From assembly GCA_964016885.1 (NCBI GenBank), contig OZ024741.1:220658001-220722000 (forward strand): a stretch of 64,000 nucleotides of DNA. The letters are read 5' to 3'. The notes under the pieces are model-generated. The model was not told where the DNA came from. It did not search any database and saw nothing but the letters and a program-made list of their open reading frames with translations. Positions 1-64,000 of the stretch are shown piece after piece. Numbering within the stretch: position 1 is the first letter of the stretch; every line of letters starts with the position of its first letter. A program made the translations under genes and the position numbers. Source of the stretch: Eledone cirrhosa (Eukaryota).

Positions 1-66
1 TCTCTCTCTCTCTCTTACTCACTTATGCTCTCTCTCACCCTCGGTCTCTATCACTCTCACACCCTC

Positions 67-108
<42 letters not shown>

Positions 109-109
109 A

Positions 110-181
<72 letters not shown>

Positions 182-195
182 CTCTCTCTCTCTCT

Positions 196-242
<47 letters not shown>

Positions 243-659
243 GTGTCTATCTGAAGAGTTTCACGAAATATTCTTATATAAAGAGAGGTTGGTTGAAGAC
301 TATATATTTTCCACTAGTTATCATGTGGCTGATAAAACCTGTTATAGTTGAAATCGAGATACGCCACCACGGCCACCATTACTAATGGTTTTGTTCAACT
401 CCAAAATCATTTTGCACCTAGAATCAATATACATTGTTGTTTAACAAAAAGTTAATCCTGAATAAATAGCCATGAAATCAGACATTGGAGACTTACCTCT
501 CTTTTGTATATATAGGACTACATTATCTAATCTGCATATTTGAAGCTAGAGAGCTACTAAGGAGGATTTGGCTGTTATATCTAGCATATCATATCATCGC
601 ATAGGTGATTCTTTTGCTTTTGAAGGAATTTTATGTAATATTGATAACAGTCTGTCATA

Positions 660-920
660 AGCCAGATGGCGCTTTTGGCCAGTGCTTATCCCGGTTTCAT
701 GGCGTGAAGCAACTGAGAGTACAAGACTCCCCCGGGACAGGATGCCAGTCTATCGCATGGTTAAACCTCCAGCTGGTATTCATTTTCAGCTGAGTATATT
801 GGAGCAACGAGAGATAGCGTATTTTGCTCAAGAACACAACACGCAACCCAGACAAGGAATCGAACCCACGACATTATGATCCTGAGTCCAACACCCTTAC
901 CACTAGACCACGTGCATCCA
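660..920 (-). mobile_element. tRNA-derived SINE family B (TGTGTCCTTGAGCAAGACACT-type core), diverged
   Basis: Minus strand has A-box-like GTGGTCTAGTGG and B-box GGTTCGATTCC followed by GTTGTGTTCTTGAGCAAAATAC, as in copies at 23150 and 31425. Confidence 0.7.
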
Positions 921-922
921 CT

Positions 923-1111
923 ATAATTGTTTCTAATTTTGGCCCAAGGCCAGCAATTATTCCAGTGTATTACTGGTACTTTATTTTATCGACCCCGTAA
1001 GGATGAAAGGCAAAGTTAATCTCGGCAGTTAACTCAGACCACAAAGGGCCGTAACTCTTTGTTGCAAGGCATGGCGTCCGACCTTCTACCAATACTGCCA
1101 ATCCACCCTCC
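923..1111 (-). mobile_element. tRNA-derived SINE family A
   Basis: Matches the full copy at 34178-34368; flanked by TCCACTATAAT direct repeat (917-927, 1109-1119), a probable TSD. Confidence 0.8.
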
Positions 1112-1383
1112 ACTATAATATTGATATACTATCCATTAATACTTTCCTAAGTTACATTAGCCATACAAATACAAGACATTCTCGTAGACTTACCGTTTAT
1201 TGATACAAGGAAAAATTGCAACAATACTCCAGACATCATGACACAGCAGTCAAACGATTGGTTAAGGAAGTTGTACTCATATCACTATACAATGTTAAGA
1301 TAAACACACAAACAACATAAATAAAATAAACATGTATAGAATGACGTATAAAGCTAAAGATATATCATTTAATTTCATATTCT

Positions 1384-1680
1384 TGCGATAAAATCAACAC
1401 ATATTTAGGCGATAAAATCAACACATATTTAGGCGATAAAATCAACACATACTTTGGCGATAAAATCAACACATATTTTGGCGATAAAATCAACACTTAT
1501 TTTGGCGATAAAATCAACACATATTTTGGCGATAAAATCAACACATATTTTGGCGATAAAAGCAACACATATTTTGGCGATAAAATCAACACATATTTTG
1601 GCGATAAAATCAACACATATTTTGGCGATAAAATCAACACATATTTTGGCGATAAAATCAATACATATTTTGGCGATGAA
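1384..1680. repeat. 24-bp minisatellite (ATATTTTGGCGATAAAATCAACAC), ~12 copies
   Basis: Directly visible; gives the ILAIKSTH repeat ORF. Confidence 0.95.
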
Positions 1681-2225
1681 GATTTAATAAATTGAATTCA
1701 CCTGCAAAAGAAGCTAAACACAACTCCACGTGCTGAGGATGATATTGTGAATGTCTAGAAACGTTTATTATGGATTTATAAATATTCTCGGACTGGGTGA
1801 TGCCTTGTATCTTTGAGCAAGACATATTTCATATTGCTCCAGTTTACTCAGCTGTAGAAATTAGTTGGGGCATCACTAGTGCAAGCTGGGTAATATCTGT
1901 GGTTAGGAGGGGGGAGACTGGTATGTATGGGAAACTGCTGGTCTTCCGGAAACTACCTTGCTCAGGCTTGTCATTGAAATATGTATAATACAATAAAGCA
2001 ATTATGTAAACATATATATTATATCATATAATATGATCTAATAAATACATATATACATATCATGTGAATTGTATAGACATGAATAATATATATTTTATAT
2101 AATATATACATTACGTATTATATATATATATATATAATAGGGTTTATATTATGTGTATTGTATAAATATAAATTATATGTATAGATATAGATATAAATAT
2201 TATATATATATAGATATATATATAG

Positions 2226-2308
<83 letters not shown>

Positions 2309-2436
2309 CATGTGTGTGTGTATATATATATATGTGTGTGTGTATATATATATGTGTGTGAGTGTATATATGTGTGTGTGTGGGTGTGTATATATGCGTG
2401 TGTGTATATATATATGTGTGTGCGTGTATATATGTC

Positions 2437-2468
<32 letters not shown>

Positions 2469-2811
2469 TGTGTGCGTGCGCGTGTATGTGAGTGTGTGAC
2501 TTCATTTCTGATATGAGTCTGGTGTCTGTGTCATCTACAATGTTTCTGGTTTCGAAAACATGCACTAGAAGCGCTCTAAACAAGCAGAGAGTGAATATCT
2601 CATTGTTAGATAGAAAATGATCACTTATTGATTCTAAGCAACACAACAACTTACTCTTCTACACCCTCCATTTATTTATGGCAGGAAATTAAACTGTACT
2701 GCTAACCCTGCAAACATTTTCACATTACTTCTTCCCATTCTTTATATTCTCAAGCCTACCTCTTTCTCTACTATACTTCTTCTCTCCCATTTATGTATAT
2801 ATATATATATA

Positions 2812-2953
<142 letters not shown>

Positions 2954-2992
2954 GTATATGCTTGTATGTGTATACATATATATATATATATA

Positions 2993-3141
<149 letters not shown>

Positions 3142-3254
3142 TATATGCTTGTATGTGTATATATATATATATATATAGTATATGTTTGTATGTGTATATA
3201 TATATATAGTATATGGTTGCATGTGTGTGTATATATATATAGTATATGGTTGTA

Positions 3255-3293
<39 letters not shown>

Positions 3294-3338
3294 TATGGTT
3301 GCATGTGTGTGTGTATATATATATATAGTATATGGTTG

Positions 3339-3399
<61 letters not shown>

Positions 3400-3872
3400 T
3401 ATGCTTGTGTGTGTGTATATATATATGTATGTATATATATATTTATATATATATATATAAATATAATGTGTGTGTATATATAGGGAAAGAGAGAGAGATA
3501 TGTGTGTGTGTATGTATACATATATATATATATATGCATGTATGTATTTATCGCTGTGTGAATGTTTGTGTGTGTGTATCTCTACTTCATATTCTCTGTG
3601 AGTTTTCACTCCTGCTGTCTTCGGGTTCCCTCAAGGTGTGTGACGTCATTGCTATAATGTCATTATGTCTTCAGTGCCAGTTTAACATATCTGCCTATAT
3701 AACACCAACTAAACGTTCACTCCAATCAGACTAAACAGCAATGGAAACAAACATCAACTACCACAACAAAATAAAACAAAGACATAATCCAGGAGCTCAT
3801 TAGCATATATTATACACGTGCTTATCTTGTTAAATGTAGATGGGTTCCAGCGACGTGTTTTCCAGTTGTTTG

Positions 3873-4266
3873 AATAATTGTTTCTAATTTTGACACAAGG
3901 CCAGCAAATTTGGTGGTAAGGAAAATCGATCAAATCGACCCCAGTGCATTACTGGTACTTTATCTATCGACTCCCTAAGGATGAAAAGCAAAGTTAACCT
4001 CGGCAGGATTTGAACTCACAACATAAAAGCATGAGGTTTGACGCTCTACCGATACTGACAATCCACTGCTCTTCGGTTGTTTAAATAATTATTTCTACTT
4101 TTGGCACCAGGCCGGCAATTCTCCCAGTGCATTACTGGTATTTTATTTTATCGACCCCGTAAGGATGAAAATCAAAGCTAACCTCAGCGGGATTTGAACT
4201 CAGACCATTAAGGGTCGTAACTCTTTGCTGCAAAGAATGGCGCTCGACCGTCTACCGATAGTACCA
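3873..4266 (-). mobile_element. Two tandem SINE family A copies (~3873-4072, ~4085-4266)
   Basis: CCAGTGCATTACTGGTA..TCGAC..AAGGATGAAA..GGATTTGAACTCA (B box on minus) occurs twice. Confidence 0.8.
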
Positions 4267-4573
4267 AAATAATGAAACACTTTGCTCGTTAAATAAACGT
4301 GCAAGTGGCTGAGCATAATGCAGACAACAGTACCCCTCAACATCCTGACCCCTAAATACACGGGGATGGACACACATTCACAACACATCTTTTTCCATTT
4401 TAGGTAGACGCGCTCCATCATCCACTTTTCTAAAAAATAAATCATACGCAAAACGCCAGCACCAACAGTTTTCCAAGAGATGTTAACATGAATGGACCTG
4501 TTATTTTTATCTAAAGTCATTTTTTCCAATTCCATCCCGCCCGTCTCCTCAATCTAATTTATTTCTCATTCTT

Positions 4574-4609
4574 TCTTCTGATGAAAGACTAGCGTCAGAA
4601 ACGTTAAGA
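4574..4609 (+). ncRNA. Minimal type I hammerhead ribozyme motif
   Basis: tctt-CTGATGA-aa-gac-tagc-gtc-a-GAAA-cg-TT-aaga: stem I tctt/aaga, stem II gac/gtc, palindromic rudimentary stem III. Confidence 0.6.
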
Positions 4610-5174
4610 CCCACTTCCTGCTATATCAAGTGTTAACCTAATATATCCCTTCCATATACTGTACGGATTGTGTTGTTATTTCTGTTTACCTTTTACATAC
4701 ACATATATATATAAATCAGGATGGATTCAGTTTGAAACTGGTTAAACAATTGTTGATCAGAGTACTCAATACTTGGGGTAGTAGAGCATGGTTAAATTAT
4801 AAAGAGTCTGGATCTTGCGGCTGACTTTATAATGTTTCAACAGCTAGTTCCACACTGATCAGTCTGAAACTAGCTGTTGAATAGGCAAGAGCTCAGCTGT
4901 CGGGTATAGACAGACAGGCACATGGTGTATCAGGTATCAAAAGGAATCATTCGATTATATTTACAATTTCTACAAATGTTCAATATGTAAATAAAAGTTA
5001 TAAAAAAAGAATCAAACCTTATATTCGGACATGTTACCACATGATTTCGGACATGTTACCACATGATTTCGGACATGTTACCACATGATTATAAGGTCAT
5101 TTGTTTTAGATATATGGCCATATGAAATAAAGCCATTTTCATACACTCTGTATGTGTGTATATATATATATATG

Positions 5175-5270
<96 letters not shown>

Positions 5271-5426
5271 AGTGTATATATAATATATATATATATATGT
5301 ATATATATGTATATATGTATATATATATATGTATATATATATATATGTATATATATATATGTATATATATGTTGATTTAAAACTGCACTATCCACAAGTG
5401 TTTTTAACCTTCATATCATGTCTTCC

Positions 5427-5497
5427 TATTTTATCTGATGAAAACACAAATGTTATTGCATGATGATATTTGTTTTTGAAATGCGCATAATAAAATA
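5427..5497 (+). ncRNA. Type I hammerhead ribozyme motif (long stem II, palindromic stem III)
   Basis: tattttat-CTGATGA-(stem II)-GAAA-tgcgca-TA-ataaaata; same family as a fold-back at ~26490-26695 with mutated core CTGATAA. Confidence 0.75.
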
Positions 5498-5561
5498 CAT
5501 GGAACTCATTTAACCATCTTTTGATCTTATATATTATGTATATATATATATATATATATAT

Positions 5562-5693
5562 ATAAGTTGAAAAAAAATGAAAACGAAATTTCATTTCTCA
5601 CTCTTAGTATGGCACTTACTTAAATGTAAGTATGTATGTATACGTACATACATATATGTATACAGACGTACAGTAGCATGCATATATATATAC

Positions 5694-5725
<32 letters not shown>

Positions 5726-6658
5726 ACACATATGCACACAGGTACACATACATATATGCACGCATCAGTTTAGCCGACGTTTATTATAACGCAGCTTTGT
5801 TCGTTTGTTTGACAACAAACAGAACAGCCTGAATTTATGCCATACGGTGTTAAGGCAACCACGTCACCTTTTTGTTCAACACTGACACAGGAACGATGTA
5901 CTAGTTTCAAGCTTGTTAGCTATCATCAGCACCATTTACCCATCTGCCAGATAGTTGAACGTTCGAAAGTATATACTTTCCTTATGAAAATTAACGGCTG
6001 AGCAGCCTAAGTTGCATATTGAGTGAGTTAAATCGGTCAGGCATACCGAAAACGATAAGTTGAAAAAAAAATGAAAACGAAATTTCATTTCTCACTCTTA
6101 GTATGGCACTTACTTAAATGTAAGTATGTATGTATACGTACATACATATATGTATACAGACGTACAGTAGCATGCATATATATATACATATATATATATA
6201 CATATATATACATATATGCACACAGGTACACATACATATATGCACGCATCAGTTTAGCCGACGTTTATTATAACGCAGCTTTGTTCGTTTGTTTGTCAAC
6301 AAACAGAACAGCCTGAATTTATGCCATACGGTGTTAAGGCAACCACGTCACCTTTTTGTTCAACACTGACACAGGAACGATGTACTAGTTTCAAGCTTGT
6401 TAGCTATCATCAGCACCATTTACCCATCTGCCAGATAGTTGAACGTTCGAAAGTATATACTTTCCTTATGAAAATTAACGGCTGAGCAGCCTAAGTTGCA
6501 TATTGAGTGAGTTAAATCGGTCAGGCATACCGAAAACGATAAGTTGAAAAAAAATGAAAACGAAATTTCATTTCTCACTCTTAGTATGGCACTTACTTAA
6601 ATGTAAGTATGTATGTATACGTACATATATACATGTATACAGACGTACAGTAGCATGC

Positions 6659-6709
<51 letters not shown>

Positions 6710-7496
6710 CATACACATATGCACACAGGTACACATACATATATGCACGCATCAGTTTTGCCGACATTTATTATAACGCAGCTTAGTTCGTTTGTTTGTC
6801 AACAAACAGAACAGCCTGAATTTATGCCATACGGTGTTAAGGCAACCACGTCACCTTTTTGTTCAACACTGACACAGGAACGATGTACTAGTTTCAAGCT
6901 TGTTAGCTATCATCAGCACCGTTTACCCATCTGCCAGATAGTTGAACGTTCGAAAGTATATACTTTCCTTATGAAAATTAACGGCTGAGCAGCCTAATTT
7001 GCATATTGAGTGAGTTAAATCGGTCAGGCATATCGAAAACGATAAGTTGAAAAAAAAATGAAAACGAAATTTCATTTCTCACTCTTAGTATGGCACTTAC
7101 TTAAATGTAAGTATGTATGTATACGTACATACATATATGTATACAGACGTACAGTAGCATGCATATATATATACATATATATATATATACATATACATAT
7201 ATATACATATATGCACACAGGTACACATACATATATGCACGCATCAGTTTAGCCGATGTTTATTATAACGCAGCTTTGTTCGTTTGTTTGTCAACAAACA
7301 GAACAGCCTGAATTTATGCCATACGGTGTTAAGGCAACCACGTCACCTTTTTGTTCAACACTGACACAGGAACGATGTACTATTTTCAAGCTTGTTAGCT
7401 ATCATCAGCACCGTTTACCCATCTGCCAGATAGTTGAACGTTCGTCGGCTAAACTGATGCGTGCATATATGTATGTGTACCTGTGTGCATATGTGT

Positions 7497-7544
<48 letters not shown>

Positions 7545-7597
7545 GCATGCTACTGTACGTCTGTATACATATATGTATGTACGTATACATACATACT

Positions 7598-7600
<3 letters not shown>
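5562..7600 (-). mobile_element. Retrozyme-like tandem array 1: ~4 units of 483-504 bp plus an inverted partial copy (7443-7600)
   Basis: Unit recurs at ~5577, 6071, 6554, 7058; minus-strand hammerheads at 5893-5935, 6377-6419, 6880-6922 and 7372-7414 (last has a stem III mutation); flanked by (TA)n. Confidence 0.85.
5893..5935 (-). ncRNA. Type I hammerhead ribozyme (array 1, unit 1)
   Basis: atggtg-CTGATGA-t-agct-aaca-agct-t-GAAA-ctag-TA-catcgt. Confidence 0.85.
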
Positions 7601-7636
<36 letters not shown>

Positions 7637-7638
<2 letters not shown>

Positions 7639-7825
7639 CAAAGGAATTGTGGTAAGGAACCAGATGGACCATAACGCACCAGAGTACTCAATACTTAGAG
7701 TAGTAGAGTGAGAAATAATAAAAAGTATGACCCCGACGGCAGAGCTCAAGCCGTTTCGATGGCTATTTCTGGACTCAAATAGCCGTCAAACGGCTTGAGC
7801 TCTGCCGTCGGGGTCATACATTTTC
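7637..7825 (-). mobile_element. Short fold-back element carrying the 3' half of a hammerhead (PLE pLTR-like fragment)
   Basis: ACCAGATGGACCATAACGCACCAGAGTACTCAATACTTAG followed by palindrome GACCCCGACGGCAGAGCTCAAGCCGTTTCG; relatives at 45780-45970, 50304-50468, 51233-51370, 59177-59312, 61675-61820. Confidence 0.7.
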
Positions 7826-7826
7826 T

Positions 7827-7865
<39 letters not shown>

Positions 7866-7892
7866 ATATTTATATGTGTATATATATATATA

Positions 7893-7971
<79 letters not shown>

Positions 7972-8073
7972 GTGTGTATATATATGTATATATTTATATA
8001 TATATGTGTATATATATGTATATATATGTGTGTATATATATATATATGTGTGTGTATATATATATGTGTGTGC

Positions 8074-8128
<55 letters not shown>

Positions 8129-8551
8129 GTGTGTGTGTGTGTGTATTAGATTTTTAGTCGTTGTAGTTGCTTGCTGTTCAAGGAAGTGTTAGGTAACCAA
8201 GAAAAGAAATTATTTGAAACAAACTAAAAGTGAGATAAGATAAATTAAACTAAAAGAAGTTGAAAGAAAATGAAACGAGATTTATCTAGTTTAAAACTGT
8301 TTATTAATTATTCATTTTTTTTTATTTAACATCAGTGTAGGGCCGGGTGGGTTTGGTGGTGGGCATGAGATTATTTTCAAACGTATTTGGCCTCGTGCCT
8401 AAATCAGAAACCATTATTTTCAATAGTACTTTAAAATCATAAGGGCTGTCTCCATTTGAAATATTTTAAGGAAAGAGTTAACAAAATTGTCCTGGAATAT
8501 TATATCTTCAGGATTGGTCAGCATTTATTACTCCTTATTAAGACATAATGA

Positions 8552-8671
<120 letters not shown>

Positions 8672-8674
8672 GCG

Positions 8675-9142
8675 TGTATAAGGTCGTATCTCATGTTGGT
8701 TATATTTCTGTGTATAAGGTCGTATCTCATGTTGGTTATATTTCTGTGTATAAGGTCGTATCTCATGTTGGTTATATTTCTATGTATAAGGTCGTATCTC
8801 ATGTTGGTTATGTTTCTGTGTATAAGGTCGTATCTCATGTTGGTTATATTTCTGTGCATTAGGTCGTATCACATGTTGGTTATATTTCTGTGTATAAGGT
8901 CGTATCTCATGTTGGTTATATTTCTGTGTATAAGGTCGTATCTCATGCTGGTTATATTTCTGTGTATATGATCGTATCTCATGTTAGTTATATTTCTGTG
9001 TATAAGGTCCTATCTTATGATGGATATATTTCTGTGTATAAGGTCGTATTTCATGATGGTTATATATCTGTGTAAAAGGTCGTATCTCATGTTGGTTATA
9101 TTTCTGTATATAAGGTCGTATCTCATGTTGGTTATATTTCTG
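8675..9142. repeat. 36-bp minisatellite (GTGTATAAGGTCGTATCTCATGTTGGTTATATTTCT), ~13 copies
   Basis: Directly visible. Confidence 0.95.
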
Positions 9143-9561
9143 AAATTATTCATACATAAGAAGGGGTCAAAAGTGGAAATGTTTCATACGGTGTTTAATA
9201 AGAATATCATGTGTGGAAATGTGTCTAAACATGCTTGGAAGTAAATGTATGTATGTTCGAGTGCATACTCAGGTAAACATACCTTTTTTCTCTGTCTCTC
9301 CCAATCTATTCCTCTCTCCCCCTCTCTCTTCCTTCCTCTCTCTCTTCCTCTCTCTCTCTCTTCCCCACCCTCTCTCTTTCTCCCTCTCTCCCCATCTCTC
9401 TCTCCTCCCTCTCTTTCTCTCCTTCTCCCTCTCTCTCACTCCCCCTCTCTCTCTTTCTCCCTTTCTTTCTCTCCCTCTCTAAAAATCTCTCTCACTCACA
9501 CATACATATTTATATGCACATATAGTTATACTTGCATATATACTGTATAAGCATGTATACG

Positions 9562-9616
<55 letters not shown>

Positions 9617-9702
9617 GAAAATTAGAGTTAATGACTCCAATTGAAACCCTGTAATATTAGACACACGGTTTACTGTGTTTCTTACTGCATATATATTATT
9701 AT

Positions 9703-9746
<44 letters not shown>

Positions 9747-9813
9747 GTTATTCCGGGTTGAATCGGAGGTAACCACAGTAAGGAAGGTACTCAATACATT
9801 GCAGAGTATAAAA

Positions 9814-9937
9814 GTTTTAATATAGATGACATTCTACAGGACTAGAACTGTTTCATTCTTTAGAAATCATCAGGAATCTGATGATTTCTAAAGAATGAAA
9901 CAGTTCTAGTCCTGTAGAATCTCATCTATATTAAAAC
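9814..9937. ncRNA. Near-perfect palindrome of two back-to-back hammerhead cores
   Basis: Minus: attc-CTGATGA-tttctaaagaat-GAAA-cag-ttctagtc-ctg-TA-gaat; mirrored on plus; same family at 11680-11725, 46113-46167, 61505-61560. Confidence 0.75.
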
Positions 9938-9941
9938 TATA

Positions 9942-9974
<33 letters not shown>

Positions 9975-10509
9975 TCATGAATATTTAACACAGTAACCAA
10001 GCTTGGCCGCAGTATAATTATTAAACAAGTAAACGAATCTAAGAATATATTCGTCTCTATATATACATATGTGTGTGTTGCAGACTCTACCGCCCTCATT
10101 CTCTATATATATACATACATACATGTATAGGTATGCGAGAGTATATAGTATGTAGAGGGAGGAGTAGAAACCATATTGTATATGAAACATTTGAGGCCAG
10201 TTTCTTCAATATTCATACACTTGGTATTCAATGGTTTCAACAAATGGGAAGATGGAAGAAGGGAGAGATGGAGTGAAGGTGTTTATAGAAATGATATTAA
10301 TATTTGTATGGAATCAAATAGATATTTTATACAACTCCTTCACCAGTCATGTGATATACGGCTGAACAGAGTGACTGGGGAGACATTGTGATTTCACAGA
10401 TATAGCCACAAGAATAAGCAAAATATTTCCACAAATATATAACCACCATTCACATGCTAGCACATACATAGTATTGTGCGTATATATTTATATATATAAA
10501 TGTATGTAC

Positions 10510-10626
<117 letters not shown>

Positions 10627-11016
10627 TATAAATATATATAAATAAATATATAAATGTATATATATATATAAATATATAAATATATATAAATAAATATATA
10701 AATATATAAATATATAAATATATAAATATATATATATAAATATAAAAATATATAAATATATAAATATATATATAAATATATATATATATAAATATATAAA
10801 TATATATATAAATATATATATATATTTCGTTTCTGAATTTGTTTAGCAAGATTCTTTATCTGAAAACGTGTGTTGAAACCGATATTGTTATGCTTTGGGA
10901 GGGTCATGTTGCCAATAAGAAACACATGCACCAATTTATTATAAATTAAATTTATAAATTTAGGAATTTATAAATTTCCGGTTGGTTGTTCATATATTTC
11001 CGATTGTTCATATATT

Positions 11017-11059
11017 GTCAAAGTTCTTTCATCACACATTCTGTGACCTCTTCAGTAAC
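11017..11059 (-). ncRNA. Minimal hammerhead motif in a dispersed repeat (10825-11070)
   Basis: gtta-CTGAAGA-ggtcacagaatgtgtgat-GAAA-gaac-TT-tgac; same repeat family at 54245-54690 and 57840-58045. Confidence 0.65.
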
Positions 11060-11149
11060 TGGGGATTCTTTTCTTTGTTTTTGTGCTTCTCCTTTGTTCT
11101 GTCCTACGCCATCTTGTTTTATAAATATATATAAATATAAATATATATA

Positions 11150-11280
11150 AATTAGAAATATAAGCTATCGCCGTATTTTTGACTAGAGAAATTACTTAGC
11201 CTAACTAAATTACTAACCCCACTATTAGGCTAAGTAATTTCTTTAGTCAAAAATACGGCGATAGCTTATATTTCTAATTT
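11150..11280. repeat. Fold-back inverted repeat (~60-bp arms)
   Basis: AATTAGAAATATAAGCTATCGCCGTATTTTTGACTA... mirrored by ...TAGTCAAAAATACGGCGATAGCTTATATTTCTAATT. Confidence 0.85.
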
Positions 11281-11316
11281 CAAACTCGCTCGCTGTTTCG
11301 AAAATATTCTTACTTG

Positions 11317-11413
<97 letters not shown>

Positions 11414-11729
11414 TATAAGTATTGAAGTTTCCATTGAAAATTGAAAAAGTCATAGGAGTGAAGAGTGATCTATGTAAGTTACAGAGCTAAATTGCCTTGT
11501 TTGACGAACGAATGCGGACGTTTTTTGTATTCGTCTTATTCGGGAAACCTCTGGTAATGAGGTAATTATATTGTATTGTTTATTATACATTATATATATA
11601 TATATAAGATAGGTTTATCCCGGGTTCAATCGGGGGTAACCACAGTAAGTAATGTACTCAATGCAAAGCAGAGTATAAATGATGATTTCTCCCGAATGAA
11701 ACAGTTCTAGTCCTGTAGAAGCCTCATAT

Positions 11730-12050
11730 ATATATATGTAAGTATGTATACGTACATACATATATGTATACAGACGTACAGTAGTATGTATATATATACA
11801 TACATGCATACATATATATATGTACGTATGGGTTTACGGAACATTTATTATAATGTTCGGTTTGTTTGTAAACAAAGAGCCTGAATTAAGCCGTACATTG
11901 TTCGGCAACCATCGTTGCCCTTTTGTTCAACACTGACAATACGATGCTGACAATAGCTAATAAGCTTGAAACTAGTTCATCGTTCCTTTGTCAGTGTTGA
12001 ACAAAAGGGCAACGATGGTTGCCGAATACTGTACGGCTTAATTCGGGCTG
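11730..12050. mobile_element. Diverged retrozyme-family fragment with fold-back; hammerhead 11941-11983 (+) with core CTGACAA
   Basis: Shares CAGACGTACAGTAG, TTGTTCAACACTGAC, AAGCTTGAAACTAG with the array unit; stem I acgatg/catcgt. Confidence 0.8.
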
Positions 12051-12062
12051 TCACGACTTAAT

Positions 12063-12275
12063 TAAGAACTATAACGTCGGCTAGCGGTCAAGGCAGAAAG
12101 TTGTGATTGGTTGCCAATTGGCGTGTAGGCTGTTTGCTATAAAGCGCAGCCAGATACTGCCTAAGGTTTTACTCAACCTTACGGGAGTATATATTAAATT
12201 CAAACCAGCCTACTCGCCTACTGGCAACCAATTACAACTTTCTGCCTTGACCGCTAGCCACCTGATAGTTCTTAG
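12063..12275. mobile_element. MITE-like element with ~75-bp imperfect terminal inverted repeats
   Basis: TAAGAACTAT..GGCTAGCGGTCAAGGCAGAAAGTTGT.ATTGGTTGCCA versus TGGCAACCAATTACAACTTTCTGCCTTGACCGCTAGCC..ATAGTTCTTA. Confidence 0.6.
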
Positions 12276-12844
12276 CCATTTTTGAATTCATTTTTGGCGG
12301 GGATCACATAGAAATTTTAGTCCAAACTCGAGATGTCTCTTGATGAGTTCCCAAGTCTCGTGGATAGATCCAGGATCGGGTATATCCGCAGAAAAGGAAC
12401 GAAACTACCGGTAGCCGAGATTAGAGGAATTTTGGTAAAGTTTATATGCCTTTTTTCTTCAAACTTCTTTTTTATGCCTAACTCCGTGTAGTTGATTATT
12501 GTCTTGTCAATTTATACGGGCTAAAAGGAATGACTATATACATTTTATCTGGCTGTCCCTCGCGGAAGATAGTCTGTATCACTTGTCTATTATTTCTTCA
12601 TAATTACATTTTAAACTTATAGCCTCGTTTAAATGATTATTTATGTGGTTCATTTCTACGGACTAGGGAGAGGAAATACTGTATATATTTTATCTAATAA
12701 TACTTCAAACTTACAATTTTATATATAGCTCTGATTAATAATTATTTGCTTAATTAGTTCTTCATTGAGCCACACCGTGAAAGGTAATGAAACTCATATA
12801 TGTATCTGTGACTATGTCTAAATATATACATATATCCCTTTGAA

Positions 12845-12880
<36 letters not shown>

Positions 12881-14719
12881 CTGACTGGATAAAGATGTTT
12901 TTTTTCCGTTTCTCTCTCTTCTCCCTCTATCTTTCTATTTGATCTTTTATTTCTCCTTCCAAAACGTTAAGAATCTTTTCTTATTATATCAAGCATTAAA
13001 CTAATATATTTCTTCTTGTACAGCGATGTTTGCTTTTTTGTTTCCGTTTACGTTTAGCAAACATACGTACATATATATATATATAGAGAGAAAGATAGAT
13101 TTTTTTAAATCACAAACACACATACAGTAATTTCATACACATACATATACATACATGCACCCATACACGCATATACATACATGCACCCATACACACATGC
13201 ATGCACCTATACACACATGCATGCATCTATATACACATACATACACAAGGAGATAGTGTGAAAAATGACTTGGAAATAATACATTAGCATATATTCTGCA
13301 TTAAGAACGAAATCAAAATGGCCGCCATGATTTGTTTGTCATATTACTATTTGTGATGGTGGACGGAAATGTTTGGTACAGAATAGCTTCTTGATTAGTA
13401 TTTAACGACTGCCTAACAGTTTTTGTTTAGTTACTTGGCTTACATAATGGAAATTTTATCTTCTAACTATAGCAATTCTAACTTATCTTTTTCTTCACTC
13501 CACCTCTGTCCTGCCACCTTTCTTTCACCACCTTTCTCTCTCGCCTCCTCTCTCTTTGTATGAATATATATGAAGGCGCATTGATTACTGGTTAGAGCGT
13601 TGTGAGTTCGATATATATATGTATATATATATATGTGTGTGTATGTGTGTCTACAAATAGCACCTGATATATTCATATAAATTATAACTCAACTTAAAAA
13701 CATCGGTTTTTCAGTTATATTATCTCCGACATTAACAATATCTTGCAGTGTCACAAGCCCGGAATTTTGGTAGGACTGACTGATCGATGAAATGAATCTT
13801 ATTACTTGATTGCTGCTTTATGTATCGACCTCGGCTAGATTAAAGCAAAGTTGACCCTTTCATGATGGCTCAATGAGTTATCATTTACGTCACTTTCGCC
13901 ATGCTTACATGAGCTGGACAAAGATTAGTCTAAATGTTATAGGGACTAAAATGTGCGATACTACTTTGACCCCTGATCTTAACTCATGAGTTGATTTATC
14001 AGCAGATAATGTAATGAAATCCTAAAGAGGTATGCTGTATTTTAAAATCTAGATATGGTTGGCTTAGGTCAGATATTCTTTTGGTCAGTACAATCTACTT
14101 AGGTCAGGCTTCTACCTACTACTGGTAGCATCTAGAGCAGCACAACCAGTTTCGTAGTCGAGAGGTAGGCGACAAAACCTGCTCCCCCACCAGACACTGG
14201 TCTAGTGAGGGGGATAAGTGAAACCCCAGCAACATAAAAAGCAAAAGCTGTTAAAAGGGCGGATGAACTCCTCAGAGTTAATTGCCATCCACCCCAACTA
14301 TGGGTTAAATTGCCTCACCAACCCGCAGTTGGCCAGGCGTGGTGAGCTCAGCTTCACTTCTGAAGACATGGACAGAACTAAACAGGGTAGGGGTCCTCCA
14401 GCAGGAAAGAGAAGGCCCTGTATTGATGCTGTATTGATTGTTGTTATATATGGAATGAAACCCCAATTATACCTACGAATAGGTTTAACTTCCAATATAA
14501 GTGAAATATTTCTTTGTTTCATTTGTTTGTTGGCAAGTATTATTGAATACAGTTTTCAGTATTAACAATTCCACAGACACGTGTACTGTTAATGTATCTC
14601 TCAGGGAGAGTTGAGCCAGGAAAAATGAAAGACAAGGTTGATGGATGCTAAAGGGCCATAACTAAATACTACAAATCATTTTGTCCAACGTACTATTTCG
14701 CCAATAAAAATCTCTCTCT

Positions 14720-15060
14720 AGCCTCATCAGGCTGGTGTTTATCCTGGTTCCGTGGTTCCGTGGTTCCGTGGCCGGAATCAACTGAGATTACATGACTCCC
14801 CACTGGACAGGACACCAGTCCAATGTAGGGTAAAAACCTGTCTCGAGCCCGGAGTTTCATCAGACGGGTTTTTATCCCAGTTTCCCAGGTGTGAAGCCAG
14901 TCCATCGCAGAGTTAAACCCCAGCTATAGCTGGTACTCCTTTTCAGCTGAATATACTGGAAGAACGTGAAATGAAATGTTCTACTCAAGAACACAACACA
15001 CATCCGACCACATTATGATCGTAAGTCTGACACCCTTAACACAAAGACAGGCACCTCTAC
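14720..15060 (-). mobile_element. SINE family B, diverged
   Basis: AGCTGGTACTCCTTTTCAGCTGA..CTCAAGAACACAACA parallels 770-845. Confidence 0.6.
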
Positions 15061-15369
15061 TATTCCACTAATATACTGCTCTCATAATTTGATAAACAAA
15101 ATTCTGGTTGGTTCTCTTAATTACGAACCGTAGAGAAATCTAAGACAGACATAAAGGATTAGATAGAACGTTTGAGAAATATTGTCGGGTATTGTCTAAT
15201 GTTCAATTAGATTACAATGCTGTGTTGAGCCAGAAGCATGTATAACGTATGATGTTATTTAATTAATGTCCAATCACGGTTAAGAACACGTGTTGTGTGT
15301 GTGTTTGTATGTGTGTGTGAAATATATGTATATCTAATAAGCTAAATTACATTTATTATATCGCTGAAT

Positions 15370-15756
15370 TATATTTATTGCTAAATCATAATGTTCATTA
15401 TATTTTTTATTTATGTTTATTATATTGCTGAATATTTATCTTATTGCTAAAATATATTTATCGTATTGCTAAAATATATTTATCGTATTGTTAAAATATA
15501 TTTATGGTATTGCGAAAATATATTTATAGTATTGCTAAAATATATTTATCATATAGCTGAGATGTATTTATCATATTGCTAAAATATGTTTATGGTATTG
15601 CTAAAATATATTTATAGCATTGTTAAAACATATTTATCATGTTGCTAAATTTTATTTATTATATTGCTAAAATATATTTATCATATTGCTAAAATATATT
15701 TACCGTATTGCTAAAACATATTGATCATATTGCTAAATTATATTTATTATATTGCT
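15370..15756. repeat. Degenerate 22-bp minisatellite (ATATTTATCATATTGCTAAAAT)
   Basis: Directly visible; lies between two related ~120-bp segments starting TGAGCCAG (~15226, ~15761). Confidence 0.9.
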
Positions 15757-16348
15757 CTGATGAGCCAGTAGCGTATAAGATGTACGATGTTGTTTAAGAG
15801 AGAGACTTCCAATCACTCTTAACAAGACGCGTGTGTGTGTGTGTGTGTGTGTGTGAAACGTGTGTGTGAAACATGCTTATCTAATAAGCCAAACCGCCTC
15901 GATTAAGTTACGTAACGAACAGGGTGGTTAGTTTAGTCTTCTGTTGTTGATGCCATGGAAAGGTTTTTAGAATTCTATGTTTTTTTCTTTGAGAATAATT
16001 TTAGTTTTTCCACAGAATTCAAGCCGTTCACTAACAAAGTGACAAAGCTATTCCATCAATTTCTAAATGTGGGAATTAGTTAGTGTGTTAGTGTGTGTAT
16101 GCAGGTAAGTGTATGTGTGGATATACTTGTTCCTTTTTAATTGAAGTGCATGTGTTTGTAGTGTACGATTGTGTGCAGGTGTGTTTGATTACACATTATG
16201 ATTGTGTGTGTGCGTGTGTGTGTGCGTGTGTGTGTGAGTGTGTGTGCATGGGTGTGATTGTGAGTCGATGGTTCTTTCAAGAAATTTAAATAAGGAATAT
16301 GTATTATATGCAAATTAATATGTCCTTTTCAGAATAACACTACGTGAA

Positions 16349-16407
<59 letters not shown>

Positions 16408-17199
16408 CTGTTGAAAGAGCTCAGCCCTCGGTGTCCCGAATCTTTCATATATATATATATACTAGCTGACGTACCCAGCTTCGCCCGGGTAAAGGGATGA
16501 TAAGAGAAGACAGGTAAAAGAGAAAATGACTGTATTGGATGTTTGTCTGGTTACAGTATGAGTTGAGTCCGTGGTATCTGTGCGATACCATAAACAGTAA
16601 AAAAAAATCTTCCAGATATACCAGATTCTTCGTCGTACCGTTTGTGCATGGTATATGAACAATTCTAGATGCTCCCACCTAGAATAGTGACCTCTAGGAG
16701 ATGGTTCATCTTCTGCCTGACTGTAAGACGTGTATCATTGCATAGACGTGGTTGTACCACGTTTCTCAAAAGGATGATGGAAGTTCCAATCTTTTATATT
16801 ATATGTAGATATATATATAGATAATTAATATAAAAGATGTCCGTCAATGTAAAAAAGGTCCCTATTTACTTGAAATGGTTTATACAAATGCTAAATTAAT
16901 ATGGATATGGATAACATGCTTATCTATAAGTGGTCAGCTATAATAATAAAACAACAAATTATATGACACAAAAATTTATTCAGTAATTTCCAGGCTCTTA
17001 GCCACTGAGTCAATATTGCCCAGAGTTCAACTCGGGGAGGTGGCCTGGTTTGAACTCCAAATGGCGGATCCTTCTACTTCGAAAATAGAATCGTTTTTCA
17101 ATATTACTCTAGCCCTGGCCGGCCATAGGCACCAAACATTTTTGCCAGACTCAGCATATGATGAGGTTTTATTACCACCGCTATCAGAAGCGATAAATT

Positions 17200-17548
17200 T
17201 GAAGGCAATTTCTACCAATACTTGATGGATTTTATTGCTCATTATCGACAATAAATGACATTGAACAGAAATGATAACTCTGTCAAAGCTCAAAATACTG
17301 ATCAAAGGACACCAATGTCTGAATCATTTACGTCGAATATTCATAGCAGTGAAGGCAATTTCTACCAACACTTGTTGGTATTTATTGCGCAACATAGCAG
17401 TGAAAGCAATTTTTACCAATACTTGTTTGATTTTATTGCTCATAACGACATTAAATGACATTGAACAGAAATGATAACTCTGTCAAAGCTCACAATACTG
17501 ATCAAAGACACCAATGTCCGAATCATTTACGTCGCTTATTGATAGCAT
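17200..17548. repeat. Tandem duplication (~200-bp period) downstream of the RepHel stop
   Basis: AAATGACATTGAACAGAAATGATAACTCTGTCAAAGCTCA occurs at ~17253 and ~17453. Confidence 0.9.
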
Positions 17549-17564
17549 TAAAGATATGCATACA

Positions 17565-20500
17565 TCAGCTCAAAGCTTCATTATAGACAATATTCAGGGT
17601 TGTTCCTCTGTTAGTGGTATCAATTTCAAATTTTATACCATCAGGATCGCACACTCGAGATGCAGCAACATGGCTGGATGCTAGATCATTCAAGTAGACA
17701 CCGACTAGCTTGAAAGTCTGTCCCTGTGCCTTGTTGAATCATGGAGAAGGCCAAATTGACGGGAAACTGTCTCCTTTGCCAAATGAATGGCAGCAGATCT
17801 TCACTTGGTCTCAGCATGATCCTCGGAATGAGAACCGATTTCTCTCTACCTGGGAGTTTAGCTTCTAAAACTCTTTCGTTAATCAATCTCTCAACAATCA
17901 ATCTGGTACCATTGCAAAGACCCATTTTATGATTGATATTTCTAAGCAATATAATCGGCATACACTTTTTCAACCTCAAATTATGTGGGGGAAATCCGGG
18001 TATTTGAAGTGAATTCAGATACTCAGTCGCAACATCCATATTGTTCTGCTGGTTAGGCTCCATTGCATCCGCACTGACGGTCAACCATTCCTCTCCAGGA
18101 AACATTCCGGCTACTTGTGAATTTATTTCATCGACCGTTGCATTCATATGAGTTAGAATAACGCGTTCTGATATCCAGGAGATATTCTGCCAAAAAGCAT
18201 TCAAATTAGGGAACACACAGTCAATCAATGCTTGGCGGTCCAGTGGCATGACCAAATAGTCTGGGATTCTTACAGTCTGATTATCACCAATGTGTGGCAA
18301 TTCATCTTTTCCCAACTGCATCAACCATCGGCTGTATGTCTCAGCCTCTTCGTTTTGCCCGAACATACGAAGTCGCATATTATCGTGTAATCGCAAAACT
18401 CTGAAATGGCGCCACAACGGGGACTTTTTCAGACATGCATTGACAATTTGCGCTCTTTGAGCATTCCTAACAATTGGTAGCACCTGTCTGAAATAGCCAC
18501 CAAGAACGATAGTCTTACCACCGAATGGAAGGTCAATACCGCAGATATCTCTCAAAGTTCTGTCCAATGCCTCCAGCAAATATCTGTGTGCCATTGGAGC
18601 CTTGTCCCAAATAATCAGAGACGTATTGCGTATAAGCCCCGCGAGTTCACTTTGTCCTGTAATGTTACAGACACTCAACTCATCCGGAGCCAATGGAACC
18701 TTGAAGCATGAGTGGAACGTCCTTCCCCCACTCAGCAAAGTGGCAGCGATCCCACTGGTGGCCACAGGAAGAGCAATCTTCCTCTGAGCTCTGACTGCCG
18801 ATAACATAGTGTTGAAACAGAATGTCTTTCCGGTGCCTCCTGGAGCATCTATGAAAGCACAAAGTTGCTCATTAGTGGAAATCGAGTGGAGAACACCATC
18901 GACCAATTCTCTCTGAGATTGGGTCAACATTGGCATACGTTCAGCCACAATACGTTGCTGTTCCAGTGGATCAAACTGGAATAGTTCCCTCCGATCGAGT
19001 GGCAACCGTCTAAGCTGCAATCTCATGTGCAATGCTAAGGCACGTTGCCGCATTTCTTCATCAGGAATTGGCAAATTGAAATCTGTTAAACATTTGAAAT
19101 GAACTTCATGCAGTTGCTCAATATTGAGCAAAACAATAGCTTTCATCAAATTTTCATCATCGACCTGAAGATGATGCCTAAAATCATCAGCCATAATTCC
19201 CCAATGGCATTCAAATAACTCTATTGGATCGGCAGGATTGCAGAATCCTAGAATCGTGACAAACAACTGCCTTATTTGAGCTGGCATCTGTGTTGTTCAT
19301 GCAGCTTCCATGACGTTATTCCTTTCAGCGTCATCCTGAAGGAGTCCCAGATGCTGACACACAGCCTGGTATGTTTCATATTCCACGCCATTGATTGTTT
19401 TCAAATCATCGAAGCTCTATCTACCTCTCGAAAAATCATTATGTAACAGAATTCGGAGATAAAACACATCAGTAGATTCTGGATGGACAGTACAAACCCG
19501 CCCAATAGTCATGAATCTCAACTTTTGTTTTCTATCATTCCATTTCTTTCCCTTCTTATCCCATGTATAGTGTGAAGGGAAATCGCAGTAGAGTTGCCTT
19601 TGATCCGAGTTCAAAGCATGTTCCCTATTATGCTTGAACCACTCAGTCAATTCCGTCTTAGGAGGTGGTGCGTTAGCAATTCTTTCGACACTTCTTCTAG
19701 TGTCCTGAAAACGGACCATTTGCCTATTCTCTAAGTGAACCGTCAGTTTCTGAACGCTGGGCTTGCGTTCATTGAGATCAACATCGAACAATCTCCAGCA
19801 AGCTTCGCTAGATCCAATCGAGCGAACATCCTGGAACCTGCCAACTTCATCTCCTTGGTTCGCTTCCTCATTCCTGACATTTATCATTGCCCGATCATGA
19901 CCTTTGTAAACATATTTGAATAGATATTTGCAAGCTTTCACTGAGCTACAAATTTCCACATTAATATGACAACGATATTTCATAATCAAATATGGATTGT
20001 ATGGCACAACCCATTGATTTGTAACCTGTCGACCGTTTACATTTTCGACCAAACCGCCATCTGCAGGCGACCGTCTTCTGTATGAGGGATGAGCCTCCCC
20101 ATCGTTCCAGGAAGTGTTCGTGACAAAAGATTTCGGAAAGTGCTTACTGCATTGGCCATTTTTCATGCATGGCGCTTTCCGATTTGCCACCAAATTGCGT
20201 AGTGCCTCATTCTCCGGCAGTTCAGCACACACAATGCTGTCAACATCCTCAGCACATCTCAATTTGCAATCTCTATGTAAAATGATCAGCAAATGTGCAT
20301 GTGACAATCCTCTTTTTTGGAATTCAATTACGTATGTAAAAGCAACTATACCTCCTAAGATTCCCTCTTTATCCACATCATCCATTATCTTTTTCAGATA
20401 TCCTTTGAATACTCTTGCCACAATATCAAAACGGTCCTTTGGCTGTTGTCCTTGCGAAAGTGCATCCTTAATATCAGTCCATTCAGGATTGCATGTAACC

Positions 20501-22090
20501 GTTATAAACAAATCTGGCTTTCCAAACTTTCTGACAATAGCCATTGCATCCTGATAGCGAATGTTCATATATCTCGGGAGGCTGATGAACGACGATGGCA
20601 AAATGATGCGTCGACCAATTTGCTTGTAATTGGCATCATCGGCTGTTATCGCATCCTGTATATTATTATACAATTCAGCTCTGATATGTTGCTGATGTGT
20701 AGCTATATAATTTAGCCTTTGATTTTCGATCTTTGCGAATTCCATACAACAGTATTCCTGGAACAATCTGCTGGCTTGAAATAGCGCATTCCTCTGTTGA
20801 TTTCTCTCGTTCAAATGGAACGCGCAAAAGTCGCAAATCGAATTATTGTGTCTATTGCCACCTTCCTGTTGATGCTGATTCTCATGATCATCTAAATGAA
20901 CGGACATGTTCCATCCATTTTCACATTTTGGGAATAAAAGAACATAATGATCGTAGGCACTATTTGACTCATTGGTAGTCTTGAGACCACCATCTCTGCG
21001 ATTGAGGACGATATCTTTCGATCCAGGCTTATCGTCCATCAACACAGCAACTTCACGAAATCCTTCAGGGGCTTTATATCACCGTTCGTGTTGATTCCTT
21101 GGCACTGCGTCAGCCTTAATCACCAATGTTTGCTGCTGAACATTTTGCAGTTCAGCCACCAACATGAAATCCATAACATAAGGATTACACTGTCTAAGCC
21201 ATGATTGCAAATCACGGATCAAATCACTTAATTTTGCCGTTCAAGTTCAGTTATATTTCCCGGCAACTTCATCCAACCAATCCTGATATCCTCCTCCGAT
21301 TCACTATAATCTGGATCGTTAATGTAAACTTGAGGGAATCGAGGCCTCTCTCCTGGAGTAACTGCTAAATTACCGATACAATGATACAAACGGCCTTGAA
21401 TGACTACATTCGGTTGCCATGCTCCACTCTCAAACATCTCACTAACTCTCTGCGATGCTAAAGCTAATGAATTTTTAATTTGCCGCGAATATTTGCGCAG
21501 TAATCTACCTCGGTCTCCTTGATCACCCCACATACTTAGTATTTTAAACTGCGGTGACTCCTCATCATCCGGCATTCGCAAGGGTTCTAGTTGAACTGCT
21601 CCTTTATGACAGCACATTGTGGTCCACGTCTTTTCGTGTCTCCAAAGCAATGCTCCACAATGCGGACACTCTGCTCGTCCACCAATCTGAAAATGTCACG
21701 GTTGCCATGATCCATTTTTAATATCATTAGTTCGCCTTCTAGCCTCTTTACTGGAATGAGGAGCACTTTGGCGACACATTTACTGAACTTCTGTATTGCG
21801 CGGGTGTTGTTCAGCCAGCTTCTCTTCATCCATCGCTGCACGCTGTTGCTGCTCAATTCTGGCCATCTGCTGATGATGCTCAGCCAGTTCGTCTTCAACC
21901 ATCGCAGCACGCTGTCGCTGCTTGGCTCCAGTGTTTCGTTGGCATTGTTCATGGCGGCACGTCTTCACCTCTGAAGTTCGGCGTTCCGATGGCGCTGTTC
22001 TGCCCGTTTTTCTTCATTGATGGCTGCACGCCGTCGCCGCTGTAGTTCACTGTTTGATAAAGTCGAATTGCTTTTATTATCAGTATTCAT
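17565..22090 (-). pseudogene. Helitron RepHel (HUH Rep + PIF1-family helicase), disrupted by stops and frameshifts
   Basis: CPHC..CC Zn motif; Rep motifs DLFITVTCNPEW, EFQKRGLSHAHLLI, YLFKYVYKG; helicase DAPGGTGKT, IIWDKAPM, GYFRQVLP, GLCNGTRL, RRQFPVNLAFSM; after a frameshift ends TLNIVYNEALS* at 17565. Confidence 0.95.
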
Positions 22091-22690
22091 TTCGAGCAAT
22101 TATCAAAAAATGACACAATAATAAATATAAAAGATGTCCGTCAATGTAAAGAAAGGTCCCTATTTACTCCCTTCACAACTCTGTGTATGTTAGATTGACA
22201 GACAGGCACACAGACAGATAAACTGCGTGGCGATTGTGGAACGCCCACTCATACACGCATGGAAACGCGCACACGCACGCAAACTTACACACGCACACAC
22301 TCACACATGTTGATAGTGTTTACTTTCTGTGGAACGCTGCACGCACGCACATACACATAAACATACGCGCACGTACATACACACGCACACATGTTAATAG
22401 TTATTGCTGTCCTTCCGCTCTTATTTCCACACACACACATGTCTCTACACTGACACATATACATAGTGTATCCAAACACAGCGTTTACTTTGCCTCTCTC
22501 CCCTGTCACTCCCTCATTGGCATTATGCATATTAATTTAAGTTTGGCGTCGTTGAGGTGGGCGGAGTTGTTTGAAACCTATGAACCAATGATAATCGAGA
22601 ATTATGACACACGGAATACTGACATTGTTCAAATTAATATATAGATATATCAAATACATGTTTCCTTGTGTTTGATTGGATGATATATAT

Positions 22691-22735
22691 GTCTTCTGAT
22701 GAGGATCCAATTAGATCAGAAAATCGATTAAAAGT
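22691..22735 (+). ncRNA. Hammerhead-like motif
   Basis: CTGATGA-g-gatc-caatta-gatc-a-GAAA-atcgat-TA; palindromic stem III, weak stem I. Confidence 0.55.
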
Positions 22736-22757
22736 GTTTATCATTATTTCGATTAAC

Positions 22758-22915
22758 AGCGGCATAGTTATGGCCCTTTACGATCTGAGTTCAAATCCCA
22801 CTGAGGTTAGCTTTATCTTTCATCTTTATGAGATCGATAAAATAAAGTACCAGTAATGCACTGGGCACGATTTAATCGACTTTCCCCTTCCCAAAAGTGT
22901 TGGCCTTGTGTCTAA
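22758..22915 (+). mobile_element. SINE family A, 5'-truncated
   Basis: CCCTTTACGATCTGAGTTCAAATCCC..GATAAAATAAAGTACCAGTAATGCACTGG..GGCCTTGTGTCTAAA. Confidence 0.75.
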
Positions 22916-23149
22916 ATCGTATTTTCTGTCATGTTTAGATGCCTACATATTACAAATGTGTATAGTTATATACACATTGCTACAGTCTCGGTTACACACT
23001 CTGTATTTATACAGATATAACTTTATCATAAACTCCGGCTGCTAGCACACTTCTTATTCAACGTCTTTCCTTCCTTTCTGGCGTGTGAGTTGGATACTAT
23101 TTCTAACATAGTGAAAGCGCATGTATTTATGTTCAGTGTATTTGTCTGA

Positions 23150-23431
23150 CGATAGTATGGTTGTGAGTTCGGTATCCGGTGGCGTGTTGTGTCCTTGAGC
23201 AAGACACTTTATTTCACGTTGCTCCGGTCCACTCAGCTGACAAAAGTGAGTTGTACCTGTAATTCGAAGGACCAGCCTTGCCGCATTGTGTGTCACGTCG
23301 AATCTCCCCGAGAACTACGTTAAATGTACGCGTGTTTGTGTAATAATCAGCCACTTCCACGCTAATTTCTCGAGCAGGCTGTTCCGTTGATCGTATCAAC
23401 AGGAATACTCGTAGTCGTAACCGATGGAGTG

Positions 23432-23493
<62 letters not shown>
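23150..23493 (+). mobile_element. SINE family B with (CTA)n tail
   Basis: GGTTGTGAGTTCG..GTTGTGTCCTTGAGCAAGACACTTTATTTCACGTTGCTCC. Confidence 0.75.
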
Positions 23494-24072
23494 GTTTCTA
23501 ACAGATCGTACAAACTCATACAGGTTCGCTCATTACCTCATAGCTCCCATGAATTGTTAGATGGTTGAACAAATATTAATTATTCCATTAGGATAGACCT
23601 GGAAATAAACAATAATTATGCTAAGCTATTTAACAAAAGACAAAGCTCGCCATTAAAGGGAACAAAAAATGGCAATGAAAAGACGAGAAAGAAACAAGAT
23701 GGTTGATATTTCCTATTTAAAAAATAACCTCTTCATACTCTATCAAAGAGTGTTTGGAAAGGTGACTTATGCTAATGATAAGGAGAATAATTAGTTATAA
23801 TAATTTACTTTAATAAATTACTGTAATCTTGACAGTGTTTTGTATGATGGTTATACTGTACTGCAGGATATATATAGAGACATTTATAACCAATAATGTA
23901 TGTATAGACAGATGTAAACATCTTCTCTGTATATAAACTATATATATATACTGACTTTTGTGTTTACATTCCCCTGCCAATACAGTTTAGGCTAAAACTT
24001 AATAGATATATTGTGTAGAACAACATATCATTGTAATAATCTTTTTGTCACAGGCACACAGACGCATACATA

Positions 24073-24112
<40 letters not shown>

Positions 24113-24170
24113 AACACACATATACACACTCACACAAACACATTTACACTCATATATATATATGTGTGTG

Positions 24171-24239
<69 letters not shown>

Positions 24240-24604
24240 CAACACACACAGTTACACATACACATACACACGCACAATACGCATACAAGTCGACTTTACT
24301 TCTACATTCCTTGAAGTGAAACTCCCTTTACAAAATTAAATAAATATAGCATAGAAAAACAAGGGAATTGCAACAGCAGGAATATCAAATTATACAATTA
24401 TTGCTTCAAATAACTAGAATCCAATTGAAACAGTCAAGCGTGATTTCAGCCAATCAGAAGGCTCCAAATGTTTTCCGCCATTATGGTGTAGAAGAACATA
24501 AGACAAACAAGAGAAAAATTTGCTAAAGCATTGGAACGTTTTTTAGGTTCCTCCGTCTACATATCATCTGTATATACACACGTGTATGTATGTATGTATG
24601 TATG

Positions 24605-24680
<76 letters not shown>

Positions 24681-24851
24681 ACATAGGTGTATATAAATAT
24701 ATAGATGTGTGTGTGTATATACATATATATGTATATACATGTTTATATATATATGTATGTATATACATCTATGTATATATATGTATATACATACATATGT
24801 ATAAACATGTATATACACACACACACACATATATATTTATATACAAGTATG

Positions 24852-24896
<45 letters not shown>

Positions 24897-25008
24897 TATA
24901 TATATATATGAATAAATGTATTTGTATTTATATAGATATATGAGATATATATTGATACATGCATAATTATATATATACACAAATATATTTAAATATATGT
25001 AGATGCAA

Positions 25009-25104
<96 letters not shown>

Positions 25105-25998
25105 GAACACGTATGTGTGTTTGTCTATATATAGCTGTGTGTTTTATAAACGATATCAAATTACACGACAATAGGATAGGAGATATGCAAAAATATACAT
25201 TCTTCTTCGGAAGGTTTCGAATGGAATTGCTTTAAAAATGTCTTGAATTATCTCGATATGTTGATAAAGAAAAAAACTGGCTGTTTACATAAAACCATTC
25301 CTACATTTCTATTAAGAATTCTGCTTTTAAAGTTTGCGACCATTTTGTCAAAATGTCTTCTCCTTTTTCTGCTATGCTCCTCTTATAATTCTTCGTCTCG
25401 TCGTGGTTGCTTCTGTTGCTATTATTGATTTTCTTCTTTTTTCTTCATTTTCTTCTTCTTGTCTTCTTTTTCTTCTTTTTCTGTTATCTTTCTTTTACTT
25501 CTTATTCTTCTTATTATCTATCTCCTCCTCTCCCTCATCAACCACCACCACCACCTCCCACCCACCCCTCATCAGCCACCACCTCCCCTTCATCGGTCAC
25601 CCCTCCCCCATCAGCCACCACTACCACCTCCTTCTCCCCCCCCTCATCAGACACTGCTACCGCCACCACCTCCTTCTCCCTCCTCATCAGCCACTACCAC
25701 CACCTCCCCCTCATCAGCCGCCACCGCCACCACCACCACCACAACTATCTCCACTCCCCTCATCAGCCACCTCCTCATCCGCCTCCCCCTCATCGGCCAC
25801 CAGCTCATCATATATAGATATATCCAGGGAGTGCAACTTGGAGTTACTGTAGGGTGAGCACTCGATGATTAGGTTCACTCCTGTGTCGAGGTGTAGAGCT
25901 AGACAGAGTGTATTATAGTAAAATAAATCCGCACTCCATACTTTATTATAGTTTATATATATATATATAGTTATGTAATAAACAACATAAAATAATTA

Positions 25999-26060
25999 TT
26001 TCATTTACCAGTGGTTTCTTGAAGACAGATGCTGTGTCTGTCTTCAGTCGTCAGAATGAA
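25999..26060 (-). ncRNA. Type I hammerhead ribozyme (left pLTR arm)
   Basis: ttcatt-CTGACGA-ctgaagacag..ctgtcttcaa-GAAA-ccactgg-TA-aatgaa. Confidence 0.8.
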
Positions 26061-26167
26061 TAAAAAACATGGGGTTTTTTTTTTTTTATTAAATATGGAT
26101 TTGAAAGCAAAATTGAGGAATTATGAAAGTGAGGCTGAAAAAAAACGGGCTAAAAGGAAATAGGGCA

Positions 26168-26207
<40 letters not shown>

Positions 26208-27056
26208 TAAATAGCCAGAACGTAAACATACACACACTCAACTACACGCATATACCTAATAGTACGTAGACATACTTTCTCAGATAAGGGTATTTGCGTC
26301 TACAAAGAGATACGGACAGAATCATAAATGCACACACATACATATACACAAATATATACATAAATACATACACATACACATACACAGATATATATGCACT
26401 CACAAACTGGGAAGTAGTAAGGGAGCAGGAATAATTAATAAATAAATAAGAACAAAAAATACAATATATATATATATATATGTAATATAAAATCAAAAGA
26501 TTGTTAAAAGAGTTCCATGTATTTTATTATGCGCATTTCAAAAACAAATATCATCGCAAGTGTTTTTTATGCTTCATATCATGTCTCCCTATTTTATCTG
26601 ATAAGAACGCAAATATCATCCCATGATGATATTTGTTATTGAAATGCGCATAATAAAACACATGGAACTCTTTTAACCATCTTTTGATTTTAAATTATTT
26701 ATACTCCAGTCCTATAAACTGTTGAGTGCTACTTATCCGAGTTTGCATTGCTTTATTGTGCTACAATAAAACTCACCTCCTACATATATATATATATAAG
26801 AAAGTAAAAATCAAAATCAAAAATCAAAATAAAGTAAAAAAAAAGGGGGACGTGTTGACAATGATAGGTTTGAGTGTGTGGGGGAGAGGGGGAACTTAAA
26901 TATAAGCAAATACACAAGATATGCATATACAAATACACATACATATACATATTTACATGCATATATACCTATACACACATGCAAACACACACACACGTAT
27001 ATGTATATATATACATATAAAAAATAAAAATACGTACACATACACATATATGTGCA

Positions 27057-27110
<54 letters not shown>

Positions 27111-27814
27111 CACATACTCACACACATATATATACACACACATACATACATATACACACACATCCACATGCATACACATACAAACAACACTACAATAAAT
27201 TAGATAAATGAATCTCAAAGGGACATAACCCACGTACATACGTACACACGCACGCAATAAGAAATCAACACACGCATACAAATAAACATATACGTAAATC
27301 CATACACACACATATATAACACATATATACAAAAACATATATACAAACACATGCATATATACAAATACATATAAACAAATATATACATACATATATATAT
27401 ATAAACAAACACACACTCATATATATATATACACACATACACACACATACATATAACTATAAAAACACGTATATATGTAAGTACACATAAGCCTGTCTGC
27501 ATATGCGCCCACATACAACCTTATGTGAGTACACTTAAAAACCTAGTGGGTAAGTAGGGACAAAGGGGAGTAAAACTGAAATAAAATAATAAAAACAAAT
27601 ATTAAGAACATGTAAGGGAGAAAAGGGGTGTAGAAGTAGTAGTAGAGAGTATTTGTGATGAGATCTGGATAAGGGTATATAGTTAAAAGGTGATCTGGGT
27701 AAAGGTGGTGGGTGTGTACGTATTAAAGGTATGGTAGATAGTAGGGGGGGGGTATAAGTCAAATGATATATAGAAAGTGATGAGGGAGAAAAAGTATAAG
27801 AAAAATAATACTTC

Positions 27815-28360
27815 AAATTAGAACTATGACTGACTTATCTCAATGGTTAAATACATCCTCTGTTATTTCTTGGTTTAATAACATACAAGGAAAAAATAAG
27901 TGTAGATTTACCCAATTTGATATTATTGATTTTTATCCCTCTATTACTGAATCTTTATTAACAAAAGCCTTAGATTTTGCTATACTTTTCATTAATTGTT
28001 TCTACTTTAGGCACAAGGCCATCAATTACCCAGTGCATTACTGGTACTTTATTTTATCGACTCCGTAAGGATGAAAGGCAAAGTTAACCTCGGCGGGATT
28101 TGAACTCAGATCGTAAAGGGACGTAACTATGCTGGAAGGCATGGCGTCCGACCCTCTACCGATACTGCCAATCCACCGCCAAATACTTTTCATTAATATC
28201 TCTGAATTAGAAGAAGACGTTATCTTTCATGCTAGGAAAACACTACTCTTTGCTAATGAAGGTACTTAGGTTAAAAAATCAAGCCCTGAAAACTCTTTTG
28301 ATGTTGCGATGGGCTCATATGATAGTGCCGATGTGTGCGACTTAGTAGGATTATTCCTCC
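27815..28360 (+). pseudogene. Penelope-like (Naiad-type) reverse transcriptase fragment interrupted by a SINE
   Basis: QWLNTSSVISWF..FTQFDIIDFYPSITESLLTKALDFA; after removing the SINE continues in frame IFHARKTLLF..*VKK..FDVAMGSYDSADVCDLVGLFL. Confidence 0.85.
27997..28182 (-). mobile_element. SINE family A with 15-bp TSD
   Basis: ATACTTTTCATTAAT at 27982-27996 and 28183-28197. Confidence 0.9.
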
Positions 28361-29018
28361 CCATACACTTAAAGAGAAATTTTACCCAGATCACCTTTTA
28401 ACTATATACCCTTATCCAGATCTCATCACAAATACTCTCTACTACTACTTTTACAGCCCTTTCCTCCCTTACATGTTCTTAATATTTGTTTTTATTATTT
28501 TATTTCAGTTTTACTCCCCTTTGTCCTCACTTACCCACTAGGTTTTTAAGTGTACTCACATAAGGTTGTATGTGGGCGCATATGCATATGCAGACAGGCT
28601 TATGTGTACTTACATATATACGTGTTTTATATTTATATCTATGTGTGTGTGTGTATATATATATATATGTGTGTGTATATATGTGTGTGTGTGTGTTTGT
28701 TTATATATATATATGTATGTATATATTTGTTTATATGTATTTGTATATATGCATGTGTTTGTATATATGTTTTTGTATATATGTGTTATATATGTGTGTG
28801 TATGGATTTACGTGTATGTTCATTTGTATGCGTGTGTTGATCTCTTATTGCGTGCGTGTGAGCGCACGCGTATGTGTACGTATGTACGTGGGTTATGTAC
28901 CTTTGAGATTCATTTATCTAATTTATTGTAGTGATTTTTTTGTATGTGTTTGCATGTGGATGTGTGTGTATATGTATGTATGTTTGTGTATATATATATG
29001 TGTGTCTGTGTATGTGTA

Positions 29019-29078
<60 letters not shown>

Positions 29079-29336
29079 TGTATGTGTATATGCACGTATT
29101 TTTATTTTTTATATATATATATATATATACACATATATATATATGTGTGTTTGAATGTGTGTATAGGTATATATGCATGTATATATGTATATGTATGTGT
29201 ATATGTATATATATGTATATGCATATCTTGTGTATTTGTTTATATTTAATTTTCCCCCTCTCCCCCACACACTACAACCTATCATTGTCAACACGTCCCC
29301 CCTTTTTTACTTTATTTTGATTTTGATTTTTACTTT

Positions 29337-29369
<33 letters not shown>

Positions 29370-29376
<7 letters not shown>

Positions 29377-30200
29377 AAACACTAATACAATCATATAAGT
29401 GTTTGTATTGCAAATGACCAAGTTAGCTAGATTGAAAAATACTAATTAGATTAATACAGTTTGCCTGTCTCGATTTAAAATAATAAATCTATAAAAACAA
29501 ACCCATATTGGCAATAGCCGTGGTACTTGGACAAATTTAAATTTCAAAATCCAAACCTGTTCCGTAGATAAGTTTAAACTTCAAAACCCAAATAAGTTTC
29601 GATAATTGAAAAAGTGAAAAATTCCATCTTCTGTTCTCATCAGCAAGTACCCAGAAAAATTGGTGTTTCACCTCAAAATATTAAGGACTGATAGACGCAC
29701 ATGGTTTTTCAGCTCCTAGCTACTCCATACTCGTGCTGCTAGAAATAACAGCGGTTTTTATGGGACTAAAATTTAGCTCAACAAAAGGAGCCGTTATACT
29801 ATATATATAGAGTTATAAACTCAAACAGTCTTTTACAATTAATTAGCTCAAAGAAAGAAGTATTTCTGAGCCGTGAAATACAAGTTAATATAAATTAATA
29901 TATATGATAAATACTAATACAATCATATAAGTGTTTGTATTGCAAATGACCAAGTTTGCTAGATTGAAAAATACTAATTAGATTAATACAGTTTGCCTGT
30001 GTCGATTTAAAATAATAAATCAATAAAAACAAACCCATATTGGCAATAGCCGTGGTACTTGGACAAATTTAAATTTCAAAATATCGAAACCTGTTCCGTA
30101 GATAAGTTTAAACTTCAAAACCCAAATAAGTTTCGATAATTGAAAAAGTGAAAAATTCCATCTTCTGTAAAAGACTGTTTGAGTTTATAACTCTATATAT
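29370..30200. repeat. Insertion with ~260-bp direct repeats (29370-29633, 29902-30168)
   Basis: ATGATAAAyACTAATACAATCATATAAGTG..CCATCTTCTGT twice; possible minus-strand hammerhead ~29572-29648. Confidence 0.8.
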
Positions 30201-30203
30201 ATA

Positions 30204-30262
<59 letters not shown>

Positions 30263-30519
30263 ATTTTTTGTTCTTATTTATTTATTAATTATTCCTGCTC
30301 CCTTACTACTTCCCAGTTCGAGAGTGCATATATATCTGTGTATGTGTATGTGTATGTATTTATGTATATATCTGTGTATATGTATGTGTGTGTATTTATG
30401 ATCCTGTCCGTATCTCTTTGTAGACGTAAATACCCTTATCTGAGAAAGTATACGTCTACGTACTATTAGGTATATGCGCGTAGTTGAGTGTGTGTATGTT
30501 TACATTCTGGCTATTTATA

Positions 30520-30551
<32 letters not shown>

Positions 30552-30660
30552 GCCCTCTTTCCTTTTCGCCCGTTTTTTTTTTAGCCTCACTTTCATATTT
30601 CCTCAATTTTGTTTTCAAATCCATATTTAATGAAAAAAAACAAAAAAAACATGTTTTTTA

Positions 30661-30721
30661 TTCATTCTGACGACTGAAGACACACACAACATCTGTCTTC
30701 AAGAAACCACTGGTAAATGAA
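30661..30721 (+). ncRNA. Type I hammerhead ribozyme (right pLTR arm)
   Basis: ttcatt-CTGACGA-ctgaagaca..tgtcttcaa-GAAA-ccactgg-TA-aatgaa. Confidence 0.8.
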
Positions 30722-30827
30722 ATAATTATCTTATGTTGTTTATTACATAACTAATAAGCTCTGTAGCCTACATAGAGCATTCTTTTTTCCTGTACCTTTC
30801 TGACGGAAATACTTCACACACACACAT

Positions 30828-30873
<46 letters not shown>

Positions 30874-31281
30874 CCCTGGACATACTATCATAATTACACC
30901 TATATATAAACTCTTAGCCCTTCAGCCATACCTATACCTATATATATATATAAATGCTAGGCCCCTCAGTCATACTTATACCTATATATATATAAATTCT
31001 TTGTCACACTACCATACCTACACACCTATATACTCATTCTTGGCCACACTGCCATACATACACCTACCTATAAAATAAATTTACCTCGACTATGACGACA
31101 AAGTTTTCATTGAAATAATATAAGCTACCCATTCCTTAAACAGGTGGCTGTTGTCTCGGCTGGAATGGTTTGATCATTGTTGGGAGCTGGCTTAAGACTA
31201 AACAACAACAATAACATCTCTAATCTTTTCATATTTCCCAAAATGCAAAACTTGGACACACCCTTAGTGTTATGTCCTGGA

Positions 31282-31420
31282 GTTACTGGGTATTTCGTTC
31301 ATACAACATATACCTTCATACAGGTGAGAATTACTGGGTATTTCGGTCATACAACATATACCTTCATACAGCTGAGAATTAATGGGTATTTCGGTCATAC
31401 AACATATACCCTCATACATG
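31282..31420. repeat. 48-bp tandem repeat, 3 copies
   Basis: TTACTGGGTATTTCGGTCATACAACATATACCTTCATACAG recurs. Confidence 0.85.
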
Positions 31421-31424
31421 TGAA

Positions 31425-31555
31425 GGTACATGGGTTAGTGGTTAGAGCAATCGAAAGGTTGTGAGTTCAATTCTCAGACCGGGTAATGCGTTGTGTCCTT
31501 GAGCAAGACACTTTATTTAACGTTGCTCCAGTTTACTCAGCTGTAGAAATGAGAT
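31425..31555 (+). mobile_element. SINE family B head
   Basis: CATGGGTTAGTGGTTAGAGC (A box), GAGTTCAATTC (B box), TGTGTCCTTGAGCAAGACAC core. Confidence 0.8.
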
Positions 31556-32554
31556 GATAGGACTGGTCCCTATCGTTAAATTACTCAAGACACCTCCAAC
31601 GAGATATACCTTGGAGGAGGCCAGCTAAACCTGCATAGGTGTGAGCTGTCACACACACACAGGTGATGCAAACTTTGTTTATCACACCTCACTCTAGCGG
31701 TAACATAGATGACAGCACCAACACATGGCAGGGAAGGATAGATCTGGGCCTAAACAACAACAACAACAACACTAAAAATAGCAGAAATAGCACTAAAACA
31801 GGAAAGACGAGGCCTGGTAGATGAATGCTAACCGGGGTCCGAACAACAACAACAACAACAACACTACCAATAACAGCAACATCACTAAACCATGAAAGAT
31901 GAGGTCTGGTAGATGAAGGCAGTCCTAGGCCTAAACAACAGTAATAATTATTCCTTCGAATATTGACACAGGGTCATCAATTTCTGAGAATGGAAAAGTC
32001 AATTATATCGACATCAGTATCACAACTGGTACTTTATTTTATCATCGAGTTCGGGTCGATGAAAGGCAGAATATGACATCGACAAGATTTGAATCTAGAA
32101 CGGAGAAAGCCGTAACCACAAATAATGTTCCCTGGTGCTCTACCGATTCTGTCAAGATTCCGTCCTCTTAAATAACAGCAACAATCCCAAAACATGACAG
32201 AAGAGATCTGGTAAATAAGGGTTTATTTGGGACTAAACAACAACAATAATAAGATCAATAACACCACCAATGCATGAAAAAAGATAATAATATCCGTTCA
32301 AATCACATGGCAAATACTTTCCACCACCCGCCACCTATATCATTGCAATGGAAATAAGTGTAATTCTTTCAATGCATCATTAATAATTTGTACTCCATGC
32401 CCGTCGCCATTTTGATGTTTGTTTTTGCTTTGATTCCCTCCATTTCTGTGTGTCTTCCATTTTTCTTTTCTTTCTTATGTAACAATCATTTGATGACATT
32501 TTTAGATACTGTTTCGACGTCATTTTTTTGTTGCCGTTATTGTTATTATTGTTG

Positions 32555-32684
<130 letters not shown>

Positions 32685-32836
32685 CGCTTGCAAGAAAAGA
32701 ATGTCTGTACTGGGAATATTTAGTCTTTAATTTGCGTCAGATATGATGTGATAACAAACATCATTTACTTTGAAGCAAGCAGCCGACTGCAAACAGAAAT
32801 TTAGGCGGGAAAATGGTGAGAGGGAAATAAGTTGAG

Positions 32837-32920
<84 letters not shown>

Positions 32921-33295
32921 CTGTGAGAAAAGTAATGCAGTTTCATTTTGTTCTCATGCCATATATTCTTATATATAAAAAAAAATAATAAATACGTTCG
33001 CACGCACTCTCTTCGTTTTGTATTGTCTGTATTCTCTGTTCGGATATATATATATGATTTAACATATAGAATTGCCTAGACAAAATTTATACAAATGCCA
33101 TGCGTATATATATATATATATATATATACATAGAAAGGATAAAAAGGACGATTGATTATTCCTTCATTGCATTTATTGATAGGTGACGCGCGTTTCGCCA
33201 CTGATCAGCTCAAGGTTCGATCTATATCGATCTTACCCGACTCAATACTCCGCAGCTCGACGGACCTTCCTGAAATGCTATAAGAAAAATGTATA

Positions 33296-33327
<32 letters not shown>

Positions 33328-33333
33328 AATGTA

Positions 33334-33429
<96 letters not shown>

Positions 33430-33599
33430 GAGAGAGAGAAATCTTTATATACATACATGAGTGCAACGGAATAAGAAGTTCTGGTAAATTCCGATTCATA
33501 AATTCTATACAGCTGTTTCTGAGAGTAAGAGAAACAGTATCAAATCACCAATAAATGGCATCATAAAGACTAAACAACCCATCATAAGTAGAAATGTCG

Positions 33600-33893
33600 T
33601 ACTAAACACATTAGAAACGACTAACCACCATAGATTCAAAACAGGATGTGAACTCATAGTGACTATTTTTGTACTCGAGTTGACCTGGGCTTTTTTCAGA
33701 CAATATTTTTAATAATTTGATATATTAATCAAACTTTTAATATATATATAATATTAAAAGTTTGATTAATGCATCAAATTATTAAAAATATTGTCTGAAT
33801 AAAGCCCAGGTCAACCCGAGTACAAAAATAGTCACTGTGAGTTCACATCCTGTTTTGAATCTATGCTGGTTAGTCGTTTCTAATGTGTTTAGT
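33600..33893. repeat. Fold-back inverted repeat, ~140-bp arms centred on (TA)n
   Basis: ACTAAACACATTAGAAACGACTAACC... mirrored by ...GGTTAGTCGTTTCTAATGTGTTTAGT. Confidence 0.9.
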
Positions 33894-33907
33894 AAGATAT
33901 ATATATA

Positions 33908-35050
33908 TATAATAATAATATATATGTAGTAAGAAACACAGTAAATCGTGTGTCTAATATTACGAGGGTTGAAAGAGCACATTTGTTTGAAATATTTAAC
34001 CATGAAGCAGACAGAATGATAAAATAAAATAAAATTATATTATACAAACCGCCTCAATAACAATTATATCTCTCGGACAGATTAGGGATTAATCTGTTTC
34101 GCCCTGAGTGTGTTTGTAACAGATATATATATTATTATATATATATTACATATATATTATTATTATAATTGTTTCTAGGGCGGTGGATTGGCAGTATCGG
34201 TAGAGGGTCGGACGCCATGCTTTCCAGCATAGTTACGTCCCTTTACGATCTGAGTTCAAATCCCGCCGAGGTTGACTTTGCCTTTCATCCTTACGGGGAC
34301 GATAAAATAAAGTACCAGTAATGCACTGGATAATTGCTGGCCTTGTGCCTAAAGTAGAAACAATTATTATAATTGTTTCTATTTTAGGCACAAGGCCAGC
34401 AATTAACCAGTACATTGCTGGTACTTTATTTTATCGACCCCGTAAGGATGAAAGGCAAAGTTAACCTCGGCTGATTTGAACTCAGATCATAAAGGGACGT
34501 AACTCTATGCTTCAAAGCATGGTGTCCGACTCTCTACCGATACTGCCAATCCACCGCCATTATTATTATTATAATGCTCGGTATTTATACTTTGAGCTTA
34601 TTGATTACAGGGTTTCAGTAAGAGTTATTAACTCTAACTTTCATTTATATTTCGGCTCCCTCAAGAGGTGAGCTTATTAAGTTGCGTGTGTTGGACTGTT
34701 GTTTCTAACCAATACACTCATACCACTTTTGACTTACGGCACACGAGGTGATTAATTCATTTTTCTGTGTGAACGTTGGTACTAGGTGTTTGTCGCATTT
34801 AATCAGATTCTCTCGCTTATGATGTCCATGGATTATCTGTTACAAACACACTCAGGGCGAAACAGATTAATCCCTAATCTGTCCGAGAGATATAATTGTT
34901 ATTGAGGCGGTTTGTATAATATAATTTTATTTTATTTTATCATTCTGTCTGCTTCATGGTTAAATATTTCAAACAAATGTGGTTCTTCAACCCTCGTAAT
35001 ATGAGACACACGGTTTACTGTGTTTCTTACTACATATATATTATTATTAT
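33908..35050. repeat. Inverted repeat with ~215-bp arms (33908-34125, 34833-35050) enclosing a SINE pair
   Basis: Arms are reverse complements; related fragment at 9612-9705. Confidence 0.85.
34178..34558. mobile_element. Tail-to-tail SINE family A pair (34178-34368 plus; 34370-34558 minus)
   Basis: Plus copy GGCGGTGGATTGGCAGTATCGGTAGAG..GAGTTCAAATCCC..AAAGTAGAAACAATTAT; flanked by ATTATAATTGTTTCTA direct repeat. Confidence 0.9.
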
Positions 35051-35118
35051 AATGCTCGATTTATACTTTGAGCTTATTGATTACAGGGTTTCAGTAAGAG
35101 TTATTAATTCTAACTTTC

Positions 35119-35197
<79 letters not shown>

Positions 35198-35221
35198 TGT
35201 AATAAACAACGTAAGACAATT

Positions 35222-35296
35222 ATTCCATTTACCAAAGGTTTCACGAAGACAGATGAGCTCAACACAGACGTCTGAAATCGCTCATCAGAATGAAAA
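35222..35296 (-). ncRNA. Type I hammerhead, relative of the 30661 family
   Basis: tttcatt-CTGATGA-gcga..tcgt-GAAA-cctttgg-TA-aatggaa; adjacent TTATGTAATAAACAAC as at 25970. Confidence 0.7.
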
Positions 35297-35362
35297 TTTA
35301 ATAGCTCTGGAGCTCTGGAGCACTCTCCTTTCCTTTACCCTTCCTACGGAAATACTTCATAA

Positions 35363-35475
<113 letters not shown>

Positions 35476-36105
35476 CAATAAAAACAAAAATAATAATATT
35501 GCACGTATGCGTATATCTACCGACAAAGTAAATATGTGTACACTCGGACAAAGTGACAGGCACAACATGCTACTAGAAATAGCAGTCAATATGGGCTGTG
35601 ACTCAGCTCACTATTTATTCTTGCACCATGTTGGTTCGATGAGAAATGGTTACGTTCTCTCTTAACGGGTATTTATATATTTCTTATAACTTACAGAATA
35701 CCCTCTGATGAAAATCTTCTGTGCTAATGACGGGTATATCAATCTAATGGAATGGTCAGACGTATTCTTCAGTTTTGAAACTGCAGTCCGGAAGTTTAGG
35801 GAGGTTTCCTATTTTTAGGTTGCTTAACAGTGAATGTGTCCCTAGGGAAAGATGCTTATGAAGTCTTCTTTTTAAAGTACTGTACTGGGATCTACCCTTC
35901 ACTGGTTTTGTATGAGATGTTCTATATATATATTTGCTTCTCTGAATGAGACTGTTTTAGCGATCAATTTTCATTACTCAGATGTTATGTATATTCGTGA
36001 CAAATTTAATTATGTATAATATATACGCATGCACACACACACCTACCCCCCCCCCCACCCCACACACACATACATATTTGTATGAGCGGGTATAGATTAA
36101 TACAA

Positions 36106-36145
<40 letters not shown>

Positions 36146-36284
36146 TCATATTTCATTAGTCTTTATAATTTTCCAATTTGGAAAGAAATATCAGTTGGTG
36201 GGTTTCGATGTTTTAATATACAATTCTCCGTTTTGATTGAGATTTATTTTTTAAATCAAATTGATAATAATAACAAATAACAAC

Positions 36285-36390
<106 letters not shown>

Positions 36391-36835
36391 GTAATATAAA
36401 TAAATAAATAATTAATTAATTAATTAATTTTGAAAATGAGAATAAGTGAATATAATATATATGAAATATTTTCTGCACTTGCTGTATAGTAAGCTAATTA
36501 GTTAATTAAAATTGTTGCTAGTTAAAGATTGAGTGAACAATTGTATATCTTGTAGGAAGTACTTTATCACGTGACAGTGGAGATATTGTCTAGTGCCTAA
36601 GAGGTAGAGAAGTACAACTAGTAGACAAATAAATAGAGATTCTGATTGGTACAGAAACATATGAGGTACTAGCAAACAGAGACCTATGAAAGACAGCGTG
36701 CACCACTGTGTGCGAAAATATATGTATATATATATATATATAGGTATTATATGTATGTATATATATAAGTGTGTATTTGTGTGTGTGTGTGAGAGTGTAT
36801 ATGTGTGTGTATATATATGTATATATATATATATA

Positions 36836-36892
<57 letters not shown>

Positions 36893-36932
36893 AAGTATAT
36901 ATATATATATATATAAATATATCTGTGTATAC

Positions 36933-37023
<91 letters not shown>

Positions 37024-37234
37024 CAGATGAATAAAAGATAGGGAAGCGAAAATCAACCAAACAGTGAGTGTGTTCTGTTATTATTTCTGGCAATATTTAA
37101 TACAAGAATATTAATATTACAATATGACCCTCCCCAAGTGTAACAATATTTGTTTCGACACGCGATTTCATATAAAAAACCTCGCAAAACAAATATAAAT
37201 ATATATATACATATAAATATATACATATATACAT

Positions 37235-37269
<35 letters not shown>

Positions 37270-37898
37270 CAATACATTAACAGAGAAAGCGTTAAGCTAT
37301 ACTCTGACTGGCTTCCATCTCACTCAACAAACATTAGGATATACCTTAGTATAATCCCAATTTTACGTTTGGGGTGCTAACTATATGTATTTTGCGGAAG
37401 GCCAGTTGTATTATTTTATATGAGACATAATAAAATATATCTCCCTTTCCAAACAATTGTTTCATTATAAGTTTTCTACAAGTTGGGAGAATGTGTCCGG
37501 GTTATGTAGAAGCCTTCACATATTCCGTAGGAATATATGCAGGTGGGCACTTATAAATCTTCAGTGGATGCCCGTCAAACATCGATATAAAAAAATTCTC
37601 TTACCGATGTCTAATCCCATGTCAGCGATGGTCTCTCTCCGTATCAGAATGACCGCCAAATTTGAAATTCCAGCAGTCTCAGTATGAGGAATCTCACACT
37701 GTCTTCAAGCGGAAAGAGTAGGTCATCGCGAAACACAAGGAAGTCAAATAATATACACGTGGGTCAATTAATTTTTTCAACAATTTTAACCTTGCGTGTG
37801 AAGAACTCAATTAGATTTTAAAAAAAAATATATATATATATTCATATAAATTTATATGTATATATAGAGAGAGAGAGAGACAGAGAGAGAGAGAGAGA

Positions 37899-38110
37899 AG
37901 ATCGACTTTCGTCGTATCGGACCGAGGAAAGAATGTTTCCGTTGGTCTTTCCAATTGCTAATACTATCTATCGGTCGCAACTCCAGGTAGAAGGAGCAAC
38001 GTCAAATAAAGTGTCTTGCTCAAGGACATAACACATCGCACGGTCTAGCAATCGAACACACAACCTCACGATTGTGAATCCAATTCTGCACCACACAGCC
38101 ACGCGCCCTA
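37899..38110 (-). mobile_element. SINE family B subfamily (second copy 54692-54835, plus)
   Basis: GTGTCTTGCTCAAGGACATAAC core plus a shared body GACCGAGGAAA..CCGTTGGTCTTTCCAATTGCTAATAC. Confidence 0.75.
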
Positions 38111-38116
38111 ACTATA

Positions 38117-38325
<209 letters not shown>

Positions 38326-38412
38326 TCCCCCACCTACCCCCCACTCTCCTGAGCGTGAATTTAATAAACATTTGTCGTACTGCCTCTCTGTTCTGTCCCT
38401 GTTCAATTTTTC

Positions 38413-38484
<72 letters not shown>

Positions 38485-38611
38485 AAATTAAGATAAATCA
38501 AGATGATTTCATTCTAAATCAAAATTATGGGTGTCATGCCAGAAAGGCATACGCCATATATATATATACATATATACATACATATATATATATATACATA
38601 TATATAATTAA

Positions 38612-38670
<59 letters not shown>

Positions 38671-38979
38671 CATATATATAATTAAATACATATATATATA
38701 TATATAAATTTATACGTGTATATTTATGTGTATGCATGTATATGTATGTATATGTGTATGTGTATATATAAATGTATGTCTGTATATGTATTTATATGTA
38801 TGAGTATATATAAATGTATATTTATACATGTGTATGTTTGTATGTGTATGTCTGTGTGTATATGTACATGTGTATACACACGTGTTCTATTATTCCTCTC
38901 CATCAGTCCTGCTATATATATTATAATGTCACAATGGCTGTATGCATTTATTTACATATCTTATTTATTTACACACGAC

Positions 38980-39345
38980 CGTGACTTCTGGCGTCACGCA
39001 GTAATACAGAGTACCCGACCTCCCATGGGTACATGCTGAAGCATATAGACAATATGCCCCCCCCCCCCCCACCGCAAGGTGGTCGTGGAGGTGCCACGGC
39101 AAAAAAGCACCCAGCCCACACTGTAAAGTGGACGTGTAGGCGCCACGAAAAAGCACCTAGCACTCACTGTAAATGAGGTTGGTGTTAGGAAGGGCATCCA
39201 GCTGTAGAAATCAAGCCAGATCAGTTCCTGTATGAGCAAGGCATGGTCAGCCGACCAGACACTGCCCACAACAGGACAACCCGTCTAACCCATGCTAGCG
39301 TGGAAGAACGGACGTAAAACGGTGATGATGATGATGATGATGATC
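38980..39345 (+). mobile_element. SINE family C 3' part with RTE-like tail and (GAT)n end
   Basis: GGTGTTAGGAAGGGCATCCAGCTGTAGAAA..AACCCATGCTAGCGTGGAAGAACGGACGTAAAACGGT(GAT)n; recalled as a common octopus repeat. Confidence 0.65.
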
Positions 39346-39409
39346 TTTGCGTCTAAAATATAGTTTTCTATTTGATCACGTAAGTATACATATATGCATG
39401 TGTATATAA

Positions 39410-39479
<70 letters not shown>

Positions 39480-39562
39480 ATGTGTGTGTGCACATATATA
39501 TGTGTATATGTTTATACATATGCATATATGTATATACATATATATATGAGTATATTTGTATG

Positions 39563-39648
<86 letters not shown>

Positions 39649-39994
39649 ATATATGTGTATATATATAAATGTACAAGTATGTATATGAATTTATGTGTGT
39701 GTATTTATATATATATATTTTCTATTTATGTGTATGTATATATGCGTGTGTACATATATATATATATATGCATGTATATATATGTGCATATATATATGTA
39801 TATATATATGAGTGTATATGTATGTATTTATGTGTGCATATGTATGTATATATGTGTGTATATGTATATACATGTGTGTATATGTATGTATATGTGTGTG
39901 TATATATATATATATATATATGTATGTATATATATCTGTATATGTGTGTGTGTGTGTATATATATGTCTGTATATGTGTATATATTTATATATG

Positions 39995-40052
<58 letters not shown>

Positions 40053-40277
40053 TGTATATATATATGTGTATATATGTATGTATATGTGTGTGTATATACA
40101 TATGTATGTATATCTGTGTATATCTATGTATATATATATATATATATATATTTCTTAGAGACGGCACCTCATTTATTCATGTTTCTTTTCTCATTACTAG
40201 ATAAAGTTCATCAATATTCTCTAATTATAGGACTCATATACCTAGATGGGCGAATCGAAATCGATCAATCAATATAC

Positions 40278-40337
<60 letters not shown>

Positions 40338-40799
40338 ACGCATCTGTGTGTATATCATAGCGTTAGTTTGATGCCTGATTATATATATGTGTGTGTGCGT
40401 GTGTGTGTAATCACGCTGGAAATTGATTTAATGGAGAGTGAGAGCGTCCCTAAGCGGTGTTCAGATCTACAACACAATAGCAGCCAAGTCTTTCACAAAT
40501 CCTTCACCTTCTTTGAAAAGATATGTATAATTATGTAGTTCTTTATTACAAACAAGAGGAATGGTCATGGCTGGAAACTATATCAATTCTCAATTCGGTA
40601 TCGACTACAACAATATCACAAGAAGTTCGATATTCAATCAGGCGATATGTCATACTATTTTTACACAGGCCATTGCTCTTCGTTATTCCATCGTGACTGG
40701 GAGACGGGGAAGTATATTTTGAAAAATAAACCTCATTTGTTCATTCCATGAGAGTATCTTGGTCAGCCGACGCTCGTATATATATATATGTATATTATA

Positions 40800-40898
40800 C
40801 AGGGTGTCCCAAAAATTGTATGCAGACTTCAACAGCATTCTAATAAATATTGCCTGTACAGATAATCAAAGTGTGAATACATTTTTGGGGACACCCTG
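40800..40898. mobile_element. Tc1/mariner-type MITE
   Basis: TA|CAGGGTGTCCCAAAAAT ... ATTTTTGGGGACACCCTG terminal inverted repeats. Confidence 0.7.
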
Positions 40899-40984
40899 TG
40901 GTCCAATGCATGGGGATGCAGAACAATAATATGAGAGACGTAAAATAAGAAAATTATAGAAATTAACTTACTTACTAAAATTTC

Positions 40985-41066
40985 ACTCCAACTAATTAGT
41001 TTCTGAAAGGGAATAAACATAGTTTCCGAAGAAACGTACGGAGAAGCCTTTCGTCATCAGGGAAGT
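40985..41066 (-). ncRNA. Type I hammerhead with long stem II insertion
   Basis: acttcc-CTGATGA-c-gaaagg-(34 nt)-cctttc-a-GAAA-ctaattag-TT-ggagt; palindromic stem III. Confidence 0.65.
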
Positions 41067-41147
41067 CTATTCTCAGCTATGTTTCCAGGCAATACGTGGA
41101 CACAGGGAACTTATACAAAAATAATTCAGTGGATGGAAAAAAGCAAA

Positions 41148-41180
<33 letters not shown>

Positions 41181-41185
<5 letters not shown>

Positions 41186-44073
41186 TGAAACAAAATGAAA
41201 ACGAAATTTCATTTCTCACTCTTAGTATGGCACTTACTTAAATGTAAGTATGCATGTATACGTACATACATATATGTATACAGACGTACAGTAGCATGCA
41301 CATATATATATATATATACATATATACATACATATGCATACAGGTACACATACATATATGCACGTATCAGTTTAGCGGCGCTTATTATAACGTCGCTTTG
41401 TTCGTTTGTAAACAAACTGAACAGCCTGAATTTATGCCATACGGTGTTAAGGCAACCACGTCACCTTTTTGTTCAACACTGACACAGGAACGATGTACTA
41501 GTTTCAAGCTTGTTAGCTATCATCAGCACCGTTTACCCATCTGCCAGATAGTTGAACGTTCGAAAGTATATACTTTCCTTATGAAAATTAACGGCTGAGC
41601 AGCCTAATTTGCATATTGAGTGAGTTAAATCGGTCAGGCATACCGAAAACGATAAATTGAAACAAAATGAAAACGAAATTTCATTTCTCACTCTTAGTAT
41701 GGCACTTACTTAAATGTAAGTATGCATGTATACGTACATACATATATGTATACAGACGTACAGTAGCATGCACATATATATATATATATATACATATATA
41801 CATACATATGCATACAGGTACACATACATATATGCACGTATCAGTTTAGCGGCGCTTATTATAACGTCGCTTTGTTCGTTTGTAAACAAACTGAACAGCC
41901 TGAATTTATGCCATACGGTGTTAAGGCAACCACGTCACCTTTTTGTTCAACACTGACACAGGAACGATGTACTAGTTTCAAGCTTGTTAGCTATCATCAG
42001 CACCGTTTACCCATCTGCCAGATAGTTGAACGTTCGAAAGTATATACTTTCCTTATGAAAATTAACGGCTGAGCAGCCTAATTTGCATATTGAGTGAGTT
42101 AAATCGGTCAGGCATACCGAAAACGATAAATTGAAACAAAATGAAAACGAAATTTCATTTCTCACTCTTAGTATGGCACTTACTTAAATGTAAGTATGCA
42201 TGTATACGTACATACATATATGTATACAGACGTACAGTAGCATGCACATATATATATATATATATACATATATACATACATATGCATACAGGTACACATA
42301 CATATATGCACGTATCAGTTTAGCGGCGCTTATTATAACGTCGCTTTGTTCGTTTGTAAACAAACTGAACAGCCTGAATTTATGCCATACGGTGTTAAGG
42401 CAACCACGTCACCTTTTTGTTCAACACTGACACAGGAACGATGTACTAGTTTCAAGCTTGTTAGCTATCATCAGCACCGTTTACCCATCTGCCAGATAGT
42501 TGAACGTTCGAAAGTATATACTTTCCTTATGAAAATTAACGGCTGAGCAGCCTAATTTGCATATTGAGTGAGTTAAATCGGTCAGGCATACCGAAAACGA
42601 TAAATTGAAACAAAATGAAAACGAAATTTCATTTCTCACTCTTAGTATGGCACTTACTTAAATGTAAGTATGCATGTATACGTACATACATATATGTATA
42701 CAGACGTACAGTAGCATGCACATATATATATATATATACATATATACATACATATGCATACAGGTACACATACATATATGCACGTATCAGTTTAGCGGCG
42801 CTTATTATAACGTCGCTTTGTTCGTTTGTAAACAAACTGAACAGCCTGAATTTATGCCATACGGTGTTAAGGCAACCACGTCACCTTTTTGTTCAACACT
42901 GACACAGGAACGATGTACTAGTTTCAAGCTTGTTAGCTATCATCAGCACCGTTTACCCATCTGCCAGATAGTTGAACGTTCGAAAGTATATACTTTCCTT
43001 ATGAAAATTAACGGCTGAGCAGCCTAATTTGCATATTGAGTGAGTTAAATCGGTCAGGCATACCGAAAACGATAAATTGAAACAAAATGAAAACGAAATT
43101 TCATTTCTCACTCTTAGTATGGCACTTACTTAAATGTAAGTATGCATGTATACGTACATACATATATGTATACAGACGTACAGTAGCATGCACATATATA
43201 TATATATATACATACATATGCATACAGGTACACATACATATATGCACGTATCAGTTTAGCGGCGCTTATTATAACGTCGCTTTGTTCGTTTGTAAACAAA
43301 CTGAACAGCCTGAATTTATGCCATACGGTGTTAAGGCAACCACGTCACCTTTTTGTTCAACACTGACACAGGAACGATGTACTAGTTTCAAGCTTGTTAG
43401 CTATCATCAGCACCGTTTACCCATCTGCCAGATAGTTGAACGTTCGAAAGTATATACTTTCCTTATGAAAATTAACGGCTGAGCAGCCTAATTTGCATAT
43501 TGAGTGAGTTAAATCGGTCAGGCATACCGAAAACGATAAATTGAAACAAAATGAAAACGAAATTTCATTTCTCACTCTTAGTATGGCACTTACTTAAATG
43601 TAAGTATGCATGTATACGTACATACATATATGTATACAGACGTACAGTAGCATGCACATATATATATATATATACATACATATGCATACAGGTACACATA
43701 CATATATGCACGTATCAGTTTAGCGGCGCTTATTATAACGTCGCTTTGTTCGTTTGTAAACAAACTGAACAGCCTGAATTTATGCCATACGGTGTTAAGG
43801 CAACCACGTCACCTTTTTGTTCAACACTGACACAGGAACGATGTACTAGTTTCAAGCTTGTTAGCTATCATCAGCACCGTTTACCCATCTGCCAGATAGT
43901 TGAACGTTCGAAAGTATATACTTTCCTTATGAAAATTAACGGCTGAGCAGCCTAATTTGCATATTGAGTGAGTTAAATCGGTCAGGCATACCGAAAACGA
44001 TAAACTGAAACAAAATGAAAACGAAATTTCATTTCTCACTCTTAGTATGGCACTTACTTAAATGTAAGTATGC

Positions 44074-44078
<5 letters not shown>
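41181..44078 (-). mobile_element. Retrozyme-like tandem array 2: six near-identical units of 464-474 bp plus a partial seventh
   Basis: Unit recurs at 41195, 41667, 42141, 42615, 43087, 43551, 44015; hammerheads at 41490-41532, 41964-42006, 42438-42480, 42910-42952, 43374-43416, 43838-43880; (TA)n on both flanks. Confidence 0.9.
41490..41532 (-). ncRNA. Type I hammerhead ribozyme (array 2, unit 1)
   Basis: acggtg-CTGATGA-t-agct-aaca-agct-t-GAAA-ctag-TA-catcgt; intact core, GUA cleavage triplet. Confidence 0.9.
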
Positions 44079-44114
<36 letters not shown>

Positions 44115-44121
<7 letters not shown>

Positions 44122-44292
44122 AGTTCATAGGTTGACTATGAAGGAGTGATGCTAAAGCTGTCAAATATTGCATTATTACGTTCAACTCCTCTTATTAATA
44201 ACTACATCTTTCAATGCTACAAAATAAACCTCATTTGGTCATTCCATGGGAGTATCTTGGTCAACCCAGGATGTTTTCAGCCGACACTCGTA
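44115..44292. mobile_element. Mariner-type MITE (left TIR truncated); related fragment 40722-40779
   Basis: TGAAAAGTTC.. at left and TTTTCAGCCGACACTCG|TA at right; shared AAATAAACCTCATTTG.TCATTCCATG.GAGTATCTTGGTCA. Confidence 0.55.
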
Positions 44293-44984
44293 TGAGTCTT
44301 GAATAAGAACATTTCATTAGTTTTCAATGTTCTGTTGATGGAAGAGGAGCAAGAGATATGATATATACCTCAATAAAATTGTCAAACAGGTCCTTCAGTT
44401 AGTAATTGGAAACATACAAAATTTAGATTAAGAAAGAATGGAATGTAAAATAATAAAATAAAATATGAAAACACGGAAAAGCAAAGACACTAATGTCACA
44501 GAAAGAAGTGGAGCGGGATAGTGATTGGGCTCTGGGCCTAGGGTACCGTGGTAATGAGGGTGCGCCCCGCAGACAGGACCGCAAAAGCATTCTCGCGGAA
44601 AATCGCCAGCGACACCCGCTGACAGCCACCCCACCTCACGGAGTTCCTTACCGCAGACGTTCCGATCTTGTGGAGAAACTTAACTATACTGGATCCAAGT
44701 ATGCCTAAGCTCTCGACGGTCACCAGTGCGAAGCGGAAGCGGTCGAACAATCCACAGATATAGTTCAAACCTGCAGATAGTGATACATACTGAAGAGATA
44801 ATATCCGCAACGAAGATCAATCACAGTGGAAAGGTGATTCGTGTGTCAAAGACAACCAATCAATCGAAGAATGGACGAGATATATATTACAAAATTGCTT
44901 ATCTGAAAGATTCCCTTGTAACATTCATAAAGGTTGAATTTCATATTATTTAGAAGTTACATACTCAGAACATTAATCAGTATA

Positions 44985-45283
44985 CATTGAGGATGACGAA
45001 CTCAGAGCTGTACGGGAGCCTCCCAAACGTCAGCTCAAAAGTAACACAGAGGAGATTGAGGTTAGCTGGACATGCTCACCGACATCCAGTGCTCCTGTGG
45101 GAACCCATGCATGGACACACTGGAAGAGGAAGACCAAGATTAACATATGGTGATGCCCCAAGGAGAGACACTCATCTCTTGGCGACGCACGACATGGCAG
45201 CGATGATGAGGGGACAGAGATCACTGGAGAGAACTCGTCCATGGATCTCGGGAATTTTACCCGCTCTAGACAGATAGATAGAT
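44985..45283 (+). mobile_element. RTE-group LINE 3' fragment
   Basis: TNSELYG..RRLRLAGH..LLWEP.HG..GRGRPRLTY, typical of RTE/RTEX C-termini; ends in (GATA)n. Confidence 0.75.
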
Positions 45284-45669
45284 ACTTTGAGATTCGACTG
45301 GGATGGAAATGTTGTAAAGTATTGTTTTTTTATAGATTGAGCGCAGTTAAAGCAGTAAAGGACTGATGAAGCTGGGAATAGCTGAGTCTGTAGCATATAT
45401 ATGACACACCCATGGCTACTTTCACTTTCATTTCCTTTTACTCTTATCTGCTAACATTTCTGACAGATGAACATAATGATTGCTTGCCTGAGAAAAACAA
45501 CGTATAGAGGTATCTTGTTTGCGTGGTAGCCAAAGAGTCGGTAAAATCCAGCACCACCCACAACAAACTCCCTCTCTATCCGCAACACTGTGGTGTGAAA
45601 GGGTTGTGGGAGACAATATTCAGCTTTTCGACCAAGAACCGAAGTCGGTTTAAAAAGGACTCATTTTTA

Positions 45670-45720
<51 letters not shown>

Positions 45721-45968
45721 TGTTTCATGGTGAGAAATCATCAGGAAGTAATCATCAGTATATATATATATATATATATAACGAAGGAAATGTGGTAAGG
45801 AATCAGGTGGACCATAACGCACCAAAGTACTCAATACTTAGGGTAGTAGAGTGGGTAATAGGAACGAGTAGAACCCCGACGGCTGAGCTCAAGCCGTTTC
45901 GACGGCTGATTCAGTCCAGAATTAGCCGTCGAAACGGCTTGAGCTCAGCCGTCGGGGTCCTACTCGTT

Positions 45969-46076
<108 letters not shown>

Positions 46077-46112
46077 TATATATACTGTTTCATGCGTGAG
46101 AAATCATCAAGG

Positions 46113-46167
46113 AGAGCTTCCTGATGAGTTCTCACGAATGAAACAGTTCTAGTCCTGTAGAAGCTTT
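46113..46167 (+). ncRNA. Complete type I hammerhead ribozyme
   Basis: agcttc-CTGATGA-gttc-tcac-gaat-GAAA-cag-ttctagtc-ctg-TA-gaagct. Confidence 0.8.
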
Positions 46168-46407
46168 TCTATATTAAATATATATAACTTTGCCTTTCAT
46201 CCTTACGGGGTCGATAAAATAAAGTACCAGTAATGTACTGGGTAATTGCTGGCCTTGTGTCAAAAGTAGAAACAATTATATATATGTATATATATATTAA
46301 AGTGTTAAACAATATTCAATGAGTATGTCAAAGAATGAGTTTTACAGTAGATTGGAAGCACTCTACGGAAAAATAATTTTCCGGAGTTATTAATATTAAA
46401 ATATAAT

Positions 46408-46670
46408 TATTAATAAAATAGATGTTCTTTTGATCAATTACATTTTATTATACATATTTGGGATGTACAACAGTACATCCTCATCAGACAAAATATAATG
46501 ATACATGACATACCCTGAGATGTTAAATGGTTAAGATTTAATTAAATTACCTTTAACATCTCAGAGTATGTCATGTATCATTATATTTTGTCTGATGAGC
46601 ATGTACTGTTGTACATCCGAAATATGTATAATAAAATGTAATTGATCAAAAGAACATCTATTTTATTAAT
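46408..46670. ncRNA. Fold-back with a hammerhead in each arm (plus copy 46585-46637)
   Basis: attttgt-CTGATGA-gcatgtac-tgtt-gtacatcc-GAAA-tatgta-TA-ataaaat; minus-arm copy has GAAA changed to CAAA. Confidence 0.8.
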
Positions 46671-47759
46671 ATTTATATTTTAATATATATATATATATAT
46701 ATATTAGAAAGTGAGGTTTTTTTACAAAATGAAAAATAACCGAGGTGTCCTACACGAGTGAAAGTATAAAGAAAAAAAGATGAAATCGAAAATGCAACTC
46801 CTTTATTTTTTTTTAAATATATATACTTATTTGGTTCCTTTACCGGTTTCGCTGTTCTTCTGCTTTTCAAAGGTGAGAAAAATCAGACCCTCCATCTCAA
46901 CTCTACCTTTGAAAAGCAGAAGAACCTGAAATAGCAGTCAGGTTGGTTATAGCATACGTGGTATGTCTTTCTTCTTCTTTGGTGTTATAAAATTAGTATC
47001 AATAAACTTTCCTGGATATACTCTTATCCCAATCCTGTACATACTTTCCGATTGTCACTTCGTTTTTTTTTCGTGTGATACGCTATTTTTATATATATAT
47101 TTTTAATATTTTTACTTCTGACATTATTTTCCTAATGATACCCCTCTAAATATATTCTTTTAGGTATAGATTGATAATCTTTAATTGACATTCTGAAAAT
47201 GTATCCTTTACGATAGTTCTTCGAAAAGCACATTACGTTTTTCCTCTCCTTTTGATCTTCAAACTTTCACACATCTTTCGACTAAAATAATTATTCTCAC
47301 ACAAAATAATATATAATTTTCTCTATATATTTCCTGAGTAAATCATTCTTCAATTTTAATGGTTGACAAACAAGATTGTAGTTATCTTTCCCTTTTCAAT
47401 CGTGCAAACATAAAAATAATATATGTACGATAAACTATATAACTTCGCTAAATTAACAATATTCTGAAAACATTTTCAATGTTGGAACAAAATATTCGAA
47501 TCTACAAATTATTCTCCTCTCCCAACTTGAACCACCTGTTTTTTATGTAAAATGCAAAATCAACACCCTTCGTAACTCATATTTGAAATGTAAACAACTA
47601 ATAAGTGTAAATTATTTCTATCTCTATAATACTTAAACATGCACAATTATTAATCTATATAGATATTTATATACTTATAACCTATTGTAACGTAATAAGA
47701 TAAAATATACTTACAACCATAATTCTTCATATAATCTAATTGATTATATATACAATATA

Positions 47760-47944
47760 TAATTGTTTCTACTATTGGCACAAGGCTAGCATATTACATT
47801 ACTGGTACTTTATTTTATCGACCGCGTAAGGATAAAAGGCAAAGTTAACCTCGGCGGGATTTGAACACAGAATGGCAAGGGCCGTAACTCTATGCGTCAA
47901 AGCATGGCGTCCGACCCTCTACCGATACCGCCAATCCACTGCCA
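47760..47944 (-). mobile_element. SINE family A
   Basis: Matches 34178-34368; TTATATACAATATATAAT-like direct repeats flank it. Confidence 0.85.
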
Positions 47945-48311
47945 TATGTTATATACAATATATAATATAGCTAAATATACGATATATAATATAGCTAAAT
48001 AAATTTAAATTCTGGAATCATATTCCACCATTCCCCCCCAAGTTGTTAATTCCTTTTAAATTAACGTAAATACGAGTTCTTCTTCCTTTTTCTCCTACTT
48101 CTTACTCATACATATATCCTAATTATTTAAATTCTGCATAGCGTCTAAAATGATGTTTTTTCAGCCCTATACCTCAAACTTATTTGCATACTCATCTTAA
48201 TAATTTGAAATATCTGACTTTTCTTCTCTTATCCCTTCACTATCCAAGGAAAAGTTGAACCGTTCAGGTATCTTTTCATGGTTATGTAAAAATGTATAAA
48301 ACAAACTTCGT

Positions 48312-48370
48312 ATTTTATCTGATGAAAGCGTACCAAAGTTTTGGTTTCCTTGAAATATATATAATAGAAT
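48312..48370 (+). ncRNA. Hammerhead-like motif
   Basis: tttat-CTGATGA-aag..ctt-GAAA-tatata-TA-ataga. Confidence 0.55.
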
Positions 48371-48435
48371 AAATATGGTTTTATAAATATAGTTTCCATT
48401 TATTTAATATCATTGTATATATATTTATATATATT

Positions 48436-48486
<51 letters not shown>

Positions 48487-48527
48487 CATATATATATATA
48501 TTTTTTATTTTTGTATATATATGTATT

Positions 48528-48567
<40 letters not shown>

Positions 48568-48584
48568 TTATATTATATATATTA

Positions 48585-48671
<87 letters not shown>

Positions 48672-48677
48672 ATATAT

Positions 48678-48709
<32 letters not shown>

Positions 48710-48808
48710 ATATATATTATATATATTTATATATATTATATATAAATATATATATATATTACATATATATATATATTATTATATATATATATATATAATA
48801 TACAATAT

Positions 48809-48842
<34 letters not shown>

Positions 48843-48868
48843 CATATATATATTACATATATATATAT

Positions 48869-48922
<54 letters not shown>

Positions 48923-48925
48923 TTA

Positions 48926-50293
48926 TCTATAAAAGGCAGATTGTTGTTGTTGTTGTGTGTGTGCATGTTCCATGTTTATACATTTGCACAATTTGAAACC
49001 GATTCGACTGAAAGTCGGTAAGAATGTTGTAAATGGTCTAAGTTAGGTCATCGACTATTTATTTCATTCAGACTCACCCACAATTACGGAAATAATCCAT
49101 AAAACTAAATACATGACGCTTTACCCCTCTAATACAATCAGATAACCTCTCTCTACTCCCCTTAAACTTTGAGAGAGAGAGTGAGTGAGAGGGAGAGAGA
49201 GGGAACGTTTGTTTTTGAGGGTGGAACAGTCAAACATTTATTTACTTCAATGACAAAGAGAACTTATTACATTTCATACGAAACAACAATTATTCAAAAG
49301 CAACAGATAAACTTATTCAACAACAAAAAAAAATAGCGATAATTCTTTTTTAAAACATCTATCAACGAACGTGGAAGAAAGAAGTATCAGTTCATATACT
49401 ATACACAATAATATCCTCTATGTGGTCACTAAACCTGCTAGAAACAGCAGCTAACTCTCCCCCATATCACACCACTCCCTACTCTCTTAAATTTAGAAAA
49501 CATATTCTCTATGAGGTCACTAAACCTGCTAGAAACAGCAGCTAACTCTCCCCCATATTCAAAAGCAATAGATAAATTTATTCAACAACAAAAAAAATAG
49601 TGATAAATCTTTTTAAAACATCTATCAACGAACGTGGAAGAAAGAAGTATCAGTTCATTTACTATACACAATAATATCCTCTATGTGGTCACTAAACCTG
49701 CTAGAAACAGCAGCTAACTCTCCCCCATCAGACACCACTCCCTACTCTCTTAAATTTAGAAAACATATCCTCTATGAGGTCACTAAACCTGCTAGAAACA
49801 GCAGCTAACTCTCCCCCATATTCAAAAGCAACAGATAAATTTATTCAACAACAAAAATAGTGATAAATCTTTTTTAAAACATCTATCAACGAATGTGGAA
49901 GAAAGAAGTATCAGTTCATTTACTATACACAATAATATCCTCTATGTGGTCAGTAAACCTGCTAGAAACAGCAGCTAACTCTCCCCCATAACACACCCCT
50001 CCCTACTGTCTTAAATTTAGAAAACACACATTAGACAACTATGCAGAACAACTCCATCGCAGCTCTGTTGTTCGGCTGGCATCGTCTACGCGCGTGTTGC
50101 GCAAGTACTGTGAAACAATAAATTTCAACACTTCTTTGCACAGAGATAATATCCATAGGCGAAACTACAATTGTCACTGCTGGCGCAGTTCCTGCTTCGG
50201 CAGTCCAGGTCTGCAATTCATTCACCTAGTGCCTGGCATACAAAAAAGTGCACCCATTTACTGACCCCGAAAAACGCCCGGCTTTAATGCTAG
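48926..50293 (+). mobile_element. Non-autonomous Helitron with internal tandem repeats (~49295-50025, ~265-bp composite unit)
   Basis: 5' A|TCTATAAAAGG + (GTT/GT)n + ACCGATT; 3' degenerate GC hairpin CCCCGAAAAACGCCCGG then CTAG|T at 50290-50293. Confidence 0.65.
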
Positions 50294-50464
50294 TATATAT
50301 ATATAACGAAGGAAATGTGGGAAGGAACCAGATAGACCATAACGCACCAAAGTACTCAATACTTAGGGTAGTAGAATGGGTAATAGGAACAAGTATGAGC
50401 CCGACGGCAGAGCTCAAGCCGTTCCGTCGAAACGGCTTGAGCTCTGCCGTCGGGGTCATACTTG

Positions 50465-50537
<73 letters not shown>

Positions 50538-50546
<9 letters not shown>

Positions 50547-51135
50547 TGAGGATGTCTGTCTGTGTGTGTGTGAGTTCAAATCCCTAAAACTCGAGAACCA
50601 CCAAACCGACTGTTTTCAAACTTTACACATGTAATACTTATGTTTCAGGAAGTGTTCTGAGCAAAGGAAAATTTCAAATTTTCAATGCCCTGGGGACCAT
50701 ATTAGGCGATTTAGCGATCTCGCTCTATAATTCTTAGTCTTTCTCTTTTTAGATAGATACATACATATAACTGTTTCTACTTTAGGCACAAGACCAGCAA
50801 TTATCCAGTGCATTACTGGTACTTTATTTTATCGACCCCGTAAGGATGAAAGGCAAAGTCAACCTCGGCGGGATTTGAACTCAGATCGTAAAGGGACGTA
50901 ACTATGCTGGAAAGCATGGCGTCCGACCCTCCACCGATACTGCCAATCCACCATACATATAACATTAGGTGAAAACATGCATTTTTCCTGCTTCATCGAG
51001 GAAAATCTTGAAGATTATGCAGCCATCAGAGTATTCGGTTTATTTTCTTTACATATTGTTTTTCCACGATTAGGTCTGTTGGTGGCCCGTGTTCCAAAAT
51101 ACCTTATCCCGTGCAACGCCGGGTACCACTGCTAG
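50538..51135 (+). mobile_element. Non-autonomous Helitron with nested SINE A (50770-50953, minus)
   Basis: 5' ATATAAAACTGAGGATGTCTGTCTGTGTG; 3' hairpin CCCGTGCAACGCCGGG then CTAG|T at 51132-51135. Confidence 0.75.
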
Positions 51136-51422
51136 TATTATTTATTTATTTATATATATATATATATGTATATATTATATATATATATATATATTACATA
51201 TATATTTATTGGTATATATATATATATATACATAACGAAGGAGTTGTGGTAAGGAACCAGATGACCATAACGCACCAGAGTGCTCAATACTTAGGGTGGT
51301 AGAGTGGGTAATAGGAAAAAGTATGACCCCGACGGCAGAGCTCAAGCTCTTTCGACGGCTATTTCTGGACTATATATATATATACATATATATATTCCAG
51401 AAATATATACATATATATATAA

Positions 51423-51558
<136 letters not shown>

Positions 51559-51564
51559 TACATA

Positions 51565-51923
51565 CTTGTTATTTGATGTAGAATGTAATGGTGTAAAACG
51601 TAATGGTTAGCGTCGTTATGACTATGTTTGTTGTTGTATAAATTGATGTGTTGCTTAGTTTTCAAAGATTAAGTCGCGTTCCTGAACGAAGTTTTGTCGC
51701 TGTTAGAGTTTCAGAAGAGATTGAGTGGGTTACAGCATGTATTTAGTTTTATCGGTTTTTTCATAGAAGCAGGAGATTTTTGGAAAAGTTTATTACGCGT
51801 TGACCATCGTTGGTAAATTTGGAGCACATTGGAAAAAAATCATCAAAATCGGTAGAGAAATGTGGAAATGCATAAAAATCATACACACACACAGACAGAC
51901 ATCTTCCTTTTTATATATATAGA
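51565..51923 (-). mobile_element. Non-autonomous Helitron 5' portion
   Basis: Minus: TCTATATATATAAAAAGGAAGATGTCTGTCTGTGTG..ACCGATTTTG, same architecture as 50538; no CTAG end seen. Confidence 0.55.
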
Positions 51924-52164
51924 GTTATATATATATATTACATATATATATATATATGCAGATGTGAGAAAAATCACAGACCCTCCATCTCAACTCAACT
52001 TTTGTAAAACAGAAGAACTGCGAAACCGGTAAAGAAACCAAATAAATATATATATATTTTTTTAAATAAGACGCCAGGCGCATTTTGGATTTCGTATCTT
52101 TTTCTTTATACTTTTACTCGTGTAGGACACCTCGGTAATTTTTCATTTTGTAAAAAAACCTCAC

Positions 52165-52268
<104 letters not shown>

Positions 52269-52295
52269 CATATATATATATATATATATATATAT

Positions 52296-52349
<54 letters not shown>

Positions 52350-52356
<7 letters not shown>

Positions 52357-53285
52357 AATTAAGTTAAAGATGTACATCCATATATGTATACTGAAATACT
52401 AGTATGTATATGAATACACATACGTATACATATGTAGATGTACCAAGTTTTTTCACTGGTCACTTTACTGTGAGTGGCCAGCTATTCTGTATGTAAACAC
52501 ACAGACAAACCGGTTTTTAGAGTCATACTGGTTTTTGAGGAAACACCTTTCCTCTATTCTCCAGAAAGCCAGACAAGGAATATTGAACTAGTTTCGTTGT
52601 TGTTACAACTCATCAGCAATATTTACCTATCTTCCGGCCTCTCTAGAGAATCGTAAAAGCACATATCGTTATATGCTTTTTCTATGAAAATTAGTAGTGG
52701 GCAGACTAATTTGCATAGAGTGTGAGTAAGTACCGGTTCAACGGAGACGATAAAAACAAATAACGAAACGAAATTAAATTTCGTTTCGTTTGTAACTCAC
52801 TTTTGTATGACTGACGCTTAAACAATTAAGTTAAAGATGTACATCCATATATGTATACTGAAATACTAGTATGTATATGAATACACACACGTATACATAT
52901 GTAGATGTACCAAGTTTTTGAGTAACAACAACGAAACTAGTTCAATATTCCTTGTCTGTCTTTCTGGAAAATAGAGGAAAGGTGTTTCCTCAAAAACCAG
53001 TATGACTCTAAAAACCGGTTTGTCTGTGTGTTTACATACAGAATAGCTGGCCACTCACAGTAAAGTGACCAGTGAAAAAGCTTGGTACATCTACATATGT
53101 ATACGTGTGTGTATTCATATACATACTAGTATTTCAGTATACATATATGGATGTACATCTTTAACTTAATTGTTTAAGCGTCAGTCATACAAAAGTGAGT
53201 TACAAACGAAACGAAATTTAATTTCGTTTCGTTATTTGTTTTTATCGTCTCCGTTGAACCGGTACTTACTCACACTCTATGCAAA
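52350..53285 (-). mobile_element. Distant retrozyme-family member: ~468-bp unit, 1.2 tandem copies plus an inverted copy (52920-53285)
   Basis: AAACAATTAAGTTAAAGATG at ~52352 and ~52820; hammerhead 52579-52623 aatattg-CTGATGA-gttg..caac-GAAA-ctag-TT-caatatt; ATTTGCAT at 52709-52716. Confidence 0.8.
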
Positions 53286-53335
53286 TTATATATATATATA
53301 TATTACATATATATATATTATATATATATATATAT

Positions 53336-53387
<52 letters not shown>

Positions 53388-53390
<3 letters not shown>

Positions 53391-54065
53391 GGATAAAATG
53401 AAACGAGATTTCATTTCCCACTCTTAGTACGGCTGTTACTTAAATATAAGTACGTATACGTACATACATATAGGTATACAGACGTACAGTAGTATGCATA
53501 TGTATATATACATACATGCACACATATATATATATACGTGTGGATTCACCAAACATTTATTATAATGCTCGGTGTGTTTGTAAACAAACATCCCGTATTA
53601 AGTCGTAGTGTCTAGCAACCACCGTTGCTCGTTTGTTCAACACTGACAAAGGAACGCTGTATCAGTTTCAAGCTTGTTAGCTATCGTCAGCAACGTATAC
53701 CTTCGGCTGAGTAGCCCAATTTGCATATCGAGTGGGTTAATCGGCCAGGTGCACCCTTAATATGCATAAGGAAAGTATATACTTTCGGACGTTCAACCAT
53801 CTGGCAGGAAGGTATACGTTGCTGACGATAGCTAACAAGCTTGAAACTAGTACAGCGTTCCTTTGTCAGTGTTGAACAAAGGAGCAACGGTGGTTGCTAG
53901 TCACTACGGCTTAATACGGGATGTTTGTTTACAAACACATCGAACATTATAATAAATGTTTGTTGAATCCACACGTACATATATATATGTGTGCATGTAT
54001 GTATATATATATATATACATACTACTGTACGTCTGTATACATATATGTATGTACGTATACATACT
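53388..54065. mobile_element. Diverged retrozyme-family copy with inversion; hammerhead 53816-53858 (+)
   Basis: acgttg-CTGACGA-tagctaacaagctt-GAAA-ctag-TA-cagcgt; remainder aligns by eye with the array unit. Confidence 0.85.
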
Positions 54066-54244
54066 TATATATATATATATTACATATATATATATATTAC
54101 ATATATATATATATATATTATATATATATATTACATATATATATATATTTATTATATATATATATATATATTACATATATATATATATATATTATATATA
54201 TATTACATATATATGTATATTATATATAGATATATTACATATAT

Positions 54245-54690
54245 CTGAATTTGTTTAGCAAGATACTTTATCCGAAAACGTGTGTTGAAACCGATATTGT
54301 TATGCTTTGGGAGGGTCACGTTGCCAATAAGAAACACACGCACCAGATGCTTTCACTTCAATTTATTATAAATTAAATTCATAAATTTAGGAATTTAAAA
54401 ATTTCCAGTTGGTTGGTTGGTTCAACAACCAGACGATTGTTCATATATCGTCAAAGTTCGTTCGTCACACATTCTGTGACCTCTTTAGTGACTGGGGATT
54501 CACTGAAGAGGTCACAGAATGTGTGACGAAAGAACTTTAACAATATATGAACAATTGTCTGGTTGTGGAACCAACCAACCAACCGGAAATTTATAAATTC
54601 ATAAATTCATAAATTTATTGTATAATAAATTGAAGTGAAAGCAACTGGTGCGTGTGTTTCTTATTTGCAACATGCCCCTCCCAAAGTATA
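54245..54690. repeat. Fold-back (~200-bp arms) of the 10825-family repeat with hammerhead core at 54503-54540
   Basis: CTGAAGA-g-gtcaca-gaatg-tgtgac-GAAA-gaac-TT. Confidence 0.8.
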
Positions 54691-54834
54691 ACGATGCGTT
54701 ATGTCCTTGAGCAAGACATTTTATTTCACGTTGCTCCTTCTACCTGGAGTTGCGACCGATAGATAGTATTAGCAATTGGAAAGACCAACGGAAACACTGT
54801 TTCCTCGGTCCGATTTGACGAAAGTCGATCGTTC

Positions 54835-54885
<51 letters not shown>

Positions 54886-54886
<1 letters not shown>

Positions 54887-57352
54887 CACTTTTACTCTTT
54901 TACCTGTTCCAGTCATCCGGCAGAGGCTATGCTGGGGCAGCGCCTTTGTTGCTACACATTTCAATTCCAGCCTGTATTGGTTGGCCACTGGTGCAAGAGG
55001 GAGTTCATTGCTGCTGCCTTTAGGTTTCCCTCGAGCCTTGCTTTGGGCTCATCCGGGATCCTGGATAGCAAGGTGTCGGGATGTTTCTTGAAGACATCCA
55101 CATCCACAACACGCAGATCTCTCAGATCCCTCGGAAGCTTGTTGAAGAGTTGAAGGCCCTTGAACCCCAGGTTGTTGCAATATCTGCTCCTTATTCTAGA
55201 TGTGGAAGACGGGACCTTTGGCACAACTCAGTAACGTCCTGTTCGACGGTTGGTCCAGCTCACAATGCTAAAGTTTGGCGCTAGTCCCTCCAGGATTTTC
55301 CTCATGTAGATCACTACGTATCTCTCCCGTCTTCGTTCCAAGGAGTAGAGGTTCAGTTCTTTTAGCCTCTCCCAGTAGCTTATCTCCTTCGTCGTGGCAA
55401 TCCTCTTGGTGTAGCTTCACTGGATTGCCTCAAGCTCCGTGGTTAGTTTGACACTATGGGATGACCACAACTGGGAGCAATTGTCCAAGCATCTTAGGAC
55501 AAATGTCCTCCATAGTGTCAAAATGGTGTCTCGGTTGCTTGTCTGGAAAGTCTGCAAGATCCAGCCCACGAGTCGTCGGCACATTGTCGCCACTTTCATG
55601 ATGTGTGAGGAAAAAGACGCATCATTGCTCATGTCTAAACGCAGGTCTCGTATCGATTTCGACATGGGGATATCGGTCCCTCCTGGTCCGGCGTAACTGT
55701 GTTGTACTGTATTTGTGTTTGCAGGTTTTTATTGTAGGGCTTGGAATTTGCGAGCATTAAACTGCATGATGTTGTCTTCCGAACATTTGTATATGGCATC
55801 CAGATCTTGTTGTGAAAGGGCAGAGTCAGCCGGGTTTGTGATTGCCTGTGCTACCTTAGTGTCATCAGCATAGCTAGTGAGGGATGTTGTTGTATGTACT
55901 TCAGAGGGCATATCTGAAAGAGATCCACCAAAAACAGTAGTGGTCCCAGGACTGTGCCTTGGAGCACCCCACTTGTAACTAATGTTTCCTTTGAGAGGGC
56001 CCCGTTTCCTACGACTGTCTATCCTTTATGAAGTCATGCTGCCACTTACATATTTTTCCACTTATGCCGAGTCCGTGTAGAGTGTGACATACCATTCCGT
56101 GGTCGAACTTGTCAAAGGCCTTCGCAAAGTCAAGATATATCACGTCCATATGTGCGCTGTCTAGCAGTTGTTTCAGTACCCAGTCGTAGTGATGTAGCAG
56201 CTGTGTAAGGCAGCTTCTTCCTGGGCAAAAGCCATGCTGCGTGCTAGTCAGGCGGTCATTTTCCTCGAGGAAAGTGATCAGTTTCTTTCTGATGATTCGC
56301 TCCATGACCTTACTGATATGTGACGTCAGGGAGACTGGCCTATAGTTTTTGGCTTCCGCTCTGCTACCTCCTTTATGGATAGGGCATATTGTGCCTTCTT
56401 TCAGCTCTCTGGATAGTATACCGCTAGCCAAGGAGCTTCTGAAGAGCGTCTTCAGTGGAGTTGCTAATGCCCGCTTGCATGTTTTTAAGAGGACTGATGG
56501 GAATCCATCAGGTCCAGCAGCTGAGTCTGTTCTAATTTTATCTATGGCGTATACCACATACTCCTCCGTTATGTCTATGTGGTTGATGGTCGCCATTTCT
56601 TCATGGCGTGTTATCGTATCAAAGAACTCCTCTGGCTTTGTTATTTGCATGTGCCTCGGTGGACATGTGAACACACTTTTGTACTGTTTGTTCAGTATTC
56701 ACTTATCTATTGGGGATTCTCGGTTAATGAACCGTCTGTATGGAAGAGTGACCCAATCTTGTACTGTACTGAGGCAGTTTCTTTTGAAAATTTAAAGAAG
56801 GCCTTAAGGTTTGTTTTAATATTTTCTATAGCTCTGCTTTCTTTCTTTGCCCTCTCTTTTTCATGGGAAAGTTTGAGTGCAATCTCGGTGTCAAGTAGTG
56901 CACGTTTCAAATAGGGTTCCTTCTTGTTTTAGTTTTCTTGTGCATTCAACTGGTTTGAGAGCTTAGTTCTTCGTCTCATGAGGATTTTCTTACCTCTGGG
57001 AATAAGATTGTTGTGTCTGTTGGCCCTTTTCTCCGGGACAAACGTTTGGCATATAGTGTGTATCGTTGTCATGAAGTGTTGAAATTGTGTGTTGTTGTCT
57101 TGTGCTGCGGTGTTGTCGCTCCATATATGCTTCCGGATTTCTCTCTTGATCTTTTTCCAGTTACCCTTATAGAAGTTAAAGCTGGATAAGGTCCCGGTGC
57201 TTCTTGATGGTTGTGTCTCTGTTGATTCTCTCGGACCACATATCATTAGTACTACTAAGTTATGATCCGAGAAAATTGTTGGTGTCACCTTTACATTGTG
57301 GATGAGCACTTCGTTGTTTGTAAAACAGAGGTCCAGGACATTCTCGCCTCTT
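54886..57352 (-). mobile_element. 5'-truncated CR1-group LINE ORF2 pseudogene (APE C-terminus + RT) with 3' tail
   Basis: NVLDLCFTN..FSDHNLV, AGPDG, NYRPVSLTS, QHGF, DVIYLDFAKAFD, YADDTK, LFNKLP; multiple frameshifts; ends GTAAAAGAGTAAAAG. Confidence 0.9.
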
Positions 57353-57379
57353 ATATATATATATAAATATATTATATAT

Positions 57380-57469
<90 letters not shown>

Positions 57470-57470
<1 letters not shown>

Positions 57471-57668
57471 ACAACTAGAAATTGATTAACATATAAATAA
57501 ACATATGAAACAATCACAGGGGATAATGTTTACAAGTGTGCAAGCACACATGGCTAGCTAACTTTATTTAGTTACCTACCTAGCTATGTGTGATTGCACA
57601 CTTGTAAAAATTATCCCCTGTGATTGTTTCATATGTTTATTTATATGTTAATCAATTTCTAGTTATTA
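57470..57668. repeat. Fold-back inverted repeat, ~85-bp arms
   Basis: AACTAGAAATTGATTAACATATAAATAAACATATGAAACAATCACAGGGGATAAT mirrored. Confidence 0.9.
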
Positions 57669-57793
57669 TAAAATGCTCGGACCTATTCATTAGAATCTTT
57701 GAGCTTATTTTACGGGTGATATGGCGCATGCCATTCTGGCATGACGCCCATAATTTTGATTTAGATTAAATTCACTTTGATTTATCTTAATTT

Positions 57794-57840
<47 letters not shown>

Positions 57841-58040
57841 TCTGAATTTGTTTAGCAAGATTCTTTATCTGACAACGTGTGTTGAAACCGATATTGTTAT
57901 ACTTTGGGACGGTCATGTTGCCAATAAGAAACACATGGAAATGTATACATTTTTTAATTTATAATTTAATTTATAATAAATTGGAGTGAAAGCAACTGGT
58001 GCGTGTGTTTCTTATTGGCAACATGACCCTTCCAAAGTAT

Positions 58041-58101
<61 letters not shown>

Positions 58102-58114
58102 CAAAATTATATAG

Positions 58115-58450
<336 letters not shown>

Positions 58451-58508
58451 GTTTACTGAACACACACACACACACACATACACACACACAAACAGACACA
58501 CACACACA

Positions 58509-58599
<91 letters not shown>

Positions 58600-58606
<7 letters not shown>

Positions 58607-58778
58607 TAACAGATTAAAGTTTAAGCAAAGAATCGCTGCTTTCACCCTTAACGGGATCTTCTGAAACTAACAAAGTCAATCTAACAAAGGTTTACAGATT
58701 GACTTTGTTAGTTTCAGAAGATCCCGTTAAGGGTGAAAGCAGCGATTCTTTGCTTAAACTTTAATCTGTTATTTTAAT
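58600..58778. ncRNA. Fold-back carrying a variant hammerhead (core CAGAAGA); plus copy 58710-58760
   Basis: agttt-CAGAAGA-t-ccc-gttaa-ggg-t-GAAA-gca..tgc-TT-aaact; near-identical to 62288-62365. Confidence 0.65.
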
Positions 58779-59371
58779 ATATATATATATATATATATAT
58801 TTGTTATCCAGTATATATATATAGTAGAATAATCGAGTATCGAAAAATCGGCGCACGAGTTCACGATAAACAAAATTCGAGATGAGCGGCAGAGGTCTCC
58901 ATAATTCAAATAAATCAGAGCTATAACTATCGTTAAAATACCGTCACACGTAGAATATGTCTACAATCAACCAAATAACCGAAAATTTTCGATATGGAAG
59001 ATTCGGGACACTCAGATAAATTATCAATATATATATATAATAGAAATTCGGGACCCTGGCGGCGGCTGAGCTCTTTAGAATATAACCGAACACTACTACT
59101 CCGTGTATCAAGTACTCTGTTGACTAATGGTCTAATGAGTGTTTCAAACGGAATCAATCTTCATTTATATACCTGTAACAAAGAAAGTGTGGTAAGAAAC
59201 CAGTTGGACCCTAACGCATCAGAGTACTCAATACTAGGGTAGTAGAGTGGGTAATAGGAAAAGTGTCAGGACCCCGACGGTTGAGCTCAGTCGTCGGGTC
59301 CTGACTCTTCCTATATATATATATATACATGTGTGTGTACACATGCGCGCGCGCACACACTCACATACACA

Positions 59372-59445
<74 letters not shown>

Positions 59446-59591
59446 GAGAGGAGAGGAAGAGAAATTGGTATGAAATGGTAGAAGTTCAATGATCGATGAT
59501 CATTTCTGATTTGCAGGTGTTGATGTCTTTTGTGACAAAAGGTAGGATCAACAGATAAAGAGTGAACACACCTGGAGAGATCTGAATTAGG

Positions 59592-59647
<56 letters not shown>

Positions 59648-59907
59648 AGTGAGGTGCGGTTACTATCGTGGTGGTGCTGGTGGAGGGGATTATGGTAGTT
59701 TGTCAAAATGGCTGCAAACATTGCAATAAATGTGGTTTTACAGATAAAAAACGAAAGACATATATTTGAGCGAGATGTATGTATATACAGATGTATGTAT
59801 GTATAGATAGATGTATGTATGTATATACAGATGAATGGATGTATAGATAGATGTATGTATGTATAGATAGATGTATGTATGTACATGTGTATATATGTAT
59901 GTATATG

Positions 59908-59957
<50 letters not shown>

Positions 59958-60120
59958 GTGTGTGTGTATACATATATATGTATGTGTATATATATATATA
60001 TGTACGTGCGTATATATGTATATATGTATGTATATTTATGTATACATATATGTGTGCGTGTGTGTATGTATACATATATATATGAATGTGCATGTATGTA
60101 TATATATATATATATGTATA

Positions 60121-60193
<73 letters not shown>

Positions 60194-60270
60194 CTGTGTG
60201 TGTCTCTGTATGTATACATATATATATGAATGTCTATGTATGTGTCTATATATATATATGTATGTATATT

Positions 60271-60301
<31 letters not shown>

Positions 60302-60669
60302 TATGTCTGTGTGTGTATGTATACATATATATATGAATGCGTATGCATATATATATACACGTATATATGTATGTGTATGTATATATAACTATGTGTATGT
60401 GTATATATATATATATATGTATACATATATATGTATGTATGTATGTATACATATATATTTATATATGTATGTATGTATAGATATATATGTATGTATGTAT
60501 ACATGTATATGTATGTGTATACGTATATATATATGTATGTATATATATATATGTATGTGTATACATATATATATGTGTGTGTATATAGGTATATATGTAT
60601 GTATATATATATATGTATGTGTATGTATATATGTATGCATACATATATATATATATATGTATGTGTACG

Positions 60670-60719
<50 letters not shown>

Positions 60720-60934
60720 AATGTATGTGTCTGTATACGTATATATATATGTATACGTATATATATATGTATGTATACATATATATGCATGTGTATGTAT
60801 ACATATATATGTATGTATATATATGTACGTGTATGTATGTATACATGTATGTATACATATGTATGTATACATATATATATATATATCTATATGTGTGTAT
60901 GAACATCAATCAAACTACCTTAACAAACAACGAA

Positions 60935-60965
<31 letters not shown>

Positions 60966-61406
60966 TAATTTCTGTGTTTTTTATTAAAAGATTCTATTTC
61001 TTTCTTTCGTCCTTTCCTTCCTTTTTTTGTGTAGTTTTATAATTTTTTTCAGCTAAATTATTTTTAGATCAAGTAAAATATTTTTCACTATTGTATTATT
61101 TAAGTTGTTTTTTGTTCTATAATAAACTCTCTATGTAAACATAGTTATCTTTGCATTCATAGAGATAGCTTTAACTTAGATCTAGTTTTCTTGCTGTCAT
61201 AGATTCCACTCAAAGCTAAGTTATACCACCTCTTATTTTACTTAGAATGCTTCATAGCATAAGATACAGACACTAGACCAGGTATTATGAAGGGAGGGGA
61301 CAGATGGTATATATATATATATATAGCAAAAGCTAAACAGAAATAACGAAGCGAATGACACAGTGGAGTGATGTGTTTGTACATGAGTGAGTGTATATAT
61401 ACATAC

Positions 61407-61442
<36 letters not shown>

Positions 61443-61605
61443 ATATATACATATATATACACGTTAGTAAGGTATAGGTATATCCCTTTTATTATAAAAA
61501 TAACTTCTACAGGACTAGAACTGTATTATACCAATGAAACAGTTCTAATATTATAGAAGTCGTTTCTATAGTAAAGCGAATTTCTATCTATCTCTCCTCT
61601 CTCTA

Positions 61606-61676
<71 letters not shown>

Positions 61677-62047
61677 CGAAGGAGTTGTAGTATATATACA
61701 TATATATATAGGAAAAAGTATGACCCCGACGACAGAGCTCAATCGTTTCGACGACTATTTCTGGACAGAAATAGCCGTCGAAACGGCTTGAGCTCTGCCG
61801 TCGGGGTCATACTTTTTCCTATATATATATATGTATATATATATTCTCGTTAGTATTATTACTGATGACATGACATATTATTTTGTTCTAGTGACTTATC
61901 TAAGGATCGCTCAACAAAAACAAACTAGAATTATAGTAATACAACAGCACTAACAACTCTGGAAACTATAATTTATTGATTTTAATACACACAGACAGAC
62001 AGACATATACCTACATACATACATACATACATACATACATACATACA

Positions 62048-62082
<35 letters not shown>

Positions 62083-62131
62083 GTATATATATACAGACAC
62101 ACACACACACATATATATATATTTATTAAAA

Positions 62132-62196
<65 letters not shown>

Positions 62197-62199
62197 ATA

Positions 62200-64000
62200 A
62201 TAATAAATGTAAAGACTAAAATCCAAAGACGGCTTTATAAGGATAAATATATATAAAATATAAGAACCCTAGAGCAAATATTTATTAGAATAACAGATTA
62301 AAGTTTAAGCAAAGAATCGCTGCTTTCACTCTTAACGGGATCTTCTGAAACTAAAAATATCAATCTGTGAACGCAGAATTAAATATTTCGAAAAACGTTG
62401 CAACCGGAAGGAAAGCAGGAAGACGATACTTTGGTTCGTGAAGACGTTTTGTGGCAATGAACGGAAAAAAGCGAAGATAATACGTCGTATGTGGAGTGAT
62501 GAGAACAAATACATGCAAAGACAAAACCACGTTTATGGTATAAATGCTGCCGTAGACTAATATTCTATTTAAGAAACCGAATGATTCTCGGCTTCAGAAT
62601 TAAGAATAATGTAAATAAATTAGTAGAACGCAAATGACAGAGGTTATTAAAAACAATAATAATTAAATATAAACATACACGCATCTATACATAAACCCAC
62701 GTGACACATGTACCCACACACATATGAACGTATACACCAAATGCACATAAAAGAAATATATATGTGTGTGTGTATACATATAATTAAATAAACGTATATA
62801 AATATACACACATAAATACGTATATAGCGCACGCACACACATACCTACAGGTAAATACACATATGTTCACCAAACGTACGCCAAAGAAAAAACACAATGT
62901 ACACATATACACACCTTACATACGTGCAAACACGCATACACGCATGCACACGCAAACACAAAAAAACATATACACATAACCATATACACATATATAAGTA
63001 TATATAATGTAATATATACACCTATAACAAATACAAGCATATATACGTACGAGAAAGTATACGTACCTTCACAAAACATACGGGTAAGATATACTTACCT
63101 ATACTAATAAGAAATAGTATAAACATAAAATATACTTAGCTACCACATCAAGACGTAAATTATCCGCGTATTGTTCCTACTATTCTTTAGAGTATAATGT
63201 GGGGCTGTAATACAGGAGAGTTTTATGCAATTTGTGTTTAAAAGCCGAAATTGCCTCAGAATTTTTTTTTAAGATGTAGTCATTGGCGTCGAGTATTTCC
63301 AGGGCTTCAGCGGCGCAAAGATCGCATGGTCTTTTATTTCCGTTATACGATCTAGCCTTAGCTAGGATCTCCCAGTGTAACCTATATTGGGTGAGGTTGT
63401 CTTTTAGACTCCAGATATAAGCTGAAAGTAACGGCATATTCCTTCTTAAAGGGTTAAGAAAAGAATGGGTGTGCATGTAAAGACGCTGCTTGAATCTATT
63501 GACGGTTAACCCTATGTAGGCCCTATGTAGGAGGTGTTTCGACCTTACATTTGTAGACAATGTTACTGGAGAGGCATTTCCCAAATAGAGGGCAGTCAAT
63601 CCGATTCCTACAATTAGAGTTAGTACTAGCTACAGGGTTGCACATGTTTCTACAGCTAGGTAATTTAGCTAAATTTGAAGCAGTGATGTTATGTGCAAGG
63701 CTAGGAGTCGTAGAGTAAGATATTTTAATGGTATTTCTATTAAAAATGTTATCATAGTTATGTGCTGAAGGGAAATGCTTCCTAATAAGAGAGAGAAAGA
63801 TCTTAGCTAATGGTGTGGCCACCTCCATATTATATGGTGGGTTAAACTATATAATGCGGCGGGATGTATGTTTCTATGCTCATACTCGGTATATGCTACC
63901 TTATCGACAAATCCACTCCGAGCAAGAGGTTCATTGTAGTATGTGGAATGGTCGGTGAAAATATGGTCGTTTGTAGATAGAATGGAAAACCTCAAAGAAA
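62200..64000 (-). mobile_element. Penelope-like (Naiad-type) element 3' part: endonuclease pseudogene, 3' UTR and pLTR-like region
   Basis: GIY-YIG coding region 63180-64000; downstream low-complexity UTR; variant hammerhead ~62297-62353; runs off the window end. Confidence 0.8.
63180..64000 (-). pseudogene. PLE linker + GIY-YIG endonuclease, disrupted
   Basis: II*FNPPY..IFLSLIRKHFP..IFNRNTIKISYS..NCRNRIDCPLFGKCLSSNIVYKC / YIGLT..FKQR..H..SF..LSAYIWSLK..WEIL..CDLCAAEALEI. Confidence 0.88.

What the first reader, a model, noticed from the sequence alone, without database searches (positions are those of the whole stretch)
52350..54065. Diverged family members show compensatory changes, implying selection on RNA structure
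Seen: stem I varies but always pairs: acggtg/catcgt (arrays), acgatg/catcgt (11941), acgttg/cagcgt (53816), aatattg/caatatt (52579). Stem II is agct/agct or gttg/caac. Stem III ACTAGT is retained in all of these. Two non-ribozyme hairpins also covary: ggtgac/gttgcc versus ggcaac/gttgcc versus agcaac/gttgct, and a stem around a constant TTATAATAA loop (agcgacgtt/agcgccgct, agctgcgtt/aacgtcggct, gaacatt/aatgttc). The most distant member keeps a ~468-bp unit. Inference: an old radiation of structured RNA replicons with at least five subfamilies in 64 kb.
Basis: partly seen in the sequence, partly recalled or inferred. Interest (0 to 1): 0.82.

Follow-up and report, generated by a model that had tools for sequence, protein, structure and literature searches.

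The report
Penelope-mobilised hammerhead retrozyme repeat family
These are two copies of a very abundant animal repeat that carries a hammerhead ribozyme motif and whose diverged branches keep the same predicted RNA fold through paired base changes; it is likely a known kind of parasitic circular RNA (a retrozyme), likely copied into the genome by Penelope-like retrotransposons.

Summary
Observation largely confirmed; interpretation partly supported. 52352-53288 and 53385-54073 are two head-to-head insertions of a 415-503 nt repeat with a type I hammerhead. The 3.0-Gb genome has 40,658 exact cores against 23 for the reversed pattern. Covariation survives larger tests: 7 same-branch double changes against 0.64 expected (P=0.0005). 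Subfamilies only 61-64% identical keep the same branched predicted fold, and the ribozyme strand folds better in 10 of 10 monomers. A lineage absent from the window swaps helix III ACUAGU for ACAUGU, still a palindrome, as a dimeric hammerhead needs. Selection acted on source RNAs: inserted copies mutate the core about as often as other sites. New here: 94 of 114 arm 3' ends fall at two fixed sites, mostly beside (TA)n, with one arm at each site in 21 of 33 inverted insertions. This is the Penelope 'tail' signature, shared by a co-resident Hydra-type element. Corrections: four subfamilies, not five; the 11947 and 53661 cores are damaged; several 'compensations' are one-sided G-U changes; 'replicon' is not shown. 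Verdict: new member of non-LTR retrozymes; expression and cleavage untested.

The parts
52352..52919 (-). Locus A, arm 1: subfamily A, one 467-nt unit plus 101 nt; RNA-sense 3' end at 52352 (landmark site 1, small CUUA..UAAG hairpin) abutting (TA)n
52563..52634 (-). Intact type I hammerhead of locus A: core 52616-52587, predicted cleavage after GUU (between 52586 and 52585)
   Evidence: Rfam Hammerhead_HH9 E=2.4e-7, 37.7 bits, below the gathering score of 52; fold
52922..53288 (+). Locus A, arm 2: inverted copy 98-99.5% identical to arm 1; 5'-truncated inside stem II, so no CUGAUGA; 3' end at neither landmark, abutting (TA)n
53385..53749 (-). Locus B, arm 1 (subfamily B; 53704-53749 is a further piece of the unit after an internal gap); 3' end at landmark site 2 (UUUAU|CG) abutting (TA)n
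53654..53696 (-). Hammerhead of arm B1 with damaged helix III (ACUGAU)
   Evidence: sequence; fold
53754..54073 (+). Locus B, arm 2, about 95% identical to arm 1; 3' end at landmark site 1 abutting (TA)n; holds H1 hairpin 53883-53898 and the TTATAATAA hairpin 53938-53965
53816..53858 (+). Intact type I hammerhead of arm B2: core 53822-53851, predicted cleavage after GUA at 53852
   Evidence: no Rfam hammerhead row at E<=10
5562..7605 (-). Subfamily C array (about 3.8 units, 484-503 nt, 4 hammerheads, one with AATAGT) plus inverted arm 7443-7605 (+); ends at site 2 and site 1
41180..44100 (-). Subfamily C array, 6.2 units of 464-474 nt, 6 intact hammerheads; 3' end at site 2 abutting (TA)n
11733..12051 (.). 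Subfamily D head-to-head fragment; hammerhead at 11941-11983 (+) has core CTGACAA (G8 changed)
62187..63974 (-). Context: 5'-truncated Hydra-type Penelope-like element (candidate class of mobiliser, not homologous to the repeat); start coordinate approximate

Best explanation
The two loci are head-to-head insertions of a high-copy repeat with a type I hammerhead motif, likely a non-LTR retrozyme whose tandem arrays would be transcribed, cut by paired hammerheads into unit RNAs that likely circularise, and likely be copied back into (TA)n DNA by a Penelope-like reverse transcriptase/endonuclease. Shown: anatomy, copy number, covariation between subfamilies, strand asymmetry of the predicted fold, neutral decay of inserted copies, two fixed 3' ends and their one-per-arm use. 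Inferred: the 1-bp helix III with a palindromic loop needs two hammerheads (ACUAGU:ACUAGU) to cut, so only tandem arrays can be sources; loci A and B, with one intact core each, are dead ends. The Penelope-like protein nicks both target strands and starts reverse transcription at two internal RNA sites 56-70 nt apart. On an uncut multimer or circle this gives arrays; when both starts extend, it gives head-to-head arms. The conserved fold is what a source RNA must keep to be cut, ligated and bound; it is selection for mobility, not shown to be for a host function.
For: 40,658 cores vs 23 control; members in 5 of 40 evenly spaced 10-kb stretches. Hammerhead pairs: 93.7% of cells paired, 9 of 21 pairs with two-sided change, slid controls 33-48%; with lineage G, 9 of 17 pairs. 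On a tree, internal branches carry 7 canonical-to-canonical double changes vs 0.64 for permuted partners (P=0.0005); terminal branches 0 double, 8 broken. Whole unit, structure-blind alignment: fewer broken pairs than the null at P<=0.0004 in all 6 comparisons of A with B/C/E. Long-range helix arms about 160-200 nt apart: A GTATGACT/AGTCATAC, C GTATGGCA/TGCCATAC, E GTACGGCG/TGCCGTAC. Sense folds 6-42 kcal/mol better than antisense in 10 of 10. Core: 0 of 45 columns carry a variant shared by 3 or more loci vs 48 of 480 other columns (P=0.025), yet rare changes hit it at 13/759 vs 182/8407. Helix III double change keeps the palindrome: 87 of the first 100 listed of 329 matches are ACATGT. 3' ends: 94 of 114 at two sites (4% expected), 67 of those 94 with TA-rich flank; 33 of 77 complete insertions head-to-head, 21 of 33 with one arm per site and none with both at one site. 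The co-resident Hydra-type element has the same two-end pattern, in opposite orientation in 12 of 12 non-window loci holding both orientations. Two reverse-transcription start sites explain the Penelope tail (PMC11167929).
Against: No transcription, cleavage or circle was observed. No autonomous element with a homologous terminal repeat was found; the Hydra family in hand has a different sequence and a tail of about 90 nt. Rfam gathering score not reached. Independent compensatory events in the hammerhead number only about 7-10, mostly on two long branches; the helix III switch rests on about 2 events, not 87. The two pair-count measures did not beat the shuffle control (133/500 and 292/500; 248/500 and 500/500). 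Within subfamilies the signal is weak: shared variants keep pairing in 7 of 17 (P=0.40) at a threshold of 3 loci and 5 of 7 (P=0.03) at 4, against 32 of 108 private; the core-versus-other contrast of shared to rare changes is not significant (P=0.08, 0.38). 3 of 12 comparisons were not significant for broken pairs or borderline (P=0.057, 0.059, 0.041), about half of changed A-versus-B pairs scored as broken, and the UA-rich hairpin was included. Hammerhead domains of B and C alone fold no better than shuffles (z -0.6, -1.2). Most loci were picked by an intact core, which biases arms to run through the cleavage site. Locus A arm 2 ends at neither landmark.
Confidence: 0.82

Rival explanations
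1. It is a retrozyme-like RNA, but another enzyme (an RTE/CR1-type LINE by twin priming) or DNA-level array expansion spreads it.
For: LINE RT fragments are in the window (56009-56698, RVT_1). No homologous Penelope terminal repeat was found. Long arrays (27 units on C1) can grow by unequal crossover, as proposed in bioRxiv 2026.07.22.740005.
Against: Two fixed internal 3' ends used one per arm, TA targeting and overlapping inverted arms match the co-resident Penelope-like element. L1-type twin priming gives non-overlapping segments (recalled).
Confidence: 0.12
2. Covariation comes from DNA palindrome correction (template switching, arm-to-arm conversion) in a satellite, with no selection on RNA.
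For: Units are rich in short palindromes and a UA-rich hairpin; many changed pairs are also canonical on the antisense strand (e.g. 28 vs 31).
Against: G-U pairs and lower energy favour the ribozyme strand in 10 of 10 (G-U tie in 1); arms far apart covary; the unpaired catalytic core is identical in A, B and C at 61% background identity (P about 6e-4).
Confidence: 0.03
3. Self-replicating viroid-like RNAs that were endogenised, or RNAs kept for a host function.
For: Viroid-like size and branched fold; PMC7229834 raises RNA-RNA replication as one possible cause of mussel retrozyme heterogeneity.
Against: A hammerhead motif was found on one polarity only; inserted copies decay neutrally, core included; insertion anatomy is retrotranspositional.
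Confidence: 0.03

Closest known systems
Non-LTR retrozymes of animals (coral, mussel, axolotl; PMC7229834; bioRxiv 10.64898/2026.07.22.740005)
   Same: Non-coding, low-GC (35-38%) units with one type I hammerhead each, in tandem arrays and as dispersed copies; tens of thousands of motifs; co-resident Penelope-like elements.
   Different: Units 415-503 nt, above the 170-400 nt of the 2020 paper but inside the 51-972 nt of the 2026 preprint. At least seven lineages with a conserved whole-unit fold. Tail-type ends and head-to-head insertions are not described for retrozymes in the parts of those papers I read. RNA circles not shown here.
Newt satellite 2 / axolotl HHR_Amex1 and Amex2 hammerheads (PMC7229834 section 15; PMC4209133)
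   Same: Helix I 6 bp, helix II 4 bp, helix III of one pair capped by a palindromic tetraloop (as Amex1); U-U at the base of helix II in B/C/E (as Amex2); predicted to work as dimers.
   Different: Cleavage triplets GUA and GUU dominate; the palindrome itself switches between lineages (CUAG to CAUG).
Hydra-clade Penelope-like elements (PMC8557442) and Anolis Poseidon mechanism (PMC11167929)
   Same: (TA)n targets, inverted 5'-truncated arms, partial tandems, two alternative 3' ends (tail).
   Different: No ORF; tail 56-70 nt versus 30-40 nt published and about 90 nt in the resident Hydra family; no sequence homology found to that family's terminal repeat.

Membership tests
Type I hammerhead ribozyme | Core CUGANGA..GAAA..UH with three helices, helix I open | tested here: met
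   intact in 11 of the 14 full-length window copies (11947, 7408 and 53690 damaged)
Type I hammerhead ribozyme | Rfam family at gathering score | tested here: not met
   none at gathering; HH9 37.7 of 52 bits, E=2.4e-7, for locus A only
Type I hammerhead ribozyme | Loop 1/loop 2 tertiary contact | tested here: inconclusive
   GGUA bulge and UAAYA loop conserved in A, B, C, G; contact itself not modelled
Type I hammerhead ribozyme | Self-cleavage | not testable with these tools
   needs in vitro transcription
Non-LTR retrozyme | Short tandem units each with a type I hammerhead | tested here: met
   arrays of A, B, C, E; loci A and B themselves hold one intact core each
Non-LTR retrozyme | Non-coding, low GC, no LTR structure | tested here: met
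   GC 0.35-0.38; only repeat-derived open frames; primer-binding site and polypurine tract not searched
Non-LTR retrozyme | Expressed as linear and circular unit RNAs | not testable with these tools
   no RNA holder listed; contigs only
Non-LTR retrozyme | Co-resident Penelope-like element; homology to its terminal repeat | tested here: inconclusive
   co-residence met; homology not found in the loci held
Penelope-type mobilisation | Inverted 5'-truncated arm, partial tandems, two alternative 3' ends, microsatellite target | tested here: met
Hydra clade (the co-resident element L112-L115) | C-terminal GIY-YIG without CCHH; RWK, DKT, CxCX5C, CxxC and CxH motifs; (TA)n target | tested here: met
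   RWR, DKT (NKT in L112), CNCRNRADC, CDLC, CKH read against PMC8557442 section 11; no Pfam or PDB hit; Atlas neighbours carry HTH_animal, GIY-YIG, RVT_1; no RT tree built; no canonical hammerhead found in its 3' part
Viroid-like RNA replicon | RNA-to-RNA replication, ribozymes or RNAs of both polarities | tested here: inconclusive
   hammerhead on one polarity only; replication not testable

The most novel reading that the evidence does not exclude
This family is direct genomic evidence that animal retrozyme circles are copied by a TA-targeting Hydra-clade Penelope enzyme using two-site internal initiation, and its conserved multi-helix fold plus two conserved start sites define the RNA signal that enzyme reads. 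The ACUAGU/ACAUGU switch makes helix III a lineage-specific dimerisation code.
Probability: 0.55. Interest if true: 0.62.

Novelty: new member of a known kind. Interest (0 to 1): 0.45.

Why it matters
The kind is known. But which enzyme moves animal retrozymes, and how, is left open in both main papers (PMC7229834 calls Penelope-like elements 'a strong candidate'; the 2026 preprint says mechanisms remain to be elucidated). Here the insertions carry a precise Penelope signature with two mapped start sites, a candidate enzyme class with near-full-length ORFs sits in the same genome, and an in vitro assay exists (PMC11167929), so the question becomes testable. About 40,000 cores also make the family a sizeable part of this genome's repeat content.

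Tried and rejected
RNA evidence: no RNA holder listed. laid contigs of 4 runs of unrecorded kind; all show the head-to-tail joint, which tandem DNA also gives, so it is not evidence of circles; three runs have low depth and were not interpreted. Search for new stem II types by double-change patterns gave only 6 and 15 rare copies, explainable by transitions; not used as support. Longer-stem-II cores (256) were mostly indel variants or unrelated. Autonomous partner with a homologous terminal repeat: not found by blastn, tblastn or nhmmer in the loci held. Two-template idea (arms from different subfamilies): not supported; the sister arm was closer than the median other arm in 29 of 29 and closest in 15 of 29 (30 of the 33 inverted insertions given, 1 without overlap). 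mis-indexed the core for A and C and is discarded; one search replaces it. The 'H1 A' row used wrong coordinates; that hairpin is read. H1 and H2 could not be scored in alignment A1 because loop lengths shift the register (predicts no pairs there). miRNA hits come from inverted repeats. The evenly spaced genome sample covers contigs C1-C4 only (400 kb). Earlier-findings look-ups returned nothing.

Full report
What is there. The window is AT-rich animal DNA from a 3.0-Gb assembly. The host was not determined; microsatellite content and contig sizes recall an octopod, a guess that no call tests. A loose scan finds 13 hammerhead-like cores CTGAYGA-N14-GAAACTAGT in the window and a fourteenth, more damaged, at 53690-53661: ten in two tandem arrays (5562-7444, 41180-44100), one at 11947, one at 52616 and two in locus B. 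The finding's coordinates hold two insertions flanked by (TA)n, each made of two arms pointing away from a central junction. Locus A has one intact core and an inverted arm that starts inside stem II. Locus B has one intact core and one with helix III changed to ACUGAU. Rfam gives no hit at gathering score and Hammerhead_HH9 at E=2.4e-7 for locus A only.

Check of the observation. The main ones: several changes are one-sided G-U, the 11947 core has lost G8 (a position whose mutation abolishes cleavage in PMC11167929), and the window holds four subfamilies, since the two arrays are 95% identical.

Family size and lineages. The genome has 40,658 exact cores against 23 for the reversed pattern; 5 of 40 evenly spaced 10-kb stretches hold members. 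Clustering 134 distinct copies gave groups of 44, 24, 18, 10, 6 and 2 plus 30 singletons at 10% distance. Complete monomers are 415-503 nt. A is 61-64% identical to B, C and E, which are 81-93% identical to each other. A profile search found an older lineage G with helix III ACAUGU, stem II GGGU/ACCC and a C-G closing pair in stem I; 1,127 ACATGT cores exist against 83 controls, part of them other old families.

Is the covariation real? In 55 copies, 93.7% of cells pair, 9 of 21 pairs change on both sides, and slid structures pair 33-48%; with G, 9 of 17 pairs (36 copies). The shuffle control was beaten for percent paired and covariation score (0/500) but not for the number of pairs or pair types, and it ignores relatedness. 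On a tree, internal branches carry 7 canonical-to-canonical double changes against 0.64 for permuted partners (P=0.0005); three more are split by the root; terminal branches carry none and 8 breaks. Beyond the ribozyme, circular folds of 10 real monomers show the same order of about a dozen helices in A and in B/C/E, and the ribozyme strand folds 6-42 kcal/mol better than its complement in 10 of 10. Pairs predicted in one subfamily and carried to another through a structure-blind alignment break less often than independent substitution predicts (P<=0.0004 in 6 of 6 comparisons with A; P 0.0002-0.059 in the 6 closer ones); that test includes the UA-rich hairpin and alignment errors.

Where selection acts. 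Rare changes in copies that were not search seeds hit the core at 13/759, paired sites at 153/8832 and other sites at 182/8407; private pair changes keep pairing in only 32 of 108. No core column of 45 has a variant shared by three or more loci, against 48 of 480 other columns (P=0.025; P=0.10 at a threshold of four). Inserted copies therefore decay about neutrally, and constraint shows in what lineages inherited. The within-subfamily tests are weak and some are not significant.

Helix III. One pair capped by CUAG matches the canonical metazoan type that is inefficient as a monomer and folds as a dimer in tandem repeats (PMC4209133; PMC7229834 section 15). Predicted monomer folds mispair the core with this segment. 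When both inner letters change, the result is a palindrome: 87 ACATGT and 2 ACGCGT among the first 100 of 329 matches (hand count). These trace to lineage G plus one C-type array, about two events. Inner loop letters need not covary in a monomer but must in an ACUAGU:ACUAGU duplex (-4.8 kcal/mol; ACAUGU -4.6). Dimer cleavage is inferred, not shown.

How copies insert. Of 114 arms with a 3' end inside a locus, 50 end at a small hairpin (site 1) and 44 at UUUAU|CG (site 2), 56-70 nt downstream, homologous in A, B, C and E; 4% would by chance; 67 of 94 have TA-rich flanks against 3 of 20 other ends (background for a 20-nt TA-rich stretch 3%). 33 of 77 complete insertions are head-to-head; 21 use one site per arm, none the same site twice. 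74 of 94 arms run through the cleavage site and 45 exceed one unit, consistent with uncut multimer or circular templates, though seeding on intact cores inflates this. Sister arms belong to the same subfamily. Inverted truncated arms and an optional tail are Penelope traits, and Hydra-clade elements target (TA)n (PMC8557442); the tail equals the span between two internal start sites (PMC11167929). The genome holds abundant Hydra-type elements with 675-713 aa frames that show the same pattern: 36 short and 20 long ends of 59, one of each in opposite orientation in 12 of 12 non-window loci with both orientations. Their sequence is not homologous to the repeat, so the partner family is unidentified.

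Comparison and novelty. It works like, and meets the testable features of, a non-LTR retrozyme; expression and cleavage are untested, and homology to a Penelope terminal repeat was not found. Covariation among genomic hammerhead families is already noted in PMC4209133. Searches listed no paper on such a family in cephalopods, nor on tail-type ends in retrozymes; the library lacks most subscription papers. Papers seen: bioRxiv 10.64898/2026.07.22.740005, parts 1-3 of 5 (abstract to discussion); PMC7229834, passages and sections 14, 15, 17; PMC4209133, passages; PMC8557442, passages and section 11; PMC11167929, parts 1-2 of 4. No supplements were read; those of PMC7229834, PMC8557442 and the preprint may list this host's motifs or families.

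Verdict. Real feature, real covariation, known kind. Interest 0.45, carried by the insertion signature and the palindrome switch rather than by the covariation itself.

Noticed in passing
window 17686-21078 (-): Helitron: Rep (Helitron_like_N) and PIF1 helicase frames, in two pieces.
   Followed up: no
window 62187-63974 (-), also ends near 58630 (-) and 58747 (+): Fragments and 3' ends of the abundant Hydra-type Penelope-like family; its 3' part has a hammerhead-like stretch with CAGAAGA in place of the usual core and no canonical motif was found.
   Followed up: partly
window 54296-54695, related 10832-11068 and 57841-58048: Another palindromic element (196-nt arms, 90% complementary) next to locus B, with no hammerhead core found by the scan; possibly a second non-autonomous family.
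   Followed up: no
window 33900-35110: Direct and inverted repeat of about 480 nt that looks like a decayed Penelope 3' end (recalled motif), interrupted by two copies of a SINE-like element at TTATAATAA-type sites; the same element interrupts L097 with a duplicated target.
   Followed up: partly
window 56009-56698 (-): LINE-type reverse transcriptase fragment (RVT_1, E=2.3e-12).
   Followed up: no
G000:C1:5738327-5752443: Array of about 30 A2 units ending in an inverted arm, a candidate source locus.
   Followed up: partly
L064, L071, L075, L076, L089, L114: Several other hammerhead-like families with different palindromic helix III loops (ACGTTA, ATGCAT, ACAGTA, ACAATT, ATATAT contexts) lie near Penelope-like copies.
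   Followed up: no
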